Assembly (NCBI RefSeq): GCF_963921235.1 | Contig: NC_086097.1 | Coordinates: 4,712,001-4,776,000 of the forward strand | Direction of reading: 5' to 3' | Origin: Mobula hypostoma | Lineage: Eukaryota | Length of the DNA stretch: 64,000 bases | Shown here: in pieces, positions 1 to 64,000 of the stretch | Layout: the number at the start of each line of letters is the position of its first letter | How positions within the stretch are numbered: the stretch's first letter is position 1 | Translations under genes and position numbers: made by a program | The notes under the pieces: generated by a model | Seen by the model: only the letters and a program-made list of their open reading frames with translations | What the model was told of the DNA's origin: nothing | Databases searched by the model: none

Positions 1-156
1 TTCTGTAACTCGTCTATTTAATTTGACACCAAATCAGAACATAATTACACCCTTATTTTACACAAACAAAAGGTTATCCGCAGCATTACCATCTTTTCAG
101 ATAGTCCGATATTGCAAACTTCCCCATATCCTCAGTATCAATCATAAAGTGCACTA

Positions 157-252
<96 letters not shown>

Positions 253-389
253 CTACAACAAAATTATTATGTATTTCTTAGTCATTAACTGAAATGGAAA
301 CGGCAATGATTTGCTTGGTAGATCACTTAATTTCCAACTGACTGCAATTAGACCATCATTGATCAATTCAACTGTCTAAATTGGAAGGT

Positions 390-815
390 GCCGGAAAAAG
401 ACCAGAAGTTTCATGAAGGATCCCACCCACCCTGCTCATGGAGTGCCCTCCCACCAGAGAGGAGGCTATATAGCATCCACTCCAGGACCACCAGACTCAA
501 AAACAGTTCCTTGCCCCAAGCAGTAAGGCTGATCAACACCTCCACCCACTAACCCATCTCTCCACACCCCCAACCACCACTACTTTATCATTTCCTGTCA
601 GAGTCGACTCATGCACAGACACCCCTGTGCCAAGTGTCACTTTGTGGACAGACAATCAATGTATATAAGCTATATTTATATTTATTGTGTATTTTTATCA
701 TTGTGTTCTTTATCTTATTGTGCTCTTTTGCTGCTACATCAGATCCGGAGTAACAATTACTTTGTTCTCTTTTACTCTTGTGTACTGGAAATTACATTAA
801 ACAATCTCAAATCTT
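390..815 (+). mobile_element. Rex/Babar-type LINE 3' fragment in GALC intron 1
   Basis: aaggatcccacccaccctgctcatgg...accagactcaaaaacag motif shared with copies at ~32440-32760, ~40010-40615(-) and ~57330-57960(-). Confidence 0.65.
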
Positions 816-976
816 AGAGCATATTGCTATTTGTGAACGAGAATTCAATTAATTTTATATTATTTATTTTAAATACACCTTCCAGACCCATGACCACTAC
901 CATCTGGAAAGAGAAGAGAAGATACCTGTGAACACCACCAATTGGAACTCCCGCTCCAAGTCACTCACCATCCTGA

Positions 977-1300
977 ACATAGAATAGTATAGCACAGTAC
1001 AGGCCCTTCGGCCCACAATGTTGTGCTGGCCCTCAAACCCTGCCTCCTATATAACCCCCCACCTTAAATTCCTGCATATACCTGTCTAGTAGTCTCTGAA
1101 ACTTCACTAGTGTATCTGCCTCCACCACTGACTCAGGCAGTGCATTCCACGCACCGAACACTGAGTTAAAAACCTTCCTCTAATATCCCCCTTGAACTTC
1201 CCACCCCTTACCTTAAAGTCATGTCCTCTTGTATTGAGCAGTGGTGCCCTGGGGAAGAGGCACTGGCTATCCACTCTATCTCTTCCTCTTATTATCTTGG
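977..1300 (-). mobile_element. CR1 3' fragment
   Basis: Reverse complement resembles the CR1 ORF2 C-terminus and 3' UTR, including the gggccgaagggcctgt hairpin and a ctatgttc-type tail. Confidence 0.65.
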
Positions 1301-1621
1301 AAATATATCACCATTCCCATTGTCACTGGGTTAAAGTCATGGAATTCCCTCCCTAACAGCACTGTGGGTGTACCTACACCTCAGGGACTGCAGCGGTTCA
1401 AGGCGGCAGCTCATCGCCACCTTCTCAAGGGCAACTAGGGATGGGAAATAAATGCTGGCGATTCCCACATCCCATAAACAAATACATTAAAAAATCATGT
1501 AGCATTCTCCTTAATCATCTCAAAATGACTCAATTTAACACGCAATGATTCAGAAACAGCTTTTTCCCCTTCGCCATCTGATTTCTGAATGGACATTGAA
1601 CCCATCTATACTACCTCACTA

Positions 1622-2798
1622 GGTAAGGTAGTAATGCTGTTCAGGAAGCAGAGGCGAGGCTGCGTCACAGGAGGCTGGTGGCAGCGGTCACACGAGGCCG
1701 AGCTGGGCTAGGATCCTTTTCAACTCCCCAAATGGACACCAGAGGGAAGGAAAGGCGTCGTCTAGTTCAGGAGGAGGTGAGAGCAGTAGTGGAGGAGATG
1801 AGAGCCTGCAAGGCGGTGGGAATGAAGCAACAGGGAGCTTGGACAAGATGGGAGAATGCAGTTGAGAGGAAAGTGACCTGGGCTGATCTTTGGAAAGCCG
1901 AACCACACCGCATTCAATTTCTCATCCAGGCAGTGTACGATGTGCTTCCAAGCCCATCAAACCTGCACACATGGGGCAAGGCAGAGTCATCTGCGTGCCC
2001 ACTGTGCTCCAAGCGAGGAACCCTGGAGCACATCCTCAGTGGCTGTGCAAGGGCACTTGGTGAGGGACGGTACAGGTGGAGGCATGATCAGGTCCTGAAG
2101 ACCATCGCTGAAGCCATCAGCGCAGGAGTTGAGTGGGCGAAGCAGTCCCGACCCTCCAAGCAGATCATTGCCTTTGTCAGAGCTGGGGAGCAGCCAATAC
2201 CTGCCAAAAGAACATCTGCAGGCATTCTGACCTCTGCAAGGGACTGGCAGCTGTTGGTGGATCTTGAAGGGCAGCTGAAGTTCCCCAACCATATCACAGC
2301 CACCACCCTGCGACCAGACATTGTCCTAGTGTCTGAGTCTACTAAGCAAGTGGTGCTGCTGGAGCCGACAGTCCCATGGGACGATAGCTTGGAGGAGGCC
2401 TTTGAAAGGAAGCTCTCCAAGTATGCAGGACTGGTCAGCAACTGTCAACAGGCTGGATGGAGAGCGAGGTGTCTCCCAGTGGAGGTTGGTTGTAGGGGAT
2501 TCGTAGCCTGTTCTTTAGTTAGAGCCTTCAGCATTTTGGGCATCGAGGGGGAGAGGAAGAGGAGAGCCATCCACGGTACCACCAATGCGGCAGAGAGGGC
2601 CTCAAGATGGCTGTGGCTCAAAAGAGGGGAGCCATGGAGTCATAAGTAGCTAGCCATCTGGACACAAGCTGGGGTCTGATCAGCCCCGGCTGGGTCACCT
2701 GGAGGAGGTTGTATGATGTTGAAAGACCCGAAACACCCGATGATTCCAGGAGCATCACTGAAGATGTGTCCAGAGGCATCAGTAGATGTACGTACATA
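1622..2798 (+). mobile_element. 5'-truncated Hero-type non-LTR retrotransposon (R2 group, restriction-like endonuclease), antisense within GALC intron 1
   Basis: ORF 1678-2649 contains a CPLC..HILSGC zinc knuckle, RYRWRHD, LRPDIVL, E.TVPW, K..KY and PVEVGCRGF. It interrupts an older Rex-type 3' UTR at ...ctacctcacta|. Confidence 0.88.
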
Positions 2799-3039
2799 AC
2801 TACTTCCCCGCTCTTTTGAAGAACTTCAACTTAAATTTTACATATATATAATTTCTTCTTATTGCAATTTATAATTTCACTTGCAGTGTACTGCTTCCGC
2901 AAAACAGTTAATTTCACGACACACGCCAATGATATTAAACTTGATTCTGATACAGATTTGCAGCAACTGCGTAATATAGACATTCTCACCAAAACTGTAC
3001 TTATGCACCTTGAAAACTTTGCAGCAAGTTAACCCTCCC

Positions 3040-3420
3040 AGTACGACTCACCCCTCCGCCGCTCAGGCCGCCGATGCCGTCAAACTCCGGGCCGAGACCT
3101 GCCTGATCGTCCAGCACGTAGCCGGCAGCCCCCGGCATCGGCAGCAGCAACACGGCGCAGCACAGGAGGGCGAGCCCGGCAGCCGAGATCCGGGCCAGCC
3201 CGGCCATTGTCACCGTCCCGAAGGGAGCAGGCTCGGCTCAGCTGACCCGAACAGAACCGTCCCAAAAGGGGCAGGCTCGGTTCATTCGAACCGTACACCA
3301 CCGCAGGGACAAGCCGCGCTCAGCTGACCCGAACAGAGCCGTCACAAGGGAGGGAGCGGCGGCGTCACCAACTTCCCGAAGAAGCAGCACTTCCGCATGT
3401 CGTGGGCAGACCAACGGGAG
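3040..3420. promoter_or_regulatory. CpG island / GALC promoter and 5' UTR region
   Basis: GC- and CpG-dense segment overlapping exon 1 in an otherwise CpG-depleted window. Confidence 0.8.
3052..3207 (-). CDS. GALC: Galactocerebrosidase coding exon 1 (signal peptide plus start of the GH59 domain)
   Basis: ACAATGG Kozak start at 3207. Encodes 52 aa MAGLARISAAGLALLCCAVLLLPMPGAAG-YVLDDQAGLGPEFDGIGGLSGGG, followed by a GTGAGT donor at 3051. YVLDD..GLG.EFDGIG..SGGG is the GALC mature N-terminus. Intron 1 is 253-3051. Confidence 0.97.
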
Positions 3421-3680
3421 AGCATTTTCTTTTTCCTTTCTTCCACGGCCTTCTGTCTCTTTCACTAATCACTTCCCAGCTCTGAGCTTCATCCCGCCCC
3501 TCCAGGTTTCACATACTGCATCTCCCTGAGCTTCTCTCTCCTCTCCCACTCCCCGTCTAAATCTACTCGTCAGCCTTTTATCCCCAGTCCTGCCGAAGGG
3601 TCTGCGCCTGAAACTTCCACTGCACTCATTTCCATAGACGCTGCCTGGCCTGCTGAGTTCCTCCAGCTTTTTGTGTGTTA
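3405..3680 (+). mobile_element. Penelope-like 3' / pLTR fragment with a degenerate hammerhead, adjacent to the GALC promoter
   Basis: cagtcctgccgaagggtctgcgcctgaaac...gctgcctggcctgctgagttcctccagc, the same tail as the Penelope element at 37650-39060. Confidence 0.75.
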
Positions 3681-3904
3681 CCGCTGCCTATCGAGATGGA
3701 GCGTGGAGCAAAGATACACCCGCTCCCCTCAAAAATATTAAAATCATTAAACAGTCTAATGCTTTACAGGAAGTCATATACACACCTTTATACAATATGC
3801 TGGCAGTGATATCTTAGGAAACTTTTCACGTTAAATTGTGCCTGTCCCAAAGATCTCTCAGAACTACATTTAAACAATACATGTAGGTTTCTCATTGAAA
3901 CCTA

Positions 3905-4255
3905 CCGAATGTTGACAGGTGTAGATAAGTTGATTGTGGGGAGGATGTTTCCTATGGTGGGTGTTTCCAGAACTAGAGGGCAGCGCCTCAAAGTTGAGGG
4001 GTGACCTTTCAGAACACAGGTAAGGAGGGATTTTTTTAGCCAGAGAGTAGTGAATCTGTGGAATGCTCTGTCACAGACTGCGGTGAAAGCCAAGTCCATG
4101 GGTATATTTAAAGCAGAAGTTGATAGTCTTCTGAACAATCAGGGCATCAAGAAGCCGATGTATGGGGTGGAGTGGGATTTGGGATCAGTCATGATGGAAT
4201 GGTGGAGCAGACTCAATGAGCTGAATGACCTAATTCTGCTCCTATGTCTTATAGT
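3905..4255 (+). mobile_element. CR1 3' fragment
   Basis: agagagtagtgaatctgtggaat..., homologous to 9840-10170. Confidence 0.8.
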
Positions 4256-4789
4256 CAGTCTTATGCTGTACCGTTTCTTGACAAGTGCACTCCCTTGAAC
4301 AGAAAAGACCACAAAATGTTGCAGATACAGCACAGGACATCATGGGTAACGCCTGCCCAACCACTGAGCCCATCTACAAGGATTGCTGTTGCAGGAAAGC
4401 AGCATCAATCATCAAGAATCCCCATCACCCAGAACATATTCCCTTCTCACCACACAGGGGCCTCAGGACTCACACCACCAGGTTCAGGAACAGTTAGTTC
4501 CCCTCAACCATCAGGGTCTTCAACCAGAGGGGATAACTTCACTCAACTTCACTTGGCCCCATCACTGAAGTATTCCCACAGCCTATGGATTCACTTTCAA
4601 AGACTCTACATCTTACGTTCTCACTATTTATGCTTTCTTATTTTTACTACTTATTCTTCCTCTTTGTATTTGCACAGTTTGTTGTCTTTTGTACACTGGT
4701 TGTCCACCCACGATTTTGCAGTCTTTCCTTGATTCTATTGTGGTTCTTGGATTTATGAATCTCAGCGTTGTCAGGCAGGCTCCTAAATC

Positions 4790-5350
4790 CTGAGGAGACT
4801 GAGGTCCTTTAACATCTGCCGGACGACGCTGAGGATGTTCTACGAGTCTGTGGTGGCCAGTGCGATCATGTTTGCTGTTGTGTGCTGGAGCAGCAGGCTG
4901 AGGGTAGCAGACACCAACAGAATCAACAAACTCACTCGTAAGGCCAGCGATGTTGTGGGGATGGAACTGGACTCTCTGACGGTGGTGTGTGAAAAGAGGA
5001 TGCTGTCTAAGTTGCATGCCATCTTGGACAATGTCTCCCATCCACTACATAATGTACTGGTTGGGCACAGGAGTACATTCAGCCAGAGACTCATTCCACC
5101 GAGATGCAACACAGAGCGTCATAGGAAGTCATTCCTGCCTGTGGCCATCAAACTTTACAACTCCTCCCTTGGAGGGTCAGACACCCTGAGCCGATAGGCT
5201 GGTCCTGGACTTATTTCCATCTAGCATAATTTACATATTATTATTTAATTATTTATAGTTTTATATTGCTATATTTATACTCTATTCTTGGTTGGTGCAA
5301 CTGTAACAAAACCCAATTTCCCTCGGGATCAGTAAGGTATGACTGTGACT
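4790..5350 (+). mobile_element. Rex/Babar-type LINE 3' fragment
   Basis: ORF 4835-5197 (FYESVVASAI..VVCW..HPLH..RHRKSFLPVAIKLYN) resembles the Rex1/Babar RT C-terminus and is followed by a 3' UTR. It is nested after another Rex fragment at ~4265-4770. Confidence 0.78.
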
Positions 5351-6101
5351 AACTGGTGCATCCTGAGGACCCACACTGGTGTCCTCCAACTTTAGTTCCA
5401 GTGTTTTTGAATAACTCTGATAATCAGACATTAACAAGGGTAATACTGATTAACATACATAAAATATTAAAGTTACTAAAATGAAAAAAGCTTGATTAAA
5501 AGGAAATCTTTGGTTAATTTCAAACATAATTGCACATCAAAACAAAGACAAATATCTTCAACTGGATGGTAAATTGGGCTGAAATGGCAGATGGAATTTA
5601 ATTCACTAGGACAATACACGGTAGTGTAACCCTGGGTAATTAAACCCAAAGGTGTAATGTTAGAAAGTTCCACCTGTGGAGGGATGAAATTGAGGTTTAC
5701 TGCATTAAAAAAAAAGAGAACTTGGAAAAAAAATGTAATGCGAGAATGAGTCGTGGCTGACGCAGGCATGGACAAGCCACAGATTCGAAGAAGGAGTCTG
5801 AGAGTCTGAGTGTCTGAGTGGGAGTGCCGAGAAAGACATTTTTGAAATTTTCGTTATTTTTTTTCTCCAACGGCTTTCTGAGAGGCGGGACTGCGCAGGC
5901 GTGTGACGTCGGGCAGTGCAGCACGGCAGATTTAAAAGGAACAAAGCCTCATAGAGCGGGCAGCGTAGTTTGCGGGCGGCGGAGTGAGCCGGGAGCAGAG
6001 TGAAGACCCAAGGGCTTCGGCTCATCGGGCTTAGGCGGAAGCGGGCGAGGCGAGGAAGGTTTGACAGTCATTTTCTGTTGTTATTTGAGGAGAGGAGCAT
6101 T

Positions 6102-7041
6102 ATGACTGTGAGGGCAGTTTGCTGTTCTCAGTGTCGGATGTGGGAGGCCCTGGAGTCTCCAAGCCTCCCGGACGTCCACATCTGCGCCAAGTGCATCGAG
6201 ATGCAGCTCCTAAGGGACCGCGTTACGGAACTGGAGCTGCAGCTCAATGACCTCCGTCTGGTCAGGGAGAGTGAGGAAGTGATAGAGAGGAGTTGAAGGC
6301 AGGTGGTCACGCCGGGGCCATGGGAGGCAGACAAGTGGGTCACGGTTAGGAGGGGGAAGGGGAAAAGACAGGTGATGGGGAGTACCCCGGTGGTTGTGCC
6401 CCTTAACAACAGGTACTTCTGTTTGAGTACTGTTGGGGGGGGGGGACAGCTTACCCGGGGGAAGCGACAGTGGCCATGCCTCCGGCACAGAGTCTGGCCC
6501 TGTAGCTCAGAAGAGTAGGGCAAGGAAGAGGAGGGCAGTTGTGATAGGGGACTCGATAGTAAGGGGGTCAGATAGGCGATTCTGTGGACGCAGTCCAGAG
6601 ACCCGGATGGTAGTTTGCCTCCCTGATGCGAGGGTCCGGGATATCTCTGATCGTGTCCAAAATATCCTGAAGTGGGAGGGTGAGGAGCCAGAGGTCGTGG
6701 TACATATAGGTACCAATGACATGGGTAGGAAAAGGGAAGAGGTCCTGAAAGGAGAATATAGGGAGCTAGGAAGGGAGTTGAGAAAAAGGACTGCAAAGGT
6801 AGTAATCTCGGGATTACTGCCTGTGCCACGCGACAGTGAGAGTAGGAATGCGATGAGGTGGAGGATAAATGCGTGGCTGAGGGATTGGAGCAGGGGGCAG
6901 GGATTCAAGTTTTTGGATCATTGGGACCTCTTTTGGCGCAGGCGTGACCTGTACAAAAAGGACGGGTTACACTTGAATCGTAGGGGGACCAATATCCTGG
7001 CAGGGAGATTAGCGGGGGCTACTGAGGTGACTTTAAACTAG
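6102..7041 (+). pseudogene. CR1 ORF1 (zinc finger/leucine zipper plus SGNH esterase), disrupted
   Basis: CxxC..CxxC followed by a coiled coil, then GDSIVRG, GTND and DGLH motifs. Premature TGA at 6294-6296 and a frameshift in the G11 run at 6435-6445. Confidence 0.9.
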
Positions 7042-7046
7042 AATGG

Positions 7047-10000
7047 TTGGGGGGTGGGAATCAAATTAAAGAGGCTAGGCGTGAGGAGGTTAGTTCACAA
7101 CAGAGGGATGGGAACCAGTGCAGAGAGACGGAGGGGTGTAAAGTGAGGGTAGAAGCAAAAAGTACAAAGGAGAAAAGTAAAAGTGGCAGGCCGACAAATC
7201 CAGGGCAAGCATTAAAAAGGGCCACTTTTCAACATAATTGTATAAGGGCTAAGAGAGTTGTAAAAGAGCGCCTGAAGGCTTTGTGTGTCAATGCAAGGAG
7301 CATTCGTAACAAGGTGGATGAATTGAAAGTGCAGATTGTTATTAATGATTATGATATGGTTGGGATCACAGAGACATGGCTCCAGGGTGACCAGGGATGG
7401 GAGCTCAACGTTCAGGGATATTCAATATTCAGGAGGGATAGACATGAAGGAAGGGGAGGTGGGGTGGCGTTGCTGGTTAAAGAAGAGATTAACGCAATAG
7501 AAAGGAAAGACATAAGCTGGGAAGATGTGGAATCGATATGGGTAGAGCTGCGTAACACTAAGGGGCAGAAGACGCTGGTGGGAGTTGTGTACAGGCCACC
7601 TAACAGTAGTAGTGAGGTCGGAGATGGTATTAAACAGGAAATTAGAAATGTGTGCAATAAAGGAACAGCAGTTATAATGGGTGACTTCAATCTACATGTA
7701 GACTGGGTGAACCAAATTGGTAAAGGTGCTGAGGAAGAGGATTTCTTGGAATGTATGCAAGATGGTTTTTTGAACCAACATGTCGAGGAACCAACTAGAG
7801 AGCAGGCTATTCTGGACTGGGTTTTGAGCAATGAGGAAGGGTTAATTAGCGATCTTGTCGTGAGAGGCCCCTTGGGTAAGAGTGACCATAATATGGTGGA
7901 ATTCTTCATTAAGATGGAGAGTGACATAGTTAATTCAGAAACAAAGGTTCTGAACTTAAAGAGGGGTAACTTTGAAGGTATGAGACGTGAATTAGCTAAG
8001 ATAGACTGGCAAATGACACTTAAAGGATTGACGGTGGATATGCAATGGCAAGCATTTAAAGGTTGCATGGATGAACTACAACAATTGTTCATCCCAGTTT
8101 GGCAAAAGAATAAATCAAGGAAGGTAGTGCACCTGTGGCTGACAAGAGAAATTAGGGATAGTATCAATTCCAAAGAAGAAGCATACAAATTAGCCAGAGA
8201 AAGTGGCTCACCTGAGGACTGGGAGAAATTCAGAGTTCAGCAGAGGAGGACAAAGGGCTTAATTAGGAAGGGGAAAAAAGATTATGAGAGAAAACTGGCA
8301 GGGAACATAAAAACGGACTGTAAAAGCTTTTATAGATATGTAAAAAGGAAAAGACTGGTAAAGACAAATGTAGGTCCCCTGCAGACAGAAACAGGTGAAT
8401 TGATTATGGGGAGCAAGGACATGGCAGACCAATTGAATAATTACTTTGGTTCTGTCTTCACTAAGGAGGACATAAATAATCTCCCAGAAATAGTAAGGGA
8501 CAGAGGGTCCAGTGAGATGGAGGAACTGAGCGAAATACATGTTAGTAGGGAAGTGGTGTTAGGTAAATTGAAGGGATTGAAGGCAGATAAATCCCCAGGG
8601 CCAGATGGTCTGCATCCTAGAGTGCTTAAGGAAGTAACCCAAGAAATAGTGGATGCATTAGTGATAATTTTTCAAAACTCGTTAGATTCTGGACTAGTTC
8701 CTGAGGATTGGAGGGTGGCTAATGTAACCCCACTTTTTAAAAAAGGAGGGAGAGAGAAACCGGGGAATTATAGACCGGTTAGCCTAACGTCGGTGGTGGG
8801 GAAACTGCTGGAGTCAGTTATCAAGGATGTGATAACAGCACATTTGGAAAGCGGTGAAATGATCGGACAAAGTCAGCATGGATTTGTGAAAGGAAAATCA
8901 TGTCTGACGAATCTCATAGAATTTTTTGAGGATGTAACTAGTAGAGTGGATAGGGGAGAACCAGTGGATGTGGTATATTTGGATTTTCAAAAGGCTTTTG
9001 ACAAGGTCCCACACAGGAGATTAGTGTGCAAACTTAAAGCACACGGTATTGGGGGTAAGGTATTGGTGTGGGTGGAGAATTGGTTAGCAGACAGGAAGCA
9101 AAGAGTGGGAATAAACGGGACCTTTTCAGAATGGCAGGCGGTGACTAGTGGGGTACCGCAAGGCTCAGTGCTGGGACCCCAGTTGTTTACAATGTATATT
9201 AATGACTAGGATGAGGGAATTAAATGCAGCATCTCCAAGTTTGCGGATGACACGAAGCTGGGTGGCAGTGTTAGCTGTGAGGAGGATTCTAAGAGGATGC
9301 AGGGTGACTTGGATAGGTTGGGTGAGTGGGCAAATTCATGGCAGATGCAATTTAATGTGGATAAATGTGAAGTTATCCACTTTGGTGGCAAAAATAGGAA
9401 AACAGATTATTATCTGAATGGTGGCCGATTAGGAAAAGGGGAGGTGCAACGAGACCTGAGTGTCATTATACACCAGTCATTGACAGTGGGCATGCAGGTA
9501 CAGCAGGCGGTGAAAAAGGCGAATGGTATGCTGGCATTTATAGCGAGAGGATTCGAGTACAGGAGCAGGGAGGTACTACTGCAGTTGTACAAGGCCTTGG
9601 TGAGACCACACCTGGAGTATGGTGTGCAGTTTTGGTCCCCTAATCTGAGGAAAGACATCTTTGCCATAGAGGGAGTACAAAGAAGGTTCACCAGATTGAT
9701 TCCTGGGATGGCAGGACTTTCATATGATGAAAGACTGGATGAACTGGGCTTGTACTCGTTGGAATTTAGAAGATTGAGGGGGGATCTGATTGAAACGTAT
9801 AAGATCCTAAAGGGATTGGACAGGCTAGATGCAGGAAGATTGTTCCCGATGTTGGGGAAGTCCAGAACGAGGGGTCACAGTTTGAGGATAGAGGGGAAGC
9901 CTTTTAGGACCGAGATTAGGAAAAACTTCTTCACACAGAGAGTGGTGAATCTGTGGAATTCTCTGCCACAGCAAACTGTTGAGGCCAGTTCATTGGCTAT

Positions 10001-10079
10001 ATTTAAGAGGGAGTTAGATATGGCCCTTGTGGCTACGGGGATCAGGGGGTATGGAGGGAAGGCTGGGGCGGGGTTCTGA
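7047..10079 (+). pseudogene. CR1 ORF2 (AP endonuclease plus reverse transcriptase) with one nonsense codon
   Basis: NARS, GITETW, GDFN, SDH, NYRPVSL, DFQKAFD and GVPQGSVLGP motifs. After TAG at 9207-9209 the same frame continues through FADD to 10079. Confidence 0.95.
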
Positions 10080-11086
10080 GTTGGATGATCAGCCATGATC
10101 ATAATAAATGGCGGTGCAGGCTCGAAGGGCCGAATGGCCTACTCCTGCACCTATTTTCTATGTTTCTATGAAATGCAGCAAGCTATAGAAATTAACAAAA
10201 GATATACACTGTTAAAAGTGGAATTAGTAGTTCGTAAGTAGTATCCTACTTATTGGAAATGCTCAGGGGGAAACCCCTGGAGCAGAGACGATATCGATAA
10301 AAGATTATGGAAGCCACTGCTATAACGAGCACCAGCTATAATGAGACAATATCAGCAGAGACTGGGGTCCAAGATTTCTGTCGTAGAACCAGGAATTAAC
10401 TCTGTTAAATTATACCAAGGGATTTGGTCAAGTTTTTTTTGTGTAGGTATTGTGAATCAACTTTCCGTGGATGACCTACCATTTCATTTAACGAACCAAG
10501 AGACAAGATGCTGAGCCACCCAAGATCGAAGAACCAAGTGGGAACAGAACGTTTCAAGATGTAGGGGATTTAGTACGGTTGGATGTACAAGTTTATTTCT
10601 CATTCAAAGAATCTGAATCTGATTATCTGGAAGAACTGATTATTTTTGCAAAGCCTTTTGATAAGTGACCGAATGAGATTTACTTTGTTTAAAAGTTGTG
10701 ATGTTGGAGAATTTGTTGTGAAAGTAGTTAAGCTGTTTATATATTTTGTGTTGAATTTGAATTTGTAAATATACTGACCTGAGACCGAAAGTGGTGTTAA
10801 CCATTATACTTAACAGCAGGAATTCAGTAAGTTCCCTAACTAACTAGGGATAAGTAAAAAGGCAAATGTTAATCTGTAAAACTTAAGTAGGGAATAACAC
10901 TGGATCTAATTAGTTAGAGAAATTGGAGTAATAAAGATGATGATTGTAACTAAAAAGGAATTTGGTTTTCATTTGAAATTTGAGATTTGGAACCTAAAAC
11001 AGAGTGCTTGAGTTTTGAGTTGTTCTTACTCAAGTAAATATTTTGTACATATTGCTATTTTTATAAAGAAATCTTACCTCCAGAAG

Positions 11087-11120
11087 GTCCTGACGAAGGG
11101 TCTCGGCCTGAAACGTCGAC
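11087..11120 (+). ncRNA. Minimal type I hammerhead ribozyme motif (Penelope type)
   Basis: gtc-CTGACGA-agggtctcggcct-GAAA-cGTC-gac. The core is intact, stem I is gtc/gac, and palindromic ACGT replaces stem-loop III. Confidence 0.75.
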
Positions 11121-11178
11121 TGTACCTCTTCCTATGGATGCTGCCTGGCCTGCTGCGTTCACCAGCAACTTTTATGTG
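11087..11178 (+). mobile_element. 92-bp Penelope-derived insertion with a 15-bp TSD
   Basis: Flanked by an exact TCTTACCTCCAGAAG at 11072-11086 and 11179-11193. Confidence 0.9.
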
Positions 11179-11337
11179 TCTTACCTCCAGAAGTGTGTTT
11201 TTTTTTATTTACTGCCTCCTTTTGATATCTAGAGCCCACTAGCAACTAGTGTAGTACTATGTACGTAGATTTTCTCATAAAGTGCAGCCACTAGTCACCA
11301 AGACCAGACCAGTGCTGCACAGGTGTTACATAAAACC

Positions 11338-11352
11338 TGGTGAGCCAGCCAG
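11338..11352 (+). other. Primer binding site, probably tRNA-Arg(ACG)
   Basis: TGGTGAGCCAGCCAG lies 7 nt after the LTR end. It differs by one CpG transition from TGGCGAGCCAGCCAG, the complement of the vertebrate tRNA-Arg(ACG) 3' end as I recall it. Confidence 0.75.
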
Positions 11353-11479
11353 TTGGCGGTTTATTAAATACACATTAACACTCCGACTGGTATACAAAGC
11401 ACTAAAAGAATCTTATTGTTCAAACTCACTTTTATTCAATTAAAACCTGCAGTAAAAGAAAACGGAAGTCATAGAGGAA

Positions 11480-14400
11480 AAGGGTGTCAAAATCCCAAAT
11501 GCTGTTTTTCAGTCAGTGGCATAACAGAAACAGGAAAAATGAGGAACTACTGGACTTTCTAAAAGAATATGGCTCAGTTGCCGGAGTTATTCCTGTAACT
11601 GGCCCCAGTGCAGAGTCTCCCAAGTCCTTCATATTAGAGTACAATTTTGGCTCTGCAGTGCAAGATCTTCAGCTCTTTCTACTGCACACTCAACAGGCAA
11701 GCGGTGGCCAATAAGTTTCCTACCATGCCATTACTTTAGCCAGTGTTTATGCTCAGAAGGTTGGAAAAGCCTCCACTCAAACTCACCTGGGCAAGTTGAG
11801 AACCTTCGCGAAGTTCAGCGGGAAAGATTATGTATGAAATCCTGAAAGAGTGGTTAACATGAATCAGTGAAGCCCTTACTATCCAGAGCAGGGAAACAGT
11901 CACTATTGAAACACTGAAGGTGTGAGTAATTAGACACAACTGCTCATTTCAGAGCAGACTCCTCTGATACTAGCCAGCCAGAAATAACTCTAGCCACTAT
12001 GCAGAAATTACGAAGCATCCCTGATATTTTCTGCCATCAGCACCTAGATTTAGGATCTACTGGCAAAGTGAAACATCGAATTAACCTTATTGATGAAACA
12101 TGGTTCAAACACCGACCTCGACCAATTCACCCAGAAGATAGGGAAGCTGACCAGAAGCATCTCCAAGAACTGTTAAACACGGGAGTGAGCAGACAGCCAG
12201 AATCTCCTATTTCTTCTCCAGTTGTGGTGAGAAAGAGAAATGGGGATGTCTGTTTGTGTATAGATTATCAGAGATGCCTCTGCACTTTCGAAGCTGGAAG
12301 ACACTAATATGCCTTGACCGGTTCCAAATGCTTTTCAGTCTTTGACCTAAAATCTGGTCGTTACCTGATAGAGGTTGAAGAAGCCAACAAGCCTTAAACT
12401 GCTTTTGTGTGTCCTCATGGATTCTATGAATTCAGCCGGATGTCACAGGGAATTACAAACATGCCAAGCACATTTCAGCAACTCATGGAGAAATATATGG
12501 CTAAGATGAATCTGAGAGAAGTCTTTGTCTTCATCGACAACATCATTGTGTTCTCTAAAGTCTTGGATGAGCATGACTTGTGAGAGACCTGAATTGACTC
12601 AGAGAGGACGGTCTAAAGCTAGCTGCAGGAAAGTGTGTTTTTGCGTAGACCTCTGTCAAATATGTCGGACATATTGTGCCTCATCAAGGAGTTCATTTGA
12701 TTCTGACAAGATATCCACCGCCAAAACCTGGCCAATTCCCCGAAATCTGAAGGAATTGGAGTCCCTCCTTGGATTTATCGGATATTACCACCGATTTGTC
12801 AAGGATTTTTCTCAAATTTAAGCCACTCAGTGATTTGACATCAGGGTGCCCACTGACCAGGAAGAACTGCAAGGTGAAGTACTATAGCCAGTATCATAAT
12901 CTGAAAGACCCACTTGGAGGCTGTAGGACTAACACATGTCAAGAAGCATTCAACCAAATCAGGGAGGAACTTCCATCTGCTCCAGTGTTGGTGTTTGCTA
13001 ATCTTCAGCTGCCATACATCTTACACACAGATGCCAGCACGACTGGCTTAGGGGCTGCCCTCTACCAAGAGCAAGATGGCCACCTTAGGGACATCACTTT
13101 TGACAGTAGGGGACTGCTAAAACAAATCAAGATACCCTGCCCATAAATTAGTGTTCCCAGCCCTAAAATGGACAGTCACTGAAAAAATTCATGATTATCT
13201 TTATGGTAGTTTATTTGCTGTGATAACACACAGTAACCCCACCTTGCATTGTCATAATAGGGTGGGGGGGGGCATTGGGAACAGACCCAAACACAAGACA
13301 CAGACACTAAAGTACAAGGAACAGGACTTGATGAGAGTAGGTACGTGACAGGATACAGACAAGTAGCAGGGACAAGAACGCATACTTGGGCTAGGACATG
13401 GACAAGACGGGGAACCCGGACAAGGAACTATGCACTAGGAGCCTGGGCTTGGGCTCTGAACCAGAGACTGGACAAGGACCCAGAGCCTGGGTCTTGATTC
13501 AAGCTCAGACCCTGGAACCAGGCGAAGACATGATGAAGCTTGGGTTCTTCAAGGCTAGGGATCTTCAAGGCTTGGATATGGACTCCAAGCCAGAGACTGG
13601 GCAAGGACCCAGAACAAGGCAAGGACAGGACATAACTACAGGACAGGACATGGCTGGGGTCTAGAGGCTTGAGGCTTGAGGTTGCAGGCTGGGGTCTTGG
13701 AATGCAGAGGATGATAACTCAGAGGCTGGAGCTCAGACACAGACTGGGAACTGTACATCAACATAGAGCCAGGACTTACCCTTTGAAAAGCCAGGACTCA
13801 TCTTTAACATGATACTAACATGAGACTAGACAGTACATAGACATAGAGCTGGGACTTATCCTTAGACAAGCTGGGACTCAACTTCATCTCCACACCAAGG
13901 TGGGACAGGTCCCTCTGTCAGGTAATGGCAGAACAGCTGGACTTACCCAACAGAGGCGAGGACAAGACAAGACAGATCCCCCCCACAGGGCAACAGTAGA
14001 ACAGCCTGACTTACCCCATGGAGGCAAGGACAAAAAGAGACAAACACCAAAGAACAACAGACAGTTCCATCTCTGCATCAGGGTTGCTCCAAGTCACAGT
14101 TACAGCCAGCAACCTAGGCTGGCTATGGAAACAGCCGGATCCCCACTTAGCTCAGAGTGGCTGACAGCCACTCAGCTGGCCCAGGAAACAGCCAAATCCA
14201 TACCACAAAGACAGCTCCAACTACTGACAGCAAGGCTCCATGAATCAATGGTTTTCTAACACAGCCTAAAGACGGTAAGTGGCCACTCTAGCCTTCCTTC
14301 AGCAGGTTGCTCCCAGGGGATCTCAACAAGACAAACCAGCAGCTCACACTCAACCCCAAGGCTACTCATATTCCAAGCCACAAGATGGGAATCAGGTGCC

Positions 14401-16760
14401 TATGATTAACTCAACCAAAACAAGGGACAGCTGGAAGACCCGGAGTACTGAGTCCACGGACTGGACCATAAACCGGAATGTGGATTTCACGGACTGGACC
14501 ATGACATGTGTGTTTTCCACTGCTAGATTGGATACAATCAGTTACAAATGTCTAGCTGCTCTGTCAACTGATAATTTTAAGCTGCAGTATTGGTCCAGGA
14601 AGCTGAACAGTGATGCTGACAGGTTGTCCCAACAACCACATGGAAGACTATCAGATGTTCTCTCATCCCAGTCAGAGCAGGAATGCACCTTGAAGTTCTC
14701 TGAAAGTCACCTGGTGAACTCGGGTGACACTTGCCGCAGTTGTCGCCATTGCATTTATTGCATTTGTTGGGTCCTTAATGATGCATTCAAGTGCTATACC
14801 TGACAGTTACGCACAAGGAGATCAGTGAGGGGGATTACCAGTCATTTCTCACCTCTTTGATGCTGAGATTACAGACTCCCAGTGAGCAGATCCTTGTACT
14901 AGGGAAGCCATTAAGCAGATGGAAACTGGAGAAAAACCATCCCTTTCAGTGAGGAGCACAGTCCTCAGACTACCCTACCTTCTCAGAGAATGGGATCATC
15001 TAGAGCTAAAAGACAGAAAAGATTAACCGGAGATAAAATAATTTATCAGCTTGTTTTACCTGAAAAGTTTCAATCTGAGGTACTTAAGAATCTTCACGAT
15101 GACTTTGGTCACATGGGTACTGATCGTAGCCTGGATTTAGTCAGAAGCCGGTTCTATTGGCCCAAGATGGCTGCTGGAACACAAGATAACATGCAGTCAG
15201 TGCGGATGGAGGAAGACCTTGGCTGAGAAAGCTGCTCTGTTAGTGAACGTTCTGACTACTCGAACCTTGCAGCTGGTCTGTCATGGATTTTCTTACATTA
15301 GAACCCGATCAAAGAAACACAAAGGACGTGTTAGTAATAACTGATCATTTCACTAGATATGCTTTGGCTATTCCTAGATCTAACCAAAAAGCCAATACAG
15401 TTGCAAAGTGCCTATGGGAGCATTTCATCTCGTATTTGATAATCCTGAGTGCCTACACAGTGATAGACTTTGAATCCAACGATTAAAGGATTGTGTGAGT
15501 TAGCTGGAATTCAAAAAGTGAGAACTACACCATATCATCCCAGAGGAAAGCTTGCCGAGAGGTTTAACAGGGCCCTCTTATATATGTCAAGAACCCTGGA
15601 AGTGAGAAGTAAAAGTCACTGGTGACAATTTGTGAAACCCCTAGACTGTGCTTATAATTGTACTAGGAATGAGACGACTGGCTTCAGTCTGTATGAATTG
15701 ATGTTCAGATGGCAACCCAGACTCCCAGTTGACTTAGCTTTTGGACTGCCCCTGAAAGACAAACATGGTACATCACACTCTCTGTATGTACAAAATTTAA
15801 AATCACATCTTGAGGCAAGTTTCAATATTGCAGAGGGGAACTCCCGGAAAATAGCAGATAAGAACCTGACCAGATATGACAAACGTGACAGCTTCAGAGC
15901 TGAAAGAAGGAGACCAAGTGCTAGTAAGGAATGTGTGCCCATGAGGTAAAACCAAACTTGCCGATAAATGGGAAGAAATGGTCTGTGTAGTGGTGAGCCA
16001 AGCTGGTGATCTGCCTGTTTACAAGGTACATCCTGGGAACCAGTCTGGGCTCATACGGACATTACATAGGGATCTATTGCTCTCCTGTGGATTTCTTCAT
16101 TTTCAAGAAGATGAACAACTTTCTCCAGTCCCTGTTTGCAAGTACAGAACTCACCAGAGTACTAAGAATGAATACTCGATTGAAGAGGAAGAAAATCCAA
16201 TTGACTCTGAAGAGGATGAGGATGAGGTTTATTACTTCAGACCAAGATTTGACAATGTAGATGAACCTTCCAAAAGTCGAGAAACTTGTGAACAGTTACA
16301 CATAAGTACTGAGGCTCCACCCCAAGCACAATCTAGCCAATTACAACCACTCTGGTGGCAAACCCAGTGCTGGAATCCCAAAGAAATGCAAGTTACTCAC
16401 CTGATGTAGAGGAATCCACTGTAGAAAGTAACTTACCTGTCAGTCCTGAAGAAAACCCAGCGGAAGAAACAACGAATGAGGAAATGGGGAATCAGGGTAT
16501 CCCACCTGATGAAAGAAGTCTGAAACCTTCGCCAATTCCAGAAGAATCCGAAATTAGTTGAGAAAAAGAGACACGTGATGAAGTGTTGTCAAGAAAATGC
16601 ATGACAAATAAAAATTCTCACAGAGAAGAGCCTGAACTCAGGAGGTTTCCTAGACACAGATAAAAATCTAGAGCTCTAACATATCCCGAACTAGGAAATC
16701 CTTTAGTGACGGTAGTTCAGTCCTTTTTCTAAGGTCTGAGTTCAGCTATCGTAGAGTCTC
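11480..16760 (+). pseudogene. Gypsy gag N-terminus and pol remnants (RT, RNase H, integrase), heavily frameshifted
   Basis: RT: KHRINL..RPIHP, SPVVVRKRNG..LCIDY. RNase H: LHTDASTTGLGAALYQ, ALKW.VTEK.HDYLYG. Integrase: HDDFGHMG, FYWPKM, MDFL, ITDHFTRY, AYNCT.NETTGFS.YELMF. Confidence 0.9.
13250..14506 (-). mobile_element. Solo LTR of an unrelated LTR retrotransposon, inserted in Gypsy pol
   Basis: TGTCAT...ATGACA termini and internal direct repeats. It splits the host N-P..(YV).STARLD segment after RNase H. Orientation is inferred from the gtttgggtc...tgaca end on the minus strand. Confidence 0.8.
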
Positions 16761-16809
16761 TTCCAGATTTCCCACCCCAAACCCATTACAGCGCAACCTG
16801 TAACAATAT

Positions 16810-17433
16810 ACTTTATACTTTATTGTCGCCAAACAATTGATTCTAGAACATACAATCATCATAGCAATATTTGATTCTGCGCTTCTCGCTCCCTGGATTA
16901 CAAATTGATAGTAAATATTAAAAATTTAAATTTTAAATCATAAATAGAAAATAGAAAAATGGAAAGTAAGGTAGTGCAAAAAAGCCGAGAGGCAGGTCTG
17001 GATATTTGGAGGGTACGGCTCAGATCCGGGTCAGGATCCGTTCAGCAGTCTTATCACAGTTGGAAAGACGCTGTTCCCAAATCTGGCCGTATGAGTCTTC
17101 AACCTCCTGAGCCTTCTCCCGGAGGGAAGAGGGACGAAAAGTGTGTTGGCTGGGTGGGTCGTGTCCTTGATTATCCTGGCAGCACTGCTCCGACAGCGTG
17201 CGGTGTAAAGTGAGTCCACGGATGGAAGATTGGTTATGTGATGTGCTGTGCCATGTTCACGATCTTCTGCAGCTTCTTTCAGTCTTGGACAGGACAACTT
17301 CCATACCAGGTTGTGATGCACCCTAGAATAATGCTTTCTCCGGTGCATCTATAAAAATTAGTGAGGGTTTTAGGAGACAGGCCAAATTTCTTTAGTTTTC
17401 TCAGGAAGTAAAGGCGCTGGTGGGCCTTCTTGG
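16810..17433 (-). mobile_element. Rex/Babar-type LINE 3' fragment nested just upstream of the PPT
   Basis: Minus-strand IIKDTTHPANTLFVPLPSGRR..T.RF.NS.FP..IRLLN, an (ATAAAGT)n tail, and a possible TSD CAATAT at 16804 and 17434. Confidence 0.82.
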
Positions 17434-17473
17434 CAATATGCAAAGGGACTTGCATAAATTCAAAGGAGGAGGG

Positions 17474-18426
17474 TGTTACCCAGGTTAATTAAACCCAAAG
17501 ATGTAATGGTAGAAAGTGCCACCTGTGGAGGGATGAAAACAAGATTTACCAAATTTTAAAAAACTGAGAACTTGAAAAAAATAGCTATGTGAGAACGAGG
17601 CGTGGCTGATGCAGGTATGGACAGAAACGCAGCAAGCTAGAGAAATTTGCAAAAGACATAAACTTTTAAAAGTGAAATTAGTAGTATTTCTACCCTACTT
17701 ATTGGAAATGCTCAGGGTGAAACCCCTGGAAGAGAGACGATATCGATAAAAGATTATTGAAGCTACGGCTATAGCAAGCACCAGCTATAGCGAGATGATA
17801 TCGGCAGAGAGAAGCGTCCAAGATCTCTACTGTGAAACTGGGAATTAGTTCTGCTAAGTCATACCAAGGGATTTGGTAGGGGTTTATTTGTATAAGTATT
17901 GTGAATAGACTTTCCATGGAGGACCCACCATTTCTTCCAACAAACCAAGAAACAAGATGGTGAGCCACCCAAGATCGAATAACCAATGTGAGAACAGAAC
18001 GTTTCACGATGTAGAGGATTCAATGCAGTTCAATATACAACTTATTTCTCATTTGAAGGATCTGAAGTTGATTTTCTGCAAGAACTGATTACTTTTGCAA
18101 GGACTTTGATAAGTGACCAAATGAGATTTACTTTGTTTAAAAGTTGAGTTGTTGGAGAATTTGTCGTGAAACTACTTTGTAGTTCAGCTGTGTATATATA
18201 TATTTTGTAGGCATACTGACCTGAAACTGAAACTGAAGTTAACTATAATACCAAAGAATAGGAATTCAATCAGATTCTAACTAACTAGGGATAAATAAAA
18301 ATGCAAATGTTAGTCCGTAAACCTTAAACAGGGAATTACACTAGATCTAATTAGTTAGAGAAATTGGAGTAATAAAGGTTTATTCTAATGAATCTCACTG
18401 ATTCTAAATAAAAAGGAATTTGTTTT
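17474..18426 (+). repeat. Gypsy 3' LTR, truncated at its 3' end
   Basis: Preceded by the PPT aaaggaggaggg. Homologous to the 5' LTR until it is cut by the CR1 tail at ~18427. Confidence 0.9.
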
Positions 18427-19495
18427 TAAGACCATAAGACTGTAAGACATAGGAGCAGAATTAGGTCATTTGGCCCATCGAGTCTGCTCCACCATTTCAT
18501 CATGGCTGATTCTTTTATCCCCTCCTCAATACCATTCTCCGGCCTTCTTCCTGTAACCTTTGATGCCATGTCCAAACAAGAACCTATTGAGCTCTGCCTT
18601 AAATGCACCCGATGACCTGGCCTTCAGAGCTGCACATGTAACACATCCCACAAATTCACCACTCCTTGGCTAACGAAATTCCTCTGCATCTCTGTTTTGA
18701 ATGGACATCCCTCCATTCTGAGGCTGTGCCCTCTTATCCTAGACTCCCCTCACCAAGGGAAACATACTTTCCACATCTACTCTGTCTAGACTTTTCAACA
18801 TTCAAAAGGTTTCAATGAGATCCCCCCTCATCTTTCTAAATTCCAGCGAGTACAGACCCAGAGCCATCAAATGTTCCTTGTATGATAACCCTTTCATTCC
18901 TGGAATCATCCTTGTAAACCTCCTTTGGACCCTCTCCAATGCCAGAACATCTGTTTTTAGATATGGAGCCCAAAATTGTTCACAATATTCAAGGTGAGGC
19001 TTCACCTGTGCATTATAAAGCCTAAGACTCACATCCCTGATCTTGTATTCAAGACCGCTTGAAATGAATACTAACATTAAATTTGCCTTCCTCACCACCG
19101 ACCCAGCCTGCAAGTTAACCTTCTGGGTATTTTGCACAAGGACTCTCAAGTCCCCTTGCATCTCAGAATATTGGATTTTCTCCCCACTTAGAAAATAGTT
19201 TTCACATTTATTTCTACTACCAAAGTGCATGACCATGCATTTTCCGAGATTATATTTCATTTGCCACTTTCTTGCCCATTCTCCTAAACTGTCCAAGTCC
19301 TTCTGCAGCCTACCTGTTTCCTCAACACTACCTCCACCAATCTCGATATCATCTGCAAACTTGACAACAAAACAATCTATTCCATCATCTAAATCATTGA
19401 TATACAGCATAAAAAGAAGTAGTCCCGACACCGACCCCTGTGGAACACCACTAGTCACTGGCAGCCAACTAGACAAGGATCCTTTTATTCCTATT
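18427..19495 (-). mobile_element. 5'-truncated CR1
   Basis: ORF 18802-19476 contains GVPQGSV, FADD and ERVQRRFTR. (TCTTATGG)n-type tail at 18427-18450. Confidence 0.92.
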
Positions 19496-20443
19496 CACAG
19501 GAGATTGTGCAGACAATGTCCGGGATGGACTGGGTCTTTAATGATGTTACGAGTGCGCCTTAGGGATCAAGATTAGTAGATTGTCTCCAGGTCCGGGAGT
19601 TGAGTCCCAACGTTGTGCTGAGCAATCCTAATCACCCATTGGAGTGCCTTGTGATCTGTCTTTCTGCAGTTGAATACTGTCATTCTGTATGTCAGTATGC
19701 ACTCGATAAAAGCTCGATAAAAGCCAACTGTGGAAATACACAGGTATATCACTGAGAAATGCCTTCTTAAGACGATAAGAAACAGGAGCAGAATTAGGCC
19801 TTTTGGCTTGTCAAGTCTGCCGCACCATTCCAACATAGCTGATTTATTATCACTTTCAAACCTATTCCCCTGCTTTCTCCCTGTGACCTTTGACACCCTG
19901 ACTAATCCAGAAACTATCAAACTTAGTTTAATTTATATGCAATGATTTGGCCTCCACAGCTGTCTGTGATAATGAATTCCACTGATTCACCCATGAATGG
20001 TCTTGGCCGGGAGTGGAGACTGTTTACTCCTTTCCTTAGATGCTGCCTTACTTGCTGAGTTCCTCCAGCATTTGATGTGTATTCTCACAGAAATACCACC
20101 ACTTTCATTCTGAGATGACACAAGATCAATATGTATGTTTTAGTCTCCTAACAAGTAGTTCAATTTAAGTTAATATTTTGTTTATTTAATTTGCTATTCG
20201 TAGTGAGAATCCTAGCAAAAATAGCAGATGTCCGCTGAAAGTTCAAAGTTGAAAGTAAATTAGTTATCGAAGTGCGTATATGTCAGCAGATATAGTTCGA
20301 CCCTGAGGTTTATCTGCTTGCTGGCATTCACAGTAACTACAAGAAACACAATAGAATCAATGAGAGACTGCACCCAACAGGATGGACAAATAACCATTTT
20401 GCAAAAGCAACAGATTGTGCAAATATAAAAATATTTAAAAATA

Positions 20444-20490
20444 AATAATAATAATAATAATAATAATAATTATTATAATTATAATTATAA
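20444..20490. repeat. (AAT)n microsatellite
   Basis: Direct reading of the sequence. Confidence 0.9.
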
Positions 20491-22569
20491 ACAAATAAAC
20501 ATGAAATATTGAGAACATGAGATGAGGATTCTTAAAGGTGAGTCTATAAGTTGTGGAATCAATTCAGTGTTGAGGTGAGTGAAGTTATCCCCTCTGGTTC
20601 AAGAGCCAGATGGTTGAAGAGTAATAACTGTTCCTGAGCCTGGTAGGGTGGATCCTGAGGGTCTTGTACCTTCTTCCTGATCCAGCAGCAGGAAGAGAGC
20701 ATGGAATTGACGATGGGGGTCCGTGGTAGTGACTCCTACATTCATCAAAGATGCTTCTTTGGTTTGATCTTTCTTATTGGGCTGGTGATATCAAGATGGC
20801 ATACTGCTCATATTTCAGTCCCGAGGAGACTCATATCCATACTGTTCATGACATGAACATAGTTCAAAGTTCAAAGTTCAAGTTTAATTATCATTCAACC
20901 ATACGTGAATACAGCCAAACAAAACAGTATTCCTCTGGAGCCAAGGTGCAAGGCACATTACCAACAGCAGACAGCACACTGCAAAGAGCACATAGTACAG
21001 ATAGCATATATGGCTACGAATATCAGAAAATGATATGGTCATGAAGAAAAATAATGAATACTGCCCACGTTCCTGAGCTGCATCACTGTGGAATGAGGGG
21101 GGTGGGGGTGGGATAGGCTACTGCACAGAATGAAAATAATCTGCAGAGAATTGTAAACTCAGTCAGCTCCATCATGGGCACCACCCACTGTAGTACCCAG
21201 GACATGCTTCAAGGAGCGATGCCTCAAAAAGGTGGCATCAATTATTAAGCACCCCTATCACCCAGGACATGCCCTTTTCTCATTGCTACCATCAGAATGG
21301 AGGTGAAAAAGCCTGAAGACACACACTGAGTGATTTAAGAACAGCTTCTTCCCCTCTGCCATCGGATTTCTGAATGGACATTGAACCCATGAACACTACC
21401 ACACTACATTTTTGTTTCTAATTTTACACTACTTATTTAATGTAACTATATATATTTATTGTAATTCAGTTTTATTTCTCTATTATGTATTGCATTTTAC
21501 TGCTACCGCAAAGGTAACAAATCTCATGATATACGCCAGTAATGCTAAACATGATTCTGAGTGGCATGACTGTAGATTGTCCTGGTCCAGCTTGCTCTTC
21601 CACAGATCGAACACTGGAGGGCGCTCATTCCACATTCAACTCGTGCATTACTCATACCAAGGATAATATCAATCTATAGCGGGTCTGTGTTCTCACTGAA
21701 TTGTCCCATTGTAATATCATTACAGAATGAGATTATAATTTCAGTACACTATACTATTGTGACCCTTTTGCCAATAATAGTTGTGTTGGCTGATGGTATT
21801 TGAATCAACCCATTTAAACTGCAGCACTGATAGTCTGTCATCCTTCAGGAGCCTGAAAGTGCCATTCAGACAATATTAAACCGCATTCTTAATAGGGTAT
21901 AATCCATGTCCCCAAAGGTTCAAACCATTAAATGAATCCTCGCAGCAGATTAGCATTTAAATCTCAGCCAATGTGAATTCTGTGAGTAAAAGTATTACAG
22001 CAGACACGTCTGCTAATGCAGTAATGGGTCAGATACAACTATGATTAAATTGTGTTTCACTAATCCTCCTGCAAGTCACAGCTCCTCAATTAAAATAAAA
22101 CTTTGGGAGACCAGTGCCTGAGGGGGGACGTTGGTTTTAATTGATGAAAGCCTCAGTTGTCATATTTCATGCCACAGGAATGAGAGCTTGTCAGATGATT
22201 TCATAAGTCTGCAAGTGAGACTTTATACAGAAGTGATTTTTTTTGACGGAGTATGATTTTAATTCTCCTTTTATTCAGAATGAGTAGTTTGCTTTGGTAT
22301 ATTTGTCACTACAAATCTCACGATTTGCTTCAATGGGATAATTATTTTTATTTATAGTCCTAGTTAAAGATCACACAGGAACTATGGTCTTTCTACATTT
22401 GCTAACGTCAACTTAATGTATAAAATATGTTGTTCAACCACACTGATCAATTGGGATGAAGAGAAGCAAGCTGAAACAACTCACTATGTTTAAAGGACTT
22501 AAAGCTCTTTGCTTTTTTGTCAACCCCATCAAGAATCGATTAGAGCTCTCTGCTTCTTTCTTGCACCAT

Positions 22570-22995
22570 CAAGAATGCCTTAAGGTTTTCCACTTCTTTC
22601 TTGACAACAGACTCAAGCACTTCCCCTCCCCACCACCCTCCGCTATCTGGCAGAACTGGTCCTCACACTCAACATCTTCTCCTTTTTCTCCTCTCACTTC
22701 CTCCAAGCTCAAGGTGTTGCCATGGGTTCTCACGTGTGCCCCAACTATGCCCGTCTTTTCATTGGCTGTGTGGAACAGCCTATGTTCCTAGCCTTCAATG
22801 ATAATGCTCTCCAACTCTTCCACTCTCCTACATTCTGATTTCTTCCTCTTCCTTTCCAGCCCTGATGAAGGGTCTCAGCCTGAAACATCAACTGTTTATT
22901 CTTCTCTATTGAAGCTGCCTGACCTGCTGAGTTCCTCCAGCATGTTGTGTGTGTTGCTCTGAATTTCCAGTGTCTGCAGAATCTTTTGTGTTTAT
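22570..22995 (+). mobile_element. Penelope-like fragment (RT remnant joined to the pLTR tail with a degenerate hammerhead)
   Basis: ggtgttgccatggg..cccaactatgcc (GVAMG..PNYA) followed by cctgatgaagggtctcagcctgaaacatc at ~22861. Confidence 0.75.
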
Positions 22996-23479
22996 CGCCA
23001 TGTGCTTCACTCTCTATAGATGCTGACTGGCATCCTGAATAATTTCCAGAGCTTTCGATTCTTGTTTCCAAATACTTGGCTTGCTTTGGTATCCGTCACA
23101 GTGATGGTCACATTAACCCTCGAGTGCAGGTTTTGTAAACCCAATACAGAACACTTTGACAATTCCTTCCTTTCAAAATTTCACTGTCAACATATGACTG
23201 ATGGCCTTGGCAATCCTCAACTGCCCTCACTGTACACATGGACACAGCTCTGCATTGAGCTGAACAACTTCTCAAAAATCATCCAAGATGCAAGCTTTTT
23301 TTCAGGGTTTTTAATGAAATCTCCTTATTGTAAAACTGCTGAGAGTTAAGTAGAATAAGTATTAAATTCAATACTGAATCATCGTGCACCTGTACATACC
23401 AATGATTACTCTCACAGCAGGTATTATCCAAGGTAGTACGTGTCTGTAACACTCCATATCGATACAGTGTAAAGGTAAA

Positions 23480-24190
23480 GACTAGTTTCTAAGTGGGGAG
23501 AAGATTCAAAATTCAGAGGTTCAAAAGGACTTGAAGGACCTTTCCAGGATTCCATAAAGGTTAACCTTTAGGTTGAGTTGGTGGCGAGGAAGGCAAATAC
23601 AATGTTAGTATTCATTTTGAGAGGACTGGAATCTAAGTGCAAGGACGGGATGCTGAGGCTTTATAACTCATTGGTCAGACCACACTTGGAGTATTGTGAC
23701 CAGTCTTGGGCTCCTTATCTAAGAAAAGATGTACTGGCATTGGAGGGGGTCCAGAGGAGGTTCACAAGGATAATTCCTGGAATGACGGAGTTAATGTAGT
23801 GTGAGGGGCATTTGATGACTTTGGGCCTGTACTCGCTGGTGTTCAGGAGAATGATGGGAGATCGCTTTGAAACCCATCGAATATTGGATGGTGTAGATAG
23901 AGCGGATGTGGGAGAGTCTGGAACCAGAAGGCACAGCCTCAGAACAGAACGATGTCCATATAGAACTGAGATGAGAAGGGATTTGTTTAGCCAGAGGGTG
24001 GTGAATCTGTAGAATTTATTGTCACAGACTGAGTATAGTTAAAGCAGAGGCTGATAGATTACTGATTAGTCAGGATGTCAAAGGTTACGGGGAGAATGGT
24101 GTTGAGAGGGATAATAAATTAGCCATGATGGAATGGCAGAGCAGACTCGATGGGCCGAGTGGCCTAACTCTGTTCCTATGTCTTATAGTC
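23480..24190 (+). mobile_element. CR1 3' fragment
   Basis: LYNSLVRPHLEYC..EGVQRRFTR peptide and a tcttatagtcttat tail. Confidence 0.88.
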
Positions 24191-26984
24191 TTATATATAC
24201 TACATATGCTATTCCATATAGCATTTCCTTAATCATTCTGAAGATACTTACAAATTCATGGGATTATATTTTGGGACTCTAAGCTCTTTGAACACAGTAT
24301 TTAACAGTTAAATTTCATCGCTTAGCACTCCTTTAGTGTATAATTAGTTTGATACAGTCTGCAAGCACCTGGTCTTCATTGACATGATCTTTATCACACT
24401 TCACTGATCATGACTGACGTGCAGCCAAAACCCCAGTGGCTGGGATTGAGGTCAATTCATTTTGACAATAACAACCTCATTGCGGTAAGCTGGCCAGGTA
24501 TTGAGAAATCTATCTGATGATAACCCAGAGACGGATGTAGAATTGAAAATACCTGCCTTACAGCAGTGTTGATATTCATTATCAGTGTCATGCTACAATC
24601 TGTCTCTCTTTATAATAAAAATTCTGATGCCTGTCATGAACTTGGGAACTCAATTCAAAAGCAGAAGCCATTGGAAATTTTCGGCAAGTCAGTCGGCATC
24701 TGGAAGGAGAGAATTGGGCTGGTGACTTTTCACCTTCGAATGCTGCTAACCATGGCAGCTTTCACATAATGACCAGAGCAACACACACAAAATGCTGGTT
24801 GAAGTCAACAGGTCAAGCACGATCTATGGAAACCCTGGAACACCATGGTAATGTAGCTGTTAGAGCAATGTTATCATAGCTCAGGGTGTCAGGGTTCGGA
24901 GTTTAATTCCGGTAAGTTCCTTTCCGTTCCGACCTTTAACTCTCTTCATCTGCCTAGCATTTCCCCTGGCTCTCCTCCTCCTTCCCTTTCTTCTATGGGT
25001 CATGCTCCTCTCCCATCAGATTCCTTCCTCTCCAACCCTTGACCTTTCACCTTCTGGCTTGTCCTTGTCCTCCTTCCCCTCCCTCCTGCTTCTTATACTG
25101 GCGTCTTCCCTCTTCTTCATCTCCTGTCCTGATGAAGGATCTCAGACCGAAATGTTGACCATCTGTTCATTTCCATAAATACTGCCTGCAGCATCTTGTG
25201 TGTGTGTTACTTCAGCTTCTGTGCTGTAGTCTTCCATGACTCCCATATCGTTAAACCATTGTCAAAAAATGTGCTTCAAACAAACTGTGGTCAGAATAAA
25301 CAACAAACTGATTTGTGGTAATGTTTTGCTTTATGTGCTGTGTTGGGAGAAATGTATTATGGAAGCACCGTGCTCGGGAGGAATGTTGGTCATGTACGTA
25401 CAGTCTGATGACAATAAACTTGAAAATGACTAAAATTTCTAGAGCTGGTGGGTTGGAATATTTGTAACTAGACAATGGATATGGTGACAGAAAGAGTTTT
25501 GTCAAGCTCATTTGTAAAAAAAAACCCTCACATTTGTAGATATATGTAAAATGGACTGTTCTGATTCATTGAGTTTTTTTTTGCAAGCAGTACAGTGTGT
25601 TCCTCCAATTCTGACTCCTCCAGCATTCTTCAGTTTGCCTGTCGTTATTGCACCTAATGTATTCCTCAGTGAAGTGTTCGAATGAGCTTTTAACTAGTGC
25701 AGCCTATCTCTACAAAACACTATAAGAAACCAGTTCCTTTGCTTTCTTTGTAATGTTTTAAATCAAAGAACCAAGGTCTGGTGTAACGCTGCAGGCGTTG
25801 AGCAGTAACGAGAATGTTTACCCTCTACATGCTGAATGGCCTGCACTCACTGCTGTGTAATGCATGCAGAGGACCAGCTGGAAACTTCTAGGCAAATCAT
25901 ATGCCTTAGTTTGCTAGACTGAAACATGAAACCATTGCAATTTGATAAATTAGAGCAGAAAATATCACAATATATCAACACATTTCCCTCTCACATGTCT
26001 CTGGACATTGCCATTTGCTGGTGACGTGTATAATAATGACTGTGATGTATGTGCTCCAAAGTCTATTGAATGGCCAGTTATCCAACCTCCTTGCGCTCTG
26101 TGCTTGCTCTTCTGGAGTAAGTTCCCAGACCGGCTCTAGATTGGCAAGACTCACGAGGGCAGAACCATTTTGCCATAAATAGCAGGCATTGCCTTGTCTG
26201 CTGTAGCTGTTATCACTTGTCAGATCATGGAGGAATGGTCCAAAATTAATTCAAGAGAACCAGGTGAATGAAATTATCTGAAAATTAAATCACATAAAAA
26301 TACACAATTAAATCATTTAACTGTATGTATATAAGTTGAATATTGAATGCATTTAAATTAACTAAAGTAATTCATCAAGAAATGAAATTTTCATTGTCAA
26401 TCAGAATCAGGTCTAATATCACTGGCATATGTTGTGAAATTTGTTAACTTTGCAGCAGAAGCACTATGCAATACATAATAATATAGAAAACAATTGAATT
26501 AAAATAAGTATTTATTTATATATCAAATTATTAAAATAAATAAGCAGAGCAGAAACAGAAATAAAAGAGTAATGAGGTAGTGATCATGGGTTCAATGTCC
26601 ATTCTGACAGGAGCTCAGCACCCCAGTGAACACATCCCTACAAGTGTGGCACTGAGCTGCCCAAACTGTGTCACCGTGCCTCCTCACGCTGGACAAAACG
26701 CAGTGTCAGCCTGGCAGGAAACCTGGAACATACGCTTTTACATGATTGTCTTCAGAAGGAATATGTGTTGTCTATTTGCATCATGCCCTGGTATGGAAAC
26801 ATCAATGCCCTTGCACTGAATATCCTACAAAAGTAGCAGATACAACCCAGCCCGTCATGGGTAAAGCCCTCCCCACCTCTGAGCGCGTCTACATGGAGCA
26901 CTGTCAGAGGAAAGCAGCTTCATTTGTCAGGGATCCCCACCACCCAGGACATGCTCTCTTCTCACTGCTGCCATATGGAATAAG

Positions 26985-27292
26985 GTATGGGAGTCTCAGG
27001 ACCCACACCACCACGTTATTAACCGTCAAGCATTAGGAAGAAGGTACAGGAACCTCAGGACCCACACCACCACATTATTACCCCTCAAGCATTAGGAAGA
27101 AGGTACAGGAACCTCAGGACCCACACCACCAGTTCAGGAACAGTTATTTCCCCTCAACATCAGAAAGAAGGTACAGGAGCCTCAGGACCCACACCAGCAG
27201 GTTCAGGAACAGTTATCACCCCTCAACCATCAGGAATAAGATAGAGGAGTCTCAGGACCCATACTATCAGGTTATTGCCCCTCAAGCATCAG
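26985..27292 (+). repeat. ~59-65 bp tandem repeat (~5 units) within a Rex-type 3' fragment (~26740-27645)
   Basis: Repeated aggaagaaggtacaggaacctcaggacccacaccacc...cccctcaa. Confidence 0.85.
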
Positions 27293-27702
27293 GAGCCACA
27301 GTGCACAGTGTTTAGCATGGAGACATTGCAATTGCACGCAGAGATATCTTCACTCAGCTTCACTTGGACTGTTCTCACAACCTATGGACTCACTTCCAAG
27401 GACTCTTCATCTCAAGCTCTCAATATTTATTGCTTACTTATTATTGTTTTGTTGATTTTATTAATTTGGTACTTTCAGTTTACTGTCTTTTGGGCACTGG
27501 TTGTTCATCATGTTGGGTGTGGTCTTTCATTGATTCTATTGTGTTTCTTCATATTTACTGTGAACGTGCACAAGAAAATGAACCTCAGGGTTGTATATAG
27601 TGACATATATGTACATTGACAATTGATTTACTTTGAACTTTGATTTTAAGGAACTTGCAATGTTCGCACTAGAATATAATATTGGTTGTTCAATTCCCAA
27701 TG

Positions 27703-27722
27703 ATTACACTAGGGGGCACTGT
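27703..27722 (+). promoter_or_regulatory. Candidate CTCF binding motif
   Basis: ACACTAGGGGGCACT closely matches the CTCF core CCACYAGRKGGCRS and lies in apparently unique sequence. Motif match only. Confidence 0.45.
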
Positions 27723-28269
27723 GCACCAGTTTGTGATAACTATATAGTGGAAAAATACAGCATCAAGGTATTGCTTCTAATGATCAACAGATGATAGCAG
27801 TGTGCAATTTTCATGGAAAAATATTATTTATATTTATCATTATAAGAACTAATAGATTTACCTTATTGTATTTACTTAGAATTTAATCTGCTTAAGTATA
27901 CCAGTGATATGTGAAGTCTTTGGCAAGTGGTTGGAAAATTAAGCATACAAATCTCTTTCCACTGGGTGAGTTTCATTATGCATTCTTACATATGCATATT
28001 TTGAAGCATTTCAATGCATTATTCATGTAGGGTTAGATATAGGTTGCATACAGAGACTTTAGGGATTTGAACAACATATATGTCACATGACTATTTTAAG
28101 GTATCTCAGCTGAAATTAATTGGTGTTATATAAATCACTGTATGTCAGTAAAACTGTGGGATGGCTGGCAATGTAACTTCTCTTTGGTTGTCTGATACTG
28201 ATGCTTTGATATAGTGAATGTCTCGTGCATTACAGGCTTTTATCAGTCTAAGTCCCTCTCTATCTATCT

Positions 28270-28525
28270 ATTTATTTAGAGATACAGTGCATTAGGGTTC
28301 CGGTGCTTCTGGCCCAGCAGTCTGTGTCACCCAGCAACCCACCTATATAACCCTAGCTTAATCGCAGGACCATTTATAATTAACTTAGTAACCGGTATGT
28401 TTTTGGACTATGGGAGGAACCAGAGCACCCGGAGGAAATCCACACGCTCACAGGACGAACCTACAGAGAATGGCAGAATTGAACTCCGAACTGTAATAGT
28501 GCTGTGCTAACCATTATGTTACCAT
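28270..28525 (-). mobile_element. tRNA-derived V-SINE (HE1-like); related copies at ~33392-33640, 47670-47805, 51970-52120, 56235-56480, 58735-59005 and 59220-59365
   Basis: Minus strand shows A-box-like TAACATAATGG, B-box-like GAGTTCAATTC and V-domain-like GTGTGGATTTCCTCCGGGTGCTCTGGTTCCTCCCA. Confidence 0.75.
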
Positions 28526-29057
28526 GGCTCCCCTTACTTTGAAATAAATAAAATAACAATTGCATACAGGAAATTTACAAGCTGGTTTGCGTTCGTTTGC
28601 GGCTTCACTGGCACGTGATGATCGGACTGTCATGGGCTTGTTCTTGCTGACAGACATCCCGTGCACCATCAATATACAGGACATGCCTCTCAGGACTTGG
28701 CTATATTATAATTTTGTGAGAGTGTATATTTACTGGTAATGTAATTATATATTTGATATGTGTGCCTTGTGCTGTGTGCTGTTGGTACCGTGTTTTACAC
28801 CTTGGCCCCCGGAGTAACACTGTTTTGTTTGGCTGTGTTCATGGATATCCATGCATGGTTGAATGACAATTAAACTTGAGCTTGTATAATTTACAATATA
28901 TGGAAATGTAGTTTTTGGTAATATTTCACTGCTGCCTTTATGTGGGTAGATGTGATGAACAAATCACATAGAATACTTTAAATCTATATTTTTCTTTCCT
29001 TCTTACTAACAATCAATGTCTGTATACGTTTATCTGTTTGGTCTAATAGACATCCTT

Positions 29058-29724
29058 TTATCACAAAATGCAGGATGAACTCAGTAGGTCAGGCAGTATC
29101 TGTGGAAAAGAGTAAACAGTCGATGTTTCAGGCTGAGACCCCTCATCAGGACTGGAAAGAAAGAGGAAAAGTCAGAGTAAGAAGGTGGGGGAGAGGAGGA
29201 AGAAAGATATGGTGGTAGGAGAAACTGGGAGAGAGGGAAGGGTGAAGTAGAGAGCTCGGAAGTTGATTAATGAAGGATTTAAAGAGCTGGAAAAGGGAGA
29301 ATCTGATAGGAGGGGATAGAAGCCCGTGGGAGAAAGTGGTCCAGAGGGAGGTGATGGGGAGGGAAGAAAAGAAGGTGTGAGAGGGAATCAGGGTTGGGGA
29401 ATGGTGAAGGGTGGGAGCAATTACCGGAAGTTCAGGAAATCAATGTTCATGCTCCATTGGTGTGCATGTCCGCCAATCAACTTCCCAGCTCTGCACTTCA
29501 CCCCCTCCCTCTCTCCCAGTTCCACCTATCACCTACCACCTTGTACTCCTTCCTCCCCTCCTCTTACCTTCTTACTCTCATTTCTCTTCCTTTCTAATCC
29601 TTATGGAGGGTCTCAGTCTGAAATGGTGACTGTTCATTCATTTCCATAGATGATGCCTGACCTGCTGAGTTCCTCCAGCATTTTGTGTGTGTTTCCAGCA
29701 TCAGCAGATTTTCTTGTGTTTGTG
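29058..29724. mobile_element. Penelope-like inverted (minus plus plus) double-tail insertion
   Basis: Minus-strand tail with a hammerhead at ~29117-29155, then a plus-strand tail at ~29460-29724. Candidate TSD AGACATCCTT/AGGCATCCTT at 29048 and 29725. Confidence 0.78.
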
Positions 29725-32700
29725 AGGCATCCTTCCATGGGTCCTTTAATTCTGTACTTCATAATAGCATTGCTTTGCTTTCAATTATTATCTTTTTGAT
29801 AATGTTGATTTAGTAAAAAGCTTTAGAAATAAAATAAATATTCTCATAGAGTTTAGTAAGCAATTTTAAAGAACTGTTTGGTTATTGTGATTTTTGCTTA
29901 TTGTAAATGTTTATCACTTGTTCAGACAGTTGGGTACTAATGAGCTTCCAAGTTACTAATTCATCACGGGAAACTAATACGTTGTAATGGTTATGTTGTA
30001 CTTTCGATTCTAAACTCATCCCAATTACTTTCTTCAGTGGCAATCTCTTAGGATTCACTGAAGAAATAGCTTGCAAAACTAGTATTTCGGGGCAATGCAA
30101 TTAATACTTCCTTCCCATTTTTGAAATAAGTTCTAACACACAGCACAAGGCACACATAAGATAGCAAGCACATGTAAGGTATCAGTAAAATGCAGTCACA
30201 CGTAAAGAAATAATTCAAGACCCTGAGTCTATGAATGTTGCAGATTTGGACAGAGGTCGTGTAAAAGATTAAACGTGAGGCAGTGAGTGATGGAGCAGGT
30301 CAAAGATTGGTCTGAAGTAATGGTGTAGGTATAGCTGAAAGATTTATAGAGACCTAGTTTGAGAAATTGAGCTCATTTTTAACTCAAGACCCCGAAGTCA
30401 GGGAAAGCCTTTCACTGTTGTCTTTGCAATTGGAGAAAAGACCCATCAGATTAATTCATTGCTTGGACAAGGCTGTGAACTACAAGCTACGATAAGGGCA
30501 ACCTTATTTAAATATATTGGTACACAATTAACTGGATGTAAACTAAAGGAAATGAAATGGATTAGCAGTAAGGAAACTTTAAGTACAATATCAGGTATTG
30601 TGATAAAATCTGCAGGTTATCAATTTACGTGGATGAATCAGAATCTGGATTGAAATATAATGAAAGTTGTTGTTTTGTGGTAGCAGTACATTGCTTTCTT
30701 TTTCAATCTTTTTATTGTACATTGCTATATATAATAATTGAAAAACAAATGAATTACAATAAGAAATATATAAGTTGAGCAAAAAGAGAGCCAAATAAAT
30801 AGTGAGGCAGTGTACATGAGTTCATTGTCTATTCAGAAATCTGATGGCGGAGGGGAAGAAGCTGTTCCTGAAACATTGAGTGTGTGTCTTGTGGTTTTTG
30901 TACCTCCTCCTTGATGGTAGCAATGAGAAGAGGGCATATCTTGGGTGATGAGGGTCCTTAATGATGAATGCCACCTTTTTGAATCAATGCCTTTTGAAGA
31001 TGTCCTCGATGTTGGGGAGGCGAGTGCCCATAATGGAGTTGGCTGAGTTTACAACTATTTGCAGCTTTGATTGTCTTTGGTTGGTAAGTGAAGCACCATA
31101 TGTCTTCATACAAGCACCTTGTACAGAATGTTAATCATATATAATACGTATTTCTATGACCAGCGTTGTTATTGCATTTGAAGGGATTTTGAGGTCCAAG
31201 AATCTCCATTTTAACCAATCATCTCCTGTCATTTTTCATTAGTGCTTTCATCACTCATGAGCTGCTGACCTTTAGCAATGATAAAAAGGATATTTGTAAT
31301 TCAATAAGCCTTTATTAATCTTGTGTTTGTATTGCGATCCTCACCATTGTTACATCTCCAGCAGAATAATGTGGCTTCATAAAGCCAAAGATATGCAAGG
31401 AGATATAATCTATACTAATATGAGCAGGGAATTGCTGGATGGTCAACATATCACAGAGGGATTACAGTAATGTATTCTGCATTGGCCTTTATCAAAGTAT
31501 TAATGAACATATTTTCTTTCAGGGACACTCCTGTATCAATGCATAATGTGTCTAGACTAAAGGATACACCGCTCTGTATTTCTATGTTCAGGAATAGTTA
31601 TTACCCCATGACTATCTGGCTCTTGAATCAAAGGGATGACTTTGCTCAACTTCACTCACACCATCATTGAAATGTTCCCACCACCTATGGACTCACTTTC
31701 AAGGACTCTTCATTTCAAGTTCTGGAAATTAATTGCTTATTTATGTATTATTAGTATTACTTTTTTCTTTCATATTTGCACAGTTTGCTGTCTTTAGCAT
31801 GTTGGTTGTTTGTCTGTCTTGTTGGGAGGGGTCTTTCACTGATTCTATTATGTTTCTTAGTATTTACTGTGAATGCCCACAACAATTGAATCGCAGGGTT
31901 GTATCTGGTGTACTCTTGAAAATAAATTTACTTTGTAATTTGAACTTTGAACTTTGAGCAGGACTACTGTATCATGGCTATGACAGTCTTATACAACTAT
32001 AGATACCTCACTGAAAAAAAAATTATGAAGCACAAAGAGCTATTCAGAATTCCTCAAAGATGTATGGACACACAATCAACAAATAAATGATACTCATAAA
32101 ACCTGCCAAAGCAGGAAATCTGAAGAGAAAACATCAATTTCAAACTCCTGGGAGTACACATCTCGCAAAACCTCTCATGGTCCCAGACACATTCTATACA
32201 GCCGGGAAATCTCAGCAAGGCCTCTACTTCCCGAGGATGCTGAAGAGAGCTGGACTGTGTACATCTCTGGTCGTCTTTCTACAGATGTGCCGTAGAGAGC
32301 ATCCTAACAAGCTGTATCACGACATGGTACAGAAACTGCACTGCGGCAGACAGGAAGGCTGTACAACGGGTCATCAGCACTGCCCTTTGCAACGCTGGAA
32401 CCATCAGAAAGGTGGCGGGAAGGGCCAGTATCACCATGAAGGATCCTATCCACCCTGCTCATGGACTGTTACTCCCACTCCCATCAGGGGAAGGCTATGC
32501 AGCACCCACCAGACTCAAAAATAGTTACTTTCCTCAAGCAGTAAGGCTGATCAATGCCTCCAACCACTAACCCATCTCTCCACACCCCCAACCACCATTA
32601 CTTTATCATTTCCTGTCAGTCACCTCATGTACAGACACTCTAGTGCCTAGTGTAACTTTACATAATTAATTGATGTATATAAACCATCTTACATATTTAG

Positions 32701-32921
32701 ATTTATTGTGTTTTTATTATTGTTGTGTTCTTTATCTAATTGAGTTTTTTTTGTGTCTCACCTATATATGCGGAAACTCTTTCAAATAATTGGAAACTAT
32801 CATATTATGTTCATCCTTTTTTGGAGCCCCCTCATAAACACAAGAATTTCTGTAGATGCTGGAAATCCAGAGCAACACAGTCAAATGTTGGAGGAACTCA
32901 GCAGGTCAGGCTGCATCTATA

Positions 32922-33320
32922 AGACCATAAGATATAAGAGCTGAAGCAGGCTATTCGGTCCATCGAGTCTGCTCCCCCATTCAATCATGGGTTGATCCAA
33001 TTCTTCCGGTCATCCCCACTCCCTTGCCTTCTCCCCATACTCTTTGATGCCCTGGATAATCAAGAACATATCTATCTCTGCCTCAAATGCACCCAATGAC
33101 TTGGCCCCCAGAGCCACTTGTGGCAACAAATTCCACAGATTTACCACCCTCTGACTAAAGTAATTTCTTCGCATCTCTGTTCTAAATAGACATCCTTCAA
33201 TCCTGAAGTCATGCCCTCTTGTCCTAGACTCCCCTACTTTGGGAAATAACTTTACCATATCTAATCTGTTCAGGCCTTTTAACATTTGGAATGTTTCTAT
33301 GAGATTCCCCCCTCATTCTC
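32922..33320 (-). mobile_element. CR1 3' fragment, nested in a Penelope tail
   Basis: ESRTRGH..FSQRVVNLWN peptide and an octamer tail at 32920-32937. Confidence 0.85.
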
Positions 33321-33924
33321 TTGAGAAGGATAAACTGTTGAAGTTTTGGACTCAGACCGTTCTTAAGATGAACTTAATTTTCATTTCATTTTATTTAGAG
33401 ATACAATGCAGAATAAGCCCTTTAGGCCCAATGACCCATAACTCCCAGTAACCACTGATTTAAACCCAGCCTAATCACAAGTCACCTTACAATGCCCAAT
33501 TAACCTACTAACCAGCACGTCGTTGGACTGTGGGAGGAAATGGGGAGGTCCCTTTACACATGGCACCAGAAGTGAACTCTGAACATTCAAACGCTGGAGC
33601 TGTATTAGCGTTGTGATAACTGTTATGGTACTGTGGTGCCCTTGTTTCCCTTTGCACTTATGTACTGGAAATGACATTAAAGAATCTTGAAACTTAAATC
33701 TTAAATCTAAATCTAAATGTTATTGGAGCAGGCAAATGGAACTTCAGCTTAATCTCTTATCTGAAGATTGATATCTCAGATTTTGATTAATTCCCTCAGG
33801 ACTATAGTATTTTCGGTCTAAAAAATGTGTTAGTCAAGGGATGGACTTGAACTTTCACCTTCTGGCTAAAAGCAAGACCGCTATCAAATAATTTATGAAT
33901 CAGGAGGATGCTAATCTTTCATAT

Positions 33925-36900
33925 CAGGCAGACATAGAGGGGGCGGCGTTGCTTTGTTGGTAAAAAATGAAATCAAGTCATTAGAAAGAGGCGACGTAGG
34001 ATCGGAAGGTGTTGAATCATTGTGGATAGAGCAAAGGAAATGCAAGGATAAGAAGACCCTGGTGGGAATTATTTACAAACCCCCAAACAGTAGTAAGGAC
34101 ATGGTCTACAAATTACAATGTGGGATAGAAAATACATGCCAAAAGGACAATGCTACAATAGTTAAAGGGGATATCAATATGCAGGTAGATTGGGAAAATC
34201 ACGTGCTGGATCTCAAGAGGGGGAGTTTCTAGAATGTCTACGAGATGGCTTTTTAGAGCAGCTCATCGTTGAGCCCACTAAGGGATTGGGTGTTGTGCAA
34301 TAAATTGGAACTGATTCGCGAGCTTAAGGTACAGGAACCCTTAGGGGAAAGTGATCATCATGTGATTGAATTCACCCTGAAATTTGCGAAGGAGAAGCTA
34401 AAGTCAGATGTATCAGTATTACAGTGGAGTAAAGAGAATTACAGAAGGATGAGAGAGGAGATGGGCAGAATTGATTGGAAAAGAACACTGGCAGGGATGA
34501 TGGCAGAGCAGCTATGGCTGGAATTTCTGGAGCAATTCGGAAGACACAGGATATATACATCCCAAAGAGGATGAAGTATTTTAATGGCAAGATTAAACAA
34601 TCATGGCTAACAAGAGAAGTCAAAGCCTACATGAAAGCCACAGAGAGGGCATATAATAGAGCAAAAAATAATGGGAAGTTAGAAGATTGGGAAGATTTTA
34701 AAAGCCAACAGAAGACAACTAAAATGTCATTAAGAAGGTAAAGATGGAATACAAACGTTAGCTAGCCAATAATATTAAAGAGGATACCAAGAGTTTCTTC
34801 AGATACGTGAAGTGTAAAAGAGAGGCAAGAGTGAATATTTGAGCACTAAAATGCTGGAGAGGTAGTAATGGTGGATGAACTGAATAAGTATTTGGCAAGA
34901 GTCTTCGCTGTGAAAAACATGAGCAGTATGGTAGAAGTTCCACATGTCAGGGGCCATGAAGTGTCTGAAGTTATCTTAAGTAACTTTGGGAAACTGAAAG
35001 ATTGTAAGGTTAATAAGTCACCTGGACCAGATGGTGTACATCCCAGGGTTCTTGGCAAGGTAGCTAAAGAGATTGTGGAGGCATTAGTAATGATCTTTCA
35101 GGAATCACTCATTCCACTCAAAAAGGGAGAGAGGCAGAAGAAAGGGCCAGTTAGACTGACCTTAATGGTTGGAAAGATGTTGGAGTCAATTGTTAAGGAT
35201 GAGGTCTCAGAGTGCTTGGAGGTATATGATAAAATAGGCTGTAGTCAGCATGGTTTCCTCAAGAAAATCTTGTCTTACAAATCTGTTGGAATTCTTTGAA
35301 AAAATAGCAAGTAGGACAGACAAAGGAGAATCAGTTGGTGTTGTGTGCTTGGATTTCCTGAAAGTGCCACACATGAGGCTGCTTAACAAGCTACGAGCCG
35401 ATGGTATTACAGGAAAGAAATTAGCATGGATAAAGCAGTGGCTGATTGGCAGGAGGCAAAGAATGGGAATAGAGGGAGAGTATGGTGTTTTGCTGGAGTC
35501 TGTGTTGGGACCAATTCTTTATACATTATATGTCAATGATTTGGATGATGGAATTAATGGCTTTGTTGCAAAGTTTGCAGATGATTCAAAGACTGGTGGA
35601 GGGTTGGCTTTTTTTGATGAAGTAGAGAGGCTACAGAAGGACGTAGACAGATTAGGAGAAAGGGCAAAGAAGTGGCAGATGAAATACAGTGTTGGGAAGT
35701 GTACGGTCATGCACTTTAGTAGAAGAAATGAAAGGGTTGACTATTTTCTAAATGCAGAGAAAATTCAAAAATCCAAGGCACAAAGGGACTTGGGATGTTA
35801 GTATTCATTTCAGGAGGACTAGAATATAAAAGCTATATATAGAATACATAAAGACTTTATGAAGTACTGGTGAGGCCTCACTTGAAGTATTGTGAACAGG
35901 TTTGGGCCCCTTATCTTAGAAAGGCTGAAATTGGACAGGGTTCAAAGGAGGTTCACAAAAATGTTTTCAGGATTGAATGGCTTGTCATATGAAGAACAAT
36001 TGACGGCTCTGGGACTGTATTCACGATAATTCAGATGAATGAGGGGTTACCTCATTAAAACCTATTGATTGTTGAAAGGCCTTGATAGAGTGGATGAGGA
36101 GAGGATGTTTTCTAAGGTAGGAGAGCCTAAGACGAGAGGACACGGTCTCAGAATAGAGTGATGTTCTTTTAGAATTGAATTGACTTTATTTCTTACATCC
36201 TTCGCATACATGAGGAATAAAACTCTTCATGTTACGTCTCTGTCTAAATGTGCAATGTGTGATCATTGTAATTTATAATAATTTATAATAAATAGAAAAG
36301 TCAATGTAACATAAAAATACTCTCAAATCAGTGTGAGTTAATCAGTCTGATGGTCTGGCGAAGAAGCTGTCCCCTGGTTGGTCCTGGCTTTTATGCTGTG
36401 GTACCGTTTCCCAGATGGTAGCAGCTGGAATAGATTGTGGTTGGGGTCATTCAGGTCCCCAATGATCCTTTGGGCTGTTTTCTCATAGTTGTCTTTGCAA
36501 ATGTCCTGAATAGCGGGAAGTTCATATCTACAGATGTGCTGGGCTGTCTGCACCACTCTCTGCAGAATCATGCGATTAAGGGAGGTACAGTTCCCATACC
36601 AGGCAGTGATGTAGCCAGGGAGAGGTTGTTTTCTTGATATCATTGTGTCAGAAATGACTTCTCTCTGACACAGTGGAGGTGAGGAGGAATTTCTTTAACC
36701 AGAGAGTGGTGAATCTGTGGAATTCATTGCCACAGGCAGCTCTGCTGGCCAAGTCTTTATGTATGTTTAAGACAGAGGTTGATAGATCCTTGACTAGTCA
36801 GGGTGTGAAGGGATACGGGGAGAAGGCAGGGGACTGGGGCTGAGAGGGAAAATGGATCAGCCATGATGAAATGGTGGAGCAGACTCAATGGGCCAAATGG

Positions 36901-36940
36901 CTTAATTGTGCTCCAAAATCTTACAGTCTTATGATCTAAT
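33925..36940 (+). mobile_element. Old degenerate CR1 ORF2, interrupted by a minus-strand Rex fragment (~36171-36615)
   Basis: ESLWIE, ESDHH, KSPGPDG.HPRVL, SCLTNLLEFFE and FADD motifs. The 3' part resumes at ~36672 and ends in a tcttatg tail. Confidence 0.9.
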
Positions 36941-37649
36941 GGTCTACAGGAATGTAATGACATATTCTTTGTGACCTCAGATTGAAAATTGCCTTGAACT
37001 GAGAGAATTTTCTGAAATCTGTACACTCTGAGAAACTCTCATGTGTCTGATTCTCACCCACTATACCACTCCATCAGCAAATAATTCGCTTGAATACTTT
37101 GATAGTAAATATACTTTGAATCTTTGAATTATGTGGGAAATAAGAGGTTTAAGGTGAGGGTGAGACATTTAAAGGGCAGATTGCGATGGTTATACAGAAT
37201 GAGCTGCCAGAGGAAGGGTTATAGTATTGTTCAAAAGTTTTAGCGAGGGTGGCTGAGACTTTTGCATGTTACTGTATATTATGTCTTTCCAGTTACCAAA
37301 TAACACTTAATATTACTGAGCTAATACAAAGCTAAATACTCTTATTTCTATTTCCCAACCACCTTCCTATTGAACCAATTTAGAGTAGGTGCTATCTATA
37401 AGTGTGTGCCTAAGAGTTTTGCATGGTGCTGTTCAATTACAGCATTTAGAAGGTATTTAGAGATATTCGTGGATAGGAAGTGGAAGAGCTACACAGGGCT
37501 AATGTGAGGAAATGGGGTTAGTATGGAGAGGCATCACGATTGGTCCAAAGCCCTTCTTCTGTTTCTGTTCGGTACAGCTCTGTTTCTGTGATCTTATGAC
37601 AGGAACACATTTTCTCAGGCTCGTGGACCAGACTATACAAAATATGCCA

Positions 37650-39060
37650 GAGATGAGAAAATCTGCAGATGCTGGAGATCTAAACAACACACCCAAAACG
37701 CTGGAGGAACGCAGCAGAGTAGGCAGCATTGATGGAAAAGAGTACACAACACAGTCAACACAAAATACTCTGCAGATGCTGGGGTCAAAACAACACTCGC
37801 AACACGCTGGAGGAACTCAGCAGGTCGGGCAGCATCCGTGGAAAAGATCAGTCGACGTTTCAGGCCAGAACCCTTCGTCAGGACTGAAGAGGGAGGGGGC
37901 AGAGGCCCTATAAAGAAGGTGGGGGGAGGGTGGGAAGGTGAAGGCTGGTAGGTTCCAGGTGAAAAACCAGTAAGGGGAAAGATAAAGGGGTGGGGAAGGG
38001 AGGCAGGGAGGGGATAGGCAGGAAAGGTGAAGAAGGAATAAGGGAAAACACAATGGGTAGTAGAAGGAGGCGGAACCATGAGGGAGGTGGTCGGCAGCTG
38101 GGGGAGGGGGCAGAGTGAAATAGGGATAGGGGAAGGGAGGGGGAGGGAATTACCGGAAGTTGGAGAATTCAATGTTCATACCAAGGGGCTGGAGACTACC
38201 TAGACGGTATATGAGGTGTTGCTCCTCCAACCTGAGTTTAGCCTCATCATGGCAGTAGAGGAGGCCATGTATGGGCATATCTGAATGGGAGTGGGAAGCA
38301 GAGTTGAAGTGGGTGGCTACCGGGAGATCCTGTCTATTGTGGTGGACGGAGCGGAGGTGCTTAACGAAGTGGTCCCCCAATCTGCGTCGGGTTTCACCGA
38401 TGTAGAGGAGGCCGCATCGGGAGCACCGGATGCAATAGATGATCCCAACAGACTCACAAGTGAAGTGTTGCCTCACCTGGAAGGACTGTTTGGGGCCCTG
38501 AATGGTGGCAAGAGAGAAGGTGTAGGGACAGGTGTAGCACTTACGCTTACAGGGATAAGTGCCGGGTGGGAGATCCATGGGGAGAGATGTGTGGATCAGG
38601 GAGTCATGGAGGGACCGATCCCTGCGGAAAGCAGAGAGGGGTGGAGAGGGAAAGATGTGCTTAGTGGTGGGGTCCTGTTGAAGGTGGCGGAAGTTGCGAA
38701 GGATAATGTGTTGGATCCGGAGGCTGGTGGGTGGTAGGTGAGGACAAGGGGAACTCTGTCCCTGTTGTGGTGGCAGGAGGATGGGGTGAGGGCCGAAGTG
38801 CGGGAAATGGAGGAGATGCAGTTGAGGGCATCATTGATGACGGCAGAAGGGAAACCACGATCCTTAAAGAAAGAGGACATTTGCGATGTCCTGGAACGGA
38901 AAGCCTCATCCTAGGAGCAGATGCGGCGGAGACGGAGGAACTGGGAATAAGGAATGGCATTTCTGCATGTGGCAGGGTGGGAAGAGGTATAGTCGAGGTA
39001 GTTATGAGAGTCAGTGGGCTTGTAGAGGAGTCAGACTCTCATAACTACCTCCACTATACC
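37650..39060 (-). mobile_element. 5'-truncated Penelope-like element (RT C-terminus, GIY-YIG endonuclease, pLTR tail)
   Basis: ORF 38150-38578 reads FTCES.GIIYCIRC..C..LYIGET.R...PVATHFN...E...LQPLGMN. Upstream frames give SQFLRLRRICS and FFKDRGFP. The tail repeat occurs twice (37650-37750 and 37755-37890). Confidence 0.92.
37848..37887 (-). ncRNA. Minimal type I hammerhead ribozyme motif in the Penelope 3' region
   Basis: tcagtc-CTGACGA-agggttctggcct-GAAA-cGTC-gactga, with a perfect 6-bp stem I and an intact core. Confidence 0.8.
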
Positions 39061-40621
39061 AATCAGCAATTCAGGCTGCATCCTAACTTCTGGCGCTGTG
39101 TGTGCATGGAGCTTGCCCGTTCTCCTGGTGGCCATGTCTTCTCTTAGGGAATTTTTGATACTTCTCACATTCCAACTTGCTAGGAAATGGGTTAATTGGC
39201 TACATCTTATGTCATTTATTTCTGGTGGTAGGTGAATCAATTTGAAGTGAAGGGTTTTGTGATACTTTTGAAGGAAATATATGGGGTTGCTCGAAGAGTT
39301 TGGTATCGATTCGATGGGCCGAAAGGTCTGTTGCTGTGTTGTAGCATTCCATGACTCTATGACTCTATGACTGTATGAGATGTAGTTTAGACTCAGTGGG
39401 CTGAATGGTTTTCCCCTACATCAGGATAAATATGAGAATTGAGATCCCACCATTTCAATCTTAAATAGTTAATTTCTTATGCAGTAAGCACATATATCTG
39501 TTTCATGTACACACTGAGGAATTGAATGAGAAGATCCTTTAGGACCATAGAAATAATTCAAGTAATCTTTGAAGTATGACAAAATAAAACACAGTTGTCA
39601 GTTAAATATAAAATCAAGGGTATGTCACTTATAGGTTTTCCCTCCTCAAAATAAGAGCATCAACCATCTGTTAAATGTCTCCCATTACTTGCTAATTAGT
39701 TAGGCAACAGCCTGTTCATAATCAACAAGTTATTGTAAATACCCTATGTATTTGTTAAAAGGTCAAATTGCAAGCCAGAAGACATCCATTTGCAGCCTTT
39801 CTGAAGGAGTTATAAGATCCTATCAAATTAAGATACTTGATTCCTGCACTTGTCTAGTCCTGTACACTGCTCCGAAATTGAAATTTGGAGACCACTCTAC
39901 CAAGAGCATGATTCTAAGAAATTTCATCATGCTCCACACACTTCAGGTTTGTTTTATCACAAACAAGAGGACATCTGCAGATGCTAGAAATCCAAGCAAC
40001 ACACACAAATTGTTTAATGTCATTTCTAGTACACGGGTCTAATCGGGAACAAAATAATTGTTATTCAGGATACGATGCAGCACAAAGAAATCACAATAAG
40101 ATAAAGATCGCAATAATAAAAAACACAACAAATATAAATACATAAGGTAGTTTATATACATGGGATGATTTTAGTCCATAAAGTGACAATAGGCACACGA
40201 GTATCCTCACACAAGGTGACTGACAGGAAATGGTACTGGTGGTTGGGGGTGTGGAGGGGTGGGTTAGTGGGTGGAAGGTTTGATCAGACTTACTGCTTGG
40301 GGAAAATAAACATTTTTGAGTCTGGTGGTCCTGGTGTGGATGCTACGTAGTCTCCTCCCTTATGGGAGTGGGAGAAACAGTCCGTGAGCAGAGTAGGTGG
40401 GGTTCTTCATGATGTTACTGGCCTTTTTCTGGCCTCTTTCTGTATGTATGCCCTTGACGGTGGGTAGGCTGGTGCAGGTGATGCTTTGGGCAGTTCTGAC
40501 TACCTGTTTTGAGCTTTTCTGCTGCTGCAGTGCAATTTCCATACCATGCAGCGATGCTGCTTGTTCGGATGTTCTGCACTGCACACCTGCAGAATGATGT
40601 GAGTACAGGTGTGCATTAGGT

Positions 40622-41560
40622 TAGATAGATAGATAGATAGATATACGTTATTGATCCCGAGGCAAATTGGGTTTCGTTACAGCCACACCAACCAAGAATA
40701 GAGCATAAATATAGCAATACAAAAACCACAAACAATCAAACAACAAAATGCAAACTATGCCAGATGGAAAATAAGTCCAGGACCAGTCTATTGGCTCAGG
40801 GTGTCTGACCCTCAACGGGAGGAGCTGCAAGTTCGAGGGCCACAGGTAGGAACAACCTCCCGTGCCCCCCAGTGTTGTATCTCGGTGGAATACGGCCGAA
40901 GTTCAATATTCGGTCTACAAACACGTTCCTCGATCGTAATATGACCCGCATTGCACCATCCATTGTTAACCAGAACAGTAAGCACCTAACTCCTTTACGC
41001 TTACCACTCTCAGTGCACTTCCGGTCAGCCAGAACGGTCTGGAAGCCGTCCATGGAGAAGTTTTGATCGGGTATGTCCTCGAGCAGCCCCGTTCCAGTAA
41101 AACACATAACACTGCACTCCCGAAATGTTCTCTGACTCCTGGCTAGCGCCATGAACTCGTCCATTTTATTACCCACCCAACGTCTCTTCTCCATAAGTCT
41201 CTGTTGTCTCAACCCGACTTTGTGATCCCCCTCTGCATCCTCTGTGTGTTTTCCTCCAGTTTTCAGCAGGGGTGTCCACCGCTCTGCTCGCTAAACCGGC
41301 CGGCATTAGCGCAAGCAGCTGGTCCCTGGAATGAACAATGCGACCTTGCTTCTGTCCCGCATGTTGGGATGTAACTATTTCCAGCGCTAAAAACCAAATA
41401 AAACTCTCTCTACCAGCATGTTAGAGAGGGTGCAGCTTCGACGTGTTACCATGAAAAAAAAATACAAAAAAATAACGTAAGTTAAAAAGTAAGAAGAAAA
41501 AAGTAAGAATACTGATCGGAACGGCCGTAACAGGCTGCGTGCACGACCGGCGCATGCCCA
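40622..41560 (-). mobile_element. Internally deleted (bipartite) Rex/Babar-type LINE
   Basis: 5' region and APE N-terminus (NKMDE...ECSVMCFT...ADR...SGKRKG) are fused at ~40880 to a 3' end homologous to 5093-5335. (TATC)n tail. Confidence 0.8.
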
Positions 41561-41580
41561 CTTAGTTTTATCTTTATCTC

Positions 41581-44500
41581 AGAATCAGAATCAGGTTTAT
41601 TATCACCAGCTGGTGACGTGAAATTTGTTAACTTGGTAGCAGTAATTCAATGCAATACATAATCTAGCAGAGAGAGAGAAAAAATAAACAAGTAAATCAA
41701 TTACGTATATTGAATAGATTAAAAACGTGCAAAGACAGAAATGCTGTATGTTAAATAAAAGTGAGGTTTCCAAGGGTTCAGTGTCCATTTAGGAATCAGA
41801 TGGCAGAGGGGAAGAAGCTGTTCCTGAATCGCTGAGTGTGTGTCTTCAGGCTTCTGTACCTCTACCTGCTGGTAACAGTGAGAAAAGGCCATGCCCTGGG
41901 TGCTGGAGGTCCTTAATAATGGACGCTGCCTTTCTGAGACACCGCTCCCTAAAGACGTCCTGGATACTTTGTAGGCTAGTACCCACGATGGAACTGACTA
42001 AATTTACAACCTTCTGCAGCTTCTTTCGGTCCTGTGCAGTAGCCCCTCCATACCAGACAGTGATGCAGCCCGTCAGAATGCTCTCCATGGTACAACTATA
42101 GAAGTTTTTGAGTGTATTTGTTAACATGCCAAATCTCTTCAAACTTCTCATAATGTATAGCCTCTGTCTTGCCTCCTTTATAACTACATCGATATGTTGG
42201 GACCAGGTTAGATCCTCAGAGATCTTGACACCCAAGAACTTGAAACTGCTCACTCTCTCCACTTCTGATCCCTCTGTGAGGATTGGTATGTGTTCCTTCG
42301 TCTTACCCTTCCTGAAGTCCACAATCAGCTCTTTCGTCTTACTGACGTTGAGTGCCAGGTTGTTGCTGCGGTATCGTTCCACTAGTTGGCATATCTCACT
42401 CCTGTACGCCCTCTCATCACCACCTGAGATTCTACCAACAATGGTTGTATCATCAGCAAATTTATAGATGGTATTTGAGCTATGCCTAGCCACACAGTCA
42501 TGTGTATATAGAGAGTAGAGCAGTGGGCAAAGCACACACCCCTGAGGTGCACCAGTGTTGATTGTCAGTGAGGAGGAGATGTTATCACCAATCCGCACAG
42601 ACTGTGGTCTTCCGGTTAGGAAGTCGAGGATCCAATTGCAGAGGGAGATACAGAGGCCCAGGTTCTGCAGCTTCTCAATCAGGATTGTGGGAATGATGGT
42701 ATTAAATGCTGAGCTATAGTCGATGAACAGCATCCTGACATAGGTGTTTGTGTTGTCCAGGTGGTCTAAAGCCGTGTGGAGAGCCATTGAGATTGCATCT
42801 ACCGTTGACCTATTGTGGCGATAGGCAAATTGCAGTGGGTCCAGGTCCTTGCTGAGGCAGGAGTTCAGTCTAGTCATGACCAACCTCTCAAAGCATTTCA
42901 TCACTGTAGATGTGAGTGCTACTGGGTGATTGTCATTAAGGCAGCTCACATTATTCTTCTTAGTCACTGGTATAATTGTTGCCTTTTTGAAGCAAGTGAG
43001 AACTTCCAACCGTAGCAGTGCGAGTTTGAAAATGTCTTTGAATACTCCCACTAGTTAGTTGGCATAGGTTTTCAGAGCCTTACCAGGTACTCTGTCAGCA
43101 TCTTCTGCCTTGCGAGGGTTCACTCTCTTTAATGACAGCCTAACATCTGCCTCCAAGACAGAGATCACAGGGTCATCAGATGCAGCAGGGATCTTCACAG
43201 CTGCAGCTGTGTTCTCCCTTTCAAAGCGGGCATAGAAGCTGTTGAGTTCATCTGGTAGTGAAGCATCGCTGCCATTCATGCTACTGGGTTTCACTTTGTA
43301 GAAAATAATGTCTTACAAACCCTGCAGAGTTGCCATACATCTGATGTTGCCTCCAAACTTGTTTGAAGTTGTCTCTTTGCCCTTGAAATAGCCCTCTGCA
43401 AATCATACCTGGTTTTCTGGTACAGGCCTGGGTCGCCAGACTTGAATGCCCCAGATCTAGCCTTCAGCAGATAACATACCTCCTGGTTCATCCATGGCTT
43501 TTGGTTTGGGAATGTGCAGTAAGTCTTTGTAGGCACACACTCATCCACACAGGTTGTAATGAAATCAGTAACAACTGTAGCATATTTATCCAGGTTCGAA
43601 GATGAATCCCTGAATACAGTCCAGTCCACCGATTGAAAGCAGTCCTGTAGGTGCTCCTGTGTTTCCCTTGTCCATACCTTCTTGGTCCTCACTGCTGGTG
43701 CTGCAGTCTTCAATCTCTGCTCAGAGAGTGGAAGTACAGACAGGTGATCAGACTTCCTGAAGTGAGGATGTGGGATAGCACGGTAGGCATTCTTGATGGT
43801 GGTATAGCAACGGTCCAGTGTGTTGTTACCTCTGGTATTGCAAGTGATCTGTTGATGGTAAATGCTTTGTAATTTTTTTCAGACTGGCCTGGTTAAAATC
43901 TCCCAAAACGATGGTGAAGGCATTAGGGTGTGCTGTTTCGTGCATGTTGATTCCATTGCTCAGATCATCTAAAACCTGCTTGACATTGGCCTGAGGTGGA
44001 ATGTAAACTGCTACCAAAATAACCCCGGAGAACTCCCGTGGTAGGTAAAACAGATGACATTTGACTGCTAGATATTCCAGGCCTGGTGAGCAGAATTGGG
44101 ACAGCACTGGAAGACCAAGATTTTCCCTGTAGAAGTGGGATGCAGGGGATTCGTTGCTACATCTACGACCAGTCTATTGAAGAAGATGGGGGTGAGGGGT
44201 CACTCCCTCCAAAAAGCAATCAAATCCTTGTCAAACGCAGCAGAAGAAAGCAGCAATTGGATTTGGATTAAAAGGAAAGACAACAACTGGGCTGCAAGAT
44301 GAAGACAGGAGGGTATGGAACTGAGGGGGTGTATCTGGGATGCCAGGTAGCACCATTGAGCCCTCTGGAGACATTGTGGGCTTATCAACGAAATGTCAAA
44401 GAAGGGGGGTGCCCACCTGATGACCCCGATGATGTACCTACCCTCCCTCCTTGTCACCACTCCAAGTCCACTGCCAACATCGAGAGTACTGACTTACCAT

Positions 44501-44710
44501 AGGGATTGAAACATCAAGTCCTAGTAGCTTACTGTGCACCAAGAAGAGTTGATCATGAGGCAAACTCCTCCATCTCTGCTTTTGAGAGACTCTATAGATC
44601 TATCCTGATGGTGTATAGTAAACCCATCGATCTGAATCGCTGCATCTGGTACTGAATGGGTTAAGCAGGATACCATGAAACAAAGGACACACGTGGTCCT
44701 AATGTCCCTG
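41581..44710 (-). mobile_element. Rex/Babar-type LINE ORF2 (APE plus RT), degenerate, interrupted by a Hero fragment
   Basis: [49 protein letters not shown] and KFADD motifs. (CTGATT)n tail at 41581-41594. Confidence 0.93.
44108..44532 (+). mobile_element. Short Hero-type RLE element 3' fragment (second subfamily)
   Basis: WKTKIFPVEVGCRGFVA...AAEESSNWIWIKR is homologous to the C-terminus of ORF 1678-2649 but has a different 3' UTR. It splits the Rex APE between NSSWCT and LSQFCSP. Confidence 0.85.
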
Positions 44711-45504
44711 AGGCCATGCTCTCTTCTCACTGCTGCCAGCTGGAATAAAGTACCCACATGACCCGTACCACCAGGCTCAGGAACAGATTTTATCCCTCAA
44801 CCAGAGGGGATAACTTCACTCCACTCACTCCATCATTGAAAAGCCCCCACAACCTGTTGACTCACTTTCAAGGACTCCTCTTCTCAGGTTGATATTTGAG
44901 GCTTATTTATTTAATATTATTATTTTTCCTTTGCATATTTGCCCACTTAGTTGTCTTTTTCACATGGGTTGTTTGTCCGTCCTGTTGTGTGTGGCTTTTC
45001 ACTGATTCTATGGTGATTCTCTGTCTACTGTGAATGCCCACAAGAAAATGAATCTCAGGGTTGTAAATGGTGGCATACAATATATTAGTAGATTTACTTT
45101 GAACTTCCTTCATGCGATGGAGTGACCAGGATTTCGTGCATCATGCAAAATCAGCCTTGCTGCATTCTCAGTGATGAAGGGACAATGATTTTTTTTTCCA
45201 GTTTGTGACTTGGAGTAATTCCGGCGTGTACCCATGTATCTGCTGCCCTTTCCATTTTGAAGACAGATCTCGCAGGTTTGACAAGTGCTATTGGAAATCT
45301 CCTGCTGAGCAACTGTGGTGCATTTCGAGATGGAGCATGCTGGCGTCACGGGGCACTGAATCGTGGCAGACCAGAAACTGGGAATCTTCAAAAATTTTAA
45401 AATAAAAAATAGAGGGAGAAAATAGATTATGAGAATAAGTTATTGGGAGATGTGAAAACAGACAGTAGTAAGTTTATAACTCTATAAAAGCAGTGAGAAT
45501 GAAC

Positions 45505-46075
45505 CCCATCATAAATTGGGGGACCCGTTTGTCTAGCACCTCTACTCCATCCACCAAAAGTGTAACTACCCAGTGGTCAAACACTTTAATACCCATTCCC
45601 ATTCCCGTTCCAACCTGTCAGAAAATGGCTTCCTCTTGTGCCAAGATGAGGCCACCCACAGGATGGAGGAGCAACACTTTATATTCCGTCTGTGTAGACT
45701 GATGGCATGAGTATTGATTTCTCTTTCCAGTAAATAAAAATCCTCTTCTCTTCCCCACTCTGGCCTCTTACTTCTTCTCAGCTGCCTACCACTTCCCCCT
45801 GGATCCCCTCCTCCTTCCCTTTCTACTATGGTCCACTCTCCTCTCCTATCAGATTCCTTTCTCTCTAGCCCTTGACCTTTCCCTCCCACCTGACTGCACC
45901 TATCATCTTCTAGCTGCCCTCTATCCCTTCCCCCCATCTTTTTATTCTGGCATCTTCCCCCTTCCCTTTCCAGTCCTGAAAAAGGGTCTCAGCCTGAAAC
46001 GTTGACTGTTCATTCAGTCCCACTGATGCTGCCTGACCTGCTGAGTTCTTCCAGCATATTTTGCATATTGCTTTG
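45505..46075 (+). mobile_element. Penelope-like 3' fragment with a degenerate hammerhead (~45971-46008)
   Basis: GIY-YIG C-terminal remnant (ggaggagcaacac), a pyrimidine tract, and cagtcctgaaaaagggtctcagcctgaaacgttgactg. Confidence 0.8.
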
Positions 46076-49000
46076 ATCACTATGGTGTTGCATTGGTGGG
46101 AGCTTGCTGTGTACAATTTGACTGTCAGATTTCAAAACTTCTGTTACAGGATGTGATTCTGAAACCATAGAATAGTTACAATGCTGGGCTTGATCATTGG
46201 TTGTAAGGGACTTTAAAGCAAATGATGGCTTACCTCATAATTCTCTCCTGTCAATTACCTAAGTCAGTTTGATGTGAAGCAAGGGTTTCATTCCAATTTT
46301 CTGGAAAATCTGAATGGCCATTGAGAGGTCCTGACAAGTTGCATCTCCATTTGGTATGGGAGCAGCAGAGCATCGGACCACGGTTGGGAGGACTATAGGG
46401 GTCTCCCTATCATCCATCGAGGACATTTATCAAGAGCGCTGTGTACACAGGGGCCTTATTATTAGCAAGGATCCCACCCATCCATCCAGCATCCTCTTTG
46501 ACTTTCTACCATCAGGCAGGAGACTCTGATGCATAAAGACTAGAATGGTCAGGATGGGAAGTAGTTTCTTCCCTCAGGCCAATAGGCTTCTGAACTGCCT
46601 GCCGCATCACATTCAAAGTGTCACCAGATAATTTGCACTGTAGTCTACAATATTTAATTTATGTGTTTATGTGTAATTCATTTGTAGATTTAATTCTTAC
46701 TTTCCTGAGTTATTGTGTGTTATATTATTGTGTGTTATGTGTACAACTGTGCTTAATATGCTGGTCCGGAGAGATGTTGTCTCGTTTGATGGTATACATG
46801 TATATAGTTAAATGACAATAAACTTGACTTGATTAAGGCTGACATAGACAGCACTGCTGTTACCACAATACTCAGAGCAGAATAAAATGCTCTAAAACTA
46901 TCAGTCAATGTAAGATTTATGCAGCTCATGGCTTTACCACTGCTTCATTCTGGCTTGGTCCCCAGTGACTGCAATAACACACAGAGCTGCTGAGATGTGT
47001 GCAGTTGGTGAGGCTGAATAATAGTGAGAGGCGTGAAGAGCTTGCGCTAAGGAAAAAAAATCACCCTCAAGGGCCTCCAGCCTCCGAATGATATTTATTG
47101 ATTCATCTGACATGTTTTGGAGAATTTAGATTTAACAAACCGTTGATGTACTGCATGACCTATAGAAAGAGTTTAAAGAAGATTAGGAATTTGACAGTGC
47201 CACAAATTGTGCACTGAAGATTACATTAAAGGTCATTTTCACTCTCACTTTTTATGTCTCTGGAATCTTTTAAACCTTGAAATGACAAGTGGCAGCATCT
47301 GTCAACCAGCTGCTGAAGTCTATCACTTTCTTGGAAAGGTGGATTAGTACAAGAAATTACTTTGCTCTCTGATCTATCATTAGCTAATCAATGGAAATGA
47401 AGAGCAGAAGAGTGGAAGAATGCTGGGCTCCGGCCAATCCCTCTTTTCAATCTCTTGTCCTCTGCATGGATTTATAACTCTCTTTGCAAAATACAGGATC
47501 TTGCCTCAAATTGGTCTGGTGTGCAAGCCTTAAAGAATCTTCCCGCACTAATTCCCAACATTGTTTTTATCTCAGCAACACACACACGAGGCTGTTTTTA
47601 TCTTGTTTAGATCAGGGGTTCTGAAACAATTTTATGCCAATGAGCCTTACCATTAACCCAGATGTCTGTGGATTTAGAGGCACTGTGTGGAACAGGCCCT
47701 TCTGGACCAATGAGTGGCCCCCTCCCAGCAACCCACCTATTTACTCCCAGTCTAACCACAGGACAATTCACAATGGCCAATTAACCTACATCCTGGACTG
47801 TGGAATTTCAGTCCATCGAGCCTGATTTATTAACTAATCCAGAACCTTCTCTGTGGCAATGAATTCAACAGATTCACCATCCTCTGGCTAAAGAAATTGA
47901 TCCCCACCTCTGTTTTAAAGGGAGGTCCTTCTATTCAGAGGCTGTGCCCTCTGATCTAAGACCCCTACACTATTGGAAACATCCTCTCCACATCCACTCT
48001 GTCTAGGCCTTTCACTATTTGATAGGTTTTTACAGTATATTTTGATGTACATGAAATGAATAAATGAATGTGAATCTGAATTTCTCTCCTGGTCACACAC
48101 CATCCTGACCTTGAATCACAGGCACATCTTCTTTGCAGGATCTATATTCTCGAGCTCCCTGTACAACAGCTTTGAAAGGGTAACTGCACCAGACAGACTG
48201 CAGAGGCTTAAGAAGGCAATAACTTTTGGAAGGCAGTAGGGAATAGGTAATGAATGTCAGCCTGACCAATGGTATCCACATCCTGAAAAATCAATCAGAA
48301 TTAGAATCAGTTTTAATATCACTGGCAGAGGCCATGAAATTTGTTGTTTTGCAACAGCAGTACAGTACAATACATGATAACTTTTTAAAACTATAAATTA
48401 CAATAAGAAATATATTCTCAAAAATAAATATGTAGAGCAAAAAGGGAGCTAAAAAAAGAAATAGTGTGGTAGTGTTCATGGGTTTATTGTCCATTCAGAA
48501 ATCCGATGGTGATGGGGAAGAAGCTGTTCCTAAGACACAAAGGGTGTGTCTTCAGGCTCCTATATTTCCTTCGTGATGGTAGCAATGAGAGGTGGACGTG
48601 TCCTGGGTGAAAGGGGTCCTTAGTGATAGATGCCACCTTTCTGAGGCATCACCTTTTGAAGATGTCCTGGATGCTGGGGAGACTGGTGCCCACGATGGAG
48701 CTGCCAGAGTTTACGACTTTCTGCAGCTTTTTCCGATCCTCTGCAGTGGCCTCTCCATAATTTTTTTTAAAAAAGAAAACCTATCCTCATAATTTCATTT
48801 TTGGCTCCCTGTCAAATCTGTCTGACGATTTCTTTCATAAATGCTTCGTGTTGCTGTACTATATTGAAGGAGCTGACTTGCTCTATTTAATGTAGACATT
48901 ATTTTTAACAGAAATACCTTGCAGATTGAAAACACAAGAGATTCTGCAAATGCTGGAAATCCAGAGCAATACACACAAAATGCAGCAGGTCAGGCAGCAT

Positions 49001-51302
49001 CCATGGAAATGAATAACAGTCGATATTTCAGGCTGAGACCCTTTATCGGGACTGGAAAAGAAGGTGGGTGGGTGGGAGAAATACAAGCTAGAAGGTGATT
49101 GGTGAAGCCAGGTGGGTAGGGTAGGGGGGGATGAAGTATGAAGCTGGGAGGTGATAGTTGGAAAAGGTAAAAGGCTAGAGAAGAAGGAATCTGATTGGAG
49201 ACTAGGAATCTGATAGAAGGAATTTCCTTATCTGTCTCCTGTCAGTGATCCTGTCCCTGACACAGAGAGTAAATCCACCCATACAGAGGCACAGTAGACA
49301 TGATCATTACACATGAAAACTCCAAGTGAAATGCAGGGAACAGCACCCAACAAGAAGCCAGAATAAGAAGGTTTTACTTTGGTAGATTGTGATGCCTATT
49401 CCTTTTCAGATGTTGCAGGCCATTATTTCAGCAGCCAGGAATAGCCATCTTAGAAATTATGGTAAGTATCACAAGGGCGCGTATTTATGTTTACCATTGC
49501 TACGATACATTTCAAACGAGATTTAAGTTTTATGATGACATTTATGGTTTGCAAACTGACATTCTGATTATACCAGATGTAGCATGCCACTCAGGGACTT
49601 GGGCTATATATATTTTTTTGTGACTGCATATTTTTCTGCTACTGTAACTATTTGTGCTGTCTGTTGTGTGCTGTGTGTTTTGTGTTTGTGTGATGTGTTT
49701 TGTACCTTGGCCCCAGAAGAATACTATTTAATTTGGCTGTATTCAAGGTTGTGATTGAATGACAATTGAACTTGAATTTGAACTCATCTTCAAATTAGTT
49801 CTGATGTATCTTTCATTCACATCTTCTGAAGAAACGCCATGGGTCTGAACTATAACCTATTTTTCTCCCTTGCGATGCTGTCTGACTTACTGAATATTTC
49901 AAGCTTTGAGTGTTTTAACTTTACTCTTTCAAAAATTACTTACTCTTCTTTGTTATTTATGTCTCTGGTGCATGGCCAATCATCAAGCATCCAAGAAATG
50001 GTGAATGGAAAATAAATTAATTGATATTCAGCCAGTCAGGAAAGGATACATATGATGTTCATGATACTTAAGAGAAAAATAAACTTTAGGATTATGGGGA
50101 AGAATACTGCAAGGAAACTGACTGGATTGAAATAAAAACAGAAAATTCTAGAAAGACTCAACATTTCATGAACGGTTACACACCTGAAACTGACTGTTTC
50201 TCTCTCTGTTGGAATTTGGAGGAGGAATGAGGAAGAATTTCTTTAGCCAGAGGGCTGTGAATCTGTGGAAATCATTGCCACAGACGGCTGTGGAGGCCAA
50301 GTCACTGGGCATAATTAAGGCAGAGGTGGATGGGTACTTGATTAGTCAGGGTGTCAAAGATTACAAGGAGAAGCCAGCGGAATGAGTTGAGAGGGCTAAT
50401 AAGTGGGTGAGTTAATAAGTTTGCAGATGACATAAGGATTGGTGGTATTGTGGATACTATGGATAACTGGCAAAGGATACAATGGGATATAGATCAGTTG
50501 CAGATATGAACAGAGAAATGGCAGATGGCGTTTAACCTGGCCAAATGTGAAGTGTTGCACCTTGGTGGGTCAAGTGTAAAGAGAAAATGCACTGTTAGGA
50601 ATAAGACCTTTAACAATGTTGATGAGCAGACAGACCTTGGGGTCCAAGTTCATAGGTTCCTGAAAGTGGTTGCACAGGTCGATCGGGTGGTTGAGAAGGT
50701 GTAGGCACGCTTGTCTTTATTTGTTGAGGCATTGCCTTAGTCCATTTATAGTGAGTCGTCCTCTAATACTTTATTTACATCTAATTCATTATGTATTGAA
50801 TTATACCTGGTGAATTTCTGTTGTATTTATTGCTGGCTGATTGCTGTCAGGTTGTATGTCAAGATGTCTTGGCGAAAACACAGTGTTTTCTCACAGTTAA
50901 GGCCTGCATTAGAACTTACACTGTGATGCCACATTACAACCATAGCAACACTCAAAATGCTGGAGGAGCTCAGCATGTCGGGCAACATACCCGCTGTTTG
51001 TTCGTTTTCACTGATGCTGCCTGACATGCTGATTTCCTCCAGCACTTTGTGTGTGCTGTTTTAAATAGAAATGAATAAAGAGTCAGCGTTTCGAGCTGAG
51101 ACCCTTTATCGGAACTGGAAAGGAGGGGGGATGATGCCAGAATAAAAAGCTGGGGGGGGTGGGGGGGACAAGCTAGAAGGTGATAAGTGAAGTGTAGCAA
51201 CTCCAGATTGATTTTATGGCAAAGTTGACACTCTGGTAAACAGTTCAGATATAAATGGGGGTCATTATTCCAGCTGAAGTGATGGGCCATCATTTTCCTG
51301 CA

Positions 51303-51426
51303 GTGGAGAGAGTATCCCTCAGGATCAATGGATCGATTATGGTCCTGCTGTGGAGAGAGTATCTCTCAGGATCAATGGATCGATTATGGTCCTGCTGTGG
51401 AGAGAATATCCCTGAGGATCAATGGA
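51303..51426. repeat. 47-bp tandem repeat, about 2.6 units
   Basis: gtggagagagtatccctcaggatcaatggatcgattatggtcctgct starts at 51303, 51350 and 51397. Confidence 0.92.
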
Positions 51427-52715
51427 CTCCAAATCAGCTTCATTGATCACTTTGACATGTTTCGGAGAATTGAGATGTAACAGTGTATGGCCTATGGAGG
51501 AGTTAACAGAAGACCTGAAATGTGACAGTGCTATAAGTTATGCACTGAGGTCATTCTCATTTTTAATTTGTAGTTCAGCTTCAAGTTCACCTTTAATTGT
51601 CATTCAACCACGTAGATGAGTAGAGCCAAATGAAACAGCATTCCCCTGGAGTCAGGCTGCTAAACACCTACAGTCACACACCACACACAGCACATATAGT
51701 TATGATGGCAGAAAAATACATACAATCACAAAAAAATAATAGTATCCAAGTCCCTGAGTGGCATGGCCGGTAGATTGATGGTGTATGGGAAGTTGTCTTG
51801 GAGCTCCTCGCATTCTTCAGACTCCAGAAAAAGAAAAATATGTATGGATATCAATATTTGCAAAGCAGGATTGAAGTTACCTCTACCTTGTGTCGATGAA
51901 CAGGGAAGATGGTATTTAATTGTGTAGATGGGATGTAACATCAAGTGAGACATCATTCACTTATGTTCTATAGATACAACACAGTAACGAGCCCTTCAGG
52001 CCCAACGAGACTGCGTCACCAATTATACCCTTGTGACAAATTCACCCAGTAAACCATCCGTCTTTGGACTGTGGGAGGAAACCCACACAGTCACAAGGAG
52101 AACGTACACAGACCGTGGTGGGAAGATGATGATTTCACTGTCCCAGAAGGGAATTTCTTACACATAAATAGATTATTTAAATAAAAGTAATGCAATAGCA
52201 AAACCAAAACTCTATTTCTCAATGAAAATTTCAAGGAAAACCAAAGTCAATACACAATATCTCTTCTGCATTCATCATCATCATAGTCAGGTGCCGTGCC
52301 CAGTTTGAGCTTTGAATGCCATGGCCCACACACTCCTGTTTCGGGTCAAGTGGATCAATTCATTGGTATTCATTTCCAGTTCTCTGGCTGCTGTCTCCAT
52401 CATCATTTGTCTTTATCTTCCTCTTGCTTTCTTCCCTTCAATCTTTCCCATAATTACTGTGCATTCTAACCTCCTCTTTCCTAATCACATGTCCAATGAA
52501 GTTACGTTGCCTTTTCATGATCTCATACATTATTTCTCTTTTTGTGTTTGCTCTGTTCATGACATCCTCATTAGATATTTGTTTCGTCCATGATATTCTT
52601 TGTATCCTCCTCAAAAACCATGTCTCTGCTGCTTCAATTCAATTCCTCATGTTATTAGATATTGTCCAACATTCTGAGCCATATAACATAACTGGATAAA
52701 CGTAACATTTCAGTA

Positions 52716-52920
52716 ACACACATCAAAGTTGCTGGTGAATGCAGCAAGCCAGGCAGCATCTCTAGGAAGAGGTACCGTCGACATTTCGGGCCGAGACCTT
52801 TCGTCAGGACTAACGAAGGGTGCACCAATTCCTAGAGATGCTGTCTGGCCTGCTGCATTCACCAGCAACTTTGATGTGTGTTGCTTGAATTTCCAGCATC
52901 TACAGAATTCCTTGTGTTTG
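52716..52920. mobile_element. 205-bp fold-back Penelope-derived insertion with a 15-bp TSD
   Basis: TSD CGTAACATTTCAGTA / CATAACATTTCAGTA at 52701 and 52921. Inverted arms at ~52715-52768 and 52829-52882 surround a minus-strand hammerhead motif (~52777-52811). Confidence 0.9.
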
Positions 52921-54100
52921 CATAACATTTCAGTACTCTGAGGCGGGTTGTCATGCCTAGTTTAGTATTGGTCAGTATACTCTTCATTCTCGTAAAGGTG
53001 TCTTTTGCCATCCCTATTCTTCTTTTAATGTCTGCGTCGCACCTGCCATCTGATGTCACCCAGCTTCCTAAGTAGCAGAAGTTCTGTACTTGTTTTATGT
53101 CTTCCCCATTTATGCTTAGCCTGCAGATAGGATTCTCCTTCTTTTTGGATATCACCATACATTCTGTCTTTTTGCAGTTGATAGATAGACCCATTTTTGC
53201 ACTTTCTTGAACAATTATATCAATTAAGTTTTGCAGTTCTTCCTCCATACTTACAATTAACACAGTGTCATCTGCATATCTGAAATTATTGATGGTTTCA
53301 CCGCCAACTTTGATTCCCAAGATGTCTCTTATTTTTTGTAATATTGTTTCACTGTACACATTAAACAAATCAGGGGAGAAAACACACCCTTGTCTAACGC
53401 CTCTCTTGATTTTTGTAAACTGACTCACTTCTCTATCTATACTTACAGCGGCAGTTTGTTCCCAGTACAGATTTCTGATTAGGTGGAGGTCTTTTGAATC
53501 TAGATCTAGAGTTTTCTGTAATATTTCAAATAACTTATTGTGCTTCACTTTATTAAATTCTTTTGTGTAATCGATAAAACAAACAAACAAATCTTTTTGC
53601 ACTTGAATAGCTCGTTCTGATAGTATCCTTAACATCAATATTACGTTTCTTGTACCTTTGTCTTTCACAAATCCACATTGTTCTTTACCTATTTCAGCTT
53701 GTATCTTACTTTTAGCTCTTGTCATCAAAATTCTTAGAAGTATCTTGGTGATATGTCTCATTAAACTTATGGTCCTATGTAATTCACATTCTATTACTCC
53801 AGGTTTCTTAGGAAGAGTGATAAATACTGATTTTTTCATCTCTTCTGGTATTATTCCAGTCCCATAAATGTCATTGATTAAATCAGTAAGTTTTTCAATT
53901 CCATAATCTTCAAGGGCGATAATTTGTTCTATTACTAATTCATCAGGACCTGCTTCCTTTCCTTTCTTCATCTTAATTATTGCATTACAAACTTCAGATT
54001 TTAAGATACTTAGACCTTCAATGTTTTTCTTAATTGCTGGTTTTTCACCTCGGTCGTCTTCAAACAATTCCTGAATATACTCAGTCCATCTGTTCACAAT

Positions 54101-54716
54101 GGGAGGAGAAGATGGCGGCATGCCTGCGCGTGCGCAGCTCTCCGGTGAAAATGATATTGTATCAGTTAAATAGGGGCCGTGGACAATTCTGATTTGATGG
54201 AGAATGGATGTGAAACCACAGAGGAACATCTGGAGAAATCTCTGAAATGCCCGTTCGCTGCTGTCGTTACTGTGTGGTCGGGAATCTTTGGAGGGTAGGC
54301 CTCAAAATCCCCGGCCTTGCCAGCTTTTGGCGACCAAGAAAGAGGTCGAATCGCTCGGACAGAGATTGCGCTCAGTACTCGGTGTCGGAGGGCTGATCGG
54401 AGCTCGAAGTTTTCGGATGACTCAGAATCGGATTGTGGTCGGTATGGCACGGAGAGTTTTTCTTCCCTCTCTCGTCTGCGTGAGATGTGGGACATTTGAG
54501 AAACTTTGAACTTTACTGTGCTCACAGACTTTCTTCATCAAGTTATGGTATTGTGCACTGTTATAACTATATATGTAATTATGTGGTTTTATTAGTTTTT
54601 TCAGTCTTGGTCTGTCCTGTGTTTTGTGATATCACACCAGAGGAAATAATGTATCATTTCTTAATGCATGCATAACTAAATGACAATAAAAGGGGACTAC
54701 GTGTCTTCATAATCTA
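54101..54716 (+). mobile_element. Non-coding, non-autonomous retroelement with a Rex-like 3' end, inserted in the RTE
   Basis: Cleanly splits the RTE ORF (ttcacaat|gtcaac). It starts with AAGATGGCGG and ends aaatgacaataaa...aatctaat. Confidence 0.75.
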
Positions 54717-54782
54717 ATGTCAACTTTTTCCATAATAATGGTACCGTCCTTTGCTTTCAAACATCCACCTGAAGAACAGAGG

Positions 54783-54882
54783 TGACCTGATGAAGGGTCT
54801 CGGCCTGAAACGTCGACTGCACCTCTTCCTATAGATGCTGCTTGGCCTGCTGCGTTTACCAGCAACTTTGATGTGTGTTGCT
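54783..54882 (+). mobile_element. 100-bp Penelope-derived hammerhead insertion with a 13-bp TSD
   Basis: TGAAGAACAGAGG occurs at 54770-54782 and 54883-54895. The insert contains CTGATGA-agggtctcggcct-GAAA-cGTC-gactg. Confidence 0.9.
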
Positions 54883-55644
54883 TGAAGAACAGAGGAGCTT
54901 TTTACCTGTGATATTCTTGATTTCTTGATGCAACCTTTTTAGATGAGTAATAGGGATTCTTTCTCTTTGCTCACATTCCTGGTTTAACCACTCTTCTTTG
55001 GCTTTTAATTTTCTGCATTAATGACCAAATTTAAATAAATGAAAATAATACTGCAGAAACGGTAATTAAATATAATCTATTTTGCTCCTGGGAAATCTGT
55101 GCTATAAACCTGTACAGTTATTGTCCTCATGTGGATGAAGTGACTGAAGACAGGAAGGGCGCACTGTTGTTTCTACATGAAATGAATGACAGATTTCCCT
55201 ACGAGTTTCTATGTTGCCCCTAGCTATTGTCAGAAAGAACAGTGTTCTAACTGCTTTTGTTAAATGTATGCATAATTTGGTAATTTCCTGAAAGTTTTAC
55301 AGCAGCCAGTTGCTTCTAGTGCTCTGTTGGATCTAACCCAGATAACATTAACAACAAATAATTTGGTTATACCAAGCAAATATATATCTTGAATTATTTA
55401 TTTAGTAGTAATTTTGTAGCCTATTCTTATGAAAAGGAGGTAGTGATATCAGGTACACCCAATGGAGTATATTTAGACCATCTTAGTGAAGAAAGGTTGA
55501 AAATAATTGTGTTACTAATGTTTGAAGGTGTAATAGGAATCAGTCCCATGCCAATGAGAAAGATCAGCATCCCTGATAGTGACAAATTTCTCAGAGTAGA
55601 AACATAACTGAATGATAATTTACACTGACAAGAGATGTCAGAGA

Positions 55645-55955
55645 CTACCGCAGCATAGAAACAGGCCCTTCGACCCATCTAGTCCATGCCAAACTATTAC
55701 TCAGCCTAGTCCCATTCACCTGCACATGGACAACAGCCCTCCATGCACCTATCAAAATTTCTCTTAAATGTTGAAATTGAACCCACATCCACCATTTGTG
55801 CTGGCAGCTCATTCCACACTCTCACCGCCATCTGAGTGAAGAAGTTTCCCTTCAGGTTCTCCTTAAACATTTCACCTTTCACCCTTATGCCATAACCTCT
55901 AGTTGTAGTTTCACCCAATCTCGGAGGAAAAGGCCTTCTTGCATTTACCCTATCG
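55645..55955 (-). mobile_element. CR1 3' fragment; similar fragments at ~47820-48025(-), 50212-50735(+), 62050-62360(+) and 63555-63905(-)
   Basis: TRG...KGNFFTQ..VRVWNELP peptide and the 3' hairpin gggtcgaagggcctgt. Confidence 0.8.
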
Positions 55956-58268
55956 CCCTCATTTGAGGGCACTATGAAGAACCAGGTTTGGAATTACTAT
56001 TTCTAAATTTTAAAATACTGACCAAGATTGCAGATGGCTCAATATGGTAATGAATTTGATTGGAACGAAACCTCATCATATACACAGATTCAAAATATTA
56101 TTGTACCAGTTTTTTATGAGAAACTTTTAATGAAAATTCAGCCTATATTTTTCTTTCATTTATAGCAACAAATGTGTTACAACTTCAGTGTAAATTGCAA
56201 CAGTTGAAAGTTTGCAAACTTTATGTATGTTTATAAGAGATACAGTGTGGAACAGGCTCTTCCAGACCAATGGACCGCCCCGCCCAGCAGTCCACTTACT
56301 CACCCCTGGCCTAATCTCGGGACAATTTACAATGACCCATTAACCTGCATACTGGTACAGCTTTGGACTGTGGAAGGAAACCCACGCGGTCACAGGGAGG
56401 GGCATACAAGCTCCATACAGATGGAGCCAGAATTGAACTCTGAACTCTGTAGCATTGGGCTAGCTACAACGCCACCATAGTGTCCCATCGAGGTGCATGT
56501 CACAAACACAGGAAATTTTGCAGGTACTGGAAATCCAAAGCAAAACAGACAAAATGCTGGAGGAACTCAGCAGGCCAGGCAGCATGTATGGAAAAGAGTA
56601 ACTAGTTGATGTTTTGGGCTGAGACCCTTCATCAGGAACATGCAGGTTTGGTTTACTGCAATGAAGTACTTTTGGCGTTAAGTTTGAAAATTACAAAATC
56701 AGCGTTTCAGTTTATCTCGCGTGTTTCTCAGTTTCTATTAAAGGCTCATTTGGTAAGGATCTAATCAGTGGTTATAAGGAAACTACTACAGCTGACAGAA
56801 ATGGAGATGACTCCTCAGCGGCAGGGTGCGGTAATTATGTTAATCTATTCGCATCTGGCAAGCCATTAGTTTAATGTCACAGACAATGATTTAGAAATAA
56901 ATTCTTGGTGGATCCAGAATGAAGATTCATTTATTGTATCCTGAAACCTGGAAACCTCACAATCCATTTTGCTGATTTTCTGCATTGCACTTCATGGATT
57001 GATGCTTCAGAAAACAGAACACAATTTATACTTGACTTTTCTACCGCCAAATCTTATCAAGTGAATCTAAAGGAGTGAAGAAACACCCAGAAAGAACTTT
57101 AATAAACTACTTCCGATTACATTCAGATTTTGTCTTCTTCTTTCATGTAAGTATAAAGAAAGATTCAAGATTCAAGCAGCACATACAAAATGCTAGAGGA
57201 ACTCAGTAGGCCAGGCAGCATCTAGGCAAAGTGTACAGTGGACATTTCAGGCCGAAATCCTTCGGTGGGACTCTGCATTTTTGTGTGTTGCTCCGATTTC
57301 CAGTACCTGCAGATTTTCTTTTGTTTGTGATTCAAGATTCAAGATTGTTTAATGTCAAGAGTAAAGGAGAACAAATAATTGTTTACTGGATCTGATGCAG
57401 CACAAAAAAAAGCAATAAGATAAAGAACATAATAATAAAAAAACACAATAAACATAAATATATCAGATAGCTTATATACTTAGATTTATTGTATTCCATA
57501 AAGTGACTCTAGACGCAGGAGTGTCTGTACATAAGGTGACTCTGACAGGAAATGATAAAGTAGTGGTGATTGGGAATGTGGTGGGTAGGTTAGCGGGTGG
57601 AGCTGTTGATCAGCCTTGCTGCTTGGGGAAAATAACTGTTTTTGAGTCTGGTGGTCCTGGATGGATGCTACGTAACCTCCTCCCTGATGAGAGTGGGAGT
57701 AACACCATCCTTCATGAAGTTACTGGCCCTTTTCTGACATATTTCTGTGTATATGTCCTTGATGGTGGGTAGGTTTGAGCGGGTGATGCGTTGAGTAGTT
57801 TTGACTACCCACTGTGGAGCCTTCCTGTCCGCTGCAGTGCAGTTTCCATACCGCGCAGTGACGCTGCACGTTAGGGTACTCTCTACCGCACATCTGTAGA
57901 AAGACTTTGAGCGTAGTCCAGCTCTCTTCAGCCTGCTCAGAAAGCAGAGGTGTTGGTGTGTAGAATATGTATAAGTGGTTGTGCGTGATGAAAAATATAA
58001 CATCTCTGAGAGGAATCTTATTGTGAAGTTGTGAAATTTGCTGTGATTTGTTCTGTGGTCTGGCACGGATGGCGACAATATGGACAATCTTACATGTTCC
58101 ACATGTCGAACAAATGGCCTCTGCCAATCCCATTGAGTCCTGGCCACTGTCTTTGGGGAGGTTAAAGCCAGGAATCTCTGTTAGCGATCAGGTGTTGAGG
58201 TGTTTGCTTTCTCTGTTGAATTCATCACACATCGATCAGGACATGTCTACAGAAAGCTGCCAGAAAAA

Positions 58269-58403
58269 GGCCAATAACATCATAAAGGACCCCACTCACC
58301 CGGCCAATAACATCATAAAGGACCCCACCCACCCGGCCAATAACATCATAAAGGACCCCACCCACCCGGCCAATAACATCATAAAGAACCCCACCCACCC
58401 GGC
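58269..58403 (+). repeat. 33-bp tandem repeat x4 within a Rex-type fragment
   Basis: ggccaataacatcataaaggaccccacccaccc starts at 58269, 58302, 58335 and 58368 and encodes ANNIIKDPTHP. Confidence 0.95.
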
Positions 58404-59522
58404 TCATGGACTGCTTGTCGCACTTCCGTCAGGAAGGAGGCTACGTAACATCCACGCCAGAGTCACCAGACTCAAAAACTGTTACTTTTCCTATAACTCA
58501 GGACCTCGAGTCCTAGCAACATTCTTGTAAGTATTCTTTGACTTTTCCAGATTATAGATACGTCTTTAAGACGTGACTGCATAAAATTATATGATTTCAG
58601 TTATTAACACAAGAAAGCCTGCAGAAGCACACACGCAAAATGCTGGAGGAATTCCGCAGACCAGACGACATCAAAGGAAAAGGATTAGCAGCGGATGTTT
58701 TGGACTGAGAGCCTTCTTCAGAAGAGTGTTCATTTATTTATTTAGCAATACAGTGCCCTTCCAGCCCAACAAGCCACCCCACCAGCAACCCATCTATTCA
58801 AACCTAGCCTAATCGCAGTAAAGTTCACAATGAACAATTAATCTAATAACCGGTATGTCCTTGGACCGTGGGGGAGAACCAGACCATCCGTGGGACACCC
58901 ATGCGTTTCATGGGTAGAACATACAAGTTGCTTAGAAATGGTGCTGGAATTTCAGAGTGCGCTGTGCTGTAACCGAGTTGCTGTAACCACCACTCCACTG
59001 CGGTGATCTTCATACATTGTCAAACAAGGCTCTGCTGTTTGGTTTCAGAAGGTTTTCCTGCATTAAACGATGACTTATTGTTATCTGGTGCTCAGTTATC
59101 TCAGTTATAGTGGTTGCGACAATAAACCCACAGGCACCACACTGGCCTTGGCACAAGGATATGGTTGTTTGTGAGAGTAATACAAAACTGTGTTACAGAA
59201 ATGTGAGCATTATTTTACTTCTAGTTACAGCAAAGTAATGGGCCTTCCGGTCCAATGAGCCCACACTGGCCAGTCACACCCATGAGACCAGTTAACACAT
59301 TGACCCATACACCTTTGACATGTGGGAGGATACTGAGCACCCGGCCACGGGGAGAACATACAAACTCAGTATTCAACCTAAGTTTATTATCCAAGTACAT
59401 ACAGTATATCTCACCATATGCAACCCTGTGATTCATTTTCACAAGCGAAGTCACAATAATAGATAAATAAGCAACAAATATTGTGAACATAAGGATGAAG
59501 GGTTCCTGAAAGTGAGTCCATA

Positions 59523-59589
59523 CTGTACTGTGCAAAAGCCTTAGGCACATATATGTAGCTAGGGTGGCTAAGATTTTTGCACACTGCTG
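59523..59589. mobile_element. 67-bp Tc1/mariner-type MITE; partial relatives at ~37232-37276 and ~37405-37430
   Basis: TA-CTGTACTGTGCAAAAGCCTTAGGCAC...GTGGCTAAGATTTTTGCACACTGCTG-TA. The 26-bp TIRs match at 20/26 positions and are flanked by a TA TSD. Confidence 0.75.
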
Positions 59590-61364
59590 TAGTAATTTTA
59601 CGTATTGCACTGTACAGCTGCCACAAAAAAAAACACAAATTTCATGACCTATGTGAGTGATGATAAACCTGATTCTGATAGGGGTCTCTGTTGTGGACTG
59701 AGAGTGGGAAGGGGTTTCTCCACTTGCTCCTACAGCTTCACATGACCCTGACCGTGGGGGGCGGGCTAAGCAGGTGCGACACCTTGCCCAAGGGTGACTG
59801 CAGGCCGGCAGAAGGAAGGAGCAGTGTACACCTCCTTTGGTAGAGACGTATCTCCACCCCACCACCTCGAATGTTGGGTAGCTGAGTGAATAGGCAAGAA
59901 TATGGCAGGTACAGTTCAAAGTGGTAAACTACACAATACACAATGCAAACTACTAGCTTCTCCACTTGACATACTTCTTCTGAACCACAAACGCTGCTGT
60001 CTGCAGCTTGTAATTTCCTTTTAAGTGATGCACATACTTTTGAATCATTGGAACGTGAACTCCAGAGGGATTTGGCAAGGTTAATTCTCAAGAACGCAGG
60101 TATGGCCGGGGTGGCCGTCGCTGGGGGCAGTCACTGCACTGAGGCCTGACAGCGGAAGACAAACCCCAGCTCAGCTCCAATACTTGGCACTGATTAAACC
60201 ATTGAGCAAGATTGGAATCATTGAGGCCGAGAGTGGTTCAGTGCCATCTGCCTGCGTTTGATCGGTTTCCCTCTCTTCTCACTGCTGACGTTGGGTGGGA
60301 GGAGCACGAGTCCTGGGTCCCACTCCGTCAAGTTCAGGTGCAGTTGTTACCCTGCAGCCATTGGGTTCCTGGACCCGGACAGACCTCGCTCGCCTCAGTA
60401 CTGAACGGGCTCCGAGAGTGTCGACTCACATTCGGGACTCTGCAGTTCATCTCCGATATATTACTTGTTTACTTTTTAAACTATTTGTGGGATCCAATGT
60501 CCTCTTTTTGCACAGTGGGTATGTGGTGATCTTGGTAGTGTGTGACTTTTCATGGGTTTGATTGTGTTTCTTTGTTTTGTGGTTGCCTACAAGAAGACGA
60601 ATCTCAAGCTTGTGTATGGTATACATACTTTGATAATAAATTTGAACTTTCACTTTTGAACTTTGAATGTATAAAAAATGTAAAGTTATAAACTGTGATG
60701 CACAAAAGAGATTTTCTAAATGTAGTAATGTTGAGTAATGTTGGTACAAGAGGATCTGATGATCTCCTCGTTCAGATAATCAAAACAGATTATCAGCACC
60801 AGTAAAAACACAATTGGGCTGAAAGCTGTTTTTCTGTTCTGTAAGTTGATATAATTCTAACCTGATGTTTGTAGGGAGCCTAGTTATCATTGCCTATCAT
60901 TTTGGAGTACAAATGCTTCATATTTAAATGGTTCTCCTGAATTATTTGGCGCTGTACATGTGAGCATATTTTTAGATTGTTACTTTGATTAAATGGGTGG
61001 TGTGGATTGTAAATCATAATTATGATATGGAAAGGACCCACTAAAAATAGCAAAGTTTGTTCGTAAAGGTCGAATGACTGGATATACCTTGTTCCTGTGC
61101 ATCACTGAAAAAAACAAGAAGAATAAAAGGTTTTGGCCATGTTACATTCTTTAAGAGATTACTCAAATCCATCTCCACACACAGTTTACCAGAATTCATC
61201 AGCCTTATTTATTTCTTTGTTTTTTTTTGTATCTTTACACCTTAGGGTGGCAGGGTGGAGAACACGTCCCTACCAAAGGAGGTGTAAGGTACTCCTTCCC
61301 TCCACTAGCCTGCAGGTCACCCTCAGGCAAGTGTAGCACCTGCTGAGCAGACCCTCCCCCGGAT

Positions 61365-61975
61365 CAGGATCTTCTTTTCTTCTTGACTAGGTCTACAACA
61401 GCCTTCGCACACCACGGATCTTGTACCCTACCATCCTTTCTATGTCTCATTGGAATGTACCTACTCAGAACCCCACACAAATATCCCTTGAACATTTGCC
61501 ACATTTCTTCCGTATGTTTCCTTGAGAACATCTGTTTCCAATTTATGCTTCCAAGTTCCTGCCTGATAGCCTTATTGATAGCCTTATATTTCCCCTTACT
61601 CCAATTAAACATTTCCCTAACTTGTCTGTTCCTATCCCTCTCCAATGCTATGGTAAAGGAGATAGAATTATGATTACTATCTCCAAAATGCTTTCCCACT
61701 GAGAGATCTGACACCTGACCAAGTTCATTTCCCAATACCAGATCAAGTACAGCCTCTCCTCTTGTAGGCTTACCTACATACTGTGTCAGGAAACCTTCCT
61801 GAACACACCTAACAAACTCCACCCCATCTAAACCTCTCACTCTAGGGAGATGCCAATCAATAAAAATTAAAATCTCCCACCACAGCAACCCTGTTGTAAT
61901 TACACCTTTCCAGAATCTGTCTCCCTGTCTGCTCCTCAATGTCCCTGTTACTATTGGGTGGTCTATAAAAAATCC
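61365..61975 (-). mobile_element. CR1 ORF2 endonuclease-region fragment
   Basis: YRPPNS, VGDFN, PTRGEAVLDLVLGN and GDSNHNSI motifs. Confidence 0.88.
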
Positions 61976-64000
61976 ATTCTAGCTTCCTCCTGAGATTCTG
62001 ACCTGAAAGAAACCAGTCATCTAAGTTGATACATTTCACCTGATATCTAACACCAGAGGGCATGCACATAAGGTGAGATGGGGGTAATATCAAAGGAGAT
62101 GTGAGAGGGAAGTTTTTTTACACAGAGAGAGTTGGGTGTCTGGAACGTGCTGCCTGGGGTGGTGGTAGAGGCAGATATATTAGGGATTTTTAAGAGACGT
62201 TTAGATAGGCAGATGAATGTGAGGAAAATGGAAGGATATAGACAGTGTGTGGACAGAGGGGATTAGTTTAGTTGGCTATTTGCTGACTAATTTAATTGGT
62301 TTAGTACAATATTTTGGGCCGAATGGTCAATTCCTGTGTGTACTGTTTTATGTTCTATGTTAGAAAATGGCAGCGAGGACTGGAAACAGTAAAGGCCACA
62401 GGATCAGAAAACATCCATTCTGATACTGAAGATCTAATACTGAAGATCTGTGCTCCAGAATGAGGATATATATGGTGTGCTTTAGGATCCTTCACATTGT
62501 TATTGCAAGGGGTGGTAATGGGGTAATGGGGACAAGCTCTCACTACCAATTAAATGCTTCAAAATGGCATGCTGCTCAAATAGCCTCTGACAAGCAAGTC
62601 CAGCTCCTGGCCTTCACGTGTGGCTTAGATACTAAGCCCAGCAGAACCGTTTCTACTGACAGGAGAAGAGGCAAGGTCGGGTTACTGATACTTTAAAACC
62701 AATCGTTTTGGGCAGATGGGGCTTTTCAGCTGTGATTGGCAGCATGGAGAAAGAAAACTCTGATCTCAAACCTCTGCTGCCTTGTGGCTACACCCACTCA
62801 AGACGAAAGCCTCGAGAGTAATCCCACGCCAGAGCTGGAGTCCCTAAGGCAGTGCTACAGTGAACTCAACGGTGATTGACAATTCTTGCGATGCCACTGG
62901 TGCCAAACTGTATCGGTCTCTGCCATTCTCTGGATTCAGCAGCTGTGTGGAGATGGGGAGCCTGCTACATGGGCAACAGCTTGCCCTCCATATCGTACTA
63001 CCCTGGGTTGCATACTGTCTTGCGTATTACACAGACAGCTGGCATGCAGCATCCATGGTTGACCTCAACCAGTGGAGGGCCTTGATATATAGAAATAAGT
63101 CATGTAAAAGGAAAAAAAATCGTGACGTAGCGTACAAGGTTCATTGCCAATTCAGAAATTTGATGGCAGACAATGAACCCACATACGCTATGTCACTGCA
63201 CACATCTATCAGTAAAATGGCGGAAATTGATGAGGCTATGAACCTGTACTTTCTCACAGATAACCTCACACCAATGCCCATTAGGGTGTTGCTATGATGA
63301 TATGATTCCAGATGTCATCATCTAACTCCAGACCAAAGAATTCCAGATGTGTGATTACACTAAAGCATTATTTGGTGGAGTGTGGCTTTAAGTCTCCTTG
63401 GTAGATCTGTAGTCATTGAGTAAAAGGACGAGGAGGCAGTCCTGTATTGAAGTCATATTTTACACAATGAAAAGTGGAGGTCTAGATCATCAATGTTAGA
63501 GTTCCTCACAGCAGTGTCCCAGGACAAACATGTTCTTCTGCTTCCAATATTAATCAGAGTCACAGAAAAGTAAAGCACAGCAACAAGCCCTTTGGACCAT
63601 CTGGTCTCTGCTGAACCATTTAAACTGCCTACTCTCATTGACCCGCACCGGGACCATAGCCCTCCATACCTCTGCCAACCATGTACCTATCCAAACTTTT
63701 CTTCAACATTGAAGTCAAGCTTGCATGCACCACTTGTGCTGGCATCTCTTTCTATACTCTCATCACCCACTGAGTGAAGAAGTTTCCCCGCATGTTACGC
63801 TTAAACTTTTCACCTTTCACCTTTAACCCCTGACTTCTGTTTGTATTCCCACTCAACCTAGTGGAAAAAGTCTGCTTGCATTTACCCTGTCTATACCCCT
63901 CATAATTCAGAATTGTGAATATTCACTCCACTTGATGCTCAGTTCTATTTAATATTCCTCGACCAACGAGGCAGCTCTCAACTTAGTGTGCAGGAGCACC

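What the first reader, a model, noticed from the sequence alone, without database searches (positions are those of the whole stretch)
11072..11193. A 92-bp TSD-flanked insertion that is little more than a hammerhead ribozyme
Seen: an exact 15-bp TSD brackets 92 bp that begin at stem I of an intact hammerhead core (gtc CUGACGA agg..ccu GAAA cGUC gac), followed by ~58 nt of Penelope tail. A near-identical unit at 54783-54882 also starts within 4 nt of CUGA and has its own 13-bp TSD. Known: Penelope-like elements carry minimal hammerheads. Inference: the shared 5' boundary suggests either a non-autonomous ribozyme mini-retroelement family (retrozyme-like) mobilised by Penelope enzymes, or a strong reverse-transcription stop at the ribozyme fold.
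Basis: partly seen in the sequence, partly recalled or inferred. Interest (0 to 1): 0.75.

Follow-up and report, generated by a model that had tools for sequence, protein, structure and literature searches.

The report
Short Penelope retrocopies starting at hammerhead
The 92-base insertion is a very short, probably dead copy of a Penelope-like jumping gene that begins right at its self-cutting RNA motif, and thousands of other copies in this genome begin at the same two or three bases, which hints at where the element's RNA starts.

Summary
An exact 15-bp duplication (11072-11086 / 11179-11193) brackets 92 bp made of a minimal hammerhead motif plus 58 nt of tail. A second unit (54783-54882, 13-bp duplication) matches it at 85 of 92 positions. 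Long relatives carry a GIY-YIG endonuclease frame about 390 nt upstream and the two alternative 3' ends typical of Penelope-like elements (PLEs).

The shared 5' boundary is real genome-wide. Counts of "4 unrelated bases + 22-mer" peak at -4/-3 before CUGA (3,865 and 2,340). They fall to 49-427 at -32, -11 and -8 to -6, and to 234-572 at 0 to +28. In an unbiased held sample, 18 of 61 copies end at -5..0.

There is no peak at the ribozyme cleavage site. I found no private clade: U19 is 71.7% in short copies and 75.1% in long ones. Head-to-tail arrays are nearly absent (18 junctions).

Best reading: these are by-products of autonomous PLEs. Reverse transcription starts inside the tail and runs to a discrete RNA 5' end at helix I, probably a transcription start. 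RNA evidence was not obtainable. The object is ordinary; the sharp endpoint is a modest lead that I did not find in print.

The parts
11072..11086 (+). left target-site duplication, TCTTACCTCCAGAAG
   Evidence: exact 15-mer repeated at 11179
11087..11178 (+). 92-bp PLE retrocopy: hammerhead motif plus tail, ending at the short-form 3' end
   Evidence: 99-100% identical to the 3' part of longer PLE copies
11087..11089 (+). helix I 5' strand (GTC, positions -3..-1)
   Evidence: pairs with GAC at 11118-11120; read from sequence
11090..11096 (+). CUGACGA core box
11098..11109 (+). helix II hairpin GGGU-CUCG-GCCU, after the bulged A at 11097
   Evidence: sequence; 94.7% of cells paired in 66 distinct copies, but no covariation
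11110..11117 (+). GAAA box, then CGUC; predicted cleavage after C 11117; the ACGU palindrome stands in place of helix III
   Evidence: sequence; matches the published min-HHR description (PMC4209133 passages)
11118..11120 (+). helix I 3' strand (GAC)
   Evidence: sequence
11121..11178 (+). 58-nt PLE 3' tail ending in ...TTTTATGTG
11179..11193 (+). right target-site duplication
54770..54782 (+). left 13-bp duplication of unit 2 (TGAAGAACAGAGG)
54783..54882 (+). second short PLE retrocopy (100 bp), from a different subfamily haplotype
54883..54895 (+). right 13-bp duplication of unit 2
57162..57343 (-). third duplication-flanked insertion (15-bp CTTGAATCTTGAATC on the - strand). It holds a 56-nt inverted long-tail piece joined head-to-head to a unit that starts at A(-4).
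52712..52887 (-). head-to-head pair of PLE tail copies with the junction in the hammerhead region
37682..37886 (-). longer PLE copy (GIY-YIG frame upstream at 38153-38467), followed in tandem by a partial unit that starts near the cleavage site (+28)
56540..56637 (-). older short copy of another subfamily, starting 1-2 nt before CUGA
58629..58721 (-). older short copy starting at about CUGA

Best explanation
The 92 bp are a very short retrocopy of an autonomous, endonuclease-bearing Penelope-like element, probably dead on arrival and probably of the Neptune-like type. The element's own enzyme nicked the target, which gave the 15-bp duplication. It began cDNA synthesis at an internal site in the 3' tail and copied the RNA up to a discrete 5' end at A(-4)/G(-3), the first bases of hammerhead helix I.

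I favour a transcription start in the pseudo-LTR as the source of that end. Any copy that keeps its promoter would then emit a short RNA (hammerhead + tail + read-through) whose full-length cDNA is 92-140 nt.

Shown: the PLE identity, the duplications, the two 3' ends, the genome-wide peak, and that short and long copies share the same variant pool. Inferred: that the peak is an RNA end, and that this end is a transcription start.
For: PLE identity
- Long relatives extend at least 1.5 kb upstream.
- They carry GIY-YIG: Pfam 26.3 bits against a cutoff of 22.6.
- L034 holds a 623-aa open frame with a CX4CX2C linker.
- Its nearest Atlas clusters carry RVT_1 and GIY-YIG.
- Two 3' ends about 43 nt apart match the published PLE 'tail', which is explained by two internal RT start sites (PMC11167929).

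Peak in whole-genome counts of 4 non-family bases + 22-mer
- Upstream: -32: 184; -11: 49; -8: 427; -7: 391; -6: 262; -5: 883.
- Peak: -4: 3,865 (about half are continuous upstream sequence of other subfamilies); -3: 2,340; -2: 1,071.
- Inside: -1: 549; 0: 572; +3: 342; +6: 234; +28: 411.
- Copies running on to -11 number 49,881.
- A second subfamily shows the same contrast: 277 at -3, 54 at -8, 1,423 long.

Unbiased sample (window + 20 arbitrary 10-kb loci, 61 copies)
- 21 run on upstream; 1 ends at -13; 18 end at -5..0; 13 end inside; 8 lie in head-to-head pairs.
- Binomial P = 3e-13 for 18 of 32 simple ends falling in 6 of 86 positions.

Other support
- Duplications of 12-15 bp abut the boundary in 4 young copies.
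- Upstream flanks are diverse and purine-rich at every boundary tested, as expected of real junctions.
- Palindromic GGAC|TAGTCC junctions show two cDNAs ending at the same spot.
- YYA(-4)GTCC fits an initiator consensus (recalled), and an A/T-rich box lies 25-30 nt upstream in most subfamilies (by eye).
- In D. virilis the pseudo-LTR holds the promoter and start site (PMC2377424).
- The Anolis PLE shows raised RNA cover at the pLTR-ORF junction, where its hammerhead sits.
Against: - There are no RNA data. No raw RNA run was on offer, and contigs cannot show starts.
- In D. virilis the mapped start lies about 121 nt upstream of the hammerhead, not at it.
- The tract before helix I also reads as a branch point + polypyrimidine tract + AG. 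In D. virilis an intron ends exactly at helix I. A splicing-related or protein-roadblock origin therefore fits equally well.
- G(-3), the highest raw count, does not follow a pyrimidine as a classical start would.
- No extra cap-derived G is evident (by-eye tallies).
- No full-length element was held, so I could not check that full-length insertions begin with a [-4..tail] partial unit.
- The initiator and TATA readings are by eye or from memory, not from a tool.
Confidence: 0.5

Rival explanations
1. Reverse transcriptase stops or falls off at the 5' edge of the hammerhead-tail module. The cause could be that the enzyme's own RNA-binding part grips that module. Alternatively, proteins bound to the 3'-splice-site-like tract just upstream (branch point, pyrimidine tract, AG) could block the enzyme on unspliced nuclear RNA.
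For: - The end coincides with the first paired base of helix I.
- A textbook-like branch point / pyrimidine tract / CAG-TAG sits immediately upstream in all subfamilies.
- In D. virilis an intron ends at helix I.
- PLEs are known to copy unspliced RNA (PMC8557442 passages).
- The background of ends is about 2-5 times lower upstream than inside (against 35, 61).
Against: - A structure-induced stop is expected on the 3' side of a fold, not after it has been copied.
- In the Anolis PLE assay, product length followed the template's 5' end from -126 inward, and ribozyme mutants did not change product size.
- The peak is only 2-3 nt wide.
Confidence: 0.25
2. The 92-140-nt hammerhead-tail unit is a self-propagating non-autonomous retroelement (retrozyme-like or SINE-like). 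It would be transcribed from its own copies and mobilised in trans by PLE enzymes.
For: - The unit holds the RT entry site. If the start site is at -4, it may also keep downstream core-promoter elements.
- D. virilis Penelope has an internal promoter.
- Copy number is high: scaled estimates give about 15,000 for one family.
- PLE-derived retrozymes are proposed in print (bioRxiv 10.64898/2026.07.22.740005; PMC7229834).
- Two tandem arrays with hammerhead boxes were glimpsed (145-bp and 327-bp periods).
Against: - U19 share is 1,678 of 2,340 (71.7%) in short copies against 37,459 of 49,881 (75.1%) in long ones. This is statistically different (P = 2e-4) but small, and the short set is mixed with other subfamilies.
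- The T55 variant, first seen only in short copies, also occurs in the long copy L034.
- The two window units differ at 7 of 92 positions, and each matches long-copy haplotypes.
- The 92-mer is 99% identical to long copies.
- Only 9 + 9 head-to-tail junctions exist genome-wide.
Confidence: 0.1
3. The boundary is a joining artefact. Purine-rich target ends would anneal to AG/AAG microhomologies in the cDNA, so that apparent ends pile up at AG sites.
For: - Upstream flanks are purine-rich and often end in G (44 of the first 100 rows, by eye).
- The peak bases are A and G of an AG.
Against: - The best microhomology site, GAAGGG at +5..+10, shows no peak: 234 at +6.
- The window copy has no overlap between duplication and element.
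- A purine site at -32 gives 184.
Confidence: 0.05
4. The short copies are cDNAs of hammerhead-self-cleaved RNA.
For: One partial tandem in the window starts at +28 (37.7 kb).
Against: - Cleavage would leave a 5' end at +28, but the copies start 31 nt upstream of that.
- The count at +28 is 411, and 34 of the first 100 rows are recurrent rearrangement classes.
- In vitro, uncleaved RNA is the main template.
Confidence: 0.02

Closest known systems
5'-truncated copies of canonical endonuclease-positive Penelope-like elements carrying a single minimal hammerhead (Cervera & de la Pena 2014, PMC4209133)
   Same: Minimal type I hammerhead without a helix III hairpin, sitting in the terminal repeat region. 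That paper states that most motifs occur singly and are 'probably related to truncated PLEs', and that pairs occur on opposite strands 100-700 bp apart.
   Different: In the passages I read, that paper gives no endpoint distribution. Here the 5' ends form a 2-3-nt peak at the first bases of helix I.
Poseidon PLE of Anolis (PAc): internal initiation of reverse transcription (Frangieh et al. 2024, PMC11167929)
   Same: Two alternative 3' ends 30-40 bp apart; both DNA strands are cut and extended, which fits the head-to-head pairs here; the hammerhead is not needed for insertion.
   Different: In PAc the ORF starts inside the hammerhead. Here the frame from the AUG variant stops after 33 codons. 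The 5' ends of genomic copies are not analysed in the text I read.
Non-LTR retrozymes of animals (Cervera & de la Pena 2020, PMC7229834; Li, Clavereau & Pollet 2026 preprint)
   Same: Short hammerhead-bearing non-coding repeats with long duplications, co-occurring with PLEs and related to their terminal repeats. Monomers are seen as offspring that cannot transpose.
   Different: Retrozymes are tandem repeats of about 170-400 nt expressed as circular RNAs. These units are 92-140 nt and dispersed, and head-to-tail junctions are nearly absent.
Drosophila virilis Penelope regulatory region (Schostak et al. 2008, PMC2377424)
   Same: The promoter and start site lie in the terminal repeat. An intron ends exactly at the 5' end of hammerhead helix I, and the element here has a splice-acceptor-like tract at the same place.
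   Different: There the start site is 46 nt + a 75-nt intron upstream of the ribozyme. Here the retrocopy ends sit at the ribozyme itself.
Full-length peak among 5'-truncated LINE insertions (recalled, not looked up)
   Same: A discrete class of copies ending at the RNA's own 5' end, standing over a spread of truncated copies.
   Different: Here the 'full-length' class would be only about 100 nt long, because priming is internal and the start lies near the 3' end of the unit.

Membership tests
Canonical EN+ Penelope-like element (copy of) | C-terminal GIY-YIG endonuclease in the element's ORF | tested here: met
   L004 piece: PF01541, 26.3 bits against a cutoff of 22.6, E 9e-6. The L034 whole frame scores 20.4 bits, below the cutoff. 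The window copy itself holds no ORF.
Canonical EN+ Penelope-like element (copy of) | Telomerase-like reverse transcriptase | tested here: inconclusive
   Pfam RVT_1 is not matched at E<=0.01 and there is no PDB relative. RT-like motifs were seen by eye. 22 of the 30 nearest named Atlas clusters share one Pfam set, HTH_animal/DUF8422 with RVT_1 or GIY-YIG. No phylogeny was done.
Canonical EN+ Penelope-like element (copy of) | Optional 30-40-bp 'tail' extension at the 3' end | tested here: met
   Copies end either at ...ATGTG(TGTTGC) or about 43 nt further on at ...GTGTTTGC.
Canonical EN+ Penelope-like element (copy of) | Heavy 5' truncation with partial tandem and inverted arrangements | tested here: met
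   Truncation points are spread over 1.5 kb. There are 4 head-to-head pairs among 61 copies and a partial tandem at 37.7 kb.
Neptune/Nematis-type PLE | [quoted passage not shown] | tested here: met
   CKRNKCYTC lies just before GIY-YIG in L004 and L034. The criterion is taken from PMC8557442 passages. This is only a lead without a tree.
Minimal PLE hammerhead (min-HHR) | CUGANGA and GAAA boxes, GUC cleavage triplet | tested here: met
   nearly invariant in 75 copies.
Minimal PLE hammerhead (min-HHR) | 4-bp helix II with an extra base after position 9 and a G10.1-C11.1 pair | tested here: inconclusive
   The pairing is possible (94.7% of cells). There is no compensatory change. The window copy has G.U at 10.1-11.1.
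Minimal PLE hammerhead (min-HHR) | Helix I of about 6 bp | tested here: not met
   3 bp inside the 92-mer; 5 bp (one a G.U) in longer copies.
Minimal PLE hammerhead (min-HHR) | No helix III hairpin; palindromic 15.2-16.2, implying action as a dimer | tested here: met
   ACGU at 11113-11116.
Minimal PLE hammerhead (min-HHR) | Self-cleavage | not testable with these tools
   No Rfam hammerhead model matches. The minimum-energy fold is not the hammerhead.
Non-LTR retrozyme | Head-to-tail tandem repeats of the unit | tested here: not met
   9 junctions after the long tail and 9 after the short tail in 3.48 Gb, against thousands of solitary units.
Non-LTR retrozyme | Unit-length linear and circular RNAs | not testable with these tools
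   No RNA run with raw reads was available.
Non-LTR retrozyme | A lineage of its own, distinct from the autonomous element | tested here: not met

The most novel reading that the evidence does not exclude
In this PLE lineage the pseudo-LTR start site lies at the first base of hammerhead helix I. The ribozyme would then be the first ~32 nt of every PLE RNA, and self-cleavage would remove just the capped leader. Hammerhead + tail would be the complete cis-acting module: start site, ribozyme and RT entry site. That module could be re-transcribed and re-mobilised as a retroelement of about 95-140 nt, among the smallest known.
Probability: 0.12. Interest if true: 0.8.

Novelty: new member of a known kind. 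Interest (0 to 1): 0.42.

Why it matters
The role of hammerheads in Penelope-like elements is still called unclear in the literature I read (PMC8557442 passages). The RNA 5' end of vertebrate PLEs is not mapped in those texts either.

A sharp pile-up of retrocopy 5' ends at the first bases of helix I, seen in two subfamilies, gives a concrete position to test with 5'-end mapping. For one family it amounts to about 15,000 scaled copies against about 50,000 longer ones. It also bounds the smallest RNA that the enzyme copies in vivo.

On the practical side, scaling the held density of all PLE hammerhead-tail copies (short and long) gives roughly 0.7-1.2 million per genome. The ~100-nt units among them should be annotated as PLE ends, not as retrozymes, SINEs or stand-alone ribozyme genes.

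Tried and rejected
The endpoint scan was therefore done by whole-genome pattern counts instead of full mapping.
I could not link the 5' boundary to the +55 variant genome-wide.
- Rfam: no family at gathering score in the window, and no hammerhead at E<=10 around the insert.
- Covariation: none. 91.4% of cells are paired, the same as in shuffles.
- Folding: z = 0.31.
- RNA: no RNA holder was listed and all 24 runs are Logan contigs. Laying 4 runs gave no starts or ends (table 6: none). Loose ends near the 5' and 3' borders are mixed with subfamily divergence, so I do not use them.
- Pfam RVT_1 and PDB: no match.
- Supplements of PMC11167929: no searchable text.
- Models rejected: cleaved-RNA template, AG-microhomology artefact, private clade at U19 and T55, tandem arrays.
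- A trans-hammerhead cut at UUA/G(-3) was considered on paper and dropped, because the needed helices do not pair.
- The exon-joining idea (spliced RNA copies) was dropped. The held copies that end at -2 have unrelated upstream sequences.
- Lunse et al. 2017 (dimeric PLE hammerheads) is recalled only; it is not in the library.
- Earlier scan notes: nothing for this genome.

Full report
WHAT IS THERE

TCTTACCTCCAGAAG occurs at 11072-11086 and again at 11179-11193. The 92 bp between read GTC-CUGACGA-A-GGGU/CUCG/GCCU-GAAA-CGUC-GAC followed by 58 nt. A second unit (54783-54882) lies between two copies of TGAAGAACAGAGG and matches the first at 85 of 92 positions.

Chance does not explain this. Shuffled windows gave 0-2 direct 13-mers at such spacing. 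The core pattern hits 12 times in the window against 0.27 expected.

The word 'intact' needs care. Helix I is 3 bp inside the insert, and there is no helix III hairpin (only the palindrome ACGU). No Rfam model matches. The helices show no covariation in 66 distinct copies. The minimum-energy fold is neither the hammerhead nor better than shuffles. The motif does fit the published minimal PLE hammerhead, which is thought to act as a dimer (PMC4209133, passages).

WHAT ELEMENT IT BELONGS TO

The 92-mer has at least 514 candidate matches in its 3.48-Gb genome. Most relatives run on upstream into a conserved pyrimidine-rich stretch, and many run on about 43 nt downstream. Some extend at least 1.5 kb upstream, with truncation points spread widely.

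About 390 nt upstream of the tail end lies a frame with a GIY-YIG domain (Pfam, above the cutoff). It is preceded by a CX4CX2C linker and RT-like motifs. One held copy keeps a 623-aa frame open to the end of the locus.

Pfam RVT_1 and PDB gave nothing. The nearest Atlas clusters carry RVT_1 and GIY-YIG.

The two alternative 3' ends are the PLE 'tail', which Frangieh et al. explain by two internal start sites of reverse transcription (PMC11167929, main text). So the insert is a PLE copy. The linker motif suggests the Neptune/Nematis type (criterion from PMC8557442 passages), with no tree behind that.

IS THE SHARED 5' BOUNDARY REAL?

Unbiased sample. A profile of the 106-nt core found 118 copies in the held DNA: 22 in the window, 41 in 20 arbitrary 10-kb stretches, and 55 in loci fetched by similarity. 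Of the 63 unbiased copies, 61 had full flanks:
- 21 run on upstream
- 1 ends at -13
- 18 end between -5 and 0 relative to the C of CUGA
- 13 end inside the unit
- 8 form four head-to-head pairs

Eighteen of 32 simple ends falling in 6 of 86 positions has a binomial P of 3e-13. The classes rest on a match threshold (a score of 12 or more of 16 was reached by 2 of 300 random 16-mers) plus my reading of the table.

Whole-genome counts. I therefore counted, genome-wide, patterns made of four bases that all differ from the family sequence followed by the next 22 family bases:

| First element base | Count |
|---|---|
| -32 | 184 |
| -11 | 49 |
| -8 | 427 |
| -7 | 391 |
| -6 | 262 |
| -5 | 883 |
| -4 | 3,865 |
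| -3 | 2,340 |
| -2 | 1,071 |
| -1 | 549 |
| 0 | 572 |
| +3 | 342 |
| +6 | 234 |
| +28 | 411 |

All reversed-pattern controls were 0.

By-eye tallies of the first 100 rows show that several counts are inflated by recurrent classes:
- 49 of 100 at -4 are the continuous upstream sequence of other subfamilies.
- 54 at -8, 49 at -5, 36 at -1, 28 at 0 and 34 at +28 are repeated rearrangement or palindrome junctions.

The -3 rows are mostly diverse and purine-rich. 16 look like other subfamilies, and 14 are AAGG, which may be an internal duplication.

Copies that run on to -11 number 49,881. A second subfamily gives 277 at -3, 54 at -8 and 1,423 long copies.

The peak at -4/-3 is therefore real and 2-3 nt wide. 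After scaling for the four-mismatch filter it is worth roughly 15,000 copies of this family (a rough figure).

WHAT THE PEAK IS NOT

- It is not the ribozyme cleavage site. That lies 31 nt downstream and shows no peak.
- It is not a microhomology artefact of purine-rich target ends. The GAAGGG site inside the ribozyme shows no peak.
- It is not, on present evidence, a private lineage.
  - The U19 variant is carried by 71.7% of short and 75.1% of long copies. The difference is significant but small, and the short set is mixed.
  - A T55 variant that at first seemed confined to short copies also occurs in a long copy.
  - The window's two units belong to different haplotypes, each shared with long copies.
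  - The 92-mer is 99% identical to long copies.
- Head-to-tail junctions of units are nearly absent: 9 after the long tail and 9 after the short tail. The tandem architecture that defines animal retrozymes (PMC7229834 passages; preprint Results) is therefore not met.

HOW IT MOST LIKELY WORKS

Shown: target duplications of 12-15 bp abut the boundary. 3' ends fall at the two tail sites. Head-to-head pairs are common, including perfect GGAC|TAGTCC palindromes in which both arms end at -4/-5. A foldback within a single 15-bp duplication lies at 57162-57343. This fits an enzyme that nicks and extends both strands and primes inside the tail.

Inferred: the cDNA usually ends at -4/-3 because the RNA ends there. 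I favour a transcription start.
- YYA(-4)GTCC resembles an initiator (recalled consensus).
- An A/T-rich box lies 25-30 nt upstream in most subfamilies (by eye).
- In D. virilis the terminal repeat holds the promoter and can drive downstream transcription (PMC2377424).

Any copy that keeps that promoter would then make a short RNA whose full-length cDNA is the 92-140-nt unit.

Against this reading:
- No RNA data could be had.
- The D. virilis start lies about 121 nt upstream of its ribozyme.
- The same tract reads as branch point + pyrimidine tract + AG, and in D. virilis an intron ends exactly at helix I.

A stop at a protein-bound acceptor site or at the edge of the enzyme-bound module therefore remains a serious rival. 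A stop at the far side of a fold is unusual, though, and the Anolis enzyme copies through its ribozyme in vitro.

COMPARISON AND NOVELTY

It is in print that single minimal hammerheads are mostly truncated PLEs. The same holds for the tails, the inverted and tandem arrangements and the heavy truncation, and for the view that retrozymes derive from PLE terminal repeats.

I did not find a report of a discrete 5'-end peak at helix I. The searches were (37 papers, 25 listed), plus term searches inside six papers. Supplements and subscription journals were not seen.

VERDICT

The object is an ordinary PLE by-product. The endpoint regularity is a modest, testable lead on where PLE RNA begins and on what the hammerhead sits next to.

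Noticed in passing
window 57162-57343 (- strand): A single 15-bp duplication (CTTGAATCTTGAATC) encloses a foldback: a 56-nt inverted long-tail piece joined to a unit that starts at A(-4). It looks like two cDNAs from one integration event.
   Followed up: partly
window 54876-54895, 57162-57185; L020: At the 3' junction the target duplication overlaps the element's own next bases (TGAA / CTTGAAT of ...GTTGCTTGAA...). This suggests microhomology between the nicked target and the first RT start site. In vitro, the start site was reported as non-homologous to the cleaved DNA.
   Followed up: no
positions -30..-3 before CUGA in all subfamilies (e.g. L003-L028 central copies; window 22830-22861, 29150-29180): There is a branch-point-like CTTAC/TTTAT, then a pyrimidine tract, then CAG or TAG directly before helix I. 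This is the same place where an intron ends in D. virilis Penelope. Whether these PLEs hold an intron there is open.
   Followed up: partly
G000:C2:12242905-12243220 and G000:C1:147388450-147389129 (seen only as pattern rows): Three hammerhead boxes lie 145 bp apart, and three lie 327 bp apart, on one strand. These are rare tandem arrays that could be retrozyme-like. They were not fetched.
   Followed up: no
L034 8131-9999 (- strand): A PLE copy in an arbitrary 10-kb stretch keeps a 623-aa frame open up to the edge of the locus, followed by a complete tail. The family may have been active recently.
   Followed up: partly
genome-wide rows: Recurrent junction classes occur: CTAA|CTGA, TCGT|CTGA, TCAG|GACTG, TCCT|GACTG, GAAG|AGTTAG, GGAC|TAGTCC. 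They point to repeated template switches or deletions at short homologies within the hammerhead, including across helix I.
   Followed up: partly
window 26995-27200, 51318-51405, 58269-58390: Minisatellite-like tandem repeats with periods of about 59, 47 and 33/66 bp, unrelated to the finding.
   Followed up: no
window 3236-3255 and 3318-3337: An exact 20-bp direct repeat (GCTCAGCTGACCCGAACAGA) 82 bp apart, about 250 bp upstream of another PLE tail copy. Unexplained.
   Followed up: no
frame through the hammerhead: In CUGAUGA variants the AUG in the core opens a 33-codon frame that stops in the tail extension. This differs from the Anolis PLE, whose main ORF starts there.
   Followed up: no
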